NCBI GenBank assembly: GCA_038106605.1
Contig: JAYOEF010000003.1
Location: forward strand, 1-63,526
DNA from: Alphaproteobacteria bacterium
Lineage (GTDB): Bacteria > Pseudomonadota > Alphaproteobacteria > MPNO01 > UBA830
Direction: 5' to 3'
Length of the DNA: 63,526 nucleotides
Within the stretch, counting starts at the first letter, position 1. Each line of letters opens with the position of its first letter. Below are positions 1 to 63,526 of this stretch, piece by piece. The position numbers and the translations under genes are program-made. The notes below the pieces were generated by a model, which did not search any database, was not told the origin of the DNA, and worked only from the letters and a program-made list of their open reading frames with translations.

Positions 1-146
1 GTCCTGCAGGGCGGGACCTGGTCGGCCGGGCGGCGCGTCGCCGCGGCGGCGCGGCCGGGTGGGCCGCCGCCGATCGCTGTCGCCAGCGACGGCACGCTTT
101 TCTGACACTCCGTACGCCTTACCGAAAACCTCGAAGAGAGATCACG

Positions 147-803
147 ATGGAAGCGACCCCTATTGCAGGCACCGGACGACAGGTCGAGGTGGTCAACCAC
201 CCGCTGGTCCAGCACAAGCTGACGCTGATCCGCGACGTCACCACCGGCACCGCCCAGTTCCGCCAGCTCGTCCGCGAGATCAGCCTGCTGCTGGCCTACG
301 AGGTGTGCCGCGACCTCGAGGTCGCGACGATCGAGATCGACACGCCGCTCGAACGCATGAAGGCGCCGATCCTCGAGGGCAAGAAGCTCTGCGTCGTCTC
401 GATCCTGCGCGCGGGCAACGGGCTCCTCGACGGCATGCTCGACCTCGTTCCGTCCGCGCGCGTCGGCCATATAGGCCTCTATCGCGACCCCGAGACGAAG
501 GTGCCGGTCGAGTACTACCTGAAGCTTCCGGACCGGTTGGGCGAGCGCGTCTGCATCGTCGTCGATCCGATGCTGGCGACCGGCCGGTCGGCGTCCGCCG
601 CCGTCCACCGCATCAAGCAGGCGGGCGCGACGCGGATCAAGTTCGTCTGCGTCCTCGCCGCGCCGGAGGGCCTCGAGCGCTTCACCAAGGCGCACCCCGA
701 CGTGCCGGTGATCGCCGCGGCGATCGACCGCCAGCTCGACGAGCACGCCTATATCCGCCCCGGTCTCGGCGACGCGGGCGACCGGATGTTCGGAACGAAG
801 TAG
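147..803 (+). CDS. upp: uracil phosphoribosyltransferase
   Basis: 218-aa ORF. N-terminal [16 protein letters not shown] and PRPP-loop [15 protein letters not shown] motifs are typical of Upp. Confidence 0.95.
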
Positions 804-831
804 GCGAGGATCGGCGCGCTAGCGCTTGCGG

Positions 832-885
832 GTATCAAGCCGCGGGTCGACCGCGGCCTGTATCAAGCCGCGGGTCGACCGCGGC
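832..885. repeat. tandem duplication of a 26-bp hairpin unit spanning a gene's stop codon
   Basis: GTATCAAGCCGCGGGTCGACCGCGGC occurs at 832-857 and again at 860-885 (period 28). Each copy carries a 7-bp stem GCCGCGG/CCGCGGC. It lies between convergent upp and the minus-strand GT remnant, and the second copy contains that ORF's TGA. Confidence 0.9.
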
Positions 886-1760
886 GGGCGAGAATGGCGC
901 GGAAAAGGTCGAGCTGGCCCTGCGTGGTCGCGTCCCAGCTGAAGCGTTCGGCGTAGAGGCGCGTGGCGTTGCGATCCGGCAGGTTCGCGAACAGCTCCTT
1001 CGCGGCCTCCGCGATGGCGATGCCCGAGCGCTCGCGCATTAGCCGCCCGGCCTCGGGCGCGGCAACCACCTCGGGCGTGCCCCAGACGTTCGATGCGACC
1101 ACGGGCGTGCCGCAGGCCATCGCCTCCAGCAGCACGTTCGCCCAGCCCTCTCTGCTCGAGGCCAGCACCAGGATGTCGGCGGCGCCGTAGAGATCGGGGA
1201 GCTCCTCGTGCGGGCGGCGGCCGAGGAACTGCACGCGGTCCGTCACACCCAACCGGTCGGCGAGCGCACGGAGCTTCGCCTCTTCCGGCCCCTCGCCCGC
1301 GATCAGCAGCGTGTGGCCCGGCAGGTGCGGCAGCGCATCGATGACGAGGTCGTGCGCCTTCCGCTCGATCAGGTGCCCGACGGAAATCAGCGTCGGTCCG
1401 TCGAGGCCGTAGCGCGCGCGAAGCGCGGCGCGGTCCTGCATGCGGAACATCTTCAGATCGACGCCGTTCCGGAGAACCGTGACGCGGTCCGCTTCGACGC
1501 CGAGCTCGACCATCTCGTCCTTGAGCGCCTGGCAGACGGTGATCATTCCGTCGGCGCGAGCGGCGGTCCACAGGATCTGGCGGCGGGGGAGCGCATGGCG
1601 CGGGATCAGGTTGATTTCTGTGCCGCGCGCGGTGACCGTGAACGGCTTCCCAAGCCGGCGCGCGATCAGCGCCGCGGCGACGCCGTCGGGATAGAAATAG
1701 TGCGCGTCGATCAGGTCGAAATCGTAGCCCGAGGCCAGCAGGCGGCGGACGGCAGGCCCC
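863..1760 (-). pseudogene. GT4/GT1-type glycosyltransferase remnant lacking its N-terminus (EPS-locus GT)
   Basis: The translation starts making sense only at AVRRLLASGYDFDLIDAHYFYPDG (mid N-domain of a GT-B enzyme). It then runs through a complete C-domain (RVTVLRNGVDLKMF ... EGWANVLLEAMACGTPVVAS). The upstream part of the 517-aa ORF is Arg/Pro-rich out-of-frame read-through. Confidence 0.7.
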
Positions 1761-2253
1761 AGGTGTCGCGCGCGATGCGCAGCAGGTTGAGCGAGGGCAC
1801 GACGACATGCTTCGTGCGCGCGAGCGCGACGCGGCGCAGCAGCACGCGGCGTCTGAGCTGGCGGGTCGCCTCCTCCGGCCCGAAGCCGCTTTCCATATGA
1901 AGATGCGGGATGCCGGCGAACAGGCGGTTCACCAGCGCCCACTCGATCGAGCCCCAGTTGTAGGTGACGAGCATGTCGGGGGCGAGGCCGCGCAGGTGGC
2001 CGCGGATGCGGCAGAACGTGTCGGCGCTGCGGCCCTTGGCGAGGTTGAGCGGCAGGCGGGTGACGTCGGCGGCCGCATAGACCCGTTCGATGCAGTCGAA
2101 CCGGTCGTTCATCGCCGCGATGGTGTGGCGGTAGCGGTCGGGGAAACGATTGATCACCGACGAGATGCGGAGCTGGACGCCGCCGACGTCGAAGCCCGGG
2201 AAGACATGGAGGATGTGCCGCTTCGCGCCGGTCATCGGCGACACTCCCGGCAA
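1711..2253 (-). pseudogene. N-terminal domain remnant of a second glycosyltransferase (PEP-CTERM/EpsH1-associated sugar-transferase-like)
   Basis: KRHILHVFPGFDVGGVQLRISSVINRFPDRYRH ... MLVTYNWGSIEWAL ... HVVVPSLNLLRIARDTWGLP resembles the first ~170 aa of a GT4. The frame then breaks at about 1750 and runs out-of-frame into the next GT remnant. Confidence 0.65.
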
Positions 2254-2342
2254 GTCCGAGCGCCGCGCGCCGAAAGGGGAGGCAGCGGAGCGCGAATATG
2301 ATATGTGTCGGGACCTTGGCGTACCCGAGACGAAACGGCGAC

Positions 2343-3356
2343 ATGCTCGATCCGGCAGACTGGAGCCCGGCCGACACCGGCACGGGCGAACCGCTCCTCC
2401 TGGTGACGGTGGACACGGAGGAAGAGTTCCCCTGGTCCGAGCCGGTTTCGCGCGCCTACACCTCGACGCGAGCGATCACGGCGCAGGCGCGCGCGCACCG
2501 CATCTTCGAGAAATACGGCATCCGCCCGACCTACGTGATCGACTTTCCGGTCGCCAGTCAGGACACTGGCTACGGGCCGCTCAAGGAGCTCTACGACGGC
2601 GGGCTGTGCAGCATCGGCACCCACCTGCACCCGTGGGTGAACCCGCCGTTCGACGAGGAGGTGTGCAACCGCAACTCCTATCCCGGAAACCTGCCGCGCG
2701 ACATGGAACGCGCCAAGCTCGACCGGCTGACCCGCGAGGTCGAGGACCGCTTCGGCTTCCGCCCGACGATCTACAAGGCCGGCCGCTACGGCGTCGGCGC
2801 CAACACGGCGGCGATCCTGGCCGAGCTCGGATATGCCATCGACACCAGCGTGGTGCCGCGCACGGATTTCCGCATCGACGAGGGGCCGGACTTCCGCCAC
2901 TGCGGCGGCAAGCCCTACTGGTTCGGAAAGGGGGAAGCGAAGATTCTCGAGATCCCGCTCTCGGTCGACTTCACCGGCGTTCTCGCGGGGCTCGGCTGGG
3001 ACGGGTGGAACCGCGTGAATTCGCCCCTGGGCCGGCGTCTGAAACTGACGGCGCTCAGCTCGCGGATGCGCATCCTCGACCGCGTGATCCTGACGCCCGA
3101 GGGCATCACCCACACGGAACACCGGCGCCTGACGCGGGCTATGCTGAGGTCCGGACATCGCGTTTTTAGTTTTACTTATCACAGCCCCTCGCTGGAGCCG
3201 GGATGCACGCCCTATGTCTCCAGCGACCGGGACCTCGGCGTGTTCCTCGACCGCCTCGACCGCTATTTCAACTGGTTCGTCAACGAACTCGGCGGGCGGC
3301 CCGCCACGCCGTACGAGATCCTCGACCTCGCACGCGGACAGGTCACCCGCCCCTGA
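2343..3356 (+). CDS. polysaccharide deacetylase-like protein (WalW-like)
   Basis: LLVTVDTEEEFPW and GTHLHPW motifs in a ~337-aa protein, measured from the ATG at 2343. It is divergent from the GT remnants. Confidence 0.65.
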   Translation: MLDPADWSPADTGTGEPLLLVTVDTEEEFPWSEPVSRAYTSTRAITAQARAHRIFEKYGIRPTYVIDFPVASQDTGYGPLKELYDGGLCSIGTHLHPWVNPPFDEEVCNRNSYPGNLPRDMERAKLDRLTREVEDRFGFRPTIYKAGRYGVGANTAAILAELGYAIDTSVVPRTDFRIDEGPDFRHCGGKPYWFGKGEAKILEIPLSVDFTGVLAGLGWDGWNRVNSPLGRRLKLTALSSRMRILDRVILTPEGITHTEHRRLTRAMLRSGHRVFSFTYHSPSLEPGCTPYVSSDRDLGVFLDRLDRYFNWFVNELGGRPATPYEILDLARGQVTRP

Positions 3357-3359
3357 GCG

Positions 3360-6170
3360 TCAGCCCCCGAGTTGATTGAGCAGCGCTTTCGCCTTATCAA
3401 CCGCCTCGAACTTCACGCCCGACTTGAGAAGGTCGCCGACCACCCTCTTCGCTTCGGCGTTCTGGCCCGTCTTCTGCAACGCGACCGCATAGTGGTACTG
3501 GATGTCGCCCTGCTTGGGCGCGAGGTCGTGCGCCTCCTTCAGGAGCGCGGCACCCCGCTTCGCATCGACGCCCATGTCGACGAGGATCCAGCCGAGCGTA
3601 TCGATCACCGCTGCCGACTTGGGCGCGCTCTTGTGCGCGCGCTCGGCGTAGTCGACCGCCCGCTTTTCGCCCTTCTGCTGGTAGAGCCATGCGAGGTTGT
3701 TGAGGAGAACGGGGTTCTCCTTCTCGTTGGCGAGCAGCTTTTCGGACTCGCGGATCGCTTCGTCGTTCTTGCCGGCGGAGAGATAGGCGCTCGCCAGCAC
3801 ATGACGGACGCTGCGGTCGTCCTTCTTGTCGACCCAGGTCTGCAGCTCCTTCATCGCCGCGTCGGCCTTGCCCATCTGGCGCTGCGCGTTGAAGCGCCGG
3901 ATCGCGAGGGTTCCGATGTCGGACTTCGCCATCGCCTTGCCGTAGACGTCGGCCGCTTCAGCGTACTTCTGCTGGCGCATCAGCACGTCGCCGGTCAGCA
4001 GCTCGCCGTAGTGCGAGTCGGGCTGCGACTTGCCGAGATCGGCGGCGAGCCTGAGCGCCTCGTCGTACTTCTTCTCGGCCGATTCCAGCTCGATCAGCGC
4101 GATCTTCGCCGGCAGGTACTTGTCGTCGATCGCGATCGCGTCGGTGAGCGTGCGCCGCGCCGAATCCGGATCCTTGGCGGCGATCTGCGCACCGGCCACG
4201 AGACCGAGCACGGCCGCGGATTTCGGATTGAGCGCCGCGAGCCGCTTGTAGGTCTGGACCGCCGCGATCGGATCTCCCGCCGCCGCCTGCGACCGGCCGA
4301 GCGCCTCAAGGACGCGCGGATTGTCGGGCTGGGCGTTGGAGAGGTCGCGAGCAACCGAAACCGCCTTCTGGAACTCACGGTTCCGGCCGTAGAACTGGAT
4401 CAGCCGGAGGCTCGGCGTCAGCGACGTCGGGTTCGCTTCAGCCGCGCGCTTGAGCCACGAGACGACCTCGTCGCCCTTCTCCTCCTGCGCGGCGATGTTG
4501 GCGAGCGCGAGCATCGCGCCTATGTGCTTCGAATCCTTCTCCAGGATCGTCTGGTATTCCTTGCGCGCTTCGTCGACCCGCTTCTCCTGCAGGTCGAGCT
4601 GGGCGAGGTTCATCCGCGCGGGATGGAAGTCCGGCTTCGCCTTGAGCGCCGCCTCGAAGGTGGCGCGCGCCGCCTTCGTGTCGCCCTTGCCGAGCTGCGC
4701 CGCACCGATGAGGTTGTCGGCGAGCGGGTTGTCGGGCGAAGTTTCCTTGAGCTTTTTCGCCGCCTCCAGGGCGCCGTCGAAATCGCGCTTCCGCAGCTTC
4801 ACGAGCGCCAGCAGCACGGTGGCCTGGCGGGCCTCGGGATCGAGGTTGACAGCGGATTCGAGCTGGCCGACGGCAGCGTCCGCCTCACCCAGCGCGAGGT
4901 TGCCGAGCGCCTGCTGCATCTTGATGTAGGCGACATCGGGCGCGGCCTCGGAGGCGCGGCTGAAATAGGCCGTGCCCTCGTTGAACTTGCCGGTCTGCAT
5001 GTAGGCGCTGCCGAGGAGCGTCAGGAGCTGGGCGTCCTTGGTGTCTTCCTTGACCAGCTGTTCGAGGATCTTGATCGCGCGCTCGGGCTCGCGCTTGCGG
5101 ACCAGCGTGGCGCCGAGAAGCTTCCGCGCCCGCTCGTTCGACGGCACCGCCGCGACGTAGCGCTCGAGGTTTGCAACCGCCTGCTCGTACTGGTTCAGCG
5201 CGTAGTTGATGGCGCCGCGCAGGAACACGCTCGGCATGTGATTGTCGAGGAAGTTGCCCGCCTGCTGCAGGGTTTCCTGCGCCGCGACGTAATCCTTCTT
5301 CTTCGACAGCGTGAGCGCCTGCAGGTAGGAGGCGAGCGGATGCTTGGGCACGCGCCGGAACACGGCATCCAGGTCGCCCTGCGCCTCGGCGTCCTTGCCG
5401 AGGTCAATCAGCGACGCGGCGCGGCCGAGAAGGGCAAGGAGGTTGCCCTCGTTGACCTTGATCGCGCGCTCGAACTGCTGGATCGCGCCCGGCAGGTCCT
5501 TGTTGAGGCGGCGGAGCTCGCCCTTGAGCACGAGGGCTTCCGGCGAATCGGGGTTGCGCTTGAGCGCGTCGTCGATCTCCGCTTCGCCTTCGGCGACCTT
5601 GCCCTGGCTGACGAACGACTGGGCGAGACCGATCTTGGCGCGCACATCATCGGGCTTCAGCTTGTCCGCCTCGCGCAGCATCTCGCGCGCCTTGTCGAAC
5701 TCGCGGAGACCGAGCAGCGCCTGGCCGCGCACGATCAGCGCATCGGGCCGCAGCTCCGGCTCGGTGACGTCGGCCGGCAGCTCGTCGATCGCTTCCTTGT
5801 TCTTGCCCTGGAGGAGATAGGCGCGGGCGAGCAGAATCTTGATCCGCGTGTCCTTGGCGCCGCGCCGGATGGCGGCCTGGAATTCCTTTTCCGCCGACGG
5901 ACCGTTGCCGACGCGGAGGTAGATCTCGCCGAGGAGCTGGCGCGCGGCGACGTTGCCGGGATCGGCCTGCAGCGCGTTCTTCAGCTGGATGACCGCGGCG
6001 TTGCCGTCGCCCTTCTTGATGAAGGCGCGGGCTTCGCGGAGGTATTTCTCCGACTTCTCCTTGTCGACCGACGCGGCGTGCGCGGGTACCGGCGCCGCCA
6101 GGTGCAGCCACGCGAGACCGAGAGCGATCGCGGTGCCTTTCATGAGCCTGCCGGCCATAATCTGGTTCAT
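3360..6170 (-). CDS. prsT: PEP-CTERM system TPR-repeat lipoprotein
   Basis: 936 aa with an N-terminal signal peptide and wall-to-wall TPR repeats. It sits immediately downstream of prsK-prsR, the canonical arrangement. Confidence 0.85.
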   Translation of the reverse strand: MNQIMAGRLMKGTAIALGLAWLHLAAPVPAHAASVDKEKSEKYLREARAFIKKGDGNAAVIQLKNALQADPGNVAARQLLGEIYLRVGNGPSAEKEFQAAIRRGAKDTRIKILLARAYLLQGKNKEAIDELPADVTEPELRPDALIVRGQALLGLREFDKAREMLREADKLKPDDVRAKIGLAQSFVSQGKVAEGEAEIDDALKRNPDSPEALVLKGELRRLNKDLPGAIQQFERAIKVNEGNLLALLGRAASLIDLGKDAEAQGDLDAVFRRVPKHPLASYLQALTLSKKKDYVAAQETLQQAGNFLDNHMPSVFLRGAINYALNQYEQAVANLERYVAAVPSNERARKLLGATLVRKREPERAIKILEQLVKEDTKDAQLLTLLGSAYMQTGKFNEGTAYFSRASEAAPDVAYIKMQQALGNLALGEADAAVGQLESAVNLDPEARQATVLLALVKLRKRDFDGALEAAKKLKETSPDNPLADNLIGAAQLGKGDTKAARATFEAALKAKPDFHPARMNLAQLDLQEKRVDEARKEYQTILEKDSKHIGAMLALANIAAQEEKGDEVVSWLKRAAEANPTSLTPSLRLIQFYGRNREFQKAVSVARDLSNAQPDNPRVLEALGRSQAAAGDPIAAVQTYKRLAALNPKSAAVLGLVAGAQIAAKDPDSARRTLTDAIAIDDKYLPAKIALIELESAEKKYDEALRLAADLGKSQPDSHYGELLTGDVLMRQQKYAEAADVYGKAMAKSDIGTLAIRRFNAQRQMGKADAAMKELQTWVDKKDDRSVRHVLASAYLSAGKNDEAIRESEKLLANEKENPVLLNNLAWLYQQKGEKRAVDYAERAHKSAPKSAAVIDTLGWILVDMGVDAKRGAALLKEAHDLAPKQGDIQYHYAVALQKTGQNAEAKRVVGDLLKSGVKFEAVDKAKALLNQLGG

Positions 6171-6249
6171 TCAGGCCTCTCCCTCTGTTCCCGGTCTTGC
6201 CCGGACCGGGCGACTGTAGTGCGGTGTGCCTGTCGATAGCGCCTACAGG

Positions 6250-7608
6250 TTAATCCACCTTGAATCCATGCTGCTTCATCAGGTCGTAAAGCGTCGGGCG
6301 GCTGATGCCGAGCAGTTTGGCGGCCTGGGTGATGTTTCCCTCGGCCCTTGAAAGAGCACGTGGGATCTCCCGTCTTTCCGCCTCTTCCCGCGCCTTCGCG
6401 AGATTGAGGATCTCGGCTTCCCCGTCGACGTCCTCGAGATCGAGGTCTTCGGGCGTGATCCGGTTGCCCTCGGCCATTATGAGCGCGCGTTTCACGCGGT
6501 TTTCCAGCTCGCGCACGTTGCCCGGCCATTCGTAGCCCGAGATCGACGCCAGAGCCTCGCGCGTGTAGCCGCGCACCGACTTGCCCTGCTCCTCGGCGAA
6601 TTTCTGCAGGAACGACTGGGCGAGGAGCTCGGCATCGCCGATACGCTCGCGCAGCGGCGGAATGTTGATCACCATTTCGCTGAGCCGGTAGTAGAGGTCC
6701 CCGCGGAACGTTCCGGCGGCGATCATCTCGTCGAGCTTCTGGTTGGTCGCGCAGATCACGCGGACGTCGACCGCGATCGCCTGGCGGCCGCCGATGCGCT
6801 CGAACGTGCGCTCCTGCAGGAAGCGAAGCAGTTTCGCCTGGATCGCCGACGGCATGTCGCCGACCTCGTCGAGGAAGAGCGTTCCGGAATCGGCAAGCTC
6901 GACCTTGCCCTTCTGCTGGCGGACGGCGCCGGTGAACGAGCCCTTCTCGTGGCCGAACAGCTCGCTTTCGAGAAGATTCTCGGGGATCGCCGCGCAGTTG
7001 ATCGCGGCGAACGGCTTGCCGGCGCGCGGGCTGAGGTCGTGGATCGCCCGCGCGAACACTTCCTTGCCGGTGCCGCTCTCGCCGAGCAGCATCGTGGTGA
7101 CGTTGGTCGGCGCGACCTTCTCCACCAGACGGCAGATCTTGAGCATCTCCGGATCCGCGCAGATCACGCCGTTGAGCGCGACGTTGTCGCTGCGCTGGGC
7201 GAGGCGCCGGTTCTCCTGCTCGAGGTCGTAGAGGTGGAGGGCCCGCTGGATGATGTGGCCGAGTTCCTCGGACACGATCGGCTTGCGGTAGAAATCGTAG
7301 GCCCCGAGCGCGATCGCCTTGAGCGCGTTCTCGTGGTCCTCGTTGCCGGTCACCACGATGACCTTGGTCTCGGGCGCGAGCTTGAGAATGGCCTCGACGG
7401 TCGCGAGACCCTCGGTGGCGCCGTCCGGATCGGGCGGCAGGCCGAGATCGACGGTGACCACCGCCGGCGTCTCCGACCGGAACTGGGCGACGGCCTCGTC
7501 GCGGTCTCCGGCGACGGAGACGTCGTAGTCGTCGAAGCTCCAGCGCAGCTGGCGCTGGATGCCGGTATCGTCGTCGACGATCAGGAGTTTCCGTTTGCTC
7601 TCGCTCAT
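6250..7608 (-). CDS. prsR: PEP-CTERM-box sigma-54-dependent response regulator
   Basis: REC domain (LLIVDDD ... DLGLPPD), AAA+ sigma-54 interaction domain (GESGTGKE, ESELFGHEKGSFTGA) and a C-terminal Fis-type HTH. There is a 4-nt overlap with prsK. Confidence 0.9.
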   Translation of the reverse strand: MSESKRKLLIVDDDTGIQRQLRWSFDDYDVSVAGDRDEAVAQFRSETPAVVTVDLGLPPDPDGATEGLATVEAILKLAPETKVIVVTGNEDHENALKAIALGAYDFYRKPIVSEELGHIIQRALHLYDLEQENRRLAQRSDNVALNGVICADPEMLKICRLVEKVAPTNVTTMLLGESGTGKEVFARAIHDLSPRAGKPFAAINCAAIPENLLESELFGHEKGSFTGAVRQQKGKVELADSGTLFLDEVGDMPSAIQAKLLRFLQERTFERIGGRQAIAVDVRVICATNQKLDEMIAAGTFRGDLYYRLSEMVINIPPLRERIGDAELLAQSFLQKFAEEQGKSVRGYTREALASISGYEWPGNVRELENRVKRALIMAEGNRITPEDLDLEDVDGEAEILNLAKAREEAERREIPRALSRAEGNITQAAKLLGISRPTLYDLMKQHGFKVD

Positions 7609-8915
7609 TTCACCGCTGCGTCGCTCGTCGCTTTTTCCGTCATCCCGATCGCCGGAAGACGGATCGTCACCGTCGTCCCGACCCCCGGCTCGCTCTGCAC
7701 TTCCAGCCGCCCGCCCTGCTCGCGGACGTATTCGCGGCTCTCGAAGGCGCCGATCCCGTATCCGCCGCCCTTCGAGCTGCGGAACGGCTTGAACAGCTCG
7801 TCGCGGACGAAATCCGCGTCCATGCCGCTGCCGTTGTCCTCGACTTCGATGACCGCCTCCCGTCCGCGCGAGACGAGCCGCACCTGCACCGTGCCGTCGT
7901 CGCCAAGCGCGTCGAGCGCGTTGTCGATCACGTGCGCCATGACCGCGCCCAGCCGTTCCTCGTCGATCACGACCGCGATCCCGTCCGCGGCGCTCGCGAA
8001 GTGCAAGCGCCCGTTCGACCGGGCGTTCCGTTCGACAATCTTCCGAAGAAAACGCGAAAGGTCGATAGCCGCGGAGGCCGCCGCTTTCTTTCCGCCCTCG
8101 TGCAATCGTACCAGATGATTGTTCATTTTTTCCACCGATTCACTGACGGTGCGAAGCATATCTCCCTGGAACTCGGGGTTGTTCTTGTGCTTCTCGGCAT
8201 TCTTGACCATGAGCGACAGCTGGCTCACCAGGTTCTTGATGTCGTGGAGCACGAAGGCGAAACGCTTGTTGAACTCGTCGAACTGGCGGGCCTCGACGAG
8301 GGCGCGGGCGGACTCCTGCTCGGCGAGGTAGCTCGCCGTCTGGCGCCCAACCGTCTTCAGGAGGTCGTAGTCCTCCCAGTTGAGCTCGCGCAGCACGCGC
8401 GGCTGTCCAAGCATCAGGATGCCGAGAAGCTGGTCGTGGTGCAGCAGCGGCACCACCAGCCATGCGCGCGGCGGGTCGCGCGTATCGCGCAGCCAGTCCG
8501 GGATGACGAGATCCTCGTAGACGTGGGGTTTGTCCCGGTACTCGTCGAGATTGATGACCCACTGCTGTTCCTCGAGGAACTGGACGAAACGCGGATCGGC
8601 GGTCTGGGTGCCCTCGACGACCCGGCTGTTCCAGGACGTCAGCAGGTCGAACTCGCCGTTCTGGCGGTACATCCAGAGCGTCCCCTCGGGGCTCTCGACG
8701 ATGTCGGCGAGGCCCTTGACCACGCGTTTGGAGAGCGCGCGCCCCGACGCGACGGAGGAAATGGTGCCGATCAGCCGCAGCCATTCGTGGCGGTAGTCGT
8801 AGCGGTAGGTGAAGAAGTACTTGTTGATGATGACCTTGAGCCACGCACGGAAGCTGCCCGAGAACAGCGTGAGCACGAGGAGGATCAGCGCCGCGAACAG
8901 GAACACGACCTGCAT
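7605..8915 (-). pseudogene. prsK: PrsK-type histidine kinase lacking its multi-TM sensor region
   Basis: From the internal ATG (MQVVFLFAALILLVLTLF) one last TM helix remains, followed by the YDYRHEWLRL linker, a GAF-like region, HisKA (FAFVLHDIKN) and HATPase (DNGSGMD, GGYGIGA). ORF sequence upstream of 8915 belongs to a different gene read out of frame. Confidence 0.75.
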
Positions 8916-9154
8916 CGCCGGGCCCCACTCGCCACCTCGTGCCCGTCGTCGGCGATGCAGCGGATCAGCTGCGGATAGCGCTCCGCCACCCAGCCGAGCG
9001 TAAAGAAGGTGGCCTTGGCACCCGCTTCCGCGAAGAGGTCGAGCACGCGCCCGGTGTTCTGCTCGACGCGGCACGGCAGCGAATCCCAGTCGTCGCGCGA
9101 GATGGTCTTCGCGAACGCCGAGACCTGGAAATAGTCCTCGACGTCGACCGACAT
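8885..9154 (-). pseudogene. N-terminal fragment of an XrtA-locus polysaccharide deacetylase
   Basis: MSVDVEDYFQVSAFAKTISRDDWDSLPCRVEQNTGRVLDLFAEAGAKATFFTLGWVAERYPQLIRCIADDGHEVAS then switches to nonsense (GARRCRSCSCSRR*). The expected SHG..H continuation is missing. Confidence 0.75.
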
Positions 9155-9209
9155 CGCGTTGACGACGCTACCCGCCACGGCGGGTTTCGTTTTGGATGCC
9201 GCGGTCACG

Positions 9210-10145
9210 TCAGCGGGCGCCCCGGAGCGTGGCGACGCGCCTCTGCAGGTCGGCCAGGGATTCGCGCATGCCGGGCGCGAGGTCGTCGAGCAGCAGGTTG
9301 CCGCCGGGCGGCGGCACCGGCCGGGCGGACGCACCGGCTTCCTCGGCGATCTCGCGAGCGACGTCCTGGACGACATGCTCGTCGATGACGTGCGTGTCCT
9401 CGAGCGATCCGTAGAGCAGCAGGCGGCCGCACAGGGCGTTGATGCGCCGCGGTACGCCCTCGGTCACCGTGTGGATGTAGTCGAACGCGCTCTCGGTGAA
9501 TTCGGGATCGCCGGTCCAGCCGACGAGCTGCAGGCGGTGCTCGATGTAGCCGCGCGTCTCGTCGGGGCCGAGCGGCTCGAGATGGCAGGTCGCGATCACG
9601 CGCTGGCGGATCTGCTCCATCTCCGGGCGCGCTAGCTTCTCGCGGAACTCCGGCTGGCCGAGCAGGAAGCACTGCACCAGCGGCCGGTTGTCCATCTGGA
9701 AGTTGGACAGCATGCGCAGTTCTTCGATCGCCTCGAACGGCATGTTCTGCACTTCGTCGATGACGAGGACTACGTGCTTGCCCTCGACCCGGCGCGCGAT
9801 CAGGAAATTCTCGATGTCCTTGAGGATCGAGGCCTTGTCGCGCTGCTCGACCGACAGGCCGAAGGCCCGCACAACCATGCGCAGCGTGTCGTCCGAGCCG
9901 AGCTGGGTAGTGACGATGTTCGCCGAGACGAACTTGCTCTGGTCGATCTGGCTCAGCAGGTGCCCGACGATCGTCGTCTTGCCCGCGCCGACATGGCCGG
10001 TGATGACGATGAAGCCGTCGCGCTCGTTGAGGCCGTACGTCAGGTATGCCATCGCCTTCTTGTGCCCCAGGCTCGGAAAGTAGAACCGGTGGTCGGGGCT
10101 AAGCTGAAATGGGCGCCCCCGAAGCTTGTAGTGCGACGCGTACAT
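9210..10145 (-). CDS. XrtA/PEP-CTERM system-associated AAA ATPase (ExeA-like)
   Basis: MYASHYKLRGRPFQLSPDHRFYF start, Walker A GHVGAGKT and Walker B VVLVIDEVQ. It lies downstream of the locus beta-barrel gene. Confidence 0.85.
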   Translation of the reverse strand: MYASHYKLRGRPFQLSPDHRFYFPSLGHKKAMAYLTYGLNERDGFIVITGHVGAGKTTIVGHLLSQIDQSKFVSANIVTTQLGSDDTLRMVVRAFGLSVEQRDKASILKDIENFLIARRVEGKHVVLVIDEVQNMPFEAIEELRMLSNFQMDNRPLVQCFLLGQPEFREKLARPEMEQIRQRVIATCHLEPLGPDETRGYIEHRLQLVGWTGDPEFTESAFDYIHTVTEGVPRRINALCGRLLLYGSLEDTHVIDEHVVQDVAREIAEEAGASARPVPPPGGNLLLDDLAPGMRESLADLQRRVATLRGAR

Positions 10146-10228
10146 GACCTGACACTCAGAAGGTGCGGTTAAGGCTCAGTATAACGGTATTACTGTTGAA
10201 ATTCTTAGTCCCTTCTGTGGACTGGGTT

Positions 10229-10930
10229 CTAGCTGCGGCTCAGATCGAGCGCCAGATTCGTATTCTGGGTCAGGACGTAGCTGAGACCGCCGGACACGGA
10301 AGCGACGCGGTTCTTGCGCTGGTCCTCCGTGCCGAAGTCGCGGAAGGAAAAGTCGACGGCGAACGTGCCCGACAGCCGCGAGCTGAACGGCCGCGAGGCG
10401 GATAGGGTTGCGCTCATCACCCCTTCCTGGATGCCAGCCGAGCCCGTCGTGCGGCGCTCCCATTCCATCGAAGCGACGTAGGTGGTGAGCCTCCGCGCCG
10501 TGGACAGCAAGATCGTGAGAACCGACTGGTGGAAGAGCGAGGTCTGGAAGTCGAAATTCTGGTTCGTCACGTCGAAGATCTGTCCCGTCCGGGAATCGAT
10601 CAGCACGCCGGCGCCGTTGTTGACGAGAAAACCGCGATCCTCCTGGAGGAGCTCCTGCGAGCTCGTCAGCTGTTTCGAATAGCTCGCGAAAATCGATGTC
10701 CGGTTCGGAAGCGCATAGTTCGCATCGAAGCCGATCGTCTGGGTCTGGCGCTCAACGCTGTAGGTCAGCTCCATCGACGACCGGGAGTTGGGCTACCACG
10801 CGAAGCCGGCGTGCCGGGTGTAACCGCGCGGCTCGTCGGACAGTGTCGGATCGTGGATGTTCTCCCAGCCCACCGAACTCAGCAGCGAAAATGTGGGCAG
10901 GACGCGGAGCCTATAGTTGGTCGTCACGGT
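10229..10930 (-). pseudogene. PEP-CTERM-locus outer-membrane beta-barrel protein, 5'-truncated and carrying an in-frame TAG
   Basis: The C-terminal ~180 aa show alternating beta-strand character and end in LSYVLTQNTNLALDLSRS. About 45 further codons of the same frame continue upstream (TTNYRLRVLPTFSLLSSVGWENIHDP ... HAGFAW), separated by an in-frame TAG at 10790-10792. Homology stops at about 10930. Confidence 0.65.
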
Positions 10931-12330
10931 GCGCTGCTGATCTGGCTGGCCAACGCGATCCGCCTCTTCGCCGATCCTCTCGCCCTCTATCCGGTGTGGC
11001 ACGACAACGACTTCAACGCGGTCTCCAGTTCGTTCTTCGCGGTCGCCAACGCCGCCAGACGGCTCAGTGCCGATCCACAGTGCGTCTACGAATATGTGTT
11101 CCAGGGCGCGACCTACGGCGACCGTACGGTGTTCCGCGAGGTGCGCCTGCTCGCCGCACGGACCGAGCTCATGCTCGGCGACGAGGTGTCGGAGCGGACG
11201 GTGCATGCGCCGTTCGCGCGCGAGGTCCGCGACCTGCCGATCGAGGGGCACCTGGAGACCTGTCTCGCCAATCTACACCGCTATTACGACGCCATCGCGA
11301 GCGCGTCGGCGACCGCGTCGACACCGCGCTATCGGGCGGCTACGACTCGCGGCTCACGCTCGCGCTGTGCTGCGCGCACGGTATCCGCCTATCGGTCCAT
11401 GTCTACTGTAACGCGAACGATGCGGACGTGCGCGTCGCGTAGGCCATCGCCGCCGCCGAAGGTTTCCCGATCGAGCATGTCAACAAGAGCGACGTGAAGC
11501 CGGTGCCGTCGGATGCATTCGCCGCGATTTTCGAGCGCAACCTGTTCGGGTTCCAGGGCCACCCGGCCGACGGCGTGTTCGAGAACGGCACCGTCCTCGC
11601 CACCCGGCTCCGGCGCTGCGCAGGCGGACGGGTCGCGCTCAACGGCGGCGGCAAGGTGTTCCGAAACTTCCTCTACCTGCCGAACCGGTCCTTCACCGCC
11701 GGCCAACTTCTGTGGATGTTCAAGGGCGCACTCGATCCCGAATGGTGCACCGGCGCATTCGACGAAAACGTCTACCTGTCGAACCTCGGCAAGAAGGTGA
11801 AGTGCGTGCTCGACGTCGAGAGCGACCGGCTCACGCACACCGACATCGAGGCGCTCTAAGCGCTATTCCGCTGCCGCTACTGGATGGGCAAGAACAACAG
11901 AGTCAACAACCGGTTCGGCCCGGCACTGACACCCTTTATCGACGTGAACGTCGTTCCCGACGCAGTCGCGATCCCTCTGCGCTAAAAGAACTCCGGCCGG
12001 TTCGGGGGCCGGATGATCGCGCCTTTGAGTCCCGAACTTGCCGCCTACCCGTCCGACTACGGGCACTCGTTCACTGAGGACCCGCCGCTGGCCCGGCGCC
12101 TGCGCGACTAACTCACATACGCGCGCCCGCCCCGGCTCCGTCGGATGACCTTCCGCATCAAGAACCGCAATCCGGTCGAGAGGCCCTACTAGCTTTCCGA
12201 CGCCTATGTCGGGCGCGTCGTCGATCGGTCACTGCCCTACATGCGCCAGTTATTCCGCATCGACCGCGTCAACAGCCTCGACCAGCTCAACCGCATGCTC
12301 ACGCCCGAACTCCTGTTCACCCGCACGCAG
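10930..12330 (+). pseudogene. asparagine synthetase-like amidotransferase, 5'-truncated, with one frameshift and five in-frame stops
   Basis: LFADPLALYPVWHDNDFNAVSSS is followed by a frameshift near 11290, then DTALSGGYDSRLTLALC (the SGGxDS PP-loop). In-frame stops: TAG 11440, TAA 11857, TAA 11983, TAA 12109, TAG 12190. The same reading frame is maintained across all five stops. Confidence 0.7.
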
Positions 12331-12444
12331 CCGGACACGCTGCGGACAGCGCGACCCATTACATCAGATGGCGGGCCCGCCGTTGCATCGGCGGGGTTTC
12401 TGACCTATTCCAGTGGCGTTTTCCGCGCGCCTCAGGGAGCCGAC

Positions 12445-13539
12445 ATGGCCCGCACGTTCCATCTGATCGCCGCCGCCCGCCCGAACTTCATGAAGATCGC
12501 GCCGATCTATCACGCGATGGCGGCGGACGATTGGTGCGAGCCGATGATCGTGCACACGGGCCAGCATTACGAAGCGAACATGTCGGATAGCTTCTTCGAG
12601 GACCTGCAGCTTCCGACACCGCATTTCCACCTCGGCGTCGGCAGCGGCACGCACGCGCAGCAGACCGGAAGCGTGATGATCGCCTACGAGAAGATCCTGC
12701 TGGAGACGCCGCCCAACGCGACCATCGTCGTCGGCGACGTGAACTCGACGGTCGCGTGCACGCTCGCCGCCAAGAAGCTCTGCCTGCCCGTCGCGCATCT
12801 CGAAGCGGGTCTCCGAAGCCGCGACTGGACGATGCCGGAGGAGATCAACCGCATCGTCACGGACTCGATTTCCGACGTCCTCTGGACGCCGTCGCCCGAC
12901 GGCGACGAGAACCTCGCGGCCGAAGGCGTCGACCCGTCGCGCGTCACACGCGTCGGCAACGTGATGATGGATTCCTACGAGCTGATGCGCCCGCGCATCG
13001 AGGCGGAGACTCCGCGCACCGCGTTCGGCCTCGACGCTAAGGGCTACGGCATCGTCACCCTGCACCGGCCGAGCAACGTCGACCGCAAGGAGACGCTGGG
13101 TCCGCTCGTCGACGCGCTCACCTCGGCGGCGAAGAAGGTGCCGCTACTGTTCCCGCTGCATCCCCGGACGCGCGCGAGCCTGCAGAAGCACGGGCTGCTC
13201 GACGGCTTCCTCGCCTCGTCCGGCATCCATGTCACCGAACCGATCAACTACATCCGCTTCATGGGCCTCGTCCGCGAGGCGGCGCTGGTGATCACGGACT
13301 CGGGCGGCATCCAGGAAGAGACCACCTATCTCGACATCCCATGCATCACGCTCCGCGAGAACACAGAGCGGCCGATCACCCTGACCCAGGGCACCAACCG
13401 GCTGGCGAAGATCCCGGATCTCGAGGGCTATGTCGACGAGGTGCTGGCGGGCAAGTGGCCGTCGGGCGTGCGCCCCGACCTGTGGGACGGGAAGACGGCG
13501 TCGCGCGTGCTCGCCGACCTCAAGCGCCGGCTCGGCTAG
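12445..13539 (+). CDS. wecB: UDP-N-acetylglucosamine 2-epimerase (non-hydrolysing)
   Basis: ARPNFMKIAPI, HTGQHY, VVGDVNST, HLEAGLRS and DSGGIQEE motifs. An AGGGAG RBS lies 6 nt before the ATG at 12445. Confidence 0.9.
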   Translation: MARTFHLIAAARPNFMKIAPIYHAMAADDWCEPMIVHTGQHYEANMSDSFFEDLQLPTPHFHLGVGSGTHAQQTGSVMIAYEKILLETPPNATIVVGDVNSTVACTLAAKKLCLPVAHLEAGLRSRDWTMPEEINRIVTDSISDVLWTPSPDGDENLAAEGVDPSRVTRVGNVMMDSYELMRPRIEAETPRTAFGLDAKGYGIVTLHRPSNVDRKETLGPLVDALTSAAKKVPLLFPLHPRTRASLQKHGLLDGFLASSGIHVTEPINYIRFMGLVREAALVITDSGGIQEETTYLDIPCITLRENTERPITLTQGTNRLAKIPDLEGYVDEVLAGKWPSGVRPDLWDGKTASRVLADLKRRLG

Positions 13540-13561
13540 CGAATTCTCTTCAGCAGAATTC

Positions 13562-13957
13562 TCAGCGGGGCCGCCGGCCGGAACTCACGAAGATCTCGAG
13601 ACCGCTCCACTCGGGCCAGCGCGCGGCGGCGTCGGCGAGCTCGCGGTGCATGCGGATATGCGCGAGCGTGCGGTCCGGCCGCTTGATCGAGCGCGACACC
13701 GTCGGCCACAGGCGCGGGGCAGGAGATGCTTTGGTGCCCTTCCACCACGGACGCAGCACCTTGTCGTGGAGCGCGAAGTCCGTGAGCCCGGCGCGCTTCA
13801 TCATCTCCTCGATCACCGGCGGCGTGAAATACCACCGGTGGTCCGACTGGTAGTCCCACCACTCCGGGCCGCTCGAGATACGCCCCGCCGACTGGTAGTT
13901 GCCGGTTTCGACGAACAGCGTGCCGCCCGGCGCGAGCCTCGCGACGACCGACCTTTA
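13562..13957 (-). pseudogene. C-terminal fragment of a class I SAM-dependent methyltransferase
   Basis: VVARLAPGGTLFVETGNYQ ... YFTPPVIEEMMKRAGLTDF represents the post-motif-III part only. It is preceded by an in-frame TAA inside an AT-rich scar (CCTTTATTACC, about 13953-13963). No SAM-binding GxGxG region is present. Confidence 0.55.
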
Positions 13958-14209
13958 TTACCACCTGCTCGCGATCATCGTGCAGGCACGGCTCTGCGTC
14001 GAACGCGCGCTGGCGGAAGGCCCGCCGGTCCAGGTCGCAGCCGCGACGGAACAGTAAGCGTTGGCAGCTGGGACCAGCGAAGCGGTCGCCGCCGCCCGCA
14101 GCGCCACGGATGCGCAGAACGTCCCATCCGGCCACAAGCTCGGCGGCGCGTCCGGATACCTGATTCAGAGACGATAGGGGCGGCAGCGCGCGGCAGGGTC
14201 TACAGCCGT

Positions 14210-15187
14210 TCAGACCCCGTGATACTCCCGGTACCACTCAACGAAACGCGGCACACCGACATCGATCGGTATCGTCGGCTCGTAGCCGAGGTCGCGGCGG
14301 ATCGCCTCGATGTCGGCATAGGTCTCCTTCACGTCGCCCATCTGCATGGGCTCCATGACGGTCTGCGCCTTCTTGCCGAGCGCGTCCTCGAGCACCGAGA
14401 TCAGGCGCATCAGCGGTTCCGAGCGGTGGTTGCCGATGTTGTAGACGCGGTGCGGCGCGGCGCCGTTCCCCGCGGGCGGATTGTCGAGCGAGGCGACGAC
14501 GCCGGTGACGATGTCGTCGACATAGGTGAAGTCGCGCTTCATGTCGCCGTGATTGAAGACGCGGATCGGTTTCCCCTCGGTGATCGCCTTGGCGAAGATG
14601 TAGAGCGCCATGTCGGGCCGGCCCCACGGCCCGTAGACCGTGAAGAAGCGGAGCCCCGTCTGCGGCATGTCGTAGAGATGGCTGTAGCAGTAGGACATGT
14701 GCTCGTTCGCCTTCTTGGTGGCGGCGTAGAGCGACACGGGCGAGTCCGTGCGGTCCTCGACAGCGAAGGGAAGCTTGGTGTTGCCGCCGTAAACCGAACT
14801 CGAGCTTGCGTAGACGAGGTGCTCGAATCCGTCCATGTGGCGGCAGAGTTCCAGGATCGACATGTGGCCGACGAGGTTCGCGTCGACATAGGCGAACGGA
14901 TGATCGAGCGAGTAGCGGACGCCGGCCTGGGCGGCAAGGTGGACGACCCGCTTCACCCCCCTGAGATCGCGCGCGAATGCCGCGAACGCATCGCGGTCGG
15001 CAAGATCGATCTCGTGCATCGAAAAGCCGTTCCTCGCCTTGAGGCGCTCCAGCCGGGCGCGCTTGAGGGCGACGCTGTAGTAGTCGTTGACGTTGTCGAC
15101 GCCGACGACTTCCTCCCCCCGGTCGAGCAGGCGCATGGATGTGTGGTAGCCGATGAAACCGGCCGCGCCGGTGACGAGAATGGCCAT
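14210..15187 (-). CDS. NAD-dependent UDP-glucuronate 4-epimerase (CapI/LpsL-like)
   Basis: ILVTGAAGFIGYH, ASSSSVYG, YAATKKANE and FFTVYGPWGRPDMA motifs; 325 aa. Confidence 0.85.
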   Translation of the reverse strand: MAILVTGAAGFIGYHTSMRLLDRGEEVVGVDNVNDYYSVALKRARLERLKARNGFSMHEIDLADRDAFAAFARDLRGVKRVVHLAAQAGVRYSLDHPFAYVDANLVGHMSILELCRHMDGFEHLVYASSSSVYGGNTKLPFAVEDRTDSPVSLYAATKKANEHMSYCYSHLYDMPQTGLRFFTVYGPWGRPDMALYIFAKAITEGKPIRVFNHGDMKRDFTYVDDIVTGVVASLDNPPAGNGAAPHRVYNIGNHRSEPLMRLISVLEDALGKKAQTVMEPMQMGDVKETYADIEAIRRDLGYEPTIPIDVGVPRFVEWYREYHGV

Positions 15188-15316
15188 GCCGCTGGAACCC
15201 CGAATCTGCTCAGTTGCGAAAAATTGTGAGGACTTTCCTTAACATAAAGGTATGGCCGTAATATTCCGAGTTCTGAAATCTGCCGTTCCGACCTGCGTAG
15301 TCTGAGGGAGGTGTCG

Positions 15317-15868
15317 ATGCGGCCAGGTTTCACCCGTGCCCGATCCGGACTCGCACTCGCCGCCGCGACGCTCGTCCTAGCGATCGCTCCGCGGGCGCGG
15401 AGCCAGGATACGCCGCAGGCACTGGCTCCGGCCTACAATCCGCACACCAAGAGCTATTTCGAGCTCCGCACCGACCTGCCCAAGCCGCCGCAATGGCGGA
15501 CCGCGGAGGCCTTCGCGCGCACCAAGGTCTACAAGGGCACGCGCGGGCACCTCGCCGTCGTCAAGGACCTCGAAACGCACAGTTTCCTCCAGGCGAACTT
15601 CCCGCTCTACGAGGAGGCGTGGATCGGCCTCCGGTTCTACTGCAGCATCCGCAAGCTCCTCTGGGTGACCGGCGACGAACACCCCCTGAAGGCGTTCAAG
15701 ATGTGGGCCAAGCCGTGGCACCGTACCAAGGTCACCTGCACCACCGAGAACATCCAGTACATGCCGGTGCACTACCTGCCGCAGACCAAGGGCTTCCGCT
15801 GGCAGGTGTCCGGACCCGAGAAATACTTCGTCAGCTATTTCGTCGAGTATCCCACCGGCAAGGAATAG
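15317..15868 (+). CDS. secreted C-type lectin-like domain protein
   Basis: Signal peptide (LALAAATLVLAIAPRARS) followed by a CTLD-like core: W..AEAFA ... GHLAVV ... FLQ ... AWIGL ... LLWVTGD. A GGAGG RBS lies 5 nt before the ATG at 15317. Confidence 0.6.
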   Translation: MRPGFTRARSGLALAAATLVLAIAPRARSQDTPQALAPAYNPHTKSYFELRTDLPKPPQWRTAEAFARTKVYKGTRGHLAVVKDLETHSFLQANFPLYEEAWIGLRFYCSIRKLLWVTGDEHPLKAFKMWAKPWHRTKVTCTTENIQYMPVHYLPQTKGFRWQVSGPEKYFVSYFVEYPTGKE

Positions 15869-15894
15869 CCCGAGGGTGTGCGGCGGCAGCGCCG

Positions 15895-16947
15895 TCAGGC
15901 GAGCGCCGGGATCACCTTTTCCCCGAACAGGCGCATCGAGCGCTCGGCGTCGGCGAACGGCAGGTCGCTGAAATTGATCTGGAGCGAGGCATCGTCGAAG
16001 CCGCCGATGGCGTCGCGATAGGCGGTAATGCGGTCTATGAGTTCCGTCGGCGTGCCGACCCAGGCCGCGCCCTTCTCGACCTGGCTCTCGAACGTCTCCT
16101 TGTCGAGCGCGGCGATCATCCGGTCGTAGCCCTTGTAGTTGTCGGACGAGGCGCCGTCGACCCAGTCCTTCGCGGCGTCGACCAGCGATTTCAGGTAGCG
16201 GTTCACGGGGTCGCGAGCGATGCGGAACGCTTCCTTCCGGTCCTCGTGGCAGAACATGTGGAAGGCGAGCATGATGCGGCCTTCGCCGGCGTGGCCCGCG
16301 GCCTTCCAAGCCTCACGGTAGACGTCGATCAGCTCGCTCATCTGCGAGCCGCCGATCGGGATCGCCATGATCCAGTTGCCGACCCGGCCCGCCTTCTCGA
16401 ACGATTCGGGCGTGGTGAACGCCGCCGTCCAGAACATCGGGCGCGGCTGCTGCGTCGGACGCGGCAGCGAGGTGACGCCCCGGAAACTGTGGAACTGGCC
16501 CTCGTCGCTGACGTTTTCGCCGGTCAGCAGCAGATCGATCTGGCGCATGCCCTCGTCGAAGCGCGCGACGCTCTCGTCGAGCGAGATCCCGAACCGGTCG
16601 TACTCGTTGGGCAGGAACGCGCGCGCGAACCCGACCTCGAGACGGCCGCCGCTGATCGCGTCCAGCATGCCGATCTCGCCCGCGAGCTTGAGCGGATTGT
16701 TGAAAACGGGCAGCACGGCGCCTGTGACGATGCGCGCCTTCTTCGTGCGCTGCGACAGCGCCGACAGGAAGACGATCGGGTTCGGGCTATAGCCGCCGTA
16801 GGGATGGAAATAGTGCTCGACCGTTCGGACATGGGTGTAGCCGTAGACGTCGGCGAGCTCGGTGAGCCTGAGGCACTCGTCGAAATACTGCGCGCCCGAC
16901 TTCTGCTTCGGCCCGACCGCCGGGAAGAACTGCATCCCGAATTCCAT
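15895..16947 (-). CDS. LLM-class (luciferase-like) flavin-dependent oxidoreductase
   Basis: MEFGMQFFP start, followed by TVEHYFHPYGGYSPNP and GGRLEVGFARAF motifs. Confidence 0.8.
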   Translation of the reverse strand: MEFGMQFFPAVGPKQKSGAQYFDECLRLTELADVYGYTHVRTVEHYFHPYGGYSPNPIVFLSALSQRTKKARIVTGAVLPVFNNPLKLAGEIGMLDAISGGRLEVGFARAFLPNEYDRFGISLDESVARFDEGMRQIDLLLTGENVSDEGQFHSFRGVTSLPRPTQQPRPMFWTAAFTTPESFEKAGRVGNWIMAIPIGGSQMSELIDVYREAWKAAGHAGEGRIMLAFHMFCHEDRKEAFRIARDPVNRYLKSLVDAAKDWVDGASSDNYKGYDRMIAALDKETFESQVEKGAAWVGTPTELIDRITAYRDAIGGFDDASLQINFSDLPFADAERSMRLFGEKVIPALA

Positions 16948-17092
16948 TGTCCGCTCCCTGTTTTCCGCCGTCCCGCGGCGGGCCGAATACATCCGCGCCC
17001 CGGCGGTTCAGCGAACCCTAGTGCGGCGATTAATCCGTGTACAGATCATTATCGATCTCCTACAACGGAACCGCTGCATCCTGTCCATCACG

Positions 17093-17626
17093 ATGACGGA
17101 GTCCGCCGTGAGCGGGGATCTGAAGCGGCTGATCTCGACCTACGACCTCGGCTCTGCGCCGGGCCACCTGATCCGGCGCGCCCAGCAGCGCGCCGTCGAG
17201 TTCTATGTCGCCGAGGTCGGCGAGGATGGTCCGACGCCGCAGCAGTTCGCCGTGCTTCTCAACGTCTTCCAGAACCCGGGCATGAGCCAGACCGACCTCG
17301 TCCAGGCGAGCGCGATCGACCGCAGCACGCTCGCCGAGATCTTGCGCCGGATGGTCGCGCGCGAACTCGTCTCGCGCACGAGGAGACCCGGCGACCAGCG
17401 CGCCTACGCGCTGTCCCTGACGGCAGACGGCCTCCGGATGCTGGAGCATGCCTTCGCCGCGGCGCTGCGCGCCCAGAGCCGCATCCTCGAACCGGTGCCG
17501 CCCGCGGAGCGGCCGGCGGCGATGGCGATCCTCGCGACGATCGCAGGCTTCGGCGGCGGCGACGCCGAATCCGCGGCGTTGGCGGCCGGCGATTCCGCTG
17601 GCAAATCCGCTGGCGACGACGCCTGA
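17093..17626 (+). CDS. MarR family transcriptional regulator
   Basis: Winged-HTH core: PQQFAVLLNVFQNPGMSQTDLVQASAIDRSTLAEILRRMVARELV. Confidence 0.8.
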   Translation: MTESAVSGDLKRLISTYDLGSAPGHLIRRAQQRAVEFYVAEVGEDGPTPQQFAVLLNVFQNPGMSQTDLVQASAIDRSTLAEILRRMVARELVSRTRRPGDQRAYALSLTADGLRMLEHAFAAALRAQSRILEPVPPAERPAAMAILATIAGFGGGDAESAALAAGDSAGKSAGDDA

Positions 17627-17647
17627 TTCGCGCATAATCCCGCCGTC

Positions 17648-18646
17648 ATGCAGACAGCATCGCCGGATCCGGTTCCCAATGCTGCGGCGAACGCGCGGCT
17701 CCGTCCGCCCGCCGTCGCCGTGGTCGTGCCCTGTTACAACGAGGAGATCTCGATCGCCGGCGTGGTCGCCGCGTTCCGCGCGGCTCTCCCCGAGGCGACG
17801 GTCTACGTCTACGACAACAATTCGACGGACCGCACCGCCGAGGTCGCCGCCGCGGCGGGCGCGCAGGTCCGGCGCGAGACGCGCCAGGGCAAGGGCAACG
17901 TCGTCCGCCGCATGTTTGCCGACATCGACGCCGACATCTACGTGATGGCGGACGGCGACGGCACGTACGACGCCGCAAGTGCGCCGCGGCTGATCCAGCG
18001 CCTGGTCGAAAACGACCTCGACATGGTGGTCGGCACGCGGCTTCAGTCCGACGCCAGCGACGCCTTCCGCCTCGGCCACCGCTTCGGCAACCGCTTCCTG
18101 ACGCAGTCGGTCAACGGGCTGTTCGGCGCGCAGCTCGTCGATATCCTTTCGGGTTACCGCGTGCTCTCGCGCCGTTTCGCCAAATCCTTTCCGGCACTCT
18201 CCTCGGGTTTCGAGACCGAGACGGAACTGACCATCCATGCGCTCGAGCTCCGGACGCCGCTCGCCGAGGCCGAGACGCCTTACGCGACGCGGCCCGAGGG
18301 ATCGACCAGCAAGCTCAACACCTACCGCGACGGCTGGCGCATCCTGCGCACGATCGTGAAGCTCGTCCGCGAGTTCCGTCCCGTCCTGTTCTACGGCACC
18401 GGAGCGGGCGTGCTCGCGGCGATATCGCTGCTCCTCGGCATTCCCGTGATCGTCACCTATCTGGAGACCGGCTTGGTGCCGCGGCTGCCGACGGCCGTGC
18501 TCGCCACCGGCACGATGCTGCTCGCCTTCCTCAGCGCGACCTGCGGCCTGATCCTCGAAAGCGTCAGCCGCGGCCGCTGGGAGCAGAAGCGGATGGCCTA
18601 CCTCGCACTGCCGTCGGTCCGGTCGGCGCTGCGCCGCCCGGCGTGA
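17648..18646 (+). CDS. family 2 glycosyltransferase, polyprenyl-phosphate sugar transferase type (GtrB/ArnC/DPM1-like)
   Basis: VVVPCYNEE, YDNNSTDRT and MADGDGTYD (DxD) motifs, with two C-terminal TM helices. Confidence 0.8.
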   Translation: MQTASPDPVPNAAANARLRPPAVAVVVPCYNEEISIAGVVAAFRAALPEATVYVYDNNSTDRTAEVAAAAGAQVRRETRQGKGNVVRRMFADIDADIYVMADGDGTYDAASAPRLIQRLVENDLDMVVGTRLQSDASDAFRLGHRFGNRFLTQSVNGLFGAQLVDILSGYRVLSRRFAKSFPALSSGFETETELTIHALELRTPLAEAETPYATRPEGSTSKLNTYRDGWRILRTIVKLVREFRPVLFYGTGAGVLAAISLLLGIPVIVTYLETGLVPRLPTAVLATGTMLLAFLSATCGLILESVSRGRWEQKRMAYLALPSVRSALRRPA

Positions 18647-18713
18647 TCCGCGCGATGCGCCCCGTGATGCGCCTTGGGCCGCGCCGCGAAAGCGCGCTGA
18701 ACCGGACGCGCGC

Positions 18714-19076
18714 ATGGCAAAGCTGTTCTATGCCGTCGCGTTCCTGGTCACCTACGGCTCGCTCTACCCGTTCGACTTCTCGCTGTCGGAGCTGAGCGGC
18801 GAGGCGACCCGTCGCTTCCTGTTCGAATGGTCGCTGTTCACCGGCCGCGGCGACGTGCTCGGCAACGTCGCGCTGTTCCTCCCCTACGGCTTCTTCAGAA
18901 TGCTGGTGCGCAAGCCCGGCCGGTCCGAGGCCGCGAAGCTCCTCTGGCTCAGCGTCTGGGGCTTCGTCCTCGCGACCGTGGCGCAGGTTTTCCAGCTTGC
19001 GCTGCCGTCGCGCGACGCCGCGCTCGGCGACGTGCTCTGGAACATGCTCGGGCTGTCCGCCGGTCGAGCCAGATGA
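18714..19076 (+). CDS. VanZ-like small membrane protein
   Basis: 120 aa. GDVLGNVALFLPYGFF and QLALPSRDAALGDVLWNMLG match VanZ-family signatures. Its stop overlaps the next start (ATGA). Confidence 0.65.
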   Translation: MAKLFYAVAFLVTYGSLYPFDFSLSELSGEATRRFLFEWSLFTGRGDVLGNVALFLPYGFFRMLVRKPGRSEAAKLLWLSVWGFVLATVAQVFQLALPSRDAALGDVLWNMLGLSAGRAR

Positions 19077-21079
19077 TCCCGCTCGCGCTCGCCGGCTGCT
19101 GGTTCGCGGTCGAGCTGGCGCCCTTCGTTCCCTCGCTCGATTTCCAGTTGTTCAAGGACAGCATCCGTCCACTGTGGCAATCGCCCGGCTTCGAGTTCAG
19201 CGGGTTCTTCCGCGCGTTCGTCGCCTGGATGGTGGTCGCCTGGCTCGCCGCATCCTTCGTGTCGCGAGGCTCGCTGCCGTTCCTGCTCGCTGTCGCCATG
19301 GCGGGCGTGGTCGCCGCCAAGATCGTCATCGTCAACAACGTCGTCACGCTGACCGACGTCGCCGCGCTCGCCGCCGGCTATGTCGGCGCGCTGGCGATGG
19401 CGGGCCGCGGCGACCGCCAGGCCGGCATCCTCCTACGGCTGCTCGCGGCGAGCATTGCGATCTCCGCTTTCGCGCCGTTCACGCTGACGGAGACGCAGAC
19501 GTTCCACTGGGTGCCGTTCGCGGGATCTCTCGGCGGTTCGATGCTGATCAACGCGAAGGTGATCGCGGGCAAGATCTTCGCGGTGGGATCGATCTACTTC
19601 CTCGCGATGCACAGCGGCGTCCCGATCCGCCGCGCGATGGTTCCGGTCGCCGCCGCATTACTCGCGATCGAGATCGCGCAGGTCTGGGTCGGCGGGCACA
19701 CCGCCGAGATCACCGACCCGATCCTCGCCCTCGTCGTCGGCTACGTCTTTTCCGCGCTCGACAAACGCGACGCGGCGCAGCGGCCGGGGCAGACCGTGGC
19801 GGCCGAAGCGATGCAGGCCGTCCGTGCGGACGACGCGCGCGGATACGGAGCAGAGCGCCGGGAAGCGCCGGCATCCGGATACCCGACGGAGGACCGGCCG
19901 GAAGACGGGACGGAAGATGGGGAGAAAGACCGGGAGGAAGACTGGCGTGACGGCCGGGGCTCGCCGCTCGACCGCGACCTGCTGGTGCCCGGCCGGCGGG
20001 GCACGATCGCGCTGGTCCTCGCCTGCTCCGTCATCGCGTACGCGATGAGTGCGGCCCTCGGGCTCCCCGGCGTTCCCTACAATTTGCGCGAGCTGTTCGG
20101 CGGATCGAACGCGTGGTGGCGGCTCTTCTTCTTCGCGGCCGCGATCTTCTCGTTCGGCATCGGCGGCACAATGGCGGGCCACCGGACGGCGCGGAGCGGC
20201 GCGCCTTGGACGAGCCTGCCGGTGTCCGCGACCCTCGCCTGCTTCGCCACTTACCTCCTACTGTCGGTCTGCGTCACCTCGGAGAGCATGGACGACATCA
20301 CCGGCTCGTCGAACACCTGGTACTACGTCACCGAGCGGAACCTGTGGGGCGAGACCGTGGCGTCGCTGTTCCGCACCGTCCTGTGGGAAGGGATCGTGGC
20401 CGCGGTCGAGCGCGTCGTCCGCTTCGTCGCGCTGCTCGGCCCGCTTTTCCTGTGGACCGCCGTCGTCACCGGCGTCTATTTCCGCACCACGGATCCCGAC
20501 CTGCCGTCCGCCGGCGCCCGGGTCCGGACCTTCCTCGCCTGCGGCGCGGGCTACGTGCTCTGCGCGCTGCCCTGGCTCTACGTGTTCCCGATCATCGCCT
20601 TCAATCACTCCTCGACCGATAACCTCAACGAGCTGATCCAGGACAACGGCGCGTGGCTCTATCCGCTCCTGATCCTGTTCCCGCTCAACATGGTGGCGGT
20701 GGCCCATGCCACATCGGTGAGAGGCGGCCGCGCCGTGGTCCGGGCACTTTTCTTCGTCGCCGTGTCGCTCCCCGTGGGCTGGTACCTGTTCCGCAGCGGG
20801 CTCTCCGCGCCGGTCGAGAAATACGGCCTCAAGTTCACCGGCGCCGATTTCCTCCTCGGACCCGACCGGAAGGAGCTGCTGCCGGGCTGGGTCCTGGTCA
20901 TGCGCTACACGGCACTTCAGCTCGGCGCCGTCGCCGCGCTGGCGTTCGGGATGCGGGTCCTGCTGACCCGGCGGACGCACGCCGCGCGCGAGGATATGGC
21001 CGTGGATTCGACAGCGGATTCTACAGGGCTCGACGGGGGATTTGACAACCGAGGTATAAGCCGCGATCATCGGAAATAG
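19073..21079 (+). CDS. large polytopic membrane protein: N-terminal VanZ-like half, acidic linker, C-terminal multi-TM domain of unknown function
   Basis: 668 aa from the ATG at 19073. It contains HWVPFAGSLGG ... EIAQVWVGGHTAEITDPILALVGY (VanZ-like), a low-complexity linker PEDGTEDGEKDREEDWRDGRG, then about 8-9 hydrophobic helices. Confidence 0.6.
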   Translation: MIPLALAGCWFAVELAPFVPSLDFQLFKDSIRPLWQSPGFEFSGFFRAFVAWMVVAWLAASFVSRGSLPFLLAVAMAGVVAAKIVIVNNVVTLTDVAALAAGYVGALAMAGRGDRQAGILLRLLAASIAISAFAPFTLTETQTFHWVPFAGSLGGSMLINAKVIAGKIFAVGSIYFLAMHSGVPIRRAMVPVAAALLAIEIAQVWVGGHTAEITDPILALVVGYVFSALDKRDAAQRPGQTVAAEAMQAVRADDARGYGAERREAPASGYPTEDRPEDGTEDGEKDREEDWRDGRGSPLDRDLLVPGRRGTIALVLACSVIAYAMSAALGLPGVPYNLRELFGGSNAWWRLFFFAAAIFSFGIGGTMAGHRTARSGAPWTSLPVSATLACFATYLLLSVCVTSESMDDITGSSNTWYYVTERNLWGETVASLFRTVLWEGIVAAVERVVRFVALLGPLFLWTAVVTGVYFRTTDPDLPSAGARVRTFLACGAGYVLCALPWLYVFPIIAFNHSSTDNLNELIQDNGAWLYPLLILFPLNMVAVAHATSVRGGRAVVRALFFVAVSLPVGWYLFRSGLSAPVEKYGLKFTGADFLLGPDRKELLPGWVLVMRYTALQLGAVAALAFGMRVLLTRRTHAAREDMAVDSTADSTGLDGGFDNRGISRDHRK

Positions 21080-21109
21080 GATCAATTGATACTTATAAAC
21101 GAGTTCCCG

Positions 21110-21640
21110 ATGGACAGGCAGCGCATCAGTTACGTCGATCCCGACACGCTCGAAGACCCGGCGATGCGGGCCGAGATGGAGCGCTGCCGCACGCGCGGCA
21201 CGCCGCGCCCCGAGAGCCAGGCGACCCGCGCCCACGTGCCGGCCGCCTTCTGGTCCTTCGCCAACACCTGGCAGACGGTGTTCCACGAGGGCGTCGCGGA
21301 CCATACGATCAAGGAGCTTTGCCGCGTCTACGTCTCGCATTCGGTGAAATGCGAATTCTGCGGCAACCAGCGGTCGATCCAGTCGGCGAAAAAGGGACTC
21401 GTCGAGGACGACTATCTCGACCTGCTGAACTTCGAGAAGTCGTCGCGCTACGACGCGCGCCAGAAAGCGGCGCTGCGCTACACCGAGGCCATCGTCTGGG
21501 ACCTCGCGTGCGACGATGCGTTGTGGGACGCGCTTTACGCGCACTACTCGGAAGCAGAGATCGTCGAGATCGGATACTTCGTGGCGATCACGATGGGCCA
21601 GCAGCGCTGGCTGCGCACCCTCAACATCGACCATCACTAG
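21110..21640 (+). CDS. carboxymuconolactone decarboxylase (AhpD-like) family protein
   Basis: The SVKCEFCGNQR CxxC-type motif and a helical CMD-like sequence. It ends at TAG 21638-21640, but the frame stays open for 44 more codons. Confidence 0.7.
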   Translation: MDRQRISYVDPDTLEDPAMRAEMERCRTRGTPRPESQATRAHVPAAFWSFANTWQTVFHEGVADHTIKELCRVYVSHSVKCEFCGNQRSIQSAKKGLVEDDYLDLLNFEKSSRYDARQKAALRYTEAIVWDLACDDALWDALYAHYSEAEIVEIGYFVAITMGQQRWLRTLNIDHH

Positions 21641-21872
21641 GTGCTTCCCGGCACGGGAGCGTCGATGGCGCCCGGCACCGAGACGCCCGAGGCGTGGGAG
21701 GCCTTCAAGTCCTCGCCGGACTACTGGGCGAAGCGGGGCGGTTCCCGGCCCGGCGCGGGAGGGGCGGCCGAGTAGGAACGGGCGGATTTCGCGTTAACCG
21801 CCTTCCTGTTCTCTGTTATTGTTTCCAAAACGCCGAAAAGGCGTTGCGACAAGAAATGACAGGGAGCGAACC

Positions 21873-22880
21873 ATGAACAAGCGGACTCTATCTGCCGCTG
21901 CATTCGCGGCGACGATCGCCTTCATTGCGTCGACGGCCGGGACTGCGGAGGCTGCGCTCAAACGCATCACCATCGGCACCAACCCCCAGGGATCGACCTA
22001 TTTCCTGATCGGCAGCGGCCTCGCCAAGCTGTTCCAGGAAAAGCTCGATATCAAATCCACCGCGCAGCCGCACGCCGGCTCGTCTGTCTACCTGCCGCTG
22101 ATGGAGGCGGGCGAGATCACGCTCGGCCTCAACTCGTCGCTCGATTCGGGCCTCGCGTTCAACGGCATCGCTCCCTACAAGGACGCGACCAAGAGCGTGC
22201 GTTCGATCGCACGCATCTGGATCCTTCCCTACGCCTATTTCGTGAAGGAGAATTCGGGGATCAAGACGGTCGCCGACCTCAAGGGCAAACGCGTCGTCGT
22301 CGATTTCAAGACCAACGTCTCGCTCGGCCAGGCCAACAGGACGATTCTGAGCACCGCGGGCCTGAAGGACAGCGACGTCACGGCCATCGATTCGGGCGGC
22401 GTCGTCGCCAGCATCAACATGGTGATCGAGGACCGCGTCGACGCGGCGCCCGTCGCCATCGCCATGCCGGCGATGCGCAAGGCGCACGCGACGGTGCCCG
22501 ACGGGCTCCGCATCCTCTCGCTCGGCCCCGCCGCGAACGACGACTTCATGAACAAGGGCATGGCCGGCCTCTACACCTATCAGGCGCGCAACACGAAGAC
22601 CCTGCCGTTCGTCCGCGAGAACACGCTGATCGCCGCGTTCGACACGTACCTCAACGCCGGAACCTCCGTGTCCGACGAGGATGCCTACGCCCTCGCCAAG
22701 ACGATGCACGGCAACTGGGCGCAGCTCCAGAAGGACTACCCGCCGCTGCGCGCGACCAAGATCGAGGCGCTGACGCCGAAGAACAATCCGATCCCCTACC
22801 ATCCGGGGGCGGTGAAGTACTGGAAGGAAGCCGGTCTCTTTACGGCCGAGAACGAAAAGCACGACGCCGCCCTCAAATAA
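21873..22880 (+). CDS. TAXI-family TRAP transporter solute-binding protein
   Basis: Signal peptide, then ITIGTNPQGSTYFLIGSGLAKL and the C-terminal PYHPGAVKYWKE motif, both characteristic of TAXI receptors. Confidence 0.85.
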   Translation: MNKRTLSAAAFAATIAFIASTAGTAEAALKRITIGTNPQGSTYFLIGSGLAKLFQEKLDIKSTAQPHAGSSVYLPLMEAGEITLGLNSSLDSGLAFNGIAPYKDATKSVRSIARIWILPYAYFVKENSGIKTVADLKGKRVVVDFKTNVSLGQANRTILSTAGLKDSDVTAIDSGGVVASINMVIEDRVDAAPVAIAMPAMRKAHATVPDGLRILSLGPAANDDFMNKGMAGLYTYQARNTKTLPFVRENTLIAAFDTYLNAGTSVSDEDAYALAKTMHGNWAQLQKDYPPLRATKIEALTPKNNPIPYHPGAVKYWKEAGLFTAENEKHDAALK

Positions 22881-22938
22881 CCGTACGCGCGCCGCGACAG
22901 GCGCGCGTCATGAAAGCAGACAGGCAGGAGAAGACCCG

Positions 22939-24828
22939 ATGCTGAAGTTTAACGGGGGACTGCTCAAGTTGTTCCTCGCGCTCATTCCCATCATCGGGGT
23001 TGGCTGGATCTTTTCCGTCACGGATTACTTCGGGGTCGCGCTCACGTTCCAGCAGATCGTGGGCGGCATCCTCGGTCTCGCCGTGGCGGCAGCCGTGCTC
23101 AAGTACCCCTACGGCAAGACGCCGGGGGCACTTGAGCTTCTCCTCGCCTTCGCCGGCCTGCTCTCGTGGCTGTGGATGGCCTACAATTTCGAGGACTGGA
23201 TCGTCACCGCCCACGAACGCACGCCGGAGAAATGGATCCCCGGCGCAATCGCCCTGATCCTGATGCTCGAAGGCCTGCGAAAGTCCGCGGGCAAGATCAT
23301 CGCCGGCCTCGTCTGGGTGCTGATCCTCTACGCCTTCTTCGGCGATCTGCTGCCGGGGGCGCTCGAGGCCGAAGTGTTCCCGCCGTCGAAGACCGTCCTC
23401 TATCTCTATTCCGACAACAACGGCGTGCCCGGCATCGTCCTCCAGGTCGTGGTCAACCTCGTCCTCGCCTTCATAATCTTCGGCAAGCTGATGGAAGTGA
23501 GTGGCGGCACCGCGTTCCTCACCGACCTCGCCATGGGCTGGATGGGCGACCGGCGCGGCGGACCGGCGAAGGTCGCGGTCGTGGCCTCGAGCGCCTTCGG
23601 CACAATCTCGGGCTCGACCGTCGGCAACATCATGTCGACGGGTATCGTCACCATCCCGCTGATGAAAAAAACGGGCTTCAAGCCAGAATACGCGGGGGCC
23701 ATCGAGGCGGTCGCCTCGAACGGCGGTCAGATCGCACCGCCGGTGATGGGCGCGACCGCGTTCATCATCGCGGAGTTCCTGGAGATTCCCTACCAGGAAG
23801 TCGTCATCGCCGCGGCGATCCCGGCGATCCTCTACTACGTCGTCCTGTTCCTGCAGGTCGACGCGGTGGCGCGGCGCTACGGCCTGCGCGGCCTGCCGAA
23901 GGCCGAGCTGCCCAAGGTGATGAAGACGCTCAAGACAGGATGGATCTTCGCCTTCCCGCTGATCATCCTGCTCTACATCCTGTTCTGGCTCGGTTACCAG
24001 CCGGGTCTCGCGGCGCTCTATTCGGCGGCGAGCCTGATCGTGCTGATGGTCCTAAGGGACCGACGCCTTCCGAGCCTCGATCACTGGAAGAACTTCATCT
24101 TCGGCAGCGGCGAGATCCTGATCCCGCTGATGCTGATCGCCGGCGCCGCGGGCATCATCCTCGGCGTGCTGAACTCGACCGGCCTCGCCTTCCAGCTCAG
24201 CCTGATCCTGACCCATCTCGGCGAGAACTACGGCATCATGGCGATGCTGCTGCTGACCGCGCTGATCTGCATCATCCTCGGCATGGGCATGCCGACGGCG
24301 ACGGTCTACATCGTCCTCGTCTCGGTGATCGGACCGGCGCTCGTGAAGATGGGCATGGTGCCGCTCGGGGCGCACCTGTTCCTCTTCTATTTCGGGCTGA
24401 TCAGCATGCTGACGCCGCCGGTCGCCATCGCCTCGATGGTCGCCGCCGAGATGGCCGGCGCGAACATGTGGAAGACCGGCTTTGTCGGCATGCAGCTCGC
24501 GGCGACCTCCTACCTGCTGCCCTTCCTGTGGGCCTACAACCCGGCCGTCATCCTCGAGGGGACTACGGTCGCGATCGTCTACGTGCTGCTGACTTCGCTG
24601 TCGGCCGGCCTGCTGCTCGCCCATTCCGTCACCGTGCTCGGCATCGGCAACATGGCGGGGTGGATCCGCGCGATCGGCATGTACGCGCTCTGCCTCATCG
24701 TCGGATCGTCGACGGTCTGGCTCGGGCCGGAGAACCCAATGACGCTGGTCATGGCGGCCGTCGGTTTCGGGATCGTCTTCTTCGTCACGCGGACGGTGCG
24801 CCAGATGCTGCCGACGCCCGCGGAATAG
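22939..24828 (+). CDS. TRAP transporter fused permease (TAXI-associated 4TM/12TM)
   Basis: 629-aa highly hydrophobic protein directly downstream of the TAXI receptor. Confidence 0.85.
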   Translation: MLKFNGGLLKLFLALIPIIGVGWIFSVTDYFGVALTFQQIVGGILGLAVAAAVLKYPYGKTPGALELLLAFAGLLSWLWMAYNFEDWIVTAHERTPEKWIPGAIALILMLEGLRKSAGKIIAGLVWVLILYAFFGDLLPGALEAEVFPPSKTVLYLYSDNNGVPGIVLQVVVNLVLAFIIFGKLMEVSGGTAFLTDLAMGWMGDRRGGPAKVAVVASSAFGTISGSTVGNIMSTGIVTIPLMKKTGFKPEYAGAIEAVASNGGQIAPPVMGATAFIIAEFLEIPYQEVVIAAAIPAILYYVVLFLQVDAVARRYGLRGLPKAELPKVMKTLKTGWIFAFPLIILLYILFWLGYQPGLAALYSAASLIVLMVLRDRRLPSLDHWKNFIFGSGEILIPLMLIAGAAGIILGVLNSTGLAFQLSLILTHLGENYGIMAMLLLTALICIILGMGMPTATVYIVLVSVIGPALVKMGMVPLGAHLFLFYFGLISMLTPPVAIASMVAAEMAGANMWKTGFVGMQLAATSYLLPFLWAYNPAVILEGTTVAIVYVLLTSLSAGLLLAHSVTVLGIGNMAGWIRAIGMYALCLIVGSSTVWLGPENPMTLVMAAVGFGIVFFVTRTVRQMLPTPAE

Positions 24829-24902
24829 GCGATCCGCGGCACACCTGAACGGACCCCGCCGCCGCCCTTGCCTCGCACAGGCGGCGGCGCCACATTCGGG
24901 CC

Positions 24903-25592
24903 ATGACCGCACCCTCTCTCAACGCCGATCTCCGCAGCCGCGCCGTCGTCGAAGCCGCCGCGCTCGACTGGCAGCCGAGCCCGTCGCCCACCGTCTGGCG
25001 CAAGCGCCTCTATCTCGACGGGCCGAAGGAGGCTGGCCGCGTGACCTCGATCGTGCGCTATAACGCCGGCAGCGCGTTCCCGTCCCATTCCCATCCCGAC
25101 GGCGAGGAGATCCTCGTCCTCGACGGCATCTTCTCGGACGAGCACGGCGACTATCCCGCGGGCACCTACCTCCTCAATCCCGACGGCACGTCGCACGCGC
25201 CGTCGTCCGCAGACGGCTGCATCCTGTTCGTGAAGCTGCGCCAGTACGCCGGCGCGGGCCGCGCGCAGCTGCGGATGAACTCCAACGCGCTGCAGTGGCA
25301 GCCGCGCGGAAGACCCGGCGTCTGGCACAAGCCGCTCTACCGCCAGGGCGGCTACCGCGAATGGACGGCTCTGCTGCGCTTCGACGCGGGTGCGGAAACG
25401 CCCTATCATGACCATCCCGAGGGCGAGGAGATGTACGTGATCGAGGGCAGCGTAGAAGACGAGGACGGAGTCTATCCGGCGGGCACGTGGCTGCGCTCGC
25501 CGCCGGGCTCAGAGCACCGGCTGAGCTCGCCCGACGGCGCGACGGTCTATCTCCGCTTCGGCGGGATCGAAATCGCGGAGGCCGCATCGTGA
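24903..25592 (+). CDS. bicupin protein (two ChrR-type cupin repeats)
   Basis: Duplicated repeat: FPSHSHPDGEEILVLDGIFSDEHGDYPAGTY and YHDHPEGEEMYVIEGSVEDEDGVYPAGTW. Confidence 0.75.
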   Translation: MTAPSLNADLRSRAVVEAAALDWQPSPSPTVWRKRLYLDGPKEAGRVTSIVRYNAGSAFPSHSHPDGEEILVLDGIFSDEHGDYPAGTYLLNPDGTSHAPSSADGCILFVKLRQYAGAGRAQLRMNSNALQWQPRGRPGVWHKPLYRQGGYREWTALLRFDAGAETPYHDHPEGEEMYVIEGSVEDEDGVYPAGTWLRSPPGSEHRLSSPDGATVYLRFGGIEIAEAAS

Positions 25593-25954
25593 GCCCGCGC
25601 GTCATCCGCCACGACGACGTGCCGGAGGAAACGTTCCCGGGCGGCGCCACCTACCGCACCATCGTCGGCGACGAGGCGGGCTCGACGCCCGTCCGCTGCG
25701 GCATCCAGACCTCGCCGCCGGGCTACGCCACGCCGAACCACTCGCATCCCTACGACGAAGTGGTCACGGTGCTGGAGGGTCGCGGCGAAGCCTGGTTCGA
25801 GGGAACCGACACGCCCGTCGAGATGCTTCCCGGCACCACGATCCTGTTCCCGGCGAACACGGTCCACGGCTTCCGCACGGTGGGCGACGCGCCGCTCCGC
25901 ACCTACGGCATTCACGCCTCGCCGGAACGTATCGTGGAGATCCACGAAACCTGA
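25589..25954 (+). CDS. cupin domain protein
   Basis: The GTG start overlaps the previous stop (GTGA). It contains NHSHPYDEVVTVLEGRG ... PANTVHGF. Confidence 0.7.
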   Translation: MSPRVIRHDDVPEETFPGGATYRTIVGDEAGSTPVRCGIQTSPPGYATPNHSHPYDEVVTVLEGRGEAWFEGTDTPVEMLPGTTILFPANTVHGFRTVGDAPLRTYGIHASPERIVEIHET

Positions 25955-26533
25955 TCAGTCCGCCATCACATCGGACACCTTCACCGCTTCTCCGACGCGG
26001 TGCAGCGGGCGCCCGGAATCGGTAATCGCGACGACGACGACGATCTCGTCGGCGCGCGGCGCATCGGGCAGCGAGACCTCCATCGCGTCGAAATGCGAGA
26101 AGGTCCAGATGTCCTCCTTGTGGTGGAGCGGACAGTCGATGGCGGTTCCAGGGCCTCCGATCTTCTTCGCCGACGGAATGATTGACGGCGCCGGCCCGAC
26201 CGCAGCGCGGAGCGGCTTTCCTAGCGTCGGGTGCATCACCGCGGCCGCATGCTCCTTCTCGCCGAGTTCGCCGACGATGGCGGCCTTGCCGAAGCTCTGC
26301 ACGCCGTCCGCGCCGATGCCGAGCGCCGCCATCGCCCTGCGTCCGAGAAGGTCGCCGAGCTCGGCGCCGGCCGCTTCGAGCAGCGGCAGCTCCTTCGAGA
26401 AGCGCCCCGCATAGGGATTCTTGATGACCGCGATCGCCGCGCACTGGCGCGTCGGCGGATCGACCGGCACGCCGATCTCGGTGCGGGTCTCCTCGACCAC
26501 GGTGACGATCTTGCGGATCGATATGTCGGACAT
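25955..26533 (-). CDS. amino-acid-synthesis family protein (DUF1185-like)
   Basis: MSDISIRKIVTVVEETRTEIG ... AAIAVIKNPYAGRF ... FGKAAIVGELGEKEHAAA. Confidence 0.65.
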   Translation of the reverse strand: MSDISIRKIVTVVEETRTEIGVPVDPPTRQCAAIAVIKNPYAGRFSKELPLLEAAGAELGDLLGRRAMAALGIGADGVQSFGKAAIVGELGEKEHAAAVMHPTLGKPLRAAVGPAPSIIPSAKKIGGPGTAIDCPLHHKEDIWTFSHFDAMEVSLPDAPRADEIVVVVAITDSGRPLHRVGEAVKVSDVMAD

Positions 26534-26631
26534 GCGTGACCCCCGCTGTTGGCGCCGTTCCGGCGAGTATGACATGATCGGGCCCGTCGGCGTAACGCGG
26601 CTTCGACCGCCACCCGACCGGAGGAAACACC

Positions 26632-27117
26632 GTGACCGAAGCCGCCCCGCCTGCCGCCCCGACTGCCCTGGCCGCGCTCGACCTGACCGCGGAGGAGCGC
26701 AACGTCTACCCGCCGCCCTACGACCACGCCTGCGACGGCCGCTTCCGCCGCGTCCTCGGCGAGCGGTTCGGGCTGACGCATTTCGGCGTCAACCTGACCG
26801 AGCTGCGCCCGGGTGCAGCCTCGTCGCTGCGCCACTGGCACGGCGCGGAGGACGAGTTCGTCTACGTCCTCGAAGGCACGCCGACGCTGGTGACCGACAC
26901 AGGCGAGACGGTGCTCGCGCCCGGCATGTGCGCCGGGTTCCGGGCCGGCTCGGGCGACGGTCACCGGCTGGAGAACCGGTCGGCCGCCATCGTCCGCTAT
27001 CTCGAGATCGGCAACCGCTCGGCGGCAGAGACGGTCGAATATCCCGATGCCGATCTCCGGCTCGAGAAAGGCCCCGGCGGGCGGAAATTCCTCCACCGGG
27101 ACGGAACGCCTTATTGA
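26632..27117 (+). CDS. cupin domain protein
   Basis: GTG start preceded by a GGAGGA RBS. It contains LRHWHGAEDEFVYVLEGTPTL ... GDGHRLEN. Confidence 0.7.
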   Translation: MTEAAPPAAPTALAALDLTAEERNVYPPPYDHACDGRFRRVLGERFGLTHFGVNLTELRPGAASSLRHWHGAEDEFVYVLEGTPTLVTDTGETVLAPGMCAGFRAGSGDGHRLENRSAAIVRYLEIGNRSAAETVEYPDADLRLEKGPGGRKFLHRDGTPY

Positions 27118-28055
27118 TCTCTCCCCTCGCGTCCGCGCTGGCGTACGCGGCGCGCCACGGCACCTGGGTGATGGCGGGCGGGCTCGTGGCCGGTTTCGCG
27201 GTCCCGCCGCTTGCCGCCGCGCTGAGGCCGTGGCTGCTCGAGACCATCGTCGTCATCCTCGCGGTCGCGATGCTCCGCCTCGACGTCGCGCGCATCCGCG
27301 CCTTCTCGCGGCGGCCGCTGACGATCTGCGCGATCGTCGCCGTCAATCTCGTCGCCTCGCCGTTGGCCGTATGGGCCCTGCTCCAGGCGATCCCCGCGCC
27401 GGTCCCGATCTTCCAGGGCATCGTGCTGATGGCGGCGGCACCGATGGTGACGTCTGCCATCGCCATCGCGGCGATCCTCGGCCTCGATTCCGCGCTCGCG
27501 GTCTGCGTCCTCGTCGCGAGCTACGCGGTCGTGCCCGTCACCCTGCCGGCGTTGTCGCTCTGGCTCATCGGCCTCGACCTCGGGGTGGGCTTCGCGGAGC
27601 TGTTCACCCGGCTGTTCTCGACCATTGCGCTTCCGGCGGCGATCGCGTTCGTCCTGCGGCGCTGGACCCTGCCGCCCGGATCGATTGCGCGCCACGGACG
27701 CGCGCTGGACGGCATCGGCATCGTCGCGATCGCGCTGTTCTGCATCGGCATCATGGCCGGGCTTCGCGACTTCGTCGTCGAGCGGCCTGACGCGGCGATC
27801 GCGACGCTCGGTGCCGCGATCGCGGCAAATGTCGGCCTGCAGGCGTTCGGGGCGCTCGCCTTCCTCGGTCTCGGCCGGCGCGAGGCGCTCACCGTCGGCC
27901 TCGTCACGGGGAACAGCAATCTCGGGCTGATCATAGTCACCCTCGGCGACCGGGCGTCGCCCGAGCTCCTCGCCTTTTTCGTCCTCGGACAGGTGCCGAT
28001 GTATTTCCTGCCCGTGTTCGCGCTGCCGGTCTACCGCAGGCTGCTGCCGCCATGA
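27114..28055 (+). CDS. BASS/SBF-like (bile acid:Na+ symporter family-like) membrane transporter
   Basis: About 313-aa polytopic protein with MAAAPMVTSAIAIA and LVTGNSNLGLIIV motifs. The putative TTG start overlaps the upstream stop (TTGA). Confidence 0.55.
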   Translation: MISPLASALAYAARHGTWVMAGGLVAGFAVPPLAAALRPWLLETIVVILAVAMLRLDVARIRAFSRRPLTICAIVAVNLVASPLAVWALLQAIPAPVPIFQGIVLMAAAPMVTSAIAIAAILGLDSALAVCVLVASYAVVPVTLPALSLWLIGLDLGVGFAELFTRLFSTIALPAAIAFVLRRWTLPPGSIARHGRALDGIGIVAIALFCIGIMAGLRDFVVERPDAAIATLGAAIAANVGLQAFGALAFLGLGRREALTVGLVTGNSNLGLIIVTLGDRASPELLAFFVLGQVPMYFLPVFALPVYRRLLPP

Positions 28056-28984
28056 ACGTGCTGCTGCCGCTCGAGATCATGGGACGGCGGGCGCCATGGC
28101 TCCTCGCCGCGGGCGTCTTCGGCGGTATCCTGTGGCAGCCGCTCGCAGACGTCCTCGCCCCGTGGCTCGAAGCGCTGATCGTCATGAACCTCGCACTGTC
28201 GATGATGCGGATCGAGCCGTCGGCCCTCACAGGCTACCTGCGCCGGCCCGGCCTGATCGCGACGATCTTCGCCGCCAAGATGCTGATCGCGCCGCTCGTC
28301 GTCTGGGCGTTCACGCGGATCGCGGGCATCGGCGGCCCGATCGGCGAGGGCGTCGTCTTCCACGCGCTGACCGTACCGATCATGTCGGCGCCGGCGCTCT
28401 GCATCCTGTTCGGGCTCGATGCGGCGCTCGCCCTCATCATCACCGTGCTGGCCTATGCCCTCGTGCCGTTCACCCTGCCGCCGCTCGCGCTCTGGCTGCT
28501 CGGGATCGAGCTCGATCTCACGGTGTGGGAGCTGATGTGGCGCCTCGGGCGCATCGTCGGCGTGAGCTTCCTCCTCGCCGTCCTCGCCCGGCGTTTCCTC
28601 GGCCCGCGATTCCTCCAGGCGCAGGCGGCACGCATGGACGGGCTGATGGTGCTCGGCATGGTCGGCGTGGCGGTGTCGCTGATGTCCGGGCTTCCGGATT
28701 TCGCGGCGGCGAACCCGTCCTACACCGCCTTGGTGACGGCAACGACCTTCGCCGCCAACATCGTCCTCCAGATCGCCGGCGCCCTCGCCTTCTGGCGGAT
28801 GGGGCGGCAGGCGGCGGTCACGATCGGCCTGATCACCGGGAATACCAACGTCGCCATCGTCATGGCCGCGCTGTCCGAGAGCGCGCCTTACGAGCTGCTG
28901 GTCTATTTCGTGGTCGGACAGTTCCCGATCTACACGCTGCCGCTGGTCGCGCTGCCGGTTTACCGGCGGTTGGCGGGACGATAG
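28052..28984 (+). CDS. BASS/SBF-like membrane transporter, tandem paralogue
   Basis: 310 aa, colinear with the previous ORF (LITGNTNVAIVMA, and a C-terminal PVYRRL motif shared by both). ATGA overlap with the previous gene. Confidence 0.6.
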   Translation: MNVLLPLEIMGRRAPWLLAAGVFGGILWQPLADVLAPWLEALIVMNLALSMMRIEPSALTGYLRRPGLIATIFAAKMLIAPLVVWAFTRIAGIGGPIGEGVVFHALTVPIMSAPALCILFGLDAALALIITVLAYALVPFTLPPLALWLLGIELDLTVWELMWRLGRIVGVSFLLAVLARRFLGPRFLQAQAARMDGLMVLGMVGVAVSLMSGLPDFAAANPSYTALVTATTFAANIVLQIAGALAFWRMGRQAAVTIGLITGNTNVAIVMAALSESAPYELLVYFVVGQFPIYTLPLVALPVYRRLAGR

Positions 28985-29006
28985 GGCCGGGAGATAGGTC
29001 GGGGCG

Positions 29007-29660
29007 TCAGACCAGCCGGAACAGAACCGGCAGAAGCCCCGCGCCCTGCAGATACCCGATCCCTTCGATCACCGGTATGACGAGGAGGAAGCAGCTGCTT
29101 TCGATGAAGGTCGTCGTCACCAGCGTGGGACGGATCGTGACCCACTCCGCGCCCCGCCATTTGCCGAGCGCCGGCAGCCAGCGCGGAACGTCGGCCGCAA
29201 AGGCCGCGAATTCCCCGCCGAACCTCTCGCGCAGGAACTGCTCCTCTGAGAGGATGACGATATGGAAAATCCCGAAGGTGATGGCGGACAGCACGATCCC
29301 GGCTGAGACGCTACCGGTCCACAGACCGGCGCCCGCGGCACCGATCACCGAAAAGACATAGAGCGGATTACGGACGATCGAATAGGGCCCGGTCGCCACC
29401 AGCGTGACCCGCTTGATCCCGGAGATATAGAGCGCCGTCCATGTCCGCCCGAGGATGCACAGCAGAATGAGCGCCGCGCCGACGCCCTTCATCGCGTAAT
29501 GGGCCGGCGTGCCGTCGCGCGTGACGGGCGCCATGAAAAGCATCAGGAGCGCCGCCGCAACGATGCCAATGAGCAGCACGAGTTTGCGGCGCCGCTGTAC
29601 GGCGGAAAGATTGATCCCGCTCACTGTTCCTCCAGGTCCCGCCGACGAAATTCCGGTCAT
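29007..29660 (-). CDS. ICMT/PEMT-family membrane methyltransferase
   Basis: TGPYSIVRNPLYVFSVIG and ILSEEQFLRERFGGEFAAF motifs. Confidence 0.7.
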   Translation of the reverse strand: MTGISSAGPGGTVSGINLSAVQRRRKLVLLIGIVAAALLMLFMAPVTRDGTPAHYAMKGVGAALILLCILGRTWTALYISGIKRVTLVATGPYSIVRNPLYVFSVIGAAGAGLWTGSVSAGIVLSAITFGIFHIVILSEEQFLRERFGGEFAAFAADVPRWLPALGKWRGAEWVTIRPTLVTTTFIESSCFLLVIPVIEGIGYLQGAGLLPVLFRLV

Positions 29661-29681
29661 CGCCCCCTCGGGTCGCGGGCA

Positions 29682-30437
29682 CTATACCGTATTGAGGATT
29701 CGGGTCCGCTTCTTTAGGAAGCGCAGCAGGAGAAACACCGCCAGCGACAGGCCCAGCCCGACCGGCCAGGCCAGATCCTCCCGCACCCAGTCCAGAAGCG
29801 GCTCACCCGCGACGACGACGTCGACGAGAATCTCCATTATGAAAAATGCCAGAGCGACCGCGAGCACGCCGTTGTATTCCCGTTTGAGAACGGTCCTCCA
29901 GGCGATCGGCCTGTGGGAGGGCGTCCATCCGGAGAGCCGCGGGACGAAAGCGGGCGTCTTCCCGGCCCAGTTCAGGAAATCGGCACCGAACTGGCTCTCG
30001 AGGAAACTTTCCTCCGTCGCCATGATCCGCTCGATGTAGAGCCAGTAGGCGAGACAGGTAAGGAGCACGTACCACCAGACCATCGTCGCCATGACGACCC
30101 CGGCGATCCCGAGGAAGTTCCCGAGATAGAGCGGATGCCGGACCATCGAATAAAGGCCGGTGCGGTTGAGGGCGTCGGCACGCTGTTCGGCGACGTTGCG
30201 GCCCGAGGTGCCGGGGGCCGCCTGCGCGACGACCCACCAGCGGACCGCGAGGCCCGCAACCGAGATGAGGTAGCAGACGAACACCCAGGCGTCGTGCATC
30301 CGGTCTCCGACCAGCGCCTCGACGTGCCGCGCCTCCTGCAGGGCGGGGATCAGCGGAACGAGAAGCAGGAGCGGCAGATAGCTGCGCCAGCGAAAGAGGA
30401 AGGCGCCGTCGCGCACGAGGCTGTCGGTTATTTTCAT
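29682..30437 (-). CDS. ICMT/PEMT-family membrane methyltransferase (second, divergent copy)
   Basis: TGLYSMVRHPLYLGNFLG and MATEESFLESQFGADFLNW motifs. The start is taken at MKITDS (30437). Confidence 0.7.
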   Translation of the reverse strand: MKITDSLVRDGAFLFRWRSYLPLLLLVPLIPALQEARHVEALVGDRMHDAWVFVCYLISVAGLAVRWWVVAQAAPGTSGRNVAEQRADALNRTGLYSMVRHPLYLGNFLGIAGVVMATMVWWYVLLTCLAYWLYIERIMATEESFLESQFGADFLNWAGKTPAFVPRLSGWTPSHRPIAWRTVLKREYNGVLAVALAFFIMEILVDVVVAGEPLLDWVREDLAWPVGLGLSLAVFLLLRFLKKRTRILNTV

Positions 30438-30506
30438 CAGCAGGTTCCGGAATAGATCGCCCGATCGTAGCTCTGGCCGTCGCCGCATACGGGTACCTTA
30501 CGACGG

Positions 30507-30545
30507 GCAAAAAGAAAAGGCGGCGAACCCGCGCCCGCCGCCTTT
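30507..30545 (-). terminator. Rho-independent terminator after the Rieske oxygenase gene
   Basis: On the minus strand a GC-rich hairpin (AAGGCGGCG ... CGCCGCCTT) is followed by TTTTCTTTTTG. Confidence 0.7.
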
Positions 30546-30568
30546 CCCGAAAGCTTGGGAAGCATCCG

Positions 30569-31636
30569 CTATTCGGCGGCGACCGCCACTTCGCTTCGCT
30601 CGGCCGCGATCCTGCGGTCGATCATGGCGCGCGCCGCGATGGCGCCGGCGTCCTGGATCGTGTCGATCGTCGGGCGCTCGTCCCAGTTTTCCTGCTGCTT
30701 GTTGAAGACTTCCCAGTCCTGGTGGAACGCTGTGAAGATCTGCTTGTACTGCATCTCCGTCATCTCCGGCGTGATCGGCTTGCCGGGGATCTGGTAGGCG
30801 TTCGACCAGAAGTAATGGGTCGTCGTCTCGGTCTCCGGCGTGACGAAGTTCAGGTTGTGGAACCCGAACCCGTTCCGTGGCACGTCGAGCTCGATGTCGG
30901 TGAAGCCGAACTCCTTGCCCCCGGCCGCGCCCGGCGCTGCGCCGGTGAACAGGCGCACCGCGCCCGGCATGCGGAACTCGATGATCTGCCAACGGTCGAC
31001 GATGTCTTTGTCGGTCCAGCCGCCCATCTTCTGGTAGGTCGGCGCCGGCGGCTGGCCCACGGTCCAGCGCGCGACGGTGACCGAATCGTCGGTCTTGAGC
31101 GTGCGGATCTTCGCCGCCTCGGCGACGGCAGCGTTGCCGATGGTCGAGCGATGGACAAAGCCGAGATGCGACAGGTCGAGGAGGTTGTCGATGATCAGCT
31201 TGTAGTCGCACTTGACGTAGAAATAGGTGCCCTTGTCGCCCCAGTCGTCCGCGACCTTCCACGGATAGGGGGTGATCAGGCTCTCGTCCGCGAGCGCGGG
31301 ATCGCCCATCCAGATCCAGGTCCAGTTGTACTTCTCGACAAGCGGGTACTTGCGCACCTGGGCGCCGGGCGGCACCTGCGACTGGCCGGGCACGTGCACG
31401 CACTTGCCCGACTCCGCGAAGCGGAGGCCGTGGTAGTAGCATTCGAGCTGGTCGCCGACGACGAAGGCCTTCGACAGCGGCATGCGCCGGTGGCAGCAGC
31501 GGTCCTCGAAGGCTATCGGCGTGCCGTCCTCCTTGCGCCAGAAGGCGATGCGCTCGTTGCAGATGGTGCGCGCCATCGGCGTCCGGGAAATCTCCTCGGG
31601 CTGGGCGCAGACGTACCAGGTGTTCTTCAGGAACAT
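30569..31636 (-). CDS. Rieske [2Fe-2S] aromatic-ring oxygenase, VanA/PobA-like (class IA oxygenase component)
   Basis: MFLKNTWYV start, Rieske motif CCHRRMPLS ... CYYHGLRF, and the mononuclear-iron region NLLDLSHLGFVH. Confidence 0.85.
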   Translation of the reverse strand: MFLKNTWYVCAQPEEISRTPMARTICNERIAFWRKEDGTPIAFEDRCCHRRMPLSKAFVVGDQLECYYHGLRFAESGKCVHVPGQSQVPPGAQVRKYPLVEKYNWTWIWMGDPALADESLITPYPWKVADDWGDKGTYFYVKCDYKLIIDNLLDLSHLGFVHRSTIGNAAVAEAAKIRTLKTDDSVTVARWTVGQPPAPTYQKMGGWTDKDIVDRWQIIEFRMPGAVRLFTGAAPGAAGGKEFGFTDIELDVPRNGFGFHNLNFVTPETETTTHYFWSNAYQIPGKPITPEMTEMQYKQIFTAFHQDWEVFNKQQENWDERPTIDTIQDAGAIAARAMIDRRIAAERSEVAVAAE

Positions 31637-31814
31637 GCGTTTCCTCCCGCGTTGGACCGCGGATACCGACCGATTTCGGCATTCCATAGTCGTTAGTAGT
31701 CTATTAAATTCGCCAGTGGCTGGCAAGGTTGCGGGCCCCCGCGAAACGCCCGGCAAACCGCGATTTCGCGAAGACGGAGGCGGCGGGTACGGCAGGAGAG
31801 GAGGGGAATTCCCC

Positions 31815-32213
31815 ATGGAAAATCGCGCGTTCTACCCCGAGAAGATGCAGCCGCCGCTGGGCAAATACGCCCATGGCGTGGAGGTGCCGGAAGACGCCAA
31901 GCTGACCTTCGTCGCCGGCCAGGTGGGGATCGATTTCGACGGCAATCTGCCCGAGGATTTCGCGAGCCAGGCGCGCAACGCCTGGAACAACTGCATGGCC
32001 GTGCTCGAGCACAACCGGCTCCGCATGAGCGACGTGGTGAAGATCACGCACTTCATCACCGACCCCAAGAATCTGCCAGCCTACAACGAAGTGCGCTCCG
32101 AGTTCCTCGGCGAGAGCCGTCCGGCCTCGACGCTGCTGATCGTCGCCGGCCTCGTAGACCCGAAGTTTCTTGTCGAAGTGGAAATGATCGCGGCGTCTAC
32201 GCGCCGCGGCTGA
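31815..32213 (+). CDS. RidA/YjgF family protein
   Basis: 132 aa. Contains PLGKYAHGVEV ... FVAGQVG ... ASTLLIVAGL ... VEVEMIA. Confidence 0.8.
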   Translation: MENRAFYPEKMQPPLGKYAHGVEVPEDAKLTFVAGQVGIDFDGNLPEDFASQARNAWNNCMAVLEHNRLRMSDVVKITHFITDPKNLPAYNEVRSEFLGESRPASTLLIVAGLVDPKFLVEVEMIAASTRRG

Positions 32214-32219
32214 ACGGCC

Positions 32220-33929
32220 TCAGCCCGCGTTCTGCAGGATCGCGTCGGCGATCTTCTCGCCCATCATGATGGTCGGGATGTTGGTGTTCGCCCGCGGCAC
32301 GCACGGCATGATCGACGCGTCGCAGACGCGGAGCCCCGAGACGCCGTAGACCCGGCCCGCCGAATCGGTGACCGCGCCCGGATCGTCCGCCGCGCCCATG
32401 CGGCAGGTGCACGAGCCGTGCCACGTGCCGGTGACGTTCGCCCGGATCCAGTCAGCGATCGCCCCGTCGTCGGCGAGCAGCGTTTCCATGTCCGGCCCTT
32501 CGAGGATGGCATTCCGGATGAAGGCGCGGCGCACCGGCCCGCCGAGATCGGTGAGCTTCGCAGCCAGCCACGTCTTCAGCCCGTTCGCGGCGGTATACAC
32601 GCCGACCTTGCGCACGCGCTCCGAATAGCAGGCGGGGAAGACGTCGGTCACCGCGGCGCGCACCTCGGGATGCGCGTGCAGCCGGCCGATCAGGCGGGTC
32701 GCACCGACGAGGCGCACGAGGTCGCGCTCGTCCGAGCACATGTTGAAATCGACGATGGGCTCCACGGACGGATCGGCCGAGGCGAGCGTCACTTCGCCGG
32801 TCGAGAACGATTTGTTGATCCACACCATGGTCGCGCCGATGCGGTCGCCGAGCGCGTGCCACGACGTCTTGTTGGTCGGCACGAGGAAAACGTCGCCCTC
32901 GCCACAGCCCTCGATGCCGGAGCTGTAGCGCATGCAGGCGATCATCTGGCGGCGCATGCCGCCCTGGAGCCGCGCCTCCGGGCGCATCCATGCCGCGACC
33001 GAGATGTTGGGATGCTCCATCAGGTGCTGGCCGACGCCCGGCCGGTCGGCGACGATGCCGATGCCGAGATGCGAGAGCTGTGCCGCCGGACCGATGCCGG
33101 AGCGCATCAGGATCGCGGGCGAGTGCGTCGAGCCGCCGGAGACGATCACCTCGTTCGCGCGGATCGTGCGGTCGGTGCCATGGCGACGGACGCGGAGACC
33201 GGTGAGCCGCCGCCCCTCGAACGTCAGCGTCTGCACCTCGGCCTCGTCGAGGATGTCGAAGTTGGGCCGCGCGCGCACCTCCTTCGTCAGGTAGGCGACG
33301 TTCGCCGAGACGCGCTTGCCGTCGATGTTGGAGACCGAGATCGGGAAATAGCCGTCCGTGAATTCCGCGTTCATGTCGGCGACGTACGAATATCCCTCCG
33401 CCTCGATCGCCTTCATCACGGCGGCGGTGTAGCCGGGCCATTCGTCGGGGAAGATGCGGCGCACGCCGATCGGCCCGTCCTTGCCGTGCCACGGCCCGTC
33501 GAAATCGCGGTCCGATTCGAGCTTCCGGAAATAGGGCAGCACGTCGTCCCAGCCCCAGCCGGCGGCGCCGCGCTCGACCCATTCGTCGTAGTCGGCCGGG
33601 CTACCCCGGTTCGCCATCATGCCGTTGATCGACGAGCCGCCGCCGATGACACGGCCCTGCTGGTAGAGCTTGCGCGCGCGACCGTCGGGCAGGTTTCCGG
33701 GCCGCGGCGACATCACGACGCGGAGATTCTGCCACAGGAATTGCGGGTCGTTGTAGGCGACGCCGGCGAACCCGTCCTGGAGCTGCGGCGGCAGCGCGTC
33801 GGGCGGATAGTCCTTTCCGGCCTCGACCAGAAGAACCCGTTTGGACGACCTTTCGCTGAGCCGTCCGGCGAGGACGCAGCCGGCGGAGCCGCCTCCGACA
33901 ACGACGTAATCGTAGACCGTATCGCTCAC
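32220..33929 (-). CDS. GMC family oxidoreductase (choline-dehydrogenase-like)
   Basis: YDYVVVGGGSAGCVLAGRLSE FAD-binding fold and the C-terminal GTCRMG ... RVCDASIMP. The GTG start at 33929 is inferred. Confidence 0.85.
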   Translation of the reverse strand: MSDTVYDYVVVGGGSAGCVLAGRLSERSSKRVLLVEAGKDYPPDALPPQLQDGFAGVAYNDPQFLWQNLRVVMSPRPGNLPDGRARKLYQQGRVIGGGSSINGMMANRGSPADYDEWVERGAAGWGWDDVLPYFRKLESDRDFDGPWHGKDGPIGVRRIFPDEWPGYTAAVMKAIEAEGYSYVADMNAEFTDGYFPISVSNIDGKRVSANVAYLTKEVRARPNFDILDEAEVQTLTFEGRRLTGLRVRRHGTDRTIRANEVIVSGGSTHSPAILMRSGIGPAAQLSHLGIGIVADRPGVGQHLMEHPNISVAAWMRPEARLQGGMRRQMIACMRYSSGIEGCGEGDVFLVPTNKTSWHALGDRIGATMVWINKSFSTGEVTLASADPSVEPIVDFNMCSDERDLVRLVGATRLIGRLHAHPEVRAAVTDVFPACYSERVRKVGVYTAANGLKTWLAAKLTDLGGPVRRAFIRNAILEGPDMETLLADDGAIADWIRANVTGTWHGSCTCRMGAADDPGAVTDSAGRVYGVSGLRVCDASIMPCVPRANTNIPTIMMGEKIADAILQNAG

Positions 33930-34091
33930 GCGCGGACCTGCGCGGCAGCCGAGGGCGGAACTTTCATTAATGACCCGTTCAGCGCGTTGGGTTAATCGTT
34001 TCCGAGCATTGTCGACGTTCGGCGAGGCGCCGCAAGGGGTTTCGGGCGGCACGCGCGGGACGGCACCGGAGGGAACCCGTGAGAGGAACCT

Positions 34092-35303
34092 GTGATCGAT
34101 AGGCTTCGCCGCTGTCTCGCCGCGCTGCTTCCAACGCTGGTCGTCGCGGGTCTCGCAGCGCCCGCAGTGGCGGCGGGCTGCGGCGACGCGGTCCGCTTCG
34201 GGACGACGATCTCTTCGACCGGCGCGCTCGGGCCGCGCACGGCGAAGTGGCGCGAGCTCACCATCGAGTTCGCGAAGATGGTCAACGAGAAGGGCGGGAT
34301 CGAGGTGCGCGCCTGCGGCCGGCGGCTACCCGTCCAGTTCTACATCTACGACGACCAGTCGAACCCCGACGCGGCGGCCGCGCTCTACGAGCGGCTGGCG
34401 ACGACGGACCGCGCCGATTTCCTGATCGGCCCGGACTGGACGCCGCATGCGCTCGCGAGCTATCGCGTCGCGGCGAAGTACAAGATCCCGATGATGATGA
34501 CCAACGTCGACGACCCGCGTCTGTTCGACCGCAGGTCCGAATACGTCTGGGCGACGCCGATGCCGACGACCGCGGAATGGTCGACGCGCTATTTCGACAT
34601 GCTGACGAAGCAGCTGCCGCCGCCGCGCACGATCTTCTTTGTCGCCGAAGACGATCCGGAAGCGAAGGCGCACAACGAGCTCTGGGCGAAGCGGGCCGCC
34701 GCCGCCGGGCTCCGCGTGCTCGCTTCGGAGACCTTTGCCGCCGACGCGGCGGACTTCACCGGCCTCGTCCTCAAGCTGCGGCTTCGCCGCCCGGACGCGA
34801 TCTATATCGCGGCTTCGGACGGGCCGTCCGCCGCGCTGATCGCGCAGATGAAGCGCCAGGGCGTGCGCGCGATGAGCCTGCACCACGCCCTCCTGACCGC
34901 GCCGCTCGTCCGCCGCCTCGGCAAGATCGCCGAGGACGTGACCGGCGAGCTGCCCTGGTATCCCGGCGTTCACGGTCCCCACGCCGAGTTCGCGACGGAA
35001 CTGCTCCGGAGCGCCGGCATAGACCTGTTCGAGAACCCGGCGGCGATGGCGCGCATCGCCGCCTACCTCATCATGGTCCAGGCCGTGGAACGCGCCGGCG
35101 CGGTCGACCGCGAGAAGGTCCGCCTCGCGCTCACCAAGGGCAGCTTCGAGACGCCCGCCGGGACCGTCGCGTTCGGCGAGAACGGGTTCCCGGCGCGCAA
35201 TGGCGCGATGACGGTCCAGGTCCGGGACGGCCGGCCGGTCGTCGTGTGGCCGCCGGAGATCGCGACCGGCCGCTACGCCTGGCCGTCGCCCAGCTGGAAC
35301 TGA
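34092..35303 (+). CDS. periplasmic ABC-type substrate-binding protein (LivJ/amide-binding-like), orphan
   Basis: Signal peptide followed by a type-I PBP pattern (FGTTISSTGALG ... IYDDQSNPDAAAALYERL). No permease or ATPase gene is adjacent. Confidence 0.65.
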   Translation: MIDRLRRCLAALLPTLVVAGLAAPAVAAGCGDAVRFGTTISSTGALGPRTAKWRELTIEFAKMVNEKGGIEVRACGRRLPVQFYIYDDQSNPDAAAALYERLATTDRADFLIGPDWTPHALASYRVAAKYKIPMMMTNVDDPRLFDRRSEYVWATPMPTTAEWSTRYFDMLTKQLPPPRTIFFVAEDDPEAKAHNELWAKRAAAAGLRVLASETFAADAADFTGLVLKLRLRRPDAIYIAASDGPSAALIAQMKRQGVRAMSLHHALLTAPLVRRLGKIAEDVTGELPWYPGVHGPHAEFATELLRSAGIDLFENPAAMARIAAYLIMVQAVERAGAVDREKVRLALTKGSFETPAGTVAFGENGFPARNGAMTVQVRDGRPVVVWPPEIATGRYAWPSPSWN

Positions 35304-35342
35304 GCCTCCCCTGACCGGCCTCCCCTGACCGCCCCCCTGACG
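35304..35342. repeat. short tandem repeat (about 3 copies of a 13-14-bp unit GCCTCCCCTGACC)
   Basis: The direct repeats start immediately after the stop of the binding-protein gene. Confidence 0.7.
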
Positions 35343-35484
35343 TCCCCAGGGCCCGGCGCAACCCGGCAATCGGATTTCGGATCGGCCGCGCGGTTTCCGC
35401 GGACGGCCCGACGGTGCTATGTGTGGACGGCGCGGGCAACGCAGGCCACGCGTTTGCAGAAACGCAACAAGGGAGCGAGGGAAC

Positions 35485-36240
35485 ATGGGACGACTTGAAG
35501 GACGTGTTGCGATCGTCACCGGCGCGGGCCGGGGCATCGGCGCGGAATACGCCAAGGCGCTCGCCGCCGAGGGCGCGAAAGTCACGGTCACCGACATCGT
35601 CGACACCGATAACACGGTTAACATCATCCGCCAGGCCGGTGGCGAGGCGATCGGCGTCCGTTGCGACGTCACCAGACCTGACGACGTTAACGCCATGGTC
35701 GCCGAGACCGTCGCGAAGTTCGGCAAGCTCGACATCATCGTCAACAACGCCGCTCTGTTCGCCGACCTCAAGCAGCGTTCCTTCCTCGAGATTCCAGAGG
35801 ACGAATGGGACCGCGTGATGCAGGTCAATACCCGGGGCGTTTTCACCTGCAGCAAGGCCGCCGTGACCGAAATGAAGAAGAACGGCTACGGAAAGATCGT
35901 CAACATCGCCTCGGGCACCGTCTTCAAGGGCGTGCCCATGCTGCTCCACTACGTCAGCTCCAAGGGTGCGCAGATCGCCTTCACCCGCGCCCTCGCGCGC
36001 GAGGTGGGCGAATTCGGCATCACCGTGAACTGCATCGCGCCCGGCCTGACGATGAGCGAAAAGGTCGTGAACGACGAGCAGTGGATGGCGGTGAAGGGCG
36101 GCAACACCGCCTCACGGGCGCTCAAGCGCGAAGAAGTGCCGGAAGACCTCCTCGGTGCCGTCGTCTTCTTCTCCTCGACGGATTCCGATTTCATCACCGG
36201 CCAGACGCTCGTCGTCGACGGCGGGTCGGCGATGCACTGA
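35485..36240 (+). CDS. short-chain dehydrogenase/reductase (SDR)
   Basis: TGAGRGIG, NNAA and YVSSKGA motifs. A GGGAGCGAGGGA RBS precedes the ATG at 35485. Confidence 0.85.
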   Translation: MGRLEGRVAIVTGAGRGIGAEYAKALAAEGAKVTVTDIVDTDNTVNIIRQAGGEAIGVRCDVTRPDDVNAMVAETVAKFGKLDIIVNNAALFADLKQRSFLEIPEDEWDRVMQVNTRGVFTCSKAAVTEMKKNGYGKIVNIASGTVFKGVPMLLHYVSSKGAQIAFTRALAREVGEFGITVNCIAPGLTMSEKVVNDEQWMAVKGGNTASRALKREEVPEDLLGAVVFFSSTDSDFITGQTLVVDGGSAMH

Positions 36241-36263
36241 CGGACGCTTCGCGTCGCATTTCG

Positions 36264-36297
36264 AAGGGGCGCCGAAAGGCGCCCCTTTCCGTTTCTA
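36264..36297 (+). terminator. Rho-independent terminator after the SDR gene
   Basis: AAGGGGCGCC-GAAA-GGCGCCCCTT hairpin followed by TCCGTTTCT. Confidence 0.75.
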
Positions 36298-36361
36298 CCG
36301 TCGGCCGCATTGAAACGAGGCAGCGGCCGGATGGATTCGCGCCGACGTCTGTTTACAGGTC

Positions 36362-37834
36362 ATGGCGAACACCGACGCACACCGCGCATTGGCGCGAGAC
36401 GAACACCGCGCGCTCGCGCGATACGAAGACGCGATCCGGCCGCACCGTGCGGCGTTCGGCGACCGGCATGCGCTGCGGATGCTGGGCGGCGCGGGACAGT
36501 ATCCCGACGTCGTGCACCTGTTCCTCGTCCGTTTCGCAGCATCGGGCATCGCGATGACGCAACCGGTGGAAGGCTGGATCCGGCGCGCGGGCGAACGCTG
36601 CGGCGCGCTCGGCTTCGCCGAGCTCAGCGACGCCCTCGTCGCCCATGCCGCCGAGGAGGCGGGACACAACAAGCTGATGGCCGCCGACCTCCACGCGCTG
36701 TGCCGGCGCTGGAATGCAACCCATCGCCGGCAGCTCGATCCGGTCGCGCTCGCCTGCGGCGGCCGCTCCGGTGCCGTGCGGCGCTACGAAGAGATTCACG
36801 AGAACATCCTCGCGGGCGGCGAGCCCTACGCCCAGATCGCCGTGGAGTACGAGATCGAGAGCCTGTCGGTCCGCTACGGCGCGGAGCTGCTCGCCACGGG
36901 GGGACTGTCTGGCAGTCCGGCCGGCGGCGAGGAGCTCTCGTTCCTGCGGACCCATGTCGCTGCCGATGCAGGCCACAGCGCCTTCAACCGGCTGCAGCTC
37001 GGCCGTTTCCTCGCCTGCCATCCGGACACATTGCCTGCACTCGTCCGCGCCGGCGCGGCGGCGCTCGACGCCTACGGCGCGTTCCTCGACGACTGCCTCG
37101 CCGCGGCGCTCCATTCGGAGCCGGCGGAGGAAAGCCTTGCGCTCGACTGCGCGCTCCATCCGCCCCCTGGCCCGCACGACGGGCCGCAGCATGGGGTGGC
37201 GTCCCTGCCCTGCTGGCTGGCCGGTGCCCGGGCGCTGCGCACCCGCGTGCTGTACGACAACGGCCGGCGCCCGGTCTTTGCGCCACGCGGCGGCAGCTTC
37301 GGCGATGCCGATCCAGCCGATCTCGCATGCTGGCACTTCGTGCTCGCCGACGACGAACTCCCGGTCGGGACGATCCGCGTGCTGCCGGCGCCGGACGGCG
37401 CCGCCTGCAGCCTGTCGATGACGGACCGGACGTTCGGTACAACGGACGTGGAAGCGGCGCTCGCCCGCGAGGGGCTCCGGCGCAGCGACTGCGTCGAGGC
37501 GAGCCGCCTCGTGCTCGATCCCGGATACCGTCGTGGCGCGACGGTGCGCCGCCTGCTCGCCGGCGCCTGGGCGTTCGCCGCCGAATCCGGCGCGCGCGGA
37601 ATCCTCGCTGCCGCCGGCACCTGCGACCGCCAGGACCGCATGCTCGCCCTGTTCGGCGCGCGGCCGCTCGCCGGAGTGCCCAAACAGCGTTCGGAGCGCT
37701 TCGACGACGACATGCGCCTCATGCTGTTTCCGGTCGACCCGGCCGCGCCGCCGGATTATCCCGAGATCGCGGTCATGCAGGGGCTCGTCGCCACGCGTTT
37801 CGCCCACGTGGGACGGCGCGACGCCGCGGCATAG
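36362..37834 (+). CDS. fusion protein: haem-oxygenase-like (di-iron, Haem_oxygenase_2/CADD/PqqC-like) N-domain plus LuxI/FeeM/GNAT-type N-acyltransferase C-domain
   Basis: The N-terminal half carries helical E/H ligand-type motifs (AAEEAGHNKL, EYEIESLS, THVAADAGHSAF). The C-terminal half carries ALRTRVLYDNG ... FGDADPADLACWHFVLADDELPVGTIRVLP ... EASRLVLDPGYRRG. It is a single uninterrupted 490-aa ORF. Confidence 0.6.
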   Translation: MANTDAHRALARDEHRALARYEDAIRPHRAAFGDRHALRMLGGAGQYPDVVHLFLVRFAASGIAMTQPVEGWIRRAGERCGALGFAELSDALVAHAAEEAGHNKLMAADLHALCRRWNATHRRQLDPVALACGGRSGAVRRYEEIHENILAGGEPYAQIAVEYEIESLSVRYGAELLATGGLSGSPAGGEELSFLRTHVAADAGHSAFNRLQLGRFLACHPDTLPALVRAGAAALDAYGAFLDDCLAAALHSEPAEESLALDCALHPPPGPHDGPQHGVASLPCWLAGARALRTRVLYDNGRRPVFAPRGGSFGDADPADLACWHFVLADDELPVGTIRVLPAPDGAACSLSMTDRTFGTTDVEAALAREGLRRSDCVEASRLVLDPGYRRGATVRRLLAGAWAFAAESGARGILAAAGTCDRQDRMLALFGARPLAGVPKQRSERFDDDMRLMLFPVDPAAPPDYPEIAVMQGLVATRFAHVGRRDAAA

Positions 37835-37852
37835 AGAGCGGTACGGAAGCGG

Positions 37853-38491
37853 TCAGTGGACGACGCGGAGCGGCGGACGGCCATCCGGCGGCGATACCGG
37901 CCGGCGCATCAGCGGAAACAGGATGAGCCCGGCGAAGAAGCCGCCCGCATGCGCCTCCCAGCTGATGGCGCCGCCGCTGAGGAGCGCATAGCCGAGATTG
38001 ACGATCATCATCACCAGCACGTACTGGCCGAAATCCTGCAGCGTCGGCTTCGAGTGCCCGTCGCGGCCGCGCATCAGCACGTAGGCGCCGGCGCCGAGAA
38101 GCCCGAACACGGCACCCGACGCGCCCACGAGGAACGCGCTCTCGCCCCAGTTCACGAACGCGTGGGTCAACGCGCCGATCGTGCCGGTGACCGTGAAGAA
38201 CGCGATGTAGCGCCGGTTTCCGAGATGCGGCCAGATCTGGGGTGACAGTACCACCACCCAAGTCGCGTTGGCGACAAGATGGAGCCAGCCGCCGTGGACG
38301 AACACCGACGTCACGGCCCCGTAGAGCCAGACCGGGTCGAAGGTGCCGTCGCGGAACACGTCGAAAGCGAGCAAGTAGATCAGCCACGCATCGAACTCGG
38401 GCGGCAGGATACTGCGCACGCCCTGGACGATGGCGAGGAAGACGAGAAGCCGGACAGCGGCCGGCGGGAGCGAGATGGAATTATCGTTCAT
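37853..38491 (-). CDS. rhomboid family intramembrane serine protease
   Basis: HGGWLHLVAN, catalytic GASGAVFGLLGA and WEAHAGGFFAG motifs. Confidence 0.85.
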   Translation of the reverse strand: MNDNSISLPPAAVRLLVFLAIVQGVRSILPPEFDAWLIYLLAFDVFRDGTFDPVWLYGAVTSVFVHGGWLHLVANATWVVVLSPQIWPHLGNRRYIAFFTVTGTIGALTHAFVNWGESAFLVGASGAVFGLLGAGAYVLMRGRDGHSKPTLQDFGQYVLVMMIVNLGYALLSGGAISWEAHAGGFFAGLILFPLMRRPVSPPDGRPPLRVVH

Positions 38492-39123
38492 TGGGGGGCG
38501 TGCGGCAGGGGGCGCGTAGCGGCCATGAGTTCGAGTTGCGCTTCAAGCTCGTGGATGCGCGAAAGCAGACGGTTGAGCGTCGGCGCGACCTCGGCCTCGG
38601 TATAGCGCGGCGTGATGTGCTTCGGACAGTTCCAGTCGAAGGCGGCGACCTCGATCGTCCACGCCCGCTCGACCGGCGCGTCGTAGTCCCGGTCCAGAAC
38701 CGCCTCCGGAAACGCCGGGTCGCCGCGCTCGACGAGCCGCGCGCGGCCCATGAACTTGAGGCGGCGCTTGTTCGGATAGTCGACGAGAAACAGAGAGACG
38801 CGCCCGTCGCCGTCGATATTGCCCGTGCTGATGTACTGCTTGTTGCCGGCATAGTCGGCGAAGGCGAGCATCCGCGGCCCCGTGACCCGCAGAAACCCGG
38901 CGGGGCCGCCGCGGTGCTGCACATAGGGCCTGCCGTCGGCAGTTACCGTGGCGATGTAGAAACTGTCGCGCGCCGCGATGAAGGCGGCCTCGTCGTCGCC
39001 GAGGACGTCGTCCTCCCCCGTGCTCTCCGCCGCCCTACGATCGTAGGAGCGGCGCGAGCCCGCCGTCTCCTGGCGGGCGCGGATCGCGGGCGTGAAGGCG
39101 AGTTCGGCGTATCGCGACGTCAT
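38488..39123 (-). CDS. pyridoxamine 5'-phosphate oxidase-family FMN-binding protein
   Basis: FYIATVTADGRPYVQHRGGPAGFLRV ... YAGNKQYISTGN. Its stop overlaps the rhomboid start (ATGA). Confidence 0.75.
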   Translation of the reverse strand: MTSRYAELAFTPAIRARQETAGSRRSYDRRAAESTGEDDVLGDDEAAFIAARDSFYIATVTADGRPYVQHRGGPAGFLRVTGPRMLAFADYAGNKQYISTGNIDGDGRVSLFLVDYPNKRRLKFMGRARLVERGDPAFPEAVLDRDYDAPVERAWTIEVAAFDWNCPKHITPRYTEAEVAPTLNRLLSRIHELEAQLELMAATRPLPHAPQ

Positions 39124-39244
39124 GGGCAATTCCTCGGCAGTGCGGAGGGGTCGTGGGTGCGTCCTGAACTGGCATGTCCGCGGTCCCACAGCAAGTCAAA
39201 TCGGCGCGAGCCCGGCGCGAGACCCTGGGTCAATGATGCCGGGG

Positions 39245-40132
39245 TCAATGATGAAGGACGAACAGGAGGAGGAACGGCAGCATGACGAACGAGACGGACG
39301 TCGACACGATCACCATGCCCGCGACCTCCTCCGGCTTGCGGTTGAACTTCTGCGCGAACAGGTAGCTCGAGACGGCGACCGGCATCGCGCTCTGCAGGAC
39401 GACGACGGCGCGCGCCGGCCCCTCGAGCCCGAAGGCCCAGGCGATCGCGAAGCCGACCGCGACGCCCATCGCAAGCCGGAAGACGCCGAGCCCCGCGCTC
39501 CTCATCACCCCTCCCGACCGGAGCGACAGGAGCGAGACGCCGAGCGCGACGAGCTGCGCCGGAATCACCATGCCGCCCAGCAGGTTGACGGTATTGAAGA
39601 TCCATTGCGGCAGCCTCAGGCCGGTGAGCTGCATGGCGACGGCGACGATGACCGCGTAGATCACGGGTGATCGCGCGAGCCTGGCGGGCGACCACGATCC
39701 CTCGGCGATCGCCGCACCGATGGTGAATGTGCCGATGGCGCCGAAGGTGAAATAGACGATGGCGAGCGCGAGGCCCTCGTCGCCGAAGGCGAAATAGCAG
39801 ACCGGAAGGCCCATGCTGCCCGTGAGCGGGAAGATCAGCGCCGGCAGGTAGGACGGCACGTCGAGCCCGCGCACGCGGATCAAGAGCCAGCCGATCACCG
39901 TGAAAGCGGCATAGCAGGCGAGCGTCGCGGCGGCGAGCTCGCCCATCGCGCCGGGCGACAGCGTGACCTTCTGGAAGGTCGCAAGGATCAGGCAGGGCGC
40001 ACCGATCTCGTAGACCAGCGAGGTGATGAGCCGCGCGTCGAACGGCGTACCCATCTTCGCCCACAACATGCCGAGCGTGACGCACAGGAATACGGGACCG
40101 ACGATCCCGGCGAGGCTGACGACGACGTCCAT
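39245..40132 (-). CDS. AEC (auxin efflux carrier) family transporter
   Basis: 295-aa, roughly 10-TM protein with an N-terminus typical of PF03547-type membrane transport proteins. Confidence 0.75.
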   Translation of the reverse strand: MDVVVSLAGIVGPVFLCVTLGMLWAKMGTPFDARLITSLVYEIGAPCLILATFQKVTLSPGAMGELAAATLACYAAFTVIGWLLIRVRGLDVPSYLPALIFPLTGSMGLPVCYFAFGDEGLALAIVYFTFGAIGTFTIGAAIAEGSWSPARLARSPVIYAVIVAVAMQLTGLRLPQWIFNTVNLLGGMVIPAQLVALGVSLLSLRSGGVMRSAGLGVFRLAMGVAVGFAIAWAFGLEGPARAVVVLQSAMPVAVSSYLFAQKFNRKPEEVAGMVIVSTSVSFVMLPFLLLFVLHH

Positions 40133-40144
40133 CCCGCGCGCCCC

Positions 40145-41020
40145 TTACAGCACCACCGCCATGAGGAGCGGCAGCGTCGCGAGGGAGACCAGCGTCGAGA
40201 TCAGGATCATGCTTGCCGTGTCGGCGGGGCTCCGGTCGAAGCGCTGGGCGAACATGTAGTTGTGGACGGCGACCGGCATCGCGCACTCGATGATGAGCGC
40301 GCCGCGTGCCGCGCCCTCCAAGCCGAAGAAATGGGCGAGCGCATAGCCGACCGTGAAGCCGGCGCAAAGCTTGACCACCGAGATGATCACGATGCGCGAC
40401 GCGCCCTGCGCGTTCATGCGCGCGATGGCGACGCCGAGCGAGATGATCATCAGCGGGATCGCGAGCCCGCCGATCAGCTTCGTCGTGTTGGCGAGCCACG
40501 CGGGCGGTTCCAACCCCGTCACCATGAAGACCAGTGCCACTGCCACGGCGTAAATCAGCGGGTTGTTGTAGAGCACGTCGGCGGAGAGGCGTCCGGCATA
40601 TATGCTCCACCCCACGGTGAAGCTGAACAGCGACGACATCACGAAGATGCAGATGCCGAGCGCGAGCCCCTCCTGACCGAAGGCGAAGAGACAGAGCGGC
40701 AATCCCATGTTGCCGGTGTTCGAAGAGGTGAAGACCGGAAGGTAGGTATGCGCGGGCAGCCGCAGCACCGTGATCACCGTGAGCCCGACCGCGAGGAAGC
40801 AGGCGATGGCGATGGCATACACGCCGGCCATGCTCGCGAACGCCTCGGGGCTGACCTTGAGGTTCGTCAGGGTAGAGAAAACGAGGCTGGGCATCCCGAG
40901 GTTGAGCGCGAGCGCGCCCACCATCCTGGTGTCGAACGGACGGCCGAAGCGCACCCAGCCGAAACCGATTCCGGCGCAGATGAAGACGGGCGCGATGACC
41001 GAGAGAATCTTGAATATCAA
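40145..41020 (-). CDS. AEC family transporter, tandem paralogue
   Basis: Colinear with the neighbouring AEC gene. The TTG start at 41020 is inferred; the ORF is open to 41089. Confidence 0.65.
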   Translation of the reverse strand: MIFKILSVIAPVFICAGIGFGWVRFGRPFDTRMVGALALNLGMPSLVFSTLTNLKVSPEAFASMAGVYAIAIACFLAVGLTVITVLRLPAHTYLPVFTSSNTGNMGLPLCLFAFGQEGLALGICIFVMSSLFSFTVGWSIYAGRLSADVLYNNPLIYAVAVALVFMVTGLEPPAWLANTTKLIGGLAIPLMIISLGVAIARMNAQGASRIVIISVVKLCAGFTVGYALAHFFGLEGAARGALIIECAMPVAVHNYMFAQRFDRSPADTASMILISTLVSLATLPLLMAVVL

Positions 41021-41243
41021 AGGGACTGCCAGAGCTGGAGTTGGGCGGGCGCGGAAACCTCGGCGCGAACCTGCGCCCCGCTGCCGCAATCTAGTCGATT
41101 TCGCGGGGTGGGGAAATCGGCCATGCCTGCCCGGGACGTCCTGCGGGTGGCGGCGCGCAGGCGGCGGATGCTAGGCTCCCGCAGACTTGCCTCTTGTCAG
41201 GCAGACAGGATGGCGCGCGGGAAACGGCGGGAGCGCAGCCGCG

Positions 41244-42209
41244 ATGGACAGACCCATTCTTGTCACCGGGGCCCTCGGCCAGATCGGCTCGGCCCTCGTG
41301 CCCGCACTCCGGGAACGTCACGGCCGGGATGCGGTCGTCGCATCCGATATCCGGGTCCCCGGGCGCACTGCGACGTCCGCGAACGACGGGCCGTTCGAGC
41401 CGATGGACTGCACCAATCCGCGCGCCGTTGACGACGCCATCCGCCGTCACGGCATCGGCACGGTCTACCACCTCGCCGCTCTCCTCTCGGCAACCGCCGA
41501 GGAGCGCCCGCAGGCGGCGTGGCACGTCAACATGGACAGCCTGCACGCGCTCCTGGACGCGGCGCGGCGGTACCGCTGCGCGCTGTTCTTCCCAAGCTCG
41601 ATCGGCGCCTTCGGCCCGACGACGCCGCGCGACGCGACGCCCCAGGACACGATCCAGCGGCCGACGACGATCTACGGCGTCACCAAGGTCTCGGGCGAGC
41701 TGCTGTGCGACTTCTACGCGCACCGCTTCGGGCTCGACGTGCGCGGCCTGCGCTTTCCCGGGCTCATATCGCACGACGCGCTGCCCGGCGGCGGCACGAC
41801 CGACTACGCGGTCGAGATCTTCTATCACGCGCTCCGCTACGGTCGGTACTTGTGCCCGCTGGCGCCCGACACGCGCCTCGACATGATGTACATGCCGGAC
41901 GCGATCCGCGCGATGATCGAGCTGATGGAGGCCGATCCGGCGAAGCTCCTCCACCGCAACGCCTTCAATCTCGCCGCCATAAACGTGACGCCGGACGAGC
42001 TCGCCGCCGCGATCCGGAAGCGGATGCCGTCGTTCGCCATCGAATATGACGTCGATCCGGCACTGCAGGAAATCGCCGACAGCTGGCCGCGCTCGGTCGA
42101 CGACAGCGCAGCACGGACGGAATGGGGCTGGGCGCCGCGGTACGATCGCGACGCCATGACGGGCGAGATGCTGGAGCGCCTCGGCGCTCGCATCGGCTGC
42201 GGCACCTGA
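41244..42209 (+). CDS. tdh: L-threonine 3-dehydrogenase (SDR/epimerase-type)
   Basis: ILVTGALGQIGS and YGVTKVSGE (YxxxK) motifs. It lies immediately upstream of kbl. Confidence 0.8.
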   Translation: MDRPILVTGALGQIGSALVPALRERHGRDAVVASDIRVPGRTATSANDGPFEPMDCTNPRAVDDAIRRHGIGTVYHLAALLSATAEERPQAAWHVNMDSLHALLDAARRYRCALFFPSSIGAFGPTTPRDATPQDTIQRPTTIYGVTKVSGELLCDFYAHRFGLDVRGLRFPGLISHDALPGGGTTDYAVEIFYHALRYGRYLCPLAPDTRLDMMYMPDAIRAMIELMEADPAKLLHRNAFNLAAINVTPDELAAAIRKRMPSFAIEYDVDPALQEIADSWPRSVDDSAARTEWGWAPRYDRDAMTGEMLERLGARIGCGT

Positions 42210-42252
42210 GTACGACGCGCGCGCCTGAAGAGGACTGAGGGGGGAGAACGCC

Positions 42253-43485
42253 ATGCCGACCGAACGATTCGAAGCGCTGATCGCGGCCGAGCTCGATGCG
42301 CTCGACACAGCGGGCACGCGGAAGGGCGACGAGACGGTGATCGCGGGCTTCCTGCCCGCCGAAGGAAAACGCGGCCCGCGCTACCTGCTCGCGGGCGAGG
42401 GCGACCGGCCCTATCTCAGGATGAACGCCAATTCCTATCTCGGCATGGGGCTCCGCCCGGAGCTCGCTGCCGCCGAAGAGAAGGCAGTTCGCACCTATGG
42501 CGTCGGGCCCGGCGCTGTGCGCTTCATCAGCGGCACCATGGCGCCCCATGTCGAGCTGGAAGCCCGGCTCGCCCGCTTCCACGGGCGCGAGGCGGCGATG
42601 GCGTTCAGCTCGGCCTACGCGACGGTGATGGGTGTCCTCCCCGCCCTGATCGGCGAGGACACCGCCGTGATCAGCGACACGCTCAACCACAACTGCATCA
42701 TCAACGCGATCCGCCTCGCGCGCCCGTCCGCGCGCCACGTCTATCCCCACAACGACATGGCGGCGCTCGAACGCTGCCTGACGGAGGCGGTGCGGACCTC
42801 GAAGCGCGCGGTGATCGTCACCGACGGCATCTTCAGCATGCGGGGCGACCGCGCGCCACTCGACCGCGTGATGGAACTCGCGCGCGCCTTCGACAGCGAC
42901 TTCGAGGAGAACGCCATCGTCGTCGTCGACGATTCGCACGGGGTCGGCGCCTGCGGCGCGACGGGGCGCGGCAGCGAGGAGGCCTCCGCCTCTGCCCCGG
43001 TCGACGTGCTGATAGCAACGCTCGGCAAGGCGCTCGGCGTCAACGGCGGCTACGTCGCGGCGTCGGCCCGGATGGTCGCGTGGCTCCGCGAGAAGGCGCC
43101 GTTCTACATCTATTCGAACCCGGTCACGCCGGGCGAGGCGGCGGCCGCGATTGCCGCGCTCGACATCCTCGAAGGCCCGGAAGGCCGCGCGCTGCTCGGT
43201 CACCTGCGGGCGATGACGGCGCGCTTCGAGGCGGGGCTCGTCACGCTCGGCCTCGAGACGATCCCGGGCGACCACCCGGTCGTGCCGTTGCTGGTGCGCG
43301 ACGCGGCGCGGACCAAGGCCCTCGTGGCGCATCTGCGCGCGAACAGAATCCTCGCGACCGGGATCGCGCACCCTGTGGTGCCGAAGGGGGAGGAGGAGAT
43401 CCGCTTCCAGATCTCGGCCGACCATACCGAGGCCGACATCGACGAGGCGCTCGCCGCCATCGCGGCGTGGAACGCGGCGAACTAG
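42253..43485 (+). CDS. kbl: glycine C-acetyltransferase (2-amino-3-ketobutyrate CoA ligase)
   Basis: Alpha-oxoamine synthase motifs SDTLNHNCII, DDSHGVG and the PLP-lysine TLGKALG. Confidence 0.9.
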   Translation: MPTERFEALIAAELDALDTAGTRKGDETVIAGFLPAEGKRGPRYLLAGEGDRPYLRMNANSYLGMGLRPELAAAEEKAVRTYGVGPGAVRFISGTMAPHVELEARLARFHGREAAMAFSSAYATVMGVLPALIGEDTAVISDTLNHNCIINAIRLARPSARHVYPHNDMAALERCLTEAVRTSKRAVIVTDGIFSMRGDRAPLDRVMELARAFDSDFEENAIVVVDDSHGVGACGATGRGSEEASASAPVDVLIATLGKALGVNGGYVAASARMVAWLREKAPFYIYSNPVTPGEAAAAIAALDILEGPEGRALLGHLRAMTARFEAGLVTLGLETIPGDHPVVPLLVRDAARTKALVAHLRANRILATGIAHPVVPKGEEEIRFQISADHTEADIDEALAAIAAWNAAN

Positions 43486-43503
43486 AAGAGCGGAGCGAAG
43501 GCG

Positions 43504-43962
43504 TTACGCGTCGGCGCCGATTTCCTCGGCGAGCGCACCGAGATCGCCCATGTCCTCGATCATGCGCCGCCAGCGCTCCTCGCCGAAGCGGGCGATGAGC
43601 CTGTCCTGCGCCTGGTGCCAGAGCGGCGTCGCGCGGTCGAGCGCAGTATGGCCGGCGTCGCTCAGCGCGACGACGCGTTCGCGCCGGTCGTCGCCTTCGG
43701 AAATCTCGACGAGGCCTTCGGATGCGAGCGCCTTCAGGTTGCGCGTCAGCGTGGTGCGGTCGAGCGCAAGATGCTCGGCGAGGTGCGTGACCGACGCCGG
43801 GCCCATGAGCGCGACCGCGCCGAGCATCGTGAACTGGGTCGCCTTGACGCCGCTCGGCGCCATGATGTCGTCGTAGAACTCGGTGACGGCGCGGGCGGCG
43901 CGGCGCGCATTGAAACACGTGCAATGCCACGCAACTCGAACCTGGGTCGGTTTCTGGGACAT
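43504..43962 (-). CDS. MarR family transcriptional regulator
   Basis: QFTMLGAVALMGPASVTHLAEHLALDRTTLTRNLKALASEGLV. Confidence 0.8.
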   Translation of the reverse strand: MSQKPTQVRVAWHCTCFNARRAARAVTEFYDDIMAPSGVKATQFTMLGAVALMGPASVTHLAEHLALDRTTLTRNLKALASEGLVEISEGDDRRERVVALSDAGHTALDRATPLWHQAQDRLIARFGEERWRRMIEDMGDLGALAEEIGADA

Positions 43963-44083
43963 CGGATCCTCCGCGAGAATATGTGCATATACACTATAAT
44001 GATTCTGCGCGAATCGCCGAGCATGTTGATCGCGCCGTGCATTCCCCCTCGCTAAGCGCCCCGCCGCGCATTACATCGGAGCC

Positions 44084-44815
44084 ATGAGGAAACCGTTCCG
44101 CTTCCCCCGCCCCGGCGGCTACTGGACGATCGCGCTCGCCATCCTCGCCGCCGTGGCGGTCCTTGGAGTGTGGCTCGATTCCGAATTTCCGGGCGCGCTC
44201 GACGGAGGCAACGATGCGCCGCTCCTCGTCCACCATGCGCTCCTGCTCGCCCTGATCGGCGCCGCGGTCGTCGCCGGCGCGCGCACGTCGGCGGGCACCG
44301 CGCTCCGCCACGCCGCCTGGTGGGCAGGCATCTTCGCGGCGGTTCTCCTCGCCTACAGCTTCCGCGACGACGTGCGCGGCATCGGCCGCGAGATCGGCGG
44401 GCGCATCAAGGGCGAACTGCGCCCCGACCTCGCGCTCACCTCCGAAGGCGGCGCGGTTTCGATCCGCCGCGGCGGCGACGGGCATTTCCGCCTCACCGCC
44501 GAGGTCGACGGCGTACCGGTCCGCTTCCTGGTCGACACCGGCGCGACGCTCGTCGTCCTGTCGCCCGCCGACGCGGCACGGATCGGCATCGACCCGGCGA
44601 AGCTCTCCTACGGATTCAGGACGCGCACGGCGAACGGCACGGCGATGACCGCGCGGCTCGCATTGGGAGAGATCGCGGTGGAGAATCTTCGCGTGCGCGA
44701 CGTCGCCGCGGCGACCGTGCAGGGCGGGCTCGACGAATCGCTTCTCGGGTTAAGTTTTCTCGACCGGCTTTCGGGGTTCGAGGTCCGGGGCGACCGGATG
44801 ATCCTGAGGCCCTGA
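44084..44815 (+). CDS. membrane-anchored clan AA (retropepsin-like) aspartic protease, TIGR02281-like
   Basis: N-terminal TM helices, then GHFRLTAEVDGVPVRFLVDTGATLVVL (the DTGA active site). Confidence 0.8.
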   Translation: MRKPFRFPRPGGYWTIALAILAAVAVLGVWLDSEFPGALDGGNDAPLLVHHALLLALIGAAVVAGARTSAGTALRHAAWWAGIFAAVLLAYSFRDDVRGIGREIGGRIKGELRPDLALTSEGGAVSIRRGGDGHFRLTAEVDGVPVRFLVDTGATLVVLSPADAARIGIDPAKLSYGFRTRTANGTAMTARLALGEIAVENLRVRDVAAATVQGGLDESLLGLSFLDRLSGFEVRGDRMILRP

Positions 44816-44864
44816 TCTCGCGTACTTTAAACAGGGCAGGCGCGACAAGGAGCCGAACGCGACG

Positions 44865-45431
44865 ATGGTGAAACTAGACCGGATCTACACGAAGGGCGGC
44901 GACGCGGGCGAGACCTCGCTCGGCGACGGCACACGCGTCGCGAAGCACGCCCTCAGGGTCCACGCCCAGGGCGACGTCGACGAGACCAACGCCGCGATCG
45001 GTCTCGCCCGGCTCCACGCCGTGCCGGAGGAGGCCGGCGCGATCCTCGCCCGCATCCAGAACGATCTCTTCGACCTCGGCGCCGACGTGACGCGCCCGGG
45101 GGACGATGAAGGCGACGGCAACCTTCGCATCCGCGCCGTCCAGGTGACGCGGCTCGAAGCCGAGATCGACGCCCTCAACGAATCGCTGGAGCCGCTGCGC
45201 TCGTTCGTCCTGCGCGGCGGTACGCCGTTCGCCGCTTCGCTCCATTTCTCGTGTACCGTGTGCCGGCGTGCGGAACGCACGCTGTGCGAGCTGGCCGCCT
45301 CGGAGCCCGTGAATCCCGCTGCGCTGCGCTACCTCAACCGCCTGTCGGACCTGCTTTTCGTGCTTGCGCGGACGGCGAACGACGGCGGCCGCGGCGACGT
45401 GCTATGGCGTCCGGGAGGAACCGCAGAGTAG
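44865..45431 (+). CDS. ATP:cob(I)alamin adenosyltransferase, PduO type
   Basis: IYTKGGDAGETSL ... QNDLFDLGADV ... FVLRGG ... RTVCRRAER. Confidence 0.9.
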   Translation: MVKLDRIYTKGGDAGETSLGDGTRVAKHALRVHAQGDVDETNAAIGLARLHAVPEEAGAILARIQNDLFDLGADVTRPGDDEGDGNLRIRAVQVTRLEAEIDALNESLEPLRSFVLRGGTPFAASLHFSCTVCRRAERTLCELAASEPVNPAALRYLNRLSDLLFVLARTANDGGRGDVLWRPGGTAE

Positions 45432-45491
45432 CGGCGAAGCGCCGCGACGGCGGCGATAGCGCTCAACCTTCGAACGCGTTAAGATCGCAAC

Positions 45492-45998
45492 ATGTCGAAC
45501 AGAATCAGATGTTTTGCCGCCGCGGCCGCAATGCTTGCCGGGGCGACCGTTCTGCACCCCTCCCACGCCGGCGTCATGGAAGGCGTGCGCGATTTCCAGA
45601 CCGGTCGCTACGCCGAAGCTCTCAAGCAGCTTGAGCCGGAAGCCGCGAAGGGAAACACGGACGCCCTCTTCATCCTGGGCGAGATGCATTCCGCCGGAAA
45701 GGGCGTCGAGCGCGACCAGGCCAAGGCCGCCGAGCTCTACGGCAGGGCGGCGGAGCTCGGCCATGCCAAAGCGATGCAGAACTACGGCGAAGCGCTGATG
45801 CTCGGCGAAGGCGTCAAGCAGGACATCCAGGAAGCGCTGAAGTGGTTCATCCTGTCGGCGCGCGCGGGCAACAACGACGCGGCCGCGTACGCGAGCCGTG
45901 TCGGCAAGTTCACCACCCGCGAGATGCAGGCCGAGGCCCGCATGAAGGCGCTCGACTGGGAAAAGGCTTTTAAAGCCAAGAAGGACGGCGCGAAGTAG
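45492..45998 (+). CDS. secreted Sel1-repeat (TPR-like) protein
   Basis: Signal peptide plus Sel1 repeats (AAKGNTDALFILGEMHSAGKGVERDQAKAAELYGRAAELGHAKAM ...). Confidence 0.8.
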   Translation: MSNRIRCFAAAAAMLAGATVLHPSHAGVMEGVRDFQTGRYAEALKQLEPEAAKGNTDALFILGEMHSAGKGVERDQAKAAELYGRAAELGHAKAMQNYGEALMLGEGVKQDIQEALKWFILSARAGNNDAAAYASRVGKFTTREMQAEARMKALDWEKAFKAKKDGAK

Positions 45999-46033
45999 CG
46001 CCTGGGTAAAGCCAAGAAGGACGGCGCGAAGTA
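45971..46033 (+). repeat. tandem duplication of the last 8 codons plus stop of the Sel1 gene
   Basis: TAAAGCCAAGAAGGACGGCGCGAAGTA occurs at 45971-45997 and 46007-46033 (period 36). The first copy ends in TAG and the ghost copy in TAA. Confidence 0.9.
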
Positions 46034-46047
46034 ACGCTCCCCCTCCC

Positions 46048-46953
46048 CTAGACCCTGCTTCCGGTCCCCGCGCGAACCGCCTCCGCCGTCATCCCCGAAT
46101 TCCCCGCATGGTCCGCCGCCCAGAGCGCGACCGAGTCTCCCGCCGCGTCCGGCGTGCCGCCGATCGTGAAATCGCCGTCGTCGTAGATCGGCCGGCCGGA
46201 GCGGAAGGAGAACGCGCCGACGGCGAAGCCCGGCATCTCCGCCTTCACCATCTCGAGCATCAGCCGCGCGATCAGCGTGCCCTGGACGAGGAGGCCGGGA
46301 TAGCCGCGCGCCTTCACGTAGTCGCGGTCGTAGTGGATGCGGTGACTGTTGAAGGTGACGGCCGAGTGGCGGAACATCAGCACCGGATCGGGCGCGAAGC
46401 TCCGCGTCCAAGCCGCCGCGGGCAGCGGCTTCGGCCCGGATGCGGATGCGGGCGCGGATGACGTTGTAGCTCCGGCGCCGCCGCCGGCCTTAGGCATCGG
46501 CGGGCGGAAGATGATGTCGTTCTCCTCGGTCACCGCGAGCCCGTCGTCGGTGTAGATGCGGTGCTGCACCAGCCCGACGACGAAGGCGCCCGTGCGGCCC
46601 TCCTTCGCCTCGAACGACACGACCTCGGATTCCTTCCGGATCGCGTCGCCGATGCGCAAGGGCGCGTGGAAGACGAAGCGCGCGCCGCCGAACAGCTTGT
46701 TCGGAAGCTCGGGCGCCGCCGGCAGCAGCCCCTCGTCCTTCGCGAGCCCGTCGGGCCCGAGCCGGGACGGCGGCAGCTTCGCCGTGCAGAACAGCCCGTG
46801 CCACAAGGGCGGCAGCGGGTCGCCCGGCCGCGGCGCGGGATCGTCTTGCCCGAAGGTCGCCATCAGCGCGGCGACCGGGGCGGCGGTGACGACGTCCTCG
46901 GCCGGAACGATCCGGCCGAGCGCCGCCCGAAGGGATGCGGGAACCTCAGACAT
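46048..46953 (-). CDS. double hot-dog (FAS1-like N-domain plus MaoC-like) acyl dehydratase/hydratase
   Basis: 301 aa. Two hot-dog-like halves are separated by a Gly/Ala/Ser linker, with a RIHYDRDYVKARGYPGLLVQGTL motif. Confidence 0.6.
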   Translation of the reverse strand: MSEVPASLRAALGRIVPAEDVVTAAPVAALMATFGQDDPAPRPGDPLPPLWHGLFCTAKLPPSRLGPDGLAKDEGLLPAAPELPNKLFGGARFVFHAPLRIGDAIRKESEVVSFEAKEGRTGAFVVGLVQHRIYTDDGLAVTEENDIIFRPPMPKAGGGAGATTSSAPASASGPKPLPAAAWTRSFAPDPVLMFRHSAVTFNSHRIHYDRDYVKARGYPGLLVQGTLIARLMLEMVKAEMPGFAVGAFSFRSGRPIYDDGDFTIGGTPDAAGDSVALWAADHAGNSGMTAEAVRAGTGSRV

Positions 46954-46995
46954 GCCCTTTCCATAGCGCAGCCGCCGCCCCGCGAACAGCCCGCC

Positions 46996-47460
46996 TCAGG
47001 CGGCGGCCTCTCCGTTTCTCGGCTCGTCAGGTTCGACCAGCACACCGAGCGCGATCGCCTCGCGCCGGGCGGCACCCGCGAAATGCCCCATCGCGTTGGT
47101 CTGGCGCAGGAAGCCGAGCTTCTCGTAGAAGCCCTCCTTTCCCAGCACCGTGGTCAGATAGACCTTCAGATGCGCGAGACGGCGCAGCATCTCCTCCATC
47201 ATCCGCCGGCCGACGCCCGCCCCCTGGAAGCCGCGGTCGACCGCGACGTCGACCAGCGTCCCGTCGATCCAGGCGAAACAGCAGAGGTAGCTGTTCGCGA
47301 AGGCGCGCCGCGTCTCCTCGGCGGTACGGTTGTCGAGCGGCGCCCGGGCGTAGATACCTGCAAGCGCCTCCCAGTCGATGACGTCGCGCGCGAAGGTCAC
47401 GCGGACATAGGTCCGGCGATAGAAATCCTGGTCCTGCCGGTGTTCGATCAGTGCGCCCAT
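46996..47460 (-). CDS. GNAT family N-acetyltransferase
   Basis: VAVDRGFQGAGVGRRMMEEM (acetyl-CoA P-loop-like Q/RxxGxG/A motif); 154 aa. Confidence 0.75.
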   Translation of the reverse strand: MGALIEHRQDQDFYRRTYVRVTFARDVIDWEALAGIYARAPLDNRTAEETRRAFANSYLCCFAWIDGTLVDVAVDRGFQGAGVGRRMMEEMLRRLAHLKVYLTTVLGKEGFYEKLGFLRQTNAMGHFAGAARREAIALGVLVEPDEPRNGEAAA

Positions 47461-47526
47461 GGTGGGTCTCCTTTCGGTGTGTCGGGCTTCGTGGGGGCTG
47501 GTGGACCGGGGAGCCCGGGCGGCGGC

Positions 47527-47563
47527 ATAAAAAAATCCGCCGCGCGGGGCTCCGCGGGCGGAC
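47527..47563 (-). terminator. Rho-independent terminator between the small ORF at 47.7-48.0 kb and the GNAT gene
   Basis: On the minus strand a GC hairpin (GTCCGCCCGCGG ... CCGCGCGGCGGA) is followed by TTTTTTTAT. Confidence 0.7.
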
Positions 47564-47732
47564 TTGCCTCTGTCGACGAAGGGGCTTTGGACTAGCTCGT
47601 CCGGATCCCTCCGATGCGCACGCGACCGTCCGCCCGCGAGCCTTTGGCGAGGCTCGCGACCGCAATAGCTCGGACGGCGACGGTCATCCAGTGCGTCATG
47701 GGGGCAGCCGATAGGCCCGACATGCGGGGCGA

Positions 47733-48002
47733 TCAAGCGTGAAGGGCGGGCGCGGACACGCGGCGCCCGTGGCGATGTAGAAATGCCACGCCGGCAGGGG
47801 TGGCCTGGACCCGGGCCCGGCCGCCGCCGCCCGGCGTGCGCGCGAGGAAGCCGCGATCGACCACCTCCTCCCACACGGGCAGGCGCGGGCACGACGTACG
47901 CCAGGCACCCATCACCTCGTCGTAGGTGCGCGGTGCCGCCGCGACCCATTCGACGAGATCGAGGATCAGGGGATCGAGGATCGGGCGATCGGCTTCGGAC
48001 AT
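47733..48002 (-). CDS. small conserved-looking hypothetical protein (89 aa)
   Basis: MSEADRPILDPLILDLVEWVAAAPRTYDEVMGAWRTSCPRLPVWEEVVDRGF ... with good GC3 coding bias. No family could be assigned from the sequence alone. Confidence 0.5.
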   Translation of the reverse strand: MSEADRPILDPLILDLVEWVAAAPRTYDEVMGAWRTSCPRLPVWEEVVDRGFLARTPGGGGRARVQATPAGVAFLHRHGRRVSAPALHA

Positions 48003-48090
48003 GTCGGCATCTCCTTCGGTACGAACCCTTCGACTCGCGTTTCGTTCAAACAACCCCATGCACACCGGGTCCGGGCGTGCGGCCGGGATG

Positions 48091-48142
48091 TTCTCCGCCG
48101 CCGTTCTGCGCTTCCGTTCTGCGCCTTCCTTCTGCGCCTCCT
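48091..48142. repeat. four tandem 13-bp direct repeats (TTCTGCGC-core) in a divergent promoter region
   Basis: TTCTCCGCCGCCG / TTCTGCGCTTCCG / TTCTGCGCCTTCC / TTCTGCGCCTCCT start at 48091, 48104, 48117 and 48130. Confidence 0.85.
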
Positions 48143-48199
48143 GTACGGCGCGCGCAAACCGGATTATCTTAGGATCAGCATCAGGAAAGCTGAGGCTAC

Positions 48200-49072
48200 A
48201 TGCGCCGTCTTCCGTCGCTCAACGGCATCCGCGCCTTCGAGGCCGCCGCCCGGCTCGGCGGGTTCGCGCGTGCCGCCGAGGAGCTCGGCGTCTCGCCGGC
48301 GGCGATCTCGCGGCTGGTGAAGCTGCTGGAGGACCGGCTCGGCGTCGCCCTGTTCCAGAGGGGCGCGAACGGGCTCACGCTCACCTCGGCGGGCCGCGCC
48401 TACCAGCCCGGCCTCACCCAGATGCTCGATGCGCTCGCCGCGCTCACCGACCAGGTCACCGCGCTGTCGGGAAAGCGCGTGCTCACCGTCGGCGTCGGTC
48501 CCACGTTCGCGATCCGCTGGCTGATCCCGCGCCTCGCCGAATTCCACACGCTGGAGCCCGACATCGACGTGCGCATCACCACGGGCGGCATCGCCGCGCC
48601 CTTCAGCGAGGACTGGACCTGCGGCGTGACGCTGGGCGACGGGACGTGGCCGGGGCTCGAAGCCGAGAAGCTGTTCGCCGCCGATCTCACGCCCGTCTGC
48701 GTGCCGCGCCTCGCGCGCAGACTGAAGAAGCCCGCCGACCTCAAGGAAGCGGCGCTCCTCCGCGTCGCGCACGCGCCCGACGACTGGCCGCGCTGGCTGG
48801 AGGCGGCGGGCGCTTCCCGGATCAGGGCCGACGGGCCGGAGTTCGGCTATTACGGGCAGGCGCTGCAGGCGGCGCTGGACGGGGTGGGCGTCGCGATGGG
48901 AATCCGCCCCTATGTCGACGACGACCTCGCGGCGGGACGGCTGAAGGCACCGTTCGCGCTCACCGTCCCCAAAGGACGGAGCTGGTATCTCGTCTACCGC
49001 GCGGCGCGCACGGACGAGCCCGCGTTTCGGGCCTTCCGCGACTGGATCGTCGGCGGCGCGACAACGGACTGA
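48200..49072 (+). CDS. LysR family transcriptional regulator (GcvA-like)
   Basis: LPSLNGIRAFEAAARLGGFARAAEELGVSPAAISRLVKLLEDRLGVALFQR. Confidence 0.9.
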   Translation: MRRLPSLNGIRAFEAAARLGGFARAAEELGVSPAAISRLVKLLEDRLGVALFQRGANGLTLTSAGRAYQPGLTQMLDALAALTDQVTALSGKRVLTVGVGPTFAIRWLIPRLAEFHTLEPDIDVRITTGGIAAPFSEDWTCGVTLGDGTWPGLEAEKLFAADLTPVCVPRLARRLKKPADLKEAALLRVAHAPDDWPRWLEAAGASRIRADGPEFGYYGQALQAALDGVGVAMGIRPYVDDDLAAGRLKAPFALTVPKGRSWYLVYRAARTDEPAFRAFRDWIVGGATTD

Positions 49073-49090
49073 CGGTCCCGGCTTCGGCGA

Positions 49091-49264
49091 TCAGATGTCG
49101 ATGGTCCGGTCCCAGATCCGCATCTTGCGCCGCGTGCCGACGACCTCGGCGACGTGGGCGCCCGGCAGCAGCAGCGGCGCGACGGCGATGTCGAACAGGT
49201 GCCCCAGGAACGAGGCGAACCGGCGGACGGCAGAAATCGGGGGAATTTCGGGCGGCGGATACAT
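49091..49264 (-). CDS. candidate small protein (57 aa), absent from the supplied ORF track
   Basis: MYPPPEIPPISAVRRFASFLGHLFDIAVAPLLLPGAHVAEVVGTRRKMRIWDRTIDI. It has strong GC3 bias and an AGGGAG about 8 nt upstream of the ATG. Confidence 0.35.
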   Translation of the reverse strand: MYPPPEIPPISAVRRFASFLGHLFDIAVAPLLLPGAHVAEVVGTRRKMRIWDRTIDI

Positions 49265-49378
49265 GGCGAAGACTCCCTACGCAACTCGGAGACCTCCATT
49301 GAAGCAACCGCGGCTTAACGTGGGGTAAATCCGCCGTCCGGGCACGAAACAGCCCGGAAATCCGGGGCGCTAGCGGCG

Positions 49379-50584
49379 TCAGATCCGCTCGATCACCGTC
49401 GCGATGCCCTGCCCTACCCCAATACACATGGTGCAGAGGGCGTAGCGGCCGCCGGTGCGCTCGAGCTCGTAGAGCGCCGTCGTGATGAGGCGCGCGCCCG
49501 ACATGCCGAGCGGATGGCCGAGCGCAATGGCGCCGCCGTTCGGGTTGATGCGGGGATCGTCGTCGGCGATGCCGAGGTCGCGTGTGCACGCGAGCGCCTG
49601 GGCGGCGAACGCCTCGTTGAACTCCATCACGTCCATGTCGTCGAGCGAGAGGCCGGTCTTCTCCATCACCTTTCGGGTCGCCGGCGCCGGGCCGATGCCC
49701 ATGATGCGGGGCGGCACGCCCGCCGTCGCCGCGCCGACGATCCGCGCGCGCGGGGTCAGACCGTGCTTCTTCGCCGCCGCCTCGGTGGCGAGGAGGAGCG
49801 CCGCGGCGCCGTCGTTGACGCCCGATGCGTTGCCCGCGGTCACGCTGCCGTCCTTGCGGAAGGCAGGACGAAGCTTCACGAGGTCGTCGATCGTGGTGCC
49901 GTGGCGCGGATGCTCGTCGGTGTCGACGACGATGTCGTCGCCCCGGCGCTGTGCGATGCGGACGGCGACGATCTCGCGCGCGAGACGGCCCTCCTTCTGC
50001 GCGGCCTCGGCCTTGTGCTGGCTCCACAGCGCGAACCTGTCCTGGTCCTCGCGCGTGATCTGGCGTTCCTCGGCGAGGTTCTCGGCGGTCTCGCCCATGG
50101 CGTCGACGCCGTACATCTCCTCCATCTTCGGATTGACGAAGCGCCAGCCGATGGTGGTGTCGAAGATCTCGGCGTTGCGCGAGAAGGCGGTCTCGGCCTT
50201 GCCCATGACGAAGGGCGCGCGCGACATGCTCTCGACCCCGCCGGTGATCACCATGTCGGCCTCGCCGGTGCGGATCGCCCGCGCCCCCTGCGCGGTGGCT
50301 TCCATGCCGGAACCGCAGAGGCGGTTGACCGTCGCGCCGCCGACCTCGAGCGGAAGGCCGGCGAGCAGGCCCGACATGCGCGCGACGTTGCGGTTGTCCT
50401 CGCCCGCCTGGTTGGCGTTGCCGAAATAGACGTCGTCGATCGCTTTCCAGTCGACCGAGGCGTTCCGCTCCATCAGCGCGCGGATCGGCACCGCGCCGAG
50501 ATCGTCGGCGCGCACCTTCGAGAGGGCGCCGGCGTAACGGCCGATGGGGGTGCGGACGGCATCGCAGATGAAGGCGTCGGTCAT
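49379..50584 (-). CDS. acetyl-CoA C-acyltransferase (3-ketoacyl-CoA thiolase, PcaF/PaaJ-like)
   Basis: [19 protein letters not shown] and CIGVGQG motifs; 401 aa. Confidence 0.9.
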
Positions 50585-50727
50585 GGTCTGTGTCCCGTTT
50601 GTATCCAGGTCGGCCCGAAGGCGGCGCATTGTTGTCGATGGGGCGGGGAGCGGCAAGGCGAAAAGGCGGAAAGCTTCTATCCCGGAATCCCCTTGAAAGG
50701 CCCGGTCGATTGGGCGAGCGTTGCCCC

Positions 50728-51630
50728 ATGCTGCGTACCGCCCCACCCCGTGCCGACCGCCCTGCCCCCGCGCCCTATGCCGCGGGAGCCCGCGCGATCC
50801 GCGTCGGACGGGCGCCCGAAATCGCGATCGACTATGCCGGTTCGGGGCCGCTGATCGTCTTCCTTCACGGCATCGGCGGCGACCGTTCGACCTGGCGGCC
50901 GCAGATGGAAGCGTTCTTGGATCGCTGCACCGTCGCCGCGTGGGACGCGCGCGGCTACGGCGACAGCGACGACTACGACGGGCCGCTTCGATTTTCCGAC
51001 ATGGCCGACGATCTCGCCCGCGTGCTCGACGCCTTCGCCGTCGGGCGCGCCCACATCGTCGGCACCTCGATGGGCGGGCGCATCTCCCTCGAGGCCTATG
51101 CGCGCCATCCCGACCGCTTCGCGACGCTGACGCTCGCGGGCGTGCATGCACGTTTCGGCTCGTTCTCGCCGGAGGCGCAGCGCGACTTCGTCGAGCAGCG
51201 CCGGAAGCCGCTGATGGAGGACGGGCTGGAACCCGCCGACCTCGCGCCCCGGGTGATCGGCAAGCTCGCCGGACCCAATGCGCCCGAGGCGGCCCGCGAT
51301 GCTGCCATCGCGGCCATGTCACGGCTTCACAAGGAGTCTTACATAAAGACGGTCACGGCGACGACGACCTTCGACCGCGAGGCGATCCTCGGCGAGATCG
51401 CGGTGCCGACGCTCGTCATCGGCGGCGAGTTCGACCCGCTGACGCCGCCCGCGCTGACCCGCAAGGTCGCCGATGCGATCCCCGGGGCGGAGTACCACCC
51501 GATCTACGACGTCGGCCATCTCGGCAACCTGGAGAACCCGGTGGAGTTCAACCGGCTCCTCGACAATTTCCTGTCGCGGTTCCAGGACCGGGCGAACGTC
51601 GCCGCCGACCCGGCGGTGCTGCTCGGCTGA
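50728..51630 (+). CDS. alpha/beta hydrolase (enol-lactonase/PcaD-like fold)
   Basis: VFLHGIGGD and the nucleophile elbow VGTSMGG, with the C-terminal HLGNLENP. Confidence 0.75.
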
Positions 51631-51674
51631 CGCGGCGGGGACTGGAAAAAAGAGAAGACACGAAGGGAAGGACA

Positions 51675-52457
51675 ATGGATCTCGGCATAAAGGGCGAAAT
51701 CGCCCTCGTCATGGGCGGCACGCAGGGCCTCGCCCTGTCGGCGGCGCATCACCTCGCCGAAGCGGGCGCCGTCGTCGTGATCAACGGCCGCGATGCGGAG
51801 AAGGGGCGCAGCGCGGCGGAATCCCTGCCGGGCGGCGCGCATTTCGTGCAGGGCGACATCACCTCCGTGACCGACCGCGAGAACCTGGTCGAGCGCTGCG
51901 GCGTGCTGACCGGTGCGACGCCCGCGATCCTCGTCACCAATTCGGGCGGCCCGCCGCCCGGCCAGTTCATGGAGCACAGCGAGGCGGTGTGGGAAGCGGC
52001 GCTCCGCAACAATATGCTCGGCCACATCGACATGACGCGCCGCTGCCTGCCCGGCATGCTGGATGCGGGCTGGGGGCGCATCGTCAACATCACCTCCTTT
52101 GCGGTTCGCGAGCCCTATCCCAACCTCGTCCTCGCCAACGCGGTGCGCGCAGGGCTCCACGGCGCGATGGCGACGCTTGCCCGCGAGGTCGCGGACAAGG
52201 GCGTGACGGTCAACAACGTGCTGCCCGGCCTGATGGACACTCCTGCATTACAACGGGTCTACAACGCCCAAGCGGCGCGCGAGAACATCTCCGTCGACGA
52301 CGCGCGCGAACGCATGGCCCAGTCGATCCCGACCAAGCGCCTCGGCACCGCAGAGGATTTCGGCCCCGCCGTCGCCTTCCTGTGCTCGCGCCACGCCGGC
52401 TACATCACGGGCCAGAACCTCACCGTCGATGGCGGGCTGGTGCGGGCGTTGCTATAA
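51675..52457 (+). CDS. SDR family oxidoreductase
   Basis: Glycine-rich NAD(P)-binding N-terminus (ALVMGGTQGLAL, then VVINGRD) and a C-terminal ITGQNLTVDGG motif; 260 aa. Confidence 0.8.
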   Translation: MDLGIKGEIALVMGGTQGLALSAAHHLAEAGAVVVINGRDAEKGRSAAESLPGGAHFVQGDITSVTDRENLVERCGVLTGATPAILVTNSGGPPPGQFMEHSEAVWEAALRNNMLGHIDMTRRCLPGMLDAGWGRIVNITSFAVREPYPNLVLANAVRAGLHGAMATLAREVADKGVTVNNVLPGLMDTPALQRVYNAQAARENISVDDARERMAQSIPTKRLGTAEDFGPAVAFLCSRHAGYITGQNLTVDGGLVRALL

Positions 52458-52479
52458 GGCGCCGGGGAGAAACGGACGA

Positions 52480-54000
52480 ATGCTTACGGGCGACATGCTG
52501 CGCCGGGCCGCGACGCGGTTTCCGGACAAGACGGCGATCATCTGGGGGGACCGGCGGACGCGTTACGACGCGCTGAATGCCGACGCCAACCGCTTCGCGC
52601 GCGCACTGCGCGCCATGGGCCTGACGAAAGGCGCCAAGGTCGGGATCATCTCGCGCAACCGCACCGAATACGGGATCGTGTTCTTCGGCGCGGCGAAGTC
52701 GGGCTGCGTCCTCGTGAACGTCTCCGTCCTCTACGCGCCGGCCGAGCTCGAATACGTGCTCAACAAGGCGGACGTCGAGGTGCTGCTGCACGAGGACCTG
52801 TTCGCCGAGAAGATCGATGCGGTGCGGCCGAAGTGCCCGAAGATCCGGAAATACATCTCCATCGACCGCGAGTTCGCCGATCTCATCGCGGGCGAATCCG
52901 CCGGCGAGCCCGACGTCGCGATCGACGAGCGCGACCCGTTCTGCATGACCTACACGGGCGGCACGACGGGCCTTCCGAAGGGCGCGCTCGCGAGCCACCG
53001 GGCACGCGCGGTCACCGCGCACACGGTGATGGTCGAGGAACATATCGACGAGCGCGACACGGTCGGCATCGTCACGCCGATGTTCCACATCGCGGCGCTC
53101 AACATCATGTTCCAGCCTGCAGTCCTCGCCGGCGCGACGACGACGCTGCTGTCGAAGTGGGACCCGAAGGACTTCGCGAAGATGGTCCGCGACACGAAGA
53201 TGACGGCGAACTTCATGGTGCCGACCCAGGCGGGCATGGTGATCCAGGACCCGGATTTCGATGCCGCCGACTACGCCACCTGGCGCAAGGTCTCGTTCGC
53301 CGGCGCGCCGATGCCGGACTGGGTGCAGCGCGCCTTCTTCGAGAAGCTGCCGGAGGTCCGCCTCACCCAGATCTACGGCCAGTCGGAGATGGGCGTGATC
53401 GCGGTCCTGCCGCACTGGCACCTGCCGGAGCGCTTGGGCTCGGTCGGCCGGCCCGCCTACAACGTCGACATCGCCTGCGTGCTGCCCGACGGCGCGCCGG
53501 CGAAGCCGGGCGAGATCGGCGAGATCGTCTCGAAGGGCGACAACCTGATGACCGAGTATTACGGCGAGCCCGAGCAGACCGCGAATTTCTTCCGCCTCAA
53601 GGACGGCTGGGGCTGGTCGGGCGACCTCGCAACCGTCGACGCAGAGGGCTTCTTCACCCTCGTCGACCGCTCGAAGGACATGATCATCTCGGGCGGCGAG
53701 AACGTCTATCCGAAGGAAATCGAGGACGCGATCTACGAGCACGCCGCCGTCGGCGAGTGCGCGGTGTTCGGCATCCCCGATCCGAAGTTCGGCGAGGTGC
53801 CCGCCGCCTACATCCAGCTCCGAGCCGGCGCCGCGGCCACCGAGGACGACATCGTCGCCCACTGCGCGGCGCGCCTCGCGCGCTTCAAGCGGCCGCGGCT
53901 CGTGAAATTCGTCGACGGGTTCCCCAAGACGCCGATCGGCAAGATCCAGAAGAACATCCTGAAGGAGCCCTACTGGGAGGGCCGGGAGAAGAAGATATGA
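52480..54000 (+). CDS. AMP-dependent acyl-CoA synthetase/ligase
   Basis: [15 protein letters not shown]-binding motif, GWGWSGDL and PIGKIQK. Confidence 0.9.
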
Positions 54001-54806
54001 CCGACCGTTACGCCTCCTACGAGCGCCTGAAGTTCGACCGCCCGGCCGACCGCGTCCTCCGCATCACGATGGAGGCGAAGGGCCGCCTGAATGCCGCCGA
54101 CGAGACGATGCACGACGAGCTCGGTCGCATCTGGAAAGACGTCGAGGCCGACCCGGACGTCTCGGTCGCCATCCTGCGCGGCGCGGGCGACGCGTTCTCC
54201 GCCGGCGGCGACTTCGAGATGATCGAGAAGATGATCGACACGTTCGAGGTGCGCGCCCGCGTCTGGAAGGAGGCGCGCGACCTCGTCTACAACGTCATCA
54301 ACTGCTCGAAGCCGATCGTGAGCGCGATGCACGGCCCGGCGGTCGGCGCGGGCCTGGTCGCGGGACTGCTAGCGGACGTCTCGATCGCGGCCCGGACCGC
54401 GCGCATCATCGACGGGCACACGCGGCTCGGCGTCGCCGCGGGCGACCACGCGGCCATCGTCTGGCCGCTGCTCTGCGGCATGGCCAAGGCCAAATACTAC
54501 CTGATGCTGTGCGAGCCGCTGTCGGGCGAGGAGGCGGAGCGCATCGGCCTCGTCTCGCTCGTCGTCGACGACGACAAGCTGCAGGACACCGCGGTCGAGG
54601 TCGCAACCAAGCTCGCGCGCGGCGCGCCGTCGGCGATCCGCTGGACCAAGTACGCGCTCAACAACTGGCTCCGCATGATGGGCCCGAGCTTCGACACCTC
54701 GCTCGCGCTCGAGTTCCTCGGCTTCACCAGCCCCGAGGCGCAGGAAGGCCTCGCGAGCCTCCGCGAGAAGCGACGGCCGAACTTCGATCCGAACTCGCCG
54801 CTTTGA
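53997..54806 (+). CDS. enoyl-CoA hydratase/isomerase (crotonase) family protein
   Basis: [11 protein letters not shown] and HGPAVGAGL motifs. ATGA overlap with the ligase gene. Confidence 0.9.
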
Positions 54807-56059
54807 CGGGCGGCGCGCCTTCCGAAACCGGCGGCGGCCGATTCCATAAAGGCTACCACTACGGCTGGGTCGTCGTCGGCGCGACCTTCGTCGTCCTCTT
54901 CTTCGGCTTCGGCGCGGCCTATTCGTTCGGCGCGTTCTTCGTGCCGCTGCAGACCGAGTTCGGCGCCGCGCGGGGCGAGACCTCTCTCGTCTTCTCGATC
55001 GCGGGCGGCCTCTTCTTCTTTCTCGGCATCGTGTCCGGGCGGCTGTCCGACCGCTTCGGCGTCCGGCCCGTCGCCGCGTTCGGCGTCGTCTGCGCGGGCG
55101 CCGGGCTGATCGCGAGCGGCATGGCCGAGACGCTGACGCAGGTCTATCTCGCGTTCGGCCTCGGCATCGGCTTCGGCGTCGGCTTCTCCTATGTGACCAC
55201 GGTGGGGACCGTGCAGCGCTGGTTCGTCCGCCGCCGCGGCCTCGCATCGGGCTTCGCGGTCGCGGGCATCGGAGCGGGCACGGTGGCGATGCCGATCGCC
55301 GCCGCCGCCATGATCGAGGCATGGGACTGGCGGACGGCCTACATCACGATGGGGGTCGCGACGCTCGTCTGCGGGCTCGCGGCGGCCGCGTTCCTCGTCC
55401 ATTCGCCGGAGCACGGCGCGCGCCTGTCGGCCACCGGCGAGGGCATGACGGCGGCGGAGGCGATGCGCACGCGGCCGTTCCTGCTGATCTTCACCGGCTA
55501 CCTGTTCTCGTCCTTCGGCAACTTCGTGCCGCTCGTCCACCTCGTCCCCTATGCCGCCGACCGCGGCATCGATCCTGCGACCGGCGCGCTGCTGCTCGGG
55601 CTGATCGGCGTCGGCTCGACGGCGGGGCGCTTCGTCCTCGGCGGGCTCGCCGACCGGTTCGGACGGAAGCGCTCTCTCGCCGTCGCCTTCGCCGGCATCG
55701 GCGTCAGCGCACTGTGGTGGCTCGCCTCGGATTCCGTCTGGCAGCTCGCGGTCTTCGCGCTTGTCATGGGCACCTGCTACGGCGGCTACGTCGCGCTCGG
55801 CCCCGCCGTGGTCGCCGACTATTTCGGCACGCGCCACGTCTCCGCCATCCTCGGCGCGATCTACACCGGCGCCGGGGTCGGCATGCTGTTCGGCCCGACC
55901 CTCGCGGGCCTCGCCTACGACGCGCTTCGCAGCTATACCCTGCCCATCGCAGGATGCGCCGCGGCGGCGCTCGGCGCCGGGCTGATGGTCTTCCTCGCGG
56001 AGGATCCCGCCCGCTTCCGGGAAGCTCGTAATGGGGCGGCACGGGAAAGAGAACGATGA
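54803..56059 (+). CDS. MFS transporter (oxalate/formate antiporter-like)
   Basis: 12-TM pattern with [11 protein letters not shown] and [14 protein letters not shown] loops. The TTG start (TTGA overlap) is inferred. Confidence 0.75.
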
Positions 56060-56913
56060 CGAAGGTCTACGGCGATTTCGACCAGGCGGCGCTCGACCAC
56101 CAGTACAGTGCGCGCGACACCGTGCCCGACATCGCCCCCTTCATCGCCGACTACGCACGCCTCAGCGAGGAAGCGCGCGCGGCGTTCGACTGCCGCCTCG
56201 ACGTGCCCTACGGCGCGACGCCGGCGGAAGTGGTGGACGTGTTCCCGGCGGGCGAGAACGCGCCGATGATGGTGTTCATCCACGGCGGCTACTGGCGGAT
56301 GCTGAGCCAGAAGGAATCCGCGTTCATGGCGCCCTGCATGACGAAGCTCGGCATCGCCGTCGTCACCGTGAACTACGAGCTCGCGCCCGTCGCCTCGATC
56401 GACGAGATCGTCCGCCAGTGCCGCGCCGCCGTCGCCTGGACGTGGCGCAGCGCGAAGAGCTTCGGCGGCGATCCCGGCCGCATCGTCGTCGTCGGCTCGT
56501 CTGCCGGCGGGCACCTGACCGGCATGATGGCGGCGGGTGGCTGGCACCGCGATTTCGGTGTGCCGGAAGACGTGGTCAAAGGTGCGATCCCGATCAGCGG
56601 GCTCCATGACCTCGAGCCGGTGCGGCTTTCAAACGTCAACGAATGGGCGAAGCTCGACCCCGCCTCGGCTGCGCGCAACAGCCCCGTCCGCCACCTGCCG
56701 GAGAAGGGCTTCCCGCTCGCCGTCACCTGGGGCGGCAGCGAGACCGGCGAGTTCAAGCGCCAGAGCCGGATCCTCGCCGACGCGTGGGCGGCGAAAGGCT
56801 GGCCGGTCGAGGCGTGGGAGACGACCGAGCGCAATCACTTCGACATCGTCTTCGACCTGTGCGATCCGGAGACGCGGCTGTGCCGCGCCGTGCGCCGCCT
56901 GTGTGAAGCATGA
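56056..56913 (+). CDS. alpha/beta-hydrolase fold-3 esterase / arylformamidase-like
   Basis: HGGYW oxyanion motif and GSSAGGH nucleophile elbow. ATGA overlap with the MFS gene. Confidence 0.8.
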
Positions 56914-56954
56914 GATGCGGCGTGTGAGGCGGCGCCCAAATTGACTCCAATGCC

Positions 56955-58205
56955 ATGACCGCACCGCCCGTTTCCGCCGGCGCCCCGCGGCTCGCCTACG
57001 CCGCGACCGTCGTGATGATGATCCAGCAGTCGCTGTCGACGATGGCCGGCCTCGCGCTCCCCGTCCTGGTGCCGCCGATCGCCGCCGAGACCGGCCTGAG
57101 CCCGGGCCTCGTCGGGTTCTACGTGCCGATCCTCTATGCCGGATCGATGATCTCCTCGATCGCCGGGGGCGGCTTCCTGCTCCGCTTCGGCGGCTTCCGC
57201 ATCGGCCAGATCTGCCTCCTCGTCACCGGCACCGGCATGCTGATCTGCGCCGAGGGCCACCTCGCCCTGCTCGCGCTCGGCGGCCTGGTGATCGGCCTCG
57301 GCAACGGGCCGTCGACGCCCGCCGGCTCGCACGTGCTCGCGCGCTACGCCAAGGGCCGCAACGCGCCGATGCTGTTCTCGATCAAGCAGACGGGCGTTCC
57401 CCTCGGCGGCATGCTGGCCGGTACGCTGCTGCCTATCTTCGTCCTCCAGTTCGGCTGGCGCGGCGCGCTCGTCTGCGCGGCGGCGATGTCGTTCGCCTTC
57501 GTCGTCCTCGGCCAGCCGCTGCGCCGCGAGTTCGATTTCGACCGCCAGCCGGGGCGCACGCTCCGCATGCTCGACGTGCGCGCGACGCTCGGCACCGTGA
57601 TCCGCGAGCCGCGCATCCGTGAGCTCGCCATGGCCGCATGCGTCTATACCGGCCTGCAGGTGACGTTCGCCTCCTTCTTCGTCGCCTTCGTCTCGATCCG
57701 GCTGGGCTGGACGCTGACCGAGGCGGGCGCCGCCTACTCCGCCGCGATGATGTCCGGCATCGGCTTCCGAATCCTCTGGGGCTGGCTCGCCGCGCGCTTC
57801 ATTCCGCCGGTTTACATCCTCGCGATGCTCGGCGCGGGAATGGCCTGCGGCATCGTCGCCATCGCCTTCGTCGCGCCGGGATGGAGCACGGCCGCGATCT
57901 GGGGCCTCGCGATTCTATTCGGCGCGACGGGCATCGGTTTCCAGGGCGTTCTCCTCGCCGAGGTCGCGCGCATCGCCCCGCACGGGATGGCCGGCGTGAT
58001 CACCGGGGGCATCGTCTTCTTCGCCTTCGTCGGCATGATCGTGTTCCCGGCCGCGTTCGGCCTGCTGCTTTCGCTCGGCGTCTCCTACGAGACCTGCTTC
58101 GCGGCGTCGGGCGTCTGCCCGGCGCTGGTCGCCGCGACGCTTCTTGCATCCGCGGTTCGCCGGAGCCGGAGCGGGCCGGGTGCATCGGCCTCCGCCGGCG
58201 GCTAG
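56955..58205 (+). CDS. MFS transporter
   Basis: 416-aa protein with a 12-TM hydrophobic profile. Confidence 0.8.
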   Translation: MTAPPVSAGAPRLAYAATVVMMIQQSLSTMAGLALPVLVPPIAAETGLSPGLVGFYVPILYAGSMISSIAGGGFLLRFGGFRIGQICLLVTGTGMLICAEGHLALLALGGLVIGLGNGPSTPAGSHVLARYAKGRNAPMLFSIKQTGVPLGGMLAGTLLPIFVLQFGWRGALVCAAAMSFAFVVLGQPLRREFDFDRQPGRTLRMLDVRATLGTVIREPRIRELAMAACVYTGLQVTFASFFVAFVSIRLGWTLTEAGAAYSAAMMSGIGFRILWGWLAARFIPPVYILAMLGAGMACGIVAIAFVAPGWSTAAIWGLAILFGATGIGFQGVLLAEVARIAPHGMAGVITGGIVFFAFVGMIVFPAAFGLLLSLGVSYETCFAASGVCPALVAATLLASAVRRSRSGPGASASAGG

Positions 58206-58249
58206 ACTTCCTATCCCCTCGGACCGGACAGACCGCAAAGGACAGACAC

Positions 58250-59284
58250 ATGAGCCGCATCCGCACCACCATCGCCGGCAGCCTGCCGAAGCCGACATGG
58301 CTCTCCGATCCGGAGACCCTGCGCGCACCCTGGCGGCTCGAAGGCGCGACGCTCGCCGAAGGCCAGGACGACGCGGTCGCGCTGTGGCTCGACGGGCAGG
58401 AGTTCGCGGGCATCGACATCCTGACCGACGGCGAACAGCGCCGGCACCATTACATCTGGGGTTTCATCGAGCATCTCGGCCGCGTCGATTTCGCCAACCC
58501 CGCGCGCAAGCGGAGCCGCGGCCAGCGCTATTCCGCGGAGACACCGGCGCCCCGTGTGCTGGAAGAATGGGATTGGAAGGGGCCGGTGCTGGTCGATGCG
58601 CTGCGCTTCGCCAAGGCGCGGACCGACCGTCCCGTCAAGGTGACGCTGCCCGGGCCGATGACGGTGGCCGACAGCGTGTTCGACGAGGCGGGCAGGCGCT
58701 CCGACGCGGAGTTTGCCGCCGCTTACGCCGCGCTCCTCAACCGCGAATGCCGTGCGCTCTCTGCCGCAGGCGCGGACGTCATCCAGATCGACGAGCCCTG
58801 CTTCAACATCTATCTCGACGAGGTGAAGGACTGGGGCATCGAGCTCCTCGAACGCTCGTTCGAGGGCGTATCGTCGAAGCGCGCCGTCCATATCTGCTAC
58901 GGCTACGGCACCGAGGTCGTGCTCAACTGGAAGAAGGGCAACACCGACTGGAGCCACTACAACGCGACGCTGCCGCTGCTCGCCAAGAGTTCGATCGACC
59001 AGGTCTCGGTCGAGTGCGCGGCCTCGGGCGTCGACCTATCCGTGCTCGACTGCCTGAAGGGCAAGGACGTCATGGTCGGCGTGATCGATGTCGGCACCGA
59101 GGAGGTCGAGACCGCATCCCTCGTCGCCGAGCGCATCCGCCACGCGATGGAGCATGTCGATGCGGACCACCTGATCGCCTGCACCGACTGCGGGATGGTG
59201 CCGCGCTCGCGTCACGCGGCGCAGGGCAAGTTGAATGCGCTCGCCGCGGGCGCCGCGCTGGTGAACGGCGAGCTCGGCAACTAG
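58250..59284 (+). CDS. stand-alone cobalamin-independent methionine-synthase-like (MetE C-terminal/UROD-fold) Zn methyltransferase
   Basis: TTIAGSLPKP, DILTDGEQRR, IQIDEP, HICYGY and ACTDCGM (Zn ligands); 344 aa with no MetE N-domain. Confidence 0.75.
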   Translation: MSRIRTTIAGSLPKPTWLSDPETLRAPWRLEGATLAEGQDDAVALWLDGQEFAGIDILTDGEQRRHHYIWGFIEHLGRVDFANPARKRSRGQRYSAETPAPRVLEEWDWKGPVLVDALRFAKARTDRPVKVTLPGPMTVADSVFDEAGRRSDAEFAAAYAALLNRECRALSAAGADVIQIDEPCFNIYLDEVKDWGIELLERSFEGVSSKRAVHICYGYGTEVVLNWKKGNTDWSHYNATLPLLAKSSIDQVSVECAASGVDLSVLDCLKGKDVMVGVIDVGTEEVETASLVAERIRHAMEHVDADHLIACTDCGMVPRSRHAAQGKLNALAAGAALVNGELGN

Positions 59285-59304
59285 ACGCAGTACCGAACGA
59301 ACGG

Positions 59305-59347
59305 CAAAAAAGAAAGCGGCGCCCGGTGGGCGCCGCTTCCCGTTTCG
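59305..59347. terminator. bidirectional Rho-independent terminator between convergent metE-like and pstS genes
   Basis: A GCGGCGCCC-GGT-GGGCGCCGC hairpin is flanked by an A-run on one side and a T-rich tract on the other. Confidence 0.75.
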
Positions 59348-59364
59348 GCAGGTGTCGCCGGAGC

Positions 59365-60405
59365 TTACATGCTGAGCGGCGAGAACTTCTGCGCCGAGGC
59401 TGCGACCGCCTTGCGCTCTGCGTCCGGCAGCGGGATCAGGCCCTTTTCGGCGAGGTATCCGTCGGGGCCCCACGCCTTTTCAGCGGTGAACTCGGCGACG
59501 TATTCCTTGATGCCGGGGACGACACCGACATGCGCCTTCTTCACGTAGAAGAACATGGAGCGCGAGATCGGGTACTTGCCGTCGGCGATCTGCTCGAAGG
59601 TCGGCGCATGGCCCTCGACGATGCTGCCCTGGACCTTGTCGGCGTTCGAGTCGAGGAAGGAGAAGCCGAAGATGCCGAAGGCGTCCTTGTTGGCGACGAG
59701 CTTCTGGACGATCAGCACGTCGTTCTCGCCGGCCTCGATGTAGCCGCCGTCCTCGCGGATGCCCTGGCAGATCGCCTGGAACTTCTTCTTGTCGGTCTTG
59801 GCCATCGCCTTGATGCCCGCGAATTCCTCGCAGCCGTGATCCATCACGAGCTCGACGAAGGCGTCGCGCGTGCCGGAGGTCGGCGGCGGGCCGAGGACCT
59901 CGATCTTCACGTCGGGCAGCGACTTGTCGATCTCGCTCCACTTCTTGTAGGGGTTCGCCTGGATCTTCGAGCCGTCGGCGTTGGCCGGTACGTCCTTGGC
60001 AAGCGCGAGCCAGAGTTGCTTGCGCGTGACCTTCATCGGCGCGGCGCCCTTGGCGTTGGCGACGACGATGCCGTCGAAGCCGATCTTGACCTCGGTGATC
60101 TCCTTCACGCCGTTCTTGGCGCAGAGCTCGACCTCGGACTTCTTGATCCGGCGCGACGCGTTGGTGATGTCGGGATGCTCGACGCCGACGCCGCCGCAGA
60201 ACAGCTTGAGACCGCCGCCGGAGCCGGTGCTTTCGACGACCGGCGTCTTGAACTTCGTGGTCTTGCCGAACTGCTCGGCCACCGTGGTCGAGAACGGGAA
60301 GACGGTCGAAGAGCCGACGATGCGGATCTGATCGCGCGCCTGCGCGGACGCAGCCATCGCGACGGTCGCTGCCGCCGCAACCGCGAGAATACGGGAGAGT
60401 GTCAT
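59365..60405 (-). CDS. pstS: phosphate ABC transporter substrate-binding protein (PstS family), orphan
   Basis: Signal peptide, IRIVGSSTVFPF, STGSGGG and GTRDAF motifs. No pstCAB genes are adjacent. Confidence 0.85.
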   Translation of the reverse strand: MTLSRILAVAAAATVAMAASAQARDQIRIVGSSTVFPFSTTVAEQFGKTTKFKTPVVESTGSGGGLKLFCGGVGVEHPDITNASRRIKKSEVELCAKNGVKEITEVKIGFDGIVVANAKGAAPMKVTRKQLWLALAKDVPANADGSKIQANPYKKWSEIDKSLPDVKIEVLGPPPTSGTRDAFVELVMDHGCEEFAGIKAMAKTDKKKFQAICQGIREDGGYIEAGENDVLIVQKLVANKDAFGIFGFSFLDSNADKVQGSIVEGHAPTFEQIADGKYPISRSMFFYVKKAHVGVVPGIKEYVAEFTAEKAWGPDGYLAEKGLIPLPDAERKAVAASAQKFSPLSM

Positions 60406-60511
60406 TTCGCCTCCAATTATGGGAGTTCCTGAATCCGGAGCGCGAGACGGTGTGCCACTCGCCGCGCCGACCGGCGCCCATCGCCGGTATCCGCAACCTA
60501 GACCGGGGATA

Positions 60512-60549
60512 CGATGCTTATATGACGGTTGGGTGACAGTTTTATGACG
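60512..60549 (-). promoter_or_regulatory. Pho box (PhoB-binding direct repeats)
   Basis: The minus strand reads CCGTCATAAAACTGTCACCCAACCGTCATATAAGCATCG. The GTCA cores are phased at 11 bp, and the first 18 nt match CTGTCATAAAACTGTCAY at 16/18. It lies about 107-144 nt upstream of the pstS ATG. Confidence 0.7.
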
Positions 60550-61630
60550 GCGTCGCCGGGCCCTTGGATTCGGGGTGTGGCCTGAGCGAGAGCGGCCGCT
60601 CGACCGCGAGATAGATTGGAACGGACGCCGCGACCGAGAACAGGAGACCTGCCGGAACGAGGGCCGCATAGACGAGGACGGTCCCCGGCGGATCGACCGC
60701 CGGCAGGAACATGAAGAAGACCTGGAGGCCGAGCGAGTGGGTCAGGTAGTAGCTGTAGCTCATGTTCCCCAGGAGGCGCAGCGGCCGCCAGGAGAACAGC
60801 CGCGCCGCGGGTCCGGGCGCGTAAAGACACCGCCACAGCAGTAAAACGAGCGCAGCATTGAGGAACAGGTAATTCGGCGGCCGGGTCTGGATACCGAAGG
60901 TCGCGAGCGAGACCACGAACGCCGCCAGCGCTGCCCAGTCGATCAGCGCGTTTTCCCGGTCCTCCGTCCGCAGGCACGAAATCTCGTAGAGAAGGATGCC
61001 GCCGAGGAACATCGTGAGACGGAAGCGCCCGGCCTCGCCGAGATGGGCGAGGACGATGAAGCCCGCGAGGACCAGGGCGAACAGCGCGATCCGCCGCGGC
61101 GGCGCCCAGCCGCGCAGCAGGAGCCCGGCGACGAGCAGCGGAACCGCGATGTAGTAGAAGGCCTCGTAGCTGAGCGACCACGCCACCGTGATCATCGGCT
61201 CCATGTCGATCATGCCGGGCAGCAGCAGCAGGTTGACGGCGACGTAGTGCAGCACGCCGGTTTCCGGCAGCTTCGAGCTCTGCGGCAGCACCGCGCCGAT
61301 GACGAGATAGAGCGCGAAGACGGCGAGAAACGCGGGATAGATTCGCTCGATCCGGCGCCAGGCGTAGGCCCGGTAATCGATCGGCCGCCGGATCACGGCG
61401 CGGTAGATCAGAAATCCGCTGAGGACGAAGAAGATATCGACCCCGGTGTTGCCGATGGCGTGGATCACTTCGAGGAATTTAGGCTTGCCGTCGAAATAGG
61501 CCGACATGCCCGTGGTGTAGTGGACGAAGAAGACGAGGGTGACGGCAATTCCGCGCAGCCCCTCCATCGGCAGCCAGCGTCCGCCGCCGCTTCCGCCGAG
61601 TTCGAACAGATTGAGGAAGCCCCTGATCAT
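60542..61630 (-). CDS. acyltransferase family 3 (OafA/OatA-type membrane O-acyltransferase)
   Basis: LRGIAVTLVFFVH, GVDIFFVLSGFLI and WSLSYEAFYY motifs. Confidence 0.85.
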   Translation of the reverse strand: MIRGFLNLFELGGSGGGRWLPMEGLRGIAVTLVFFVHYTTGMSAYFDGKPKFLEVIHAIGNTGVDIFFVLSGFLIYRAVIRRPIDYRAYAWRRIERIYPAFLAVFALYLVIGAVLPQSSKLPETGVLHYVAVNLLLLPGMIDMEPMITVAWSLSYEAFYYIAVPLLVAGLLLRGWAPPRRIALFALVLAGFIVLAHLGEAGRFRLTMFLGGILLYEISCLRTEDRENALIDWAALAAFVVSLATFGIQTRPPNYLFLNAALVLLLWRCLYAPGPAARLFSWRPLRLLGNMSYSYYLTHSLGLQVFFMFLPAVDPPGTVLVYAALVPAGLLFSVAASVPIYLAVERPLSLRPHPESKGPATPS

Positions 61631-61764
61631 CGCGCTATTTTCCGGCCGTCGTCCCGTTCGAGGATATCAGAGGCGGAGGCGTCGACCGCGTTCCGGAAGG
61701 AGCCGGTCCGTTGGAACCGCACCGGTATGACCGGCAGGCCCGGTCTGGAACCGGGCTTGGAAAA

Positions 61765-61840
61765 TGGTGCCGCCTGCGTGACTCGAACACGCGACCCTCG
61801 CATTACGAATGCGATGCTCTACCGGCTGAGCTAAGGCGGC
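61765..61840 (-). tRNA. tRNA-Thr (anticodon CGU)
   Basis: The reverse complement GCCGCCTTAGCTCAGCCGGTAGAGCATCGCATTCGTAATGCGAGGGTCGCGTGTTCGAGTCACGCAGGCGGCACCA folds as a cloverleaf. The acceptor pairs GCCGCCT/AGGCGGC, the anticodon loop is TTCGTAA, the T-arm is GTTCGAGTC, and the CCA is encoded. Confidence 0.9.
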
Positions 61841-61931
61841 TCCGATGCAGCTGCCGTGGCGCGAACTGCGGGCGAAGAGATAACGCCAAAAGATGCGGCG
61901 AACAAGTGCAAGAACTGTTAACCGGGGCCTG

Positions 61932-63398
61932 TCAGGCCCGCGCGGACGACCCGCCGGCGGGCCCTGAATCGGGTCCGGTATCCGGTTCGCTATCCTGGGG
62001 GCCGCCGTCGAGATACTCCATCTCGAGCTCGCTCTCGATCTCGTCGTCGAGCGCATCGTCCTCGGGCGCAGACGCCGCGAAACGGAGGCCGAGCGAGGAA
62101 GAGCGCGCGCGCGGCGGCGGCGCCCAGTGCTGGCTGCCGAGCGCGCCGCACTGGGCGCAGACCGGCGACCACGAATCCCAGACCGCGCCGCAGTCGGCAC
62201 AGATCCACGCCGGATCGGGGCTTGCCGCGGACGCGCGGAGAAGCCAGGCGCGGATCGCCGCGGAATCGCCCTTTTCCTTCTCTTCGAGGTCGGCCATCAG
62301 GCGGCAGACGCGAGCCGACGGATCGTCGCCCGCGGCCTTGGACAAGTGGTTCCGCGCCTCGCCCCAGAGCTTCGCGGCGAGCGACGCTTCGGCGAGCGCG
62401 ATGTGGCTTTCGGGGCTGTCGGGATTGAACGACAGGAGGCGCTCGAACCGGCGCACGCGCTTCAGCGGATCGTCTTCGCCGCCGACGGAGCCATAGATGC
62501 GCGCGAGCTCGGGGTGCGGCGTGCGCGCCCAGGCGTTGTGGATCATGCGGGACGCCGGGCGCGGCTTGCCGGTGCGCACCATAAGCTCGACCGTGCGCAA
62601 AACGGCGGGCAGGAAATCGGGCGCCAGCGTGTTCGCGCGGCGCGCGAACCGGAGCGCTTCGGAGAGATCTCCTTCCGCTTCCGCCTCGCCGCTGCAGCCG
62701 AGAAGAACGGCAGCGCGCTTGTCGCGCGCCGCATCGGCCGACACCGCCTTGCGCTTCACCGCCTCCTCCAGCGTCGACAGCGCGGCGCGCCAGCGCCCCT
62801 CGCGGATCTGCAGCTCGAACATCGTGGTCAGCACCCACGGCGTCTTCGGCTGGAGCTCGTAGGCGCGCTCCGCGTATTCGAGGGCGGCGCGCCGGTCGCC
62901 CTGGCGCTGCGCCTGCATCAGGAGGCCGCGCAGCCCGAGAAACGCCGTCTCGGACCGGCCGAGCATCTCGGTGAAGTAGCGCTTCGCCGCCGCCTCGTCG
63001 CCGTTGAGCTGGGCGGCCTGCGCCGACAGCAGCATGGTGAGCGGCGGCTCGTTCAGCAGCACGTCTGCCTTGCGCGCCTGGCGCTGGGCCTCGGCCGCGT
63101 CGCCGGCGGCGACCGCGACCATGCCGTGGGTCAGCGCGCGGTAACCGCGTTCGCGCCGCGACGTGCGCCGGCCCTCGCGGATGCGCCCGGGTGCGCGGCC
63201 GATTAGCCGCACGACGGAGAGGACGATCATCACCGCCGCGAACACGAGCGCGAGCGCGAGGACGAAGCGCCCGATCGACATCTCGATCAGCCAGCCCTGC
63301 CACTCGATCGAGACGCCGCCCGGCCGGTCGCTGAACCACACCGCTGCGACGACGACCGCCGCGAGCGAGAGGATCAGAAAGAAGGTGAAGCGGATCAT
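61932..63398 (-). CDS. hemY: HemY-like haem biosynthesis-associated TPR membrane protein
   Basis: MIRFTFFLILSLAAVVVAAVWF start, two N-terminal TM helices, TPR repeats and a C-terminal Zn-ribbon (CADCGAVWDSWSPVCAQCG). Confidence 0.8.
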   Translation of the reverse strand: MIRFTFFLILSLAAVVVAAVWFSDRPGGVSIEWQGWLIEMSIGRFVLALALVFAAVMIVLSVVRLIGRAPGRIREGRRTSRRERGYRALTHGMVAVAAGDAAEAQRQARKADVLLNEPPLTMLLSAQAAQLNGDEAAAKRYFTEMLGRSETAFLGLRGLLMQAQRQGDRRAALEYAERAYELQPKTPWVLTTMFELQIREGRWRAALSTLEEAVKRKAVSADAARDKRAAVLLGCSGEAEAEGDLSEALRFARRANTLAPDFLPAVLRTVELMVRTGKPRPASRMIHNAWARTPHPELARIYGSVGGEDDPLKRVRRFERLLSFNPDSPESHIALAEASLAAKLWGEARNHLSKAAGDDPSARVCRLMADLEEKEKGDSAAIRAWLLRASAASPDPAWICADCGAVWDSWSPVCAQCGALGSQHWAPPPRARSSSLGLRFAASAPEDDALDDEIESELEMEYLDGGPQDSEPDTGPDSGPAGGSSARA

Positions 63399-63526
63399 TT
63401 TCCGGTTTCGCCCGCCGCACCGGCGAGGAGCCGTCGGCCGAGCGCCGCCGCGGCGTCGTCCGCGGCGAGCCGCGCCTTCGCATCCCCAAGCCACGGGGCA
63501 ACGGCTTCGGCCGCCGGTCCCTGGAG
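63395..63526 (-). CDS. 3' end of an upstream gene (partial, runs off the window), translationally coupled to hemY
   Basis: The open frame ...PWLGDAKARLAADDAAAALGRRLLAGAAGETGK ends in a TGA that overlaps the hemY ATG (ATGA). Confidence 0.45.
   Translation of the reverse strand, partial: LQGPAAEAVAPWLGDAKARLAADDAAAALGRRLLAGAAGETGK

Follow-up and report, generated by a model that had tools for sequence, protein, structure and literature searches.

A single-gene fusion of an HDO domain and a GNAT N-acyltransferase domain in a marine alphaproteobacterial lineage

The window analysed here, a stretch of 63,526 nucleotides from an alphaproteobacterium (GenBank assembly GCA_038106605.1, contig JAYOEF010000003.1), carries one open reading frame in which a haem-oxygenase-like di-metal oxidase (HDO) domain, all helical and of HO-like fold, is joined to a GNAT N-acyltransferase domain. 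This architecture had been put forward from the letters of the DNA alone (the sequence-only reading), and fold models, family profiles and ligand motifs upheld both domain assignments. The same reading had not recognised the architecture as described, and our searches agree with it: no description was found in the literature, NCBIfam has no model for the HDO–GNAT fusion, no curated model was found there for the HDO clade, and a 2026 review on HDO enzymes leaves GNAT, acyltransferase and fusion unmentioned. We propose that the protein carries out two steps in the cytoplasm on its own, and that it would first N-acylate a substrate and then oxidise the product; we regard this proposal as evenly poised between right and wrong. 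Judged from sequence, the association of this HDO clade with acyltransferases suggests a hitherto unstudied enzyme family that would make oxidised N-acyl small molecules.

The two domains and their junction

The HDO-like nature of the first ~250 residues was borne out by AlphaFold (residues 1–252 all helical in the full-length model; pLDDT 94 and pTM 0.92 for the domain-only model), by Foldseek and by invariant ligands, with a Pfam match that stayed below threshold (PF14518, Haem_oxygenas_2; 16.3 bits vs a cut-off of 28.9); the clade member P0077 passes this model with 37.5 bits. Foldseek matched the HDO half to Sden_3740 (3dde), CADD, UndA, AetD, PolF and BesC, and also to TenA homologues and PqqC. 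Of the HDOs with an assigned function, CADD (target-normalised TM-score 0.80, rmsd 3.0 Å) and the carboxylate-binding fatty-acid decarboxylase UndA (0.68) come closest in fold. Searches of the PDB sequences with the whole protein, either as a single sequence or as a full-length profile, gave nothing useful, and the sequence relatives reported here came from domain-specific profiles of each half. For the HDO half, the closest solved relatives were 3dde (E = 1e-3), a protein of unknown function, and the self-sacrificing CADD (E = 0.09), at ~16% identity.

All the HDO motifs quoted in the sequence-only reading were found (AAEEAGH at residues 96–102, EYEIES at 162–167 and HVAADAGH at 198–205), and E99, H102, E162, E164, E166, H198, D202 and H205 proved invariant across 33 family members. 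In the HMMER alignments, the E99–H102 pair aligned with HEEAGH of 3dde, and H198-x3-D202-x2-H205 with the H-x3-D-x2-H of both CADD and 3dde, while, in our reading of the alignment, E166 corresponded to the CADD ligand E142 and Leu176 took the position of the sacrificial Lys152 of CADD. A conserved set of three His and three carboxylate ligands on the core helices is the criterion by which HDO enzymes are recognised (PMC13108848). The window protein has this ligand set by sequence and the HDO fold by model, and its N-terminal half is thus an HDO superfamily member with a predicted capacity to bind metal. It shares with UndA (a fatty-acid oxidative decarboxylase) and CADD (a self-sacrificing p-aminobenzoate synthase) the seven-helix HO-like bundle, the 3-His/3-carboxylate site and the ExxH ... 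E ... HxxxDxxH pattern. However, identity to both is only 11–16%, CADD Lys152 corresponds to Leu in our reading, and neither UndA nor CADD has an acyltransferase as a fused or paired partner.

The last ~200 residues had been assigned to a GNAT domain of the Acetyltransf_5/autoinducer-synthase kind, and this assignment stands. PF13444 (Acetyltransf_5) matched the window protein with 31–33 bits, above its cut-off of 22.4, and Foldseek matched the C-terminal half to BjaI, LasI, TofI and FeeM (E = 2e-3 for the latter). The GNAT-half profile, in turn, matched BjaI (E = 7e-10), TofI (1e-6), RpaI (1e-4) and LasI (7e-3), so that the nearest solved sequence relatives are the acyl-homoserine-lactone (AHL) synthases BjaI and TofI. 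The label "FeeM-type", which had also been applied, holds as a likeness of fold at the superfamily level and places both proteins in one GNAT sub-group, that of PF13444, but goes no further: the protein scored 16.3–18.4 bits with the FeeM model PF21926 (cut-off 27), and the GNAT-half profile did not match FeeM (2G0B), unlike the LuxI-type synthases. On the window protein, PF00765 (Autoind_synth) gave no match at E ≤ 1, and the OlsB ornithine-lipid N-acyltransferase model NF052555 scored 12.8 bits vs a cut-off of 320. Across 19 related GNAT halves, PF13444 matched 18, the FeeM model 13 and PF00765 four, the last weakly (best E = 5e-6).

The GNAT motifs quoted earlier were likewise recovered (ALRTRV at 291–296, FGDADPAD at 313–320, HFVLADDELPVGTIRVLP at 325–342 and EASRLVLDP at 379–387). 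The half shares its fold with the LuxI-type synthases BjaI, RpaI and MesI (PDB 5W8C, 6WN0, 6WNS; CoA-dependent), TofI and LasI, and it shares their charged signature (Arg, Asp cluster, Arg, Glu-x-x-Arg): R293, D315, R339 and E379-x-S-R382 align with the equivalent positions in BjaI and TofI. D315, which is invariant in the 19 GNAT halves, aligns with the conserved Asp of BjaI, and the E-x-[S/G]-R motif conserved in window-type partners aligns with E-W-S-R in BjaI and E-L-S-R in TofI. Unlike LuxI enzymes, the fusion protein lacks the Autoind_synth match and has a conserved R303 where BjaI has a Trp (H-W of 'EERHWETL'), which we take to be the conserved N-terminal SAM-pocket Trp of LuxI enzymes; if it is, its replacement by R303 makes a classical AHL product doubtful. 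On casual inspection, no LuxR-type gene was noticed near the fusion gene. We know of no LuxI enzyme with an HDO domain.

In the full-length AlphaFold model (pLDDT 84), the pTM of 0.83 suggests that the two domains pack together in a defined way, and pLDDT drops below 50 within the linker at residues 255–257 and 274–279. Compared with the orthologue in L001, dN/dS was 0.24 over the whole gene (HDO half, 0.27; GNAT half, 0.20; linker, 0.37); both halves and the linker are, by these sequence comparisons, under purifying selection. From the ligand set, the charged signature and dN/dS, both halves look catalytically competent. That the single ORF might be an assembly or sequencing artefact merging two neighbouring genes could be argued from the split versions with 4-bp overlaps found in other phyla and from the database entries P0010, P0024 and P0029, which appear frameshifted. 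This explanation is scarcely credible, however, given that the uninterrupted ORF recurs in independent metagenomes and MAGs at 36–92% identity and that the linker, although the most variable stretch of the alignment, is in frame, conserved in part and under purifying selection. A sequence search found 11 full-length homologues, and more than 20 independent assemblies carry single-ORF orthologues, with identities down to 36%, so the fusion is genuine and a merger by frameshift is not supported.

Table 1. Features of the fusion gene and of the intergenic region upstream (positions in the window).
Feature	Position	Strand	Basis
HDO–GNAT fusion gene, 490 aa + stop	36362..37834	+	ORF listing, ATG start
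HDO domain, residues 1–252, all helical	36362..37117	+	AlphaFold, Foldseek, family profile
24-bp tandem duplication at the 5' end of the gene, encoding DAHRALAR/DEHRALAR	36374..36427	+	Tandem Repeats Finder
E99-A-G-H102, first putative carboxylate/His ligand pair (ExxH)	36656..36667	+	alignment
E162-Y-E164-I-E166, putative carboxylate ligand helix	36845..36859	+	alignment
H198-x3-D202-x2-H205, putative HxxxDxxH ligand motif	36953..36976	+	alignment
Interdomain linker, residues 253–283, low confidence in part	37118..37210	+	AlphaFold pLDDT
GNAT-fold N-acyltransferase domain (Acetyltransf_5 / LuxI / FeeM group), residues 284–490	37211..37831	+	PF13444, Foldseek, profile
D315-A-D317-P-A-D320, acyltransferase acidic cluster	37304..37321	+	alignment
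E379-A-S381-R382, resembles LuxI-type E-x-S-R	37496..37507	+	alignment
GC-rich hairpin (11-bp stem, GAAA loop) + T-rich tail, between the SDR and fusion genes	36263..36299	+	RNA folding

An HDO clade with acyltransferase partners

The HDO clade comprises at least 277 clusters at 50% identity, and in about 72 of 80 genomic loci its members are fused to a partner or have one as a same-strand neighbour. These partners are the window-type GNAT, a true FeeM-type synthase, a cyanobacterial GNAT or, in Myxococcota, a PilZ-domain protein. The iterative profile of type-A partners took up the HDO domain from fused ORFs, and the labels 'type A, fused' on ORFs of ~250 aa were discounted because these ORFs are the HDO itself. 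The source names of the cluster members read 'hypothetical protein' or are missing.

Fused or side by side, the HDO–GNAT pair is present in five bacterial phyla. Single-ORF fusions with a window-type GNAT occur in Acidobacteriota, Rhodoblastus, a betaproteobacterium and the lineage of the window, and a two-gene form with a 4-bp overlap occurs in Actinomycetota, Bryobacteraceae, Myxococcales and the locus L006. Both domain orders were found among the fusions, the reversed one with GNAT or FeeM domains in P0018, P0033 (FeeM, 112 bits) and P0091 (FeeM, 94 bits), and in L036 the HDO gene adjoins a FeeM-type gene (60 bits). True FeeM-type genes thus partner the same HDO clade as the window-type GNAT, to which they are only distantly related (hhalign probability 93.5%). 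In a Nostoc cluster that also contains an aromatic-amino-acid lyase and an AMP-dependent ligase, the HDO gene adjoins a GNAT gene, and AMP-dependent ligases accompany the pair both there and in L006. Clustering of the neighbourhoods revealed no third gene common across phyla besides the HDO and its partner. Culturable carriers include Silvibacterium bohemicum, Rhodoblastus sp., Microbispora triticiradicis, Nostoc and Myxococcus.

The PilZ partner of Myxococcus was considered as a candidate PixB, which it resembles in general architecture (PilZ plus a possible GNAT). This identity was not established, as the M. xanthus ORF in L069 does not accommodate the published PixB landmarks R121 and R331. 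The L069 protein gave a single weak Acetyltransf_1 match (18 bits), and hhalign found no relation between its C-terminal region and the other partner types. PixB itself (PilZ-PilZ-GNAT) has an acetyltransferase domain that acts in M. xanthus motility signalling (PMC8316039).

The recurrence of fusion and adjacency across phyla argues that the two halves are functionally coupled, and it strongly reinforces the idea, already voiced in the sequence-only reading, that both serve one metabolite. The broader proposal is that this HDO clade and a LuxI- or N-acyl-amino-acid-synthase (NAS)-type acyltransferase form a widespread, unrecognised two-component biosynthetic module that would make a new chemical class of oxidised N-acyl amides in an O2-dependent manner; we hold it tentatively, at a little short of an even chance. 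So conceived, the module takes the form of coupled genes or of fusions in both domain orders, and spans Acidobacteriota, Alpha- and Betaproteobacteria, Actinomycetota, Cyanobacteria and Myxococcota. If the proposal is true, its products could be enamide, hydroxylated or hydroxamate lipo-amino acids, or non-canonical signals resembling acyl-homoserine lactones; the Myxococcota PilZ version would be gated by c-di-GMP, and the window gene would represent the pathway at its smallest, reduced to one protein.

Proposed function and competing readings

In the proposed mechanism, the GNAT domain, of the LuxI or N-acyl-amino-acid-synthase type, would transfer an acyl group from acyl-CoA or acyl-ACP onto the amino group of an amino acid or similar amine. 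The HDO domain would coordinate a pair of metal ions, either Fe/Fe or Fe/Mn, by E99, H102, E166, H198, D202 and H205, with E162 as a possible further ligand, and would activate O2 and oxidise the same metabolite that the GNAT domain acylates. The preferred order places acylation before HDO oxidation of the N-acyl product because the known tailoring enzymes of N-acyl tyrosines, namely FeeG/CndG/HyeB and TyzC, act after acylation (PMC11959600; PMC12479983). By analogy with lauric acid in UndA, the free carboxylate of the N-acyl product would then ligate the metal site, and the outcome would be either an oxidative decarboxylation/desaturation, leading to an enamide, or a hydroxylation. The final product would be an oxidised N-acyl amide serving as a signal, a surfactant or a membrane-active lipid. 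Metal binding, acyl donor, amine acceptor, order of steps, specific oxidation and biological role are all points that we infer.

Two known arrangements offer parallels. The oxidative decarboxylases FeeG/CndG/HyeB and the nitroreductase-type desaturase TyzC follow the same pathway logic, in which an N-acyl amino acid synthase is combined with an O2-dependent modifier of the amino-acid part, but they belong to protein families unrelated to the fusion, none of them being an HDO and none being fused to the synthase. SznF is the one multidomain HDO characterised so far, and in it the HDO domain shares a polypeptide with another catalytic domain that acts on the same metabolite (PMC13108848); its partner, however, is a cupin, and its site is of the 3-His/4-carboxylate type.

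The reverse order, in which the HDO domain would oxidise or N-oxygenate a free amino acid or amine (compare SznF, HrmI and RohS) and the GNAT domain would then acylate it, is unlikely in our judgement, even though the characterised HDOs include, as a major class, N-oxygenases of free amino acids (PMC13108848). An example of such a route would be the acylation of a hydroxylamine to an N-acyl hydroxamate, a lipophilic metal chelator, by the logic of the IucD/IucB siderophore pathways. Several genomic contexts suit oxidation first: in Acidobacteria, an ECF sigma/anti-sigma pair (L028) or a TonB-type outer-membrane receptor precedes the gene, and ECF sigma factors lie close by in 12 loci; in Rhodoblastus, a MacB-type ABC exporter is found immediately upstream of the fusion gene; and in Microbispora, an operon of HDO, GNAT, P450 and aldoxime-dehydratase-like genes is compatible with N-hydroxy or oxime intermediates. 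This variation of context by lineage counts against the proposed mechanism, since the Acidobacteria and Microbispora contexts hint at other chemistries. So do the scores of the protein below the PF14518 and PF21926 cut-offs and the low identity, about 16%, of the HDO half to its closest solved relatives. TonB-type receptors and ECF sigma factors are, on the other hand, very abundant in Acidobacteria, and the loci that carry them are closely related and hence not independent observations. Against oxidation first also stand the structural matches, as the top 50 for the HDO half contain UndA, AetD, PolF and BesC but no N-oxygenase HDO, SznF included; the absence of iron-uptake genes from the neighbourhood of the fusion gene in the window; and the partner acyltransferases, which are of the LuxI/FeeM/PF13444 type and, we assume, not of the siderophore acyltransferase type.

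Two further readings would change the role of one half. If the GNAT half were a short-chain, acetyl-CoA-dependent N-acetyltransferase, it would detoxify or cap the HDO product or modify a protein; the weak matches to Acetyltransf_1 and Acetyltransf_7, the several small acetyltransferases among the Foldseek and profile matches and the involvement of the PixB acetyltransferase domain in motility signalling speak for it. We nevertheless consider it very unlikely, as the best sequence and structure matches are AHL synthases and FeeM, which transfer acyl chains, the PF13444 and FeeM models match most of the 19 GNAT halves, some partners are unambiguous FeeM-type synthases (60–112 bits), and the pair is found with AMP-dependent ligases in L006 and Nostoc. 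More improbable still is a non-redox N-terminal domain, which would be either a metal-free HO-like fold, as in TenA or PqqC, or a module that binds ligands for the acyltransferase or regulates it. The TenA homologues and PqqC among the structural matches and the sub-threshold PF14518 score would fit this idea, but the six canonical metal ligands and further carboxylates are invariant in 33 diverse members, and the ligands align with the CADD and 3dde motifs, the same set that serves to recognise HDOs (PMC13108848).

As for significance, the entire HDO clade is tied to acyltransferases of the signal or lipo-amino-acid type. Bacteria make important use of N-acyl amino acids and acyl-homoserine lactones as signals, as surfactants and as ligands of host receptors. 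To our knowledge, every HDO newly solved so far has displayed unusual oxidative chemistry. A reaction has been assigned for only about a dozen of more than 10,000 HDO enzymes (PMC13108848). If the product were a signal or a chelator, it would represent a new O2-dependent branch of acyl-amide signalling or metal acquisition in soil and marine bacteria. The window gene is a convenient entry point because it is a single 1.5-kb ORF without required neighbours.

The gene in its surroundings

In the marine alphaproteobacterial lineage of the window, the fusion gene forms a presence/absence polymorphism of one gene, flanked by an SDR gene and a rhomboid gene, the latter confirmed as convergent at 37853–38491 on the minus strand. 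Being gained or lost alone at this site, the gene is, by sequence comparison, self-sufficient. The upstream SDR, although adjacent in all close relatives, was rejected as a pathway partner because it remains 78–89% identical while the fusion falls to 40–55%, and because it persists in relatives without the fusion.

A remnant of a PEP-CTERM locus had been reported 20 kb from the gene. PEP-CTERM genes (PrsT, PrsR, PrsK and a PEP-CTERM ATPase) are indeed present in the window but lie at 1.7–10.1 kb, which is 26–33 kb away. The suggested link to the PEP-CTERM-associated acyltransferase family did not survive: the window protein scored 13 bits with TIGR03694 vs a cut-off of 111.95 and is not a member, so that the association of that family with PEP-CTERM genes does not transfer to the fusion protein. 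TIGR03694 is a distant relative in the same GNAT sub-group, no sign of co-regulation with the PEP-CTERM genes was seen, and this link was rejected as an explanation despite the presence of the regulatory genes.

The terminator previously placed upstream of the gene was retained in part. A strong hairpin is found at about 36263–36289 (folding z = −2.67; none of 200 shuffles folded equally well), but its T tail is imperfect and strict consensus scans of the region for terminators and promoters called nothing; judging from the sequence, it is probably the terminator of the upstream gene. Finally, the tandem duplication near the start of the fusion gene (period 24, 2.2 copies) adds eight residues to the protein, which are missing from P0001–P0004 in the alignment.

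The fusion gene and its two domains

The fusion gene is an uninterrupted ORF with an ATG start that encodes 490 aa in the ORF listing of the window, and all the motifs quoted in the sequence-only reading, which had described a haem-oxygenase-like di-metal oxidase (HDO) joined to a GNAT-fold N-acyltransferase, were found in it at the expected positions. The fusion is real and not an artefact: 11 full-length homologues (36-92% identity) come from independent metagenomes, Acidobacteriota (among them Silvibacterium bohemicum S15), Rhodoblastus sp. 17X3, a betaproteobacterial MAG and UBA7314 carry the fusion as one ORF of 472-565 aa, and comparison with the closest DNA homologue gave dN/dS values of 0.27 (HDO half), 0.37 (linker) and 0.20 (GNAT half). 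Exceptions among the database entries are P0010, P0024 and P0029, in which a good match to the HDO half is followed by unrelated low-complexity sequence; each is probably a frameshifted assembly or a pseudogene of the fusion.

The N-terminal half (residues 1-252) scored 16.3 bits with Pfam Haem_oxygenas_2, below the cut-off of 28.9, and a phmmer search of the fusion protein against PDB sequences gave no match for it. However, this sub-threshold score is outweighed by other evidence, decisive for a predicted HDO at the superfamily level, as had been proposed. In the full-length AlphaFold model (pLDDT 84, pTM 0.83), this half is entirely helical, and a domain-only model from 33 family sequences (pLDDT 94, pTM 0.92) was assigned by Foldseek to the haem-oxygenase-like fold, the best match by E-value being Sden_3740 (3dde, function unknown), followed by CADD (target-normalised TM-score 0.80, rmsd 3.0 Å), a TenA homologue, UndA, AetD, PolF and BesC. 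In addition, the HDO sequence profile matched 3dde (E = 1e-3) and CADD (E = 0.09), ligand motifs being in register, and eight residues (E99, H102, E162, E164, E166, H198, D202 and H205) are invariant in the 33 members (32-44% identity), including the 3-His/3-carboxylate pattern that is the hallmark for recognising HDOs (PMC13108848). This HDO clade lies far from every characterised HDO.

The C-terminal half had been claimed to be of LuxI/FeeM type, and this stands for the group but not for strict membership. The fusion protein passes the Pfam Acetyltransf_5 model (PF13444; 31 bits, cut-off 22.4), fails the FeeM model (16 bits, cut-off 27), and clearly fails TIGR03694 (13 bits, cut-off 112) and OlsB (12.8 bits, cut-off 320). 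The best Foldseek matches were the AHL synthases BjaI, LasI, TofI, MesI and RpaI, followed by FeeM. A profile built from 19 GNAT halves of fused and split relatives matched BjaI (E = 7e-10), TofI (1e-6), RpaI (1e-4), MesI (1e-3) and LasI (7e-3) but not FeeM; scanned individually, 18 of the 19 halves matched PF13444, 13 FeeM and four Autoind_synth. The invariant or conserved R293, D315, R339 and E379-x-S-R382 align to counterpart residues in BjaI and TofI, whereas the conserved R303 aligns to a BjaI Trp; should this be the Trp conserved in the SAM pocket of LuxI enzymes, the amine substrate could be one other than SAM. The most fitting description of this half is an acyl-chain-transferring GNAT from the LuxI/N-acyl-amino-acid synthase group that lies outside the LuxI, FeeM and PEP-CTERM-associated families in the strict sense.

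Pairing of HDOs with acyltransferases across phyla

The main new result is that the pairing of these HDOs with a partner is widespread. An exhaustive profile search returned 837 relatives, and 277 fall at E <= 1e-30. The majority are HDO proteins of about 245 aa that apparently stand alone, with full-length fusions in only about 12 clusters. Across the 80 genomic loci surveyed, the apparently stand-alone genes were almost never without a partner, about 72 loci having one fused or adjacent on the same strand. Split pairs in which the HDO gene overlaps a following window-type GNAT gene by 4 bp were found in Egibacteraceae, Bryobacteraceae, Myxococcales, Microbispora and one metagenomic locus, and adjacent or longer-overlapping pairs in a further alphaproteobacterium (L037), Sphaerisporangium (L071) and Streptomyces (L087). 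The order is reversed within the single ORFs of P0018 (GNAT then HDO), P0033 and P0091 (FeeM, 112 and 94 bits, then HDO), and in an Actinomycetota MAG a FeeM-type gene (60 bits) overlaps the HDO gene by 4 bp. In Nostoc and other cyanobacteria, the cluster order is aromatic-amino-acid lyase, AMP-dependent ligase, GNAT, HDO, MAPEG and O-methyltransferase, which points to a product N-acylated with an aryl (cinnamoyl or coumaroyl) group. Similar clusters occur in L034, L039 and L041-L043, and L043 carries the HDO gene as two tandem copies. Fusions in both orders and translational coupling in five phyla are strong comparative evidence that HDO and acyltransferase would act on the same metabolite.

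According to hhalign, the window-type GNAT, FeeM-type and cyanobacterial GNAT partners are mutually related (probabilities 93.5% and 85.6%), and the Myxococcota partner, a PilZ-domain protein of about 760 aa encoded upstream of or fused to the HDO, has no detectable relation to them. The stretch between PilZ and HDO gave a single weak GNAT match. This partner suggests c-di-GMP control of the Myxococcota HDO; the residue landmarks of the published PixB did not fit it. PilZ-HDO fusions of 811-844 aa are present among metagenomic proteins (P0035, P0077 and P0090).

Both superfamilies are well known, as is the pathway logic of an N-acyl synthase plus an oxidase, so the fusion is not categorically new. 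As had been supposed, its architecture is undescribed in the sources consulted: NCBIfam has no model for the HDO clade or its partners, no relevant paper came up in full-text searches for HDOs together with GNAT, N-acyltransferase, LuxI or acyltransferase, and the HDO review, where the words GNAT, acyltransferase and fusion are absent, lists a single characterised multidomain HDO, SznF (HDO plus cupin; PMC13108848). What makes this uncharacterised module interesting is its size, its spread across phyla and its easy single-gene testing.

Neighbouring genes and the order of steps

Comparison of neighbourhoods across phyla gave no third gene common to all pairs. In Acidobacteria, PAP2/haloperoxidase-like and ferritin-like proteins, TonB-type receptors, and ECF sigma and anti-sigma factors are encoded near the HDO or fusion genes, with ECF sigma factors near the pair in 12 loci, a setting that resembles cell-surface signalling or uptake. 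At L015, L017, L019, L020, L023, L028 and L052, the acidobacterial fusion gene lies immediately after either an ECF sigma/anti-sigma (zf-HC2) pair or the gene of a roughly 1,190-aa TonB-type outer-membrane receptor. Rhodoblastus has an ABC plus MacB-type exporter. The neighbours in Microbispora, a P450 and an aldoxime-dehydratase-like haem protein, hint that this lineage may use N-hydroxy, oxime or nitrile chemistry. A 262-aa (approximate length) gene product encoded directly 3' of the HDO-GNAT fusion in a Pyrinomonadaceae locus (L014) and of the reversed FeeM-HDO fusion in a deltaproteobacterial MAG (L046) could be a further accessory component.

The fusion protein has two catalytic domains that look intact and are both under selection, from families recurrently linked physically. 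The GNAT half resembles CoA-dependent AHL synthases, and some loci include AMP-dependent ligases; on this basis, this half would use acyl-CoA or acyl-ACP to N-acylate an amino acid or a related amine, and the HDO half would oxidise the same molecule with O2. Acylation followed by oxidation of the N-acyl product is favoured, since known tailoring enzymes of N-acyl tyrosines, namely FeeG/CndG/HyeB (PMC11959600) and TyzC (PMC12479983), act after acylation, and since an N-acyl amino acid would combine a hydrophobic tail with a carboxylate able to bind metal, as the UndA substrate does (PMC13108848). The main rival is that oxidation, e.g., N-hydroxylation, comes first and acylation then yields a hydroxamate; the acidobacterial ECF/TonB-receptor context and the Microbispora operon speak for this order, and the lack of N-oxygenase HDOs in the top 50 structural matches of the HDO domain speaks against it.

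Genomic setting in the window lineage

N-acyl amino acid synthases are said to have been associated with PEP-CTERM/exosortase systems by Craig, Cherry and Brady in 2011. A link of this kind had been suggested for the window, and an XrtA/PEP-CTERM regulatory cluster, which may be partly decayed, is indeed present. However, its PrsT, PrsR, PrsK and ATPase genes lie 26-33 kb from the fusion gene, whose product fails TIGR03694, so the association characterises the genome at best and is no evidence on the fusion gene.

Coordinates of features in the window and in loci of relatives
Feature	Position	Strand	Remarks
Window, XrtA/PEP-CTERM cluster	1714-10145	-	
PrsT	3363-6170	-	762 bits, passes cut-off
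PrsR	6253-7608	-	696 bits, passes cut-off
PrsK	7608-9074	-	only C-terminal part of model matched (255-679)
PEP-CTERM ATPase	9213-10145	-	370 bits, passes cut-off
TIGR03088-type PEP-CTERM glycosyltransferase fragment	within 1714-10145	-	180 aa
Fusion gene	36362-37834	+	
Tandem duplication	36374-36427		24 bp, 5' start of fusion gene
L014, ~262-aa gene	9588-10373		no Pfam match
L046, ~262-aa gene	8771-9562		no Pfam match
L028, Silvibacterium bohemicum S15	6500-9482		acidobacterial fusion context
L038, Nostoc desertorum	3773-10553		cyanobacterial cluster
L061, Myxococcus	5609-8636		PilZ-protein gene then/overlapping HDO
L069, Myxococcus	5611-8639		PilZ-protein gene then/overlapping HDO
L074, Microbispora triticiradicis	7932-11821		tight operon, short overlaps: HDO, GNAT, cytochrome P450, haem-containing (aldoxime-type) dehydratase

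The window (GC content 65-71%) belongs to a lineage of uncultured marine alphaproteobacteria, with MAGs labelled Rhodospirillaceae, UBA830 and UBA7314, the closest genomes being about 76% identical for the flanking GMC oxidoreductase. The syntenic order is GMC oxidoreductase, periplasmic binding protein, optional ABC transporter genes, 251-aa SDR, fusion gene, convergent rhomboid gene, PNPOx and two Mem_trans genes. The SDR and fusion genes are separated by a GC-rich hairpin that has a T-rich tail, and the stop codons of the fusion and rhomboid genes are 18 bp apart. The fusion gene is present between SDR and rhomboid in L095, L097, L098 and L100 and cleanly absent from the related MAGs L099, L101 and L123, where rhomboid directly follows the SDR, and in the same genome pairs it shows 40-55% identity vs. 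61-87% for the flanking genes. It is therefore a self-contained, fast-evolving accessory unit. The SDR was rejected as its obligate partner, since it stays in the three MAGs without the fusion. The tandem duplication adds eight residues to helix 1 (DAHRALAR/DEHRALAR), which the closest homologues (P0001-P0004) lack.
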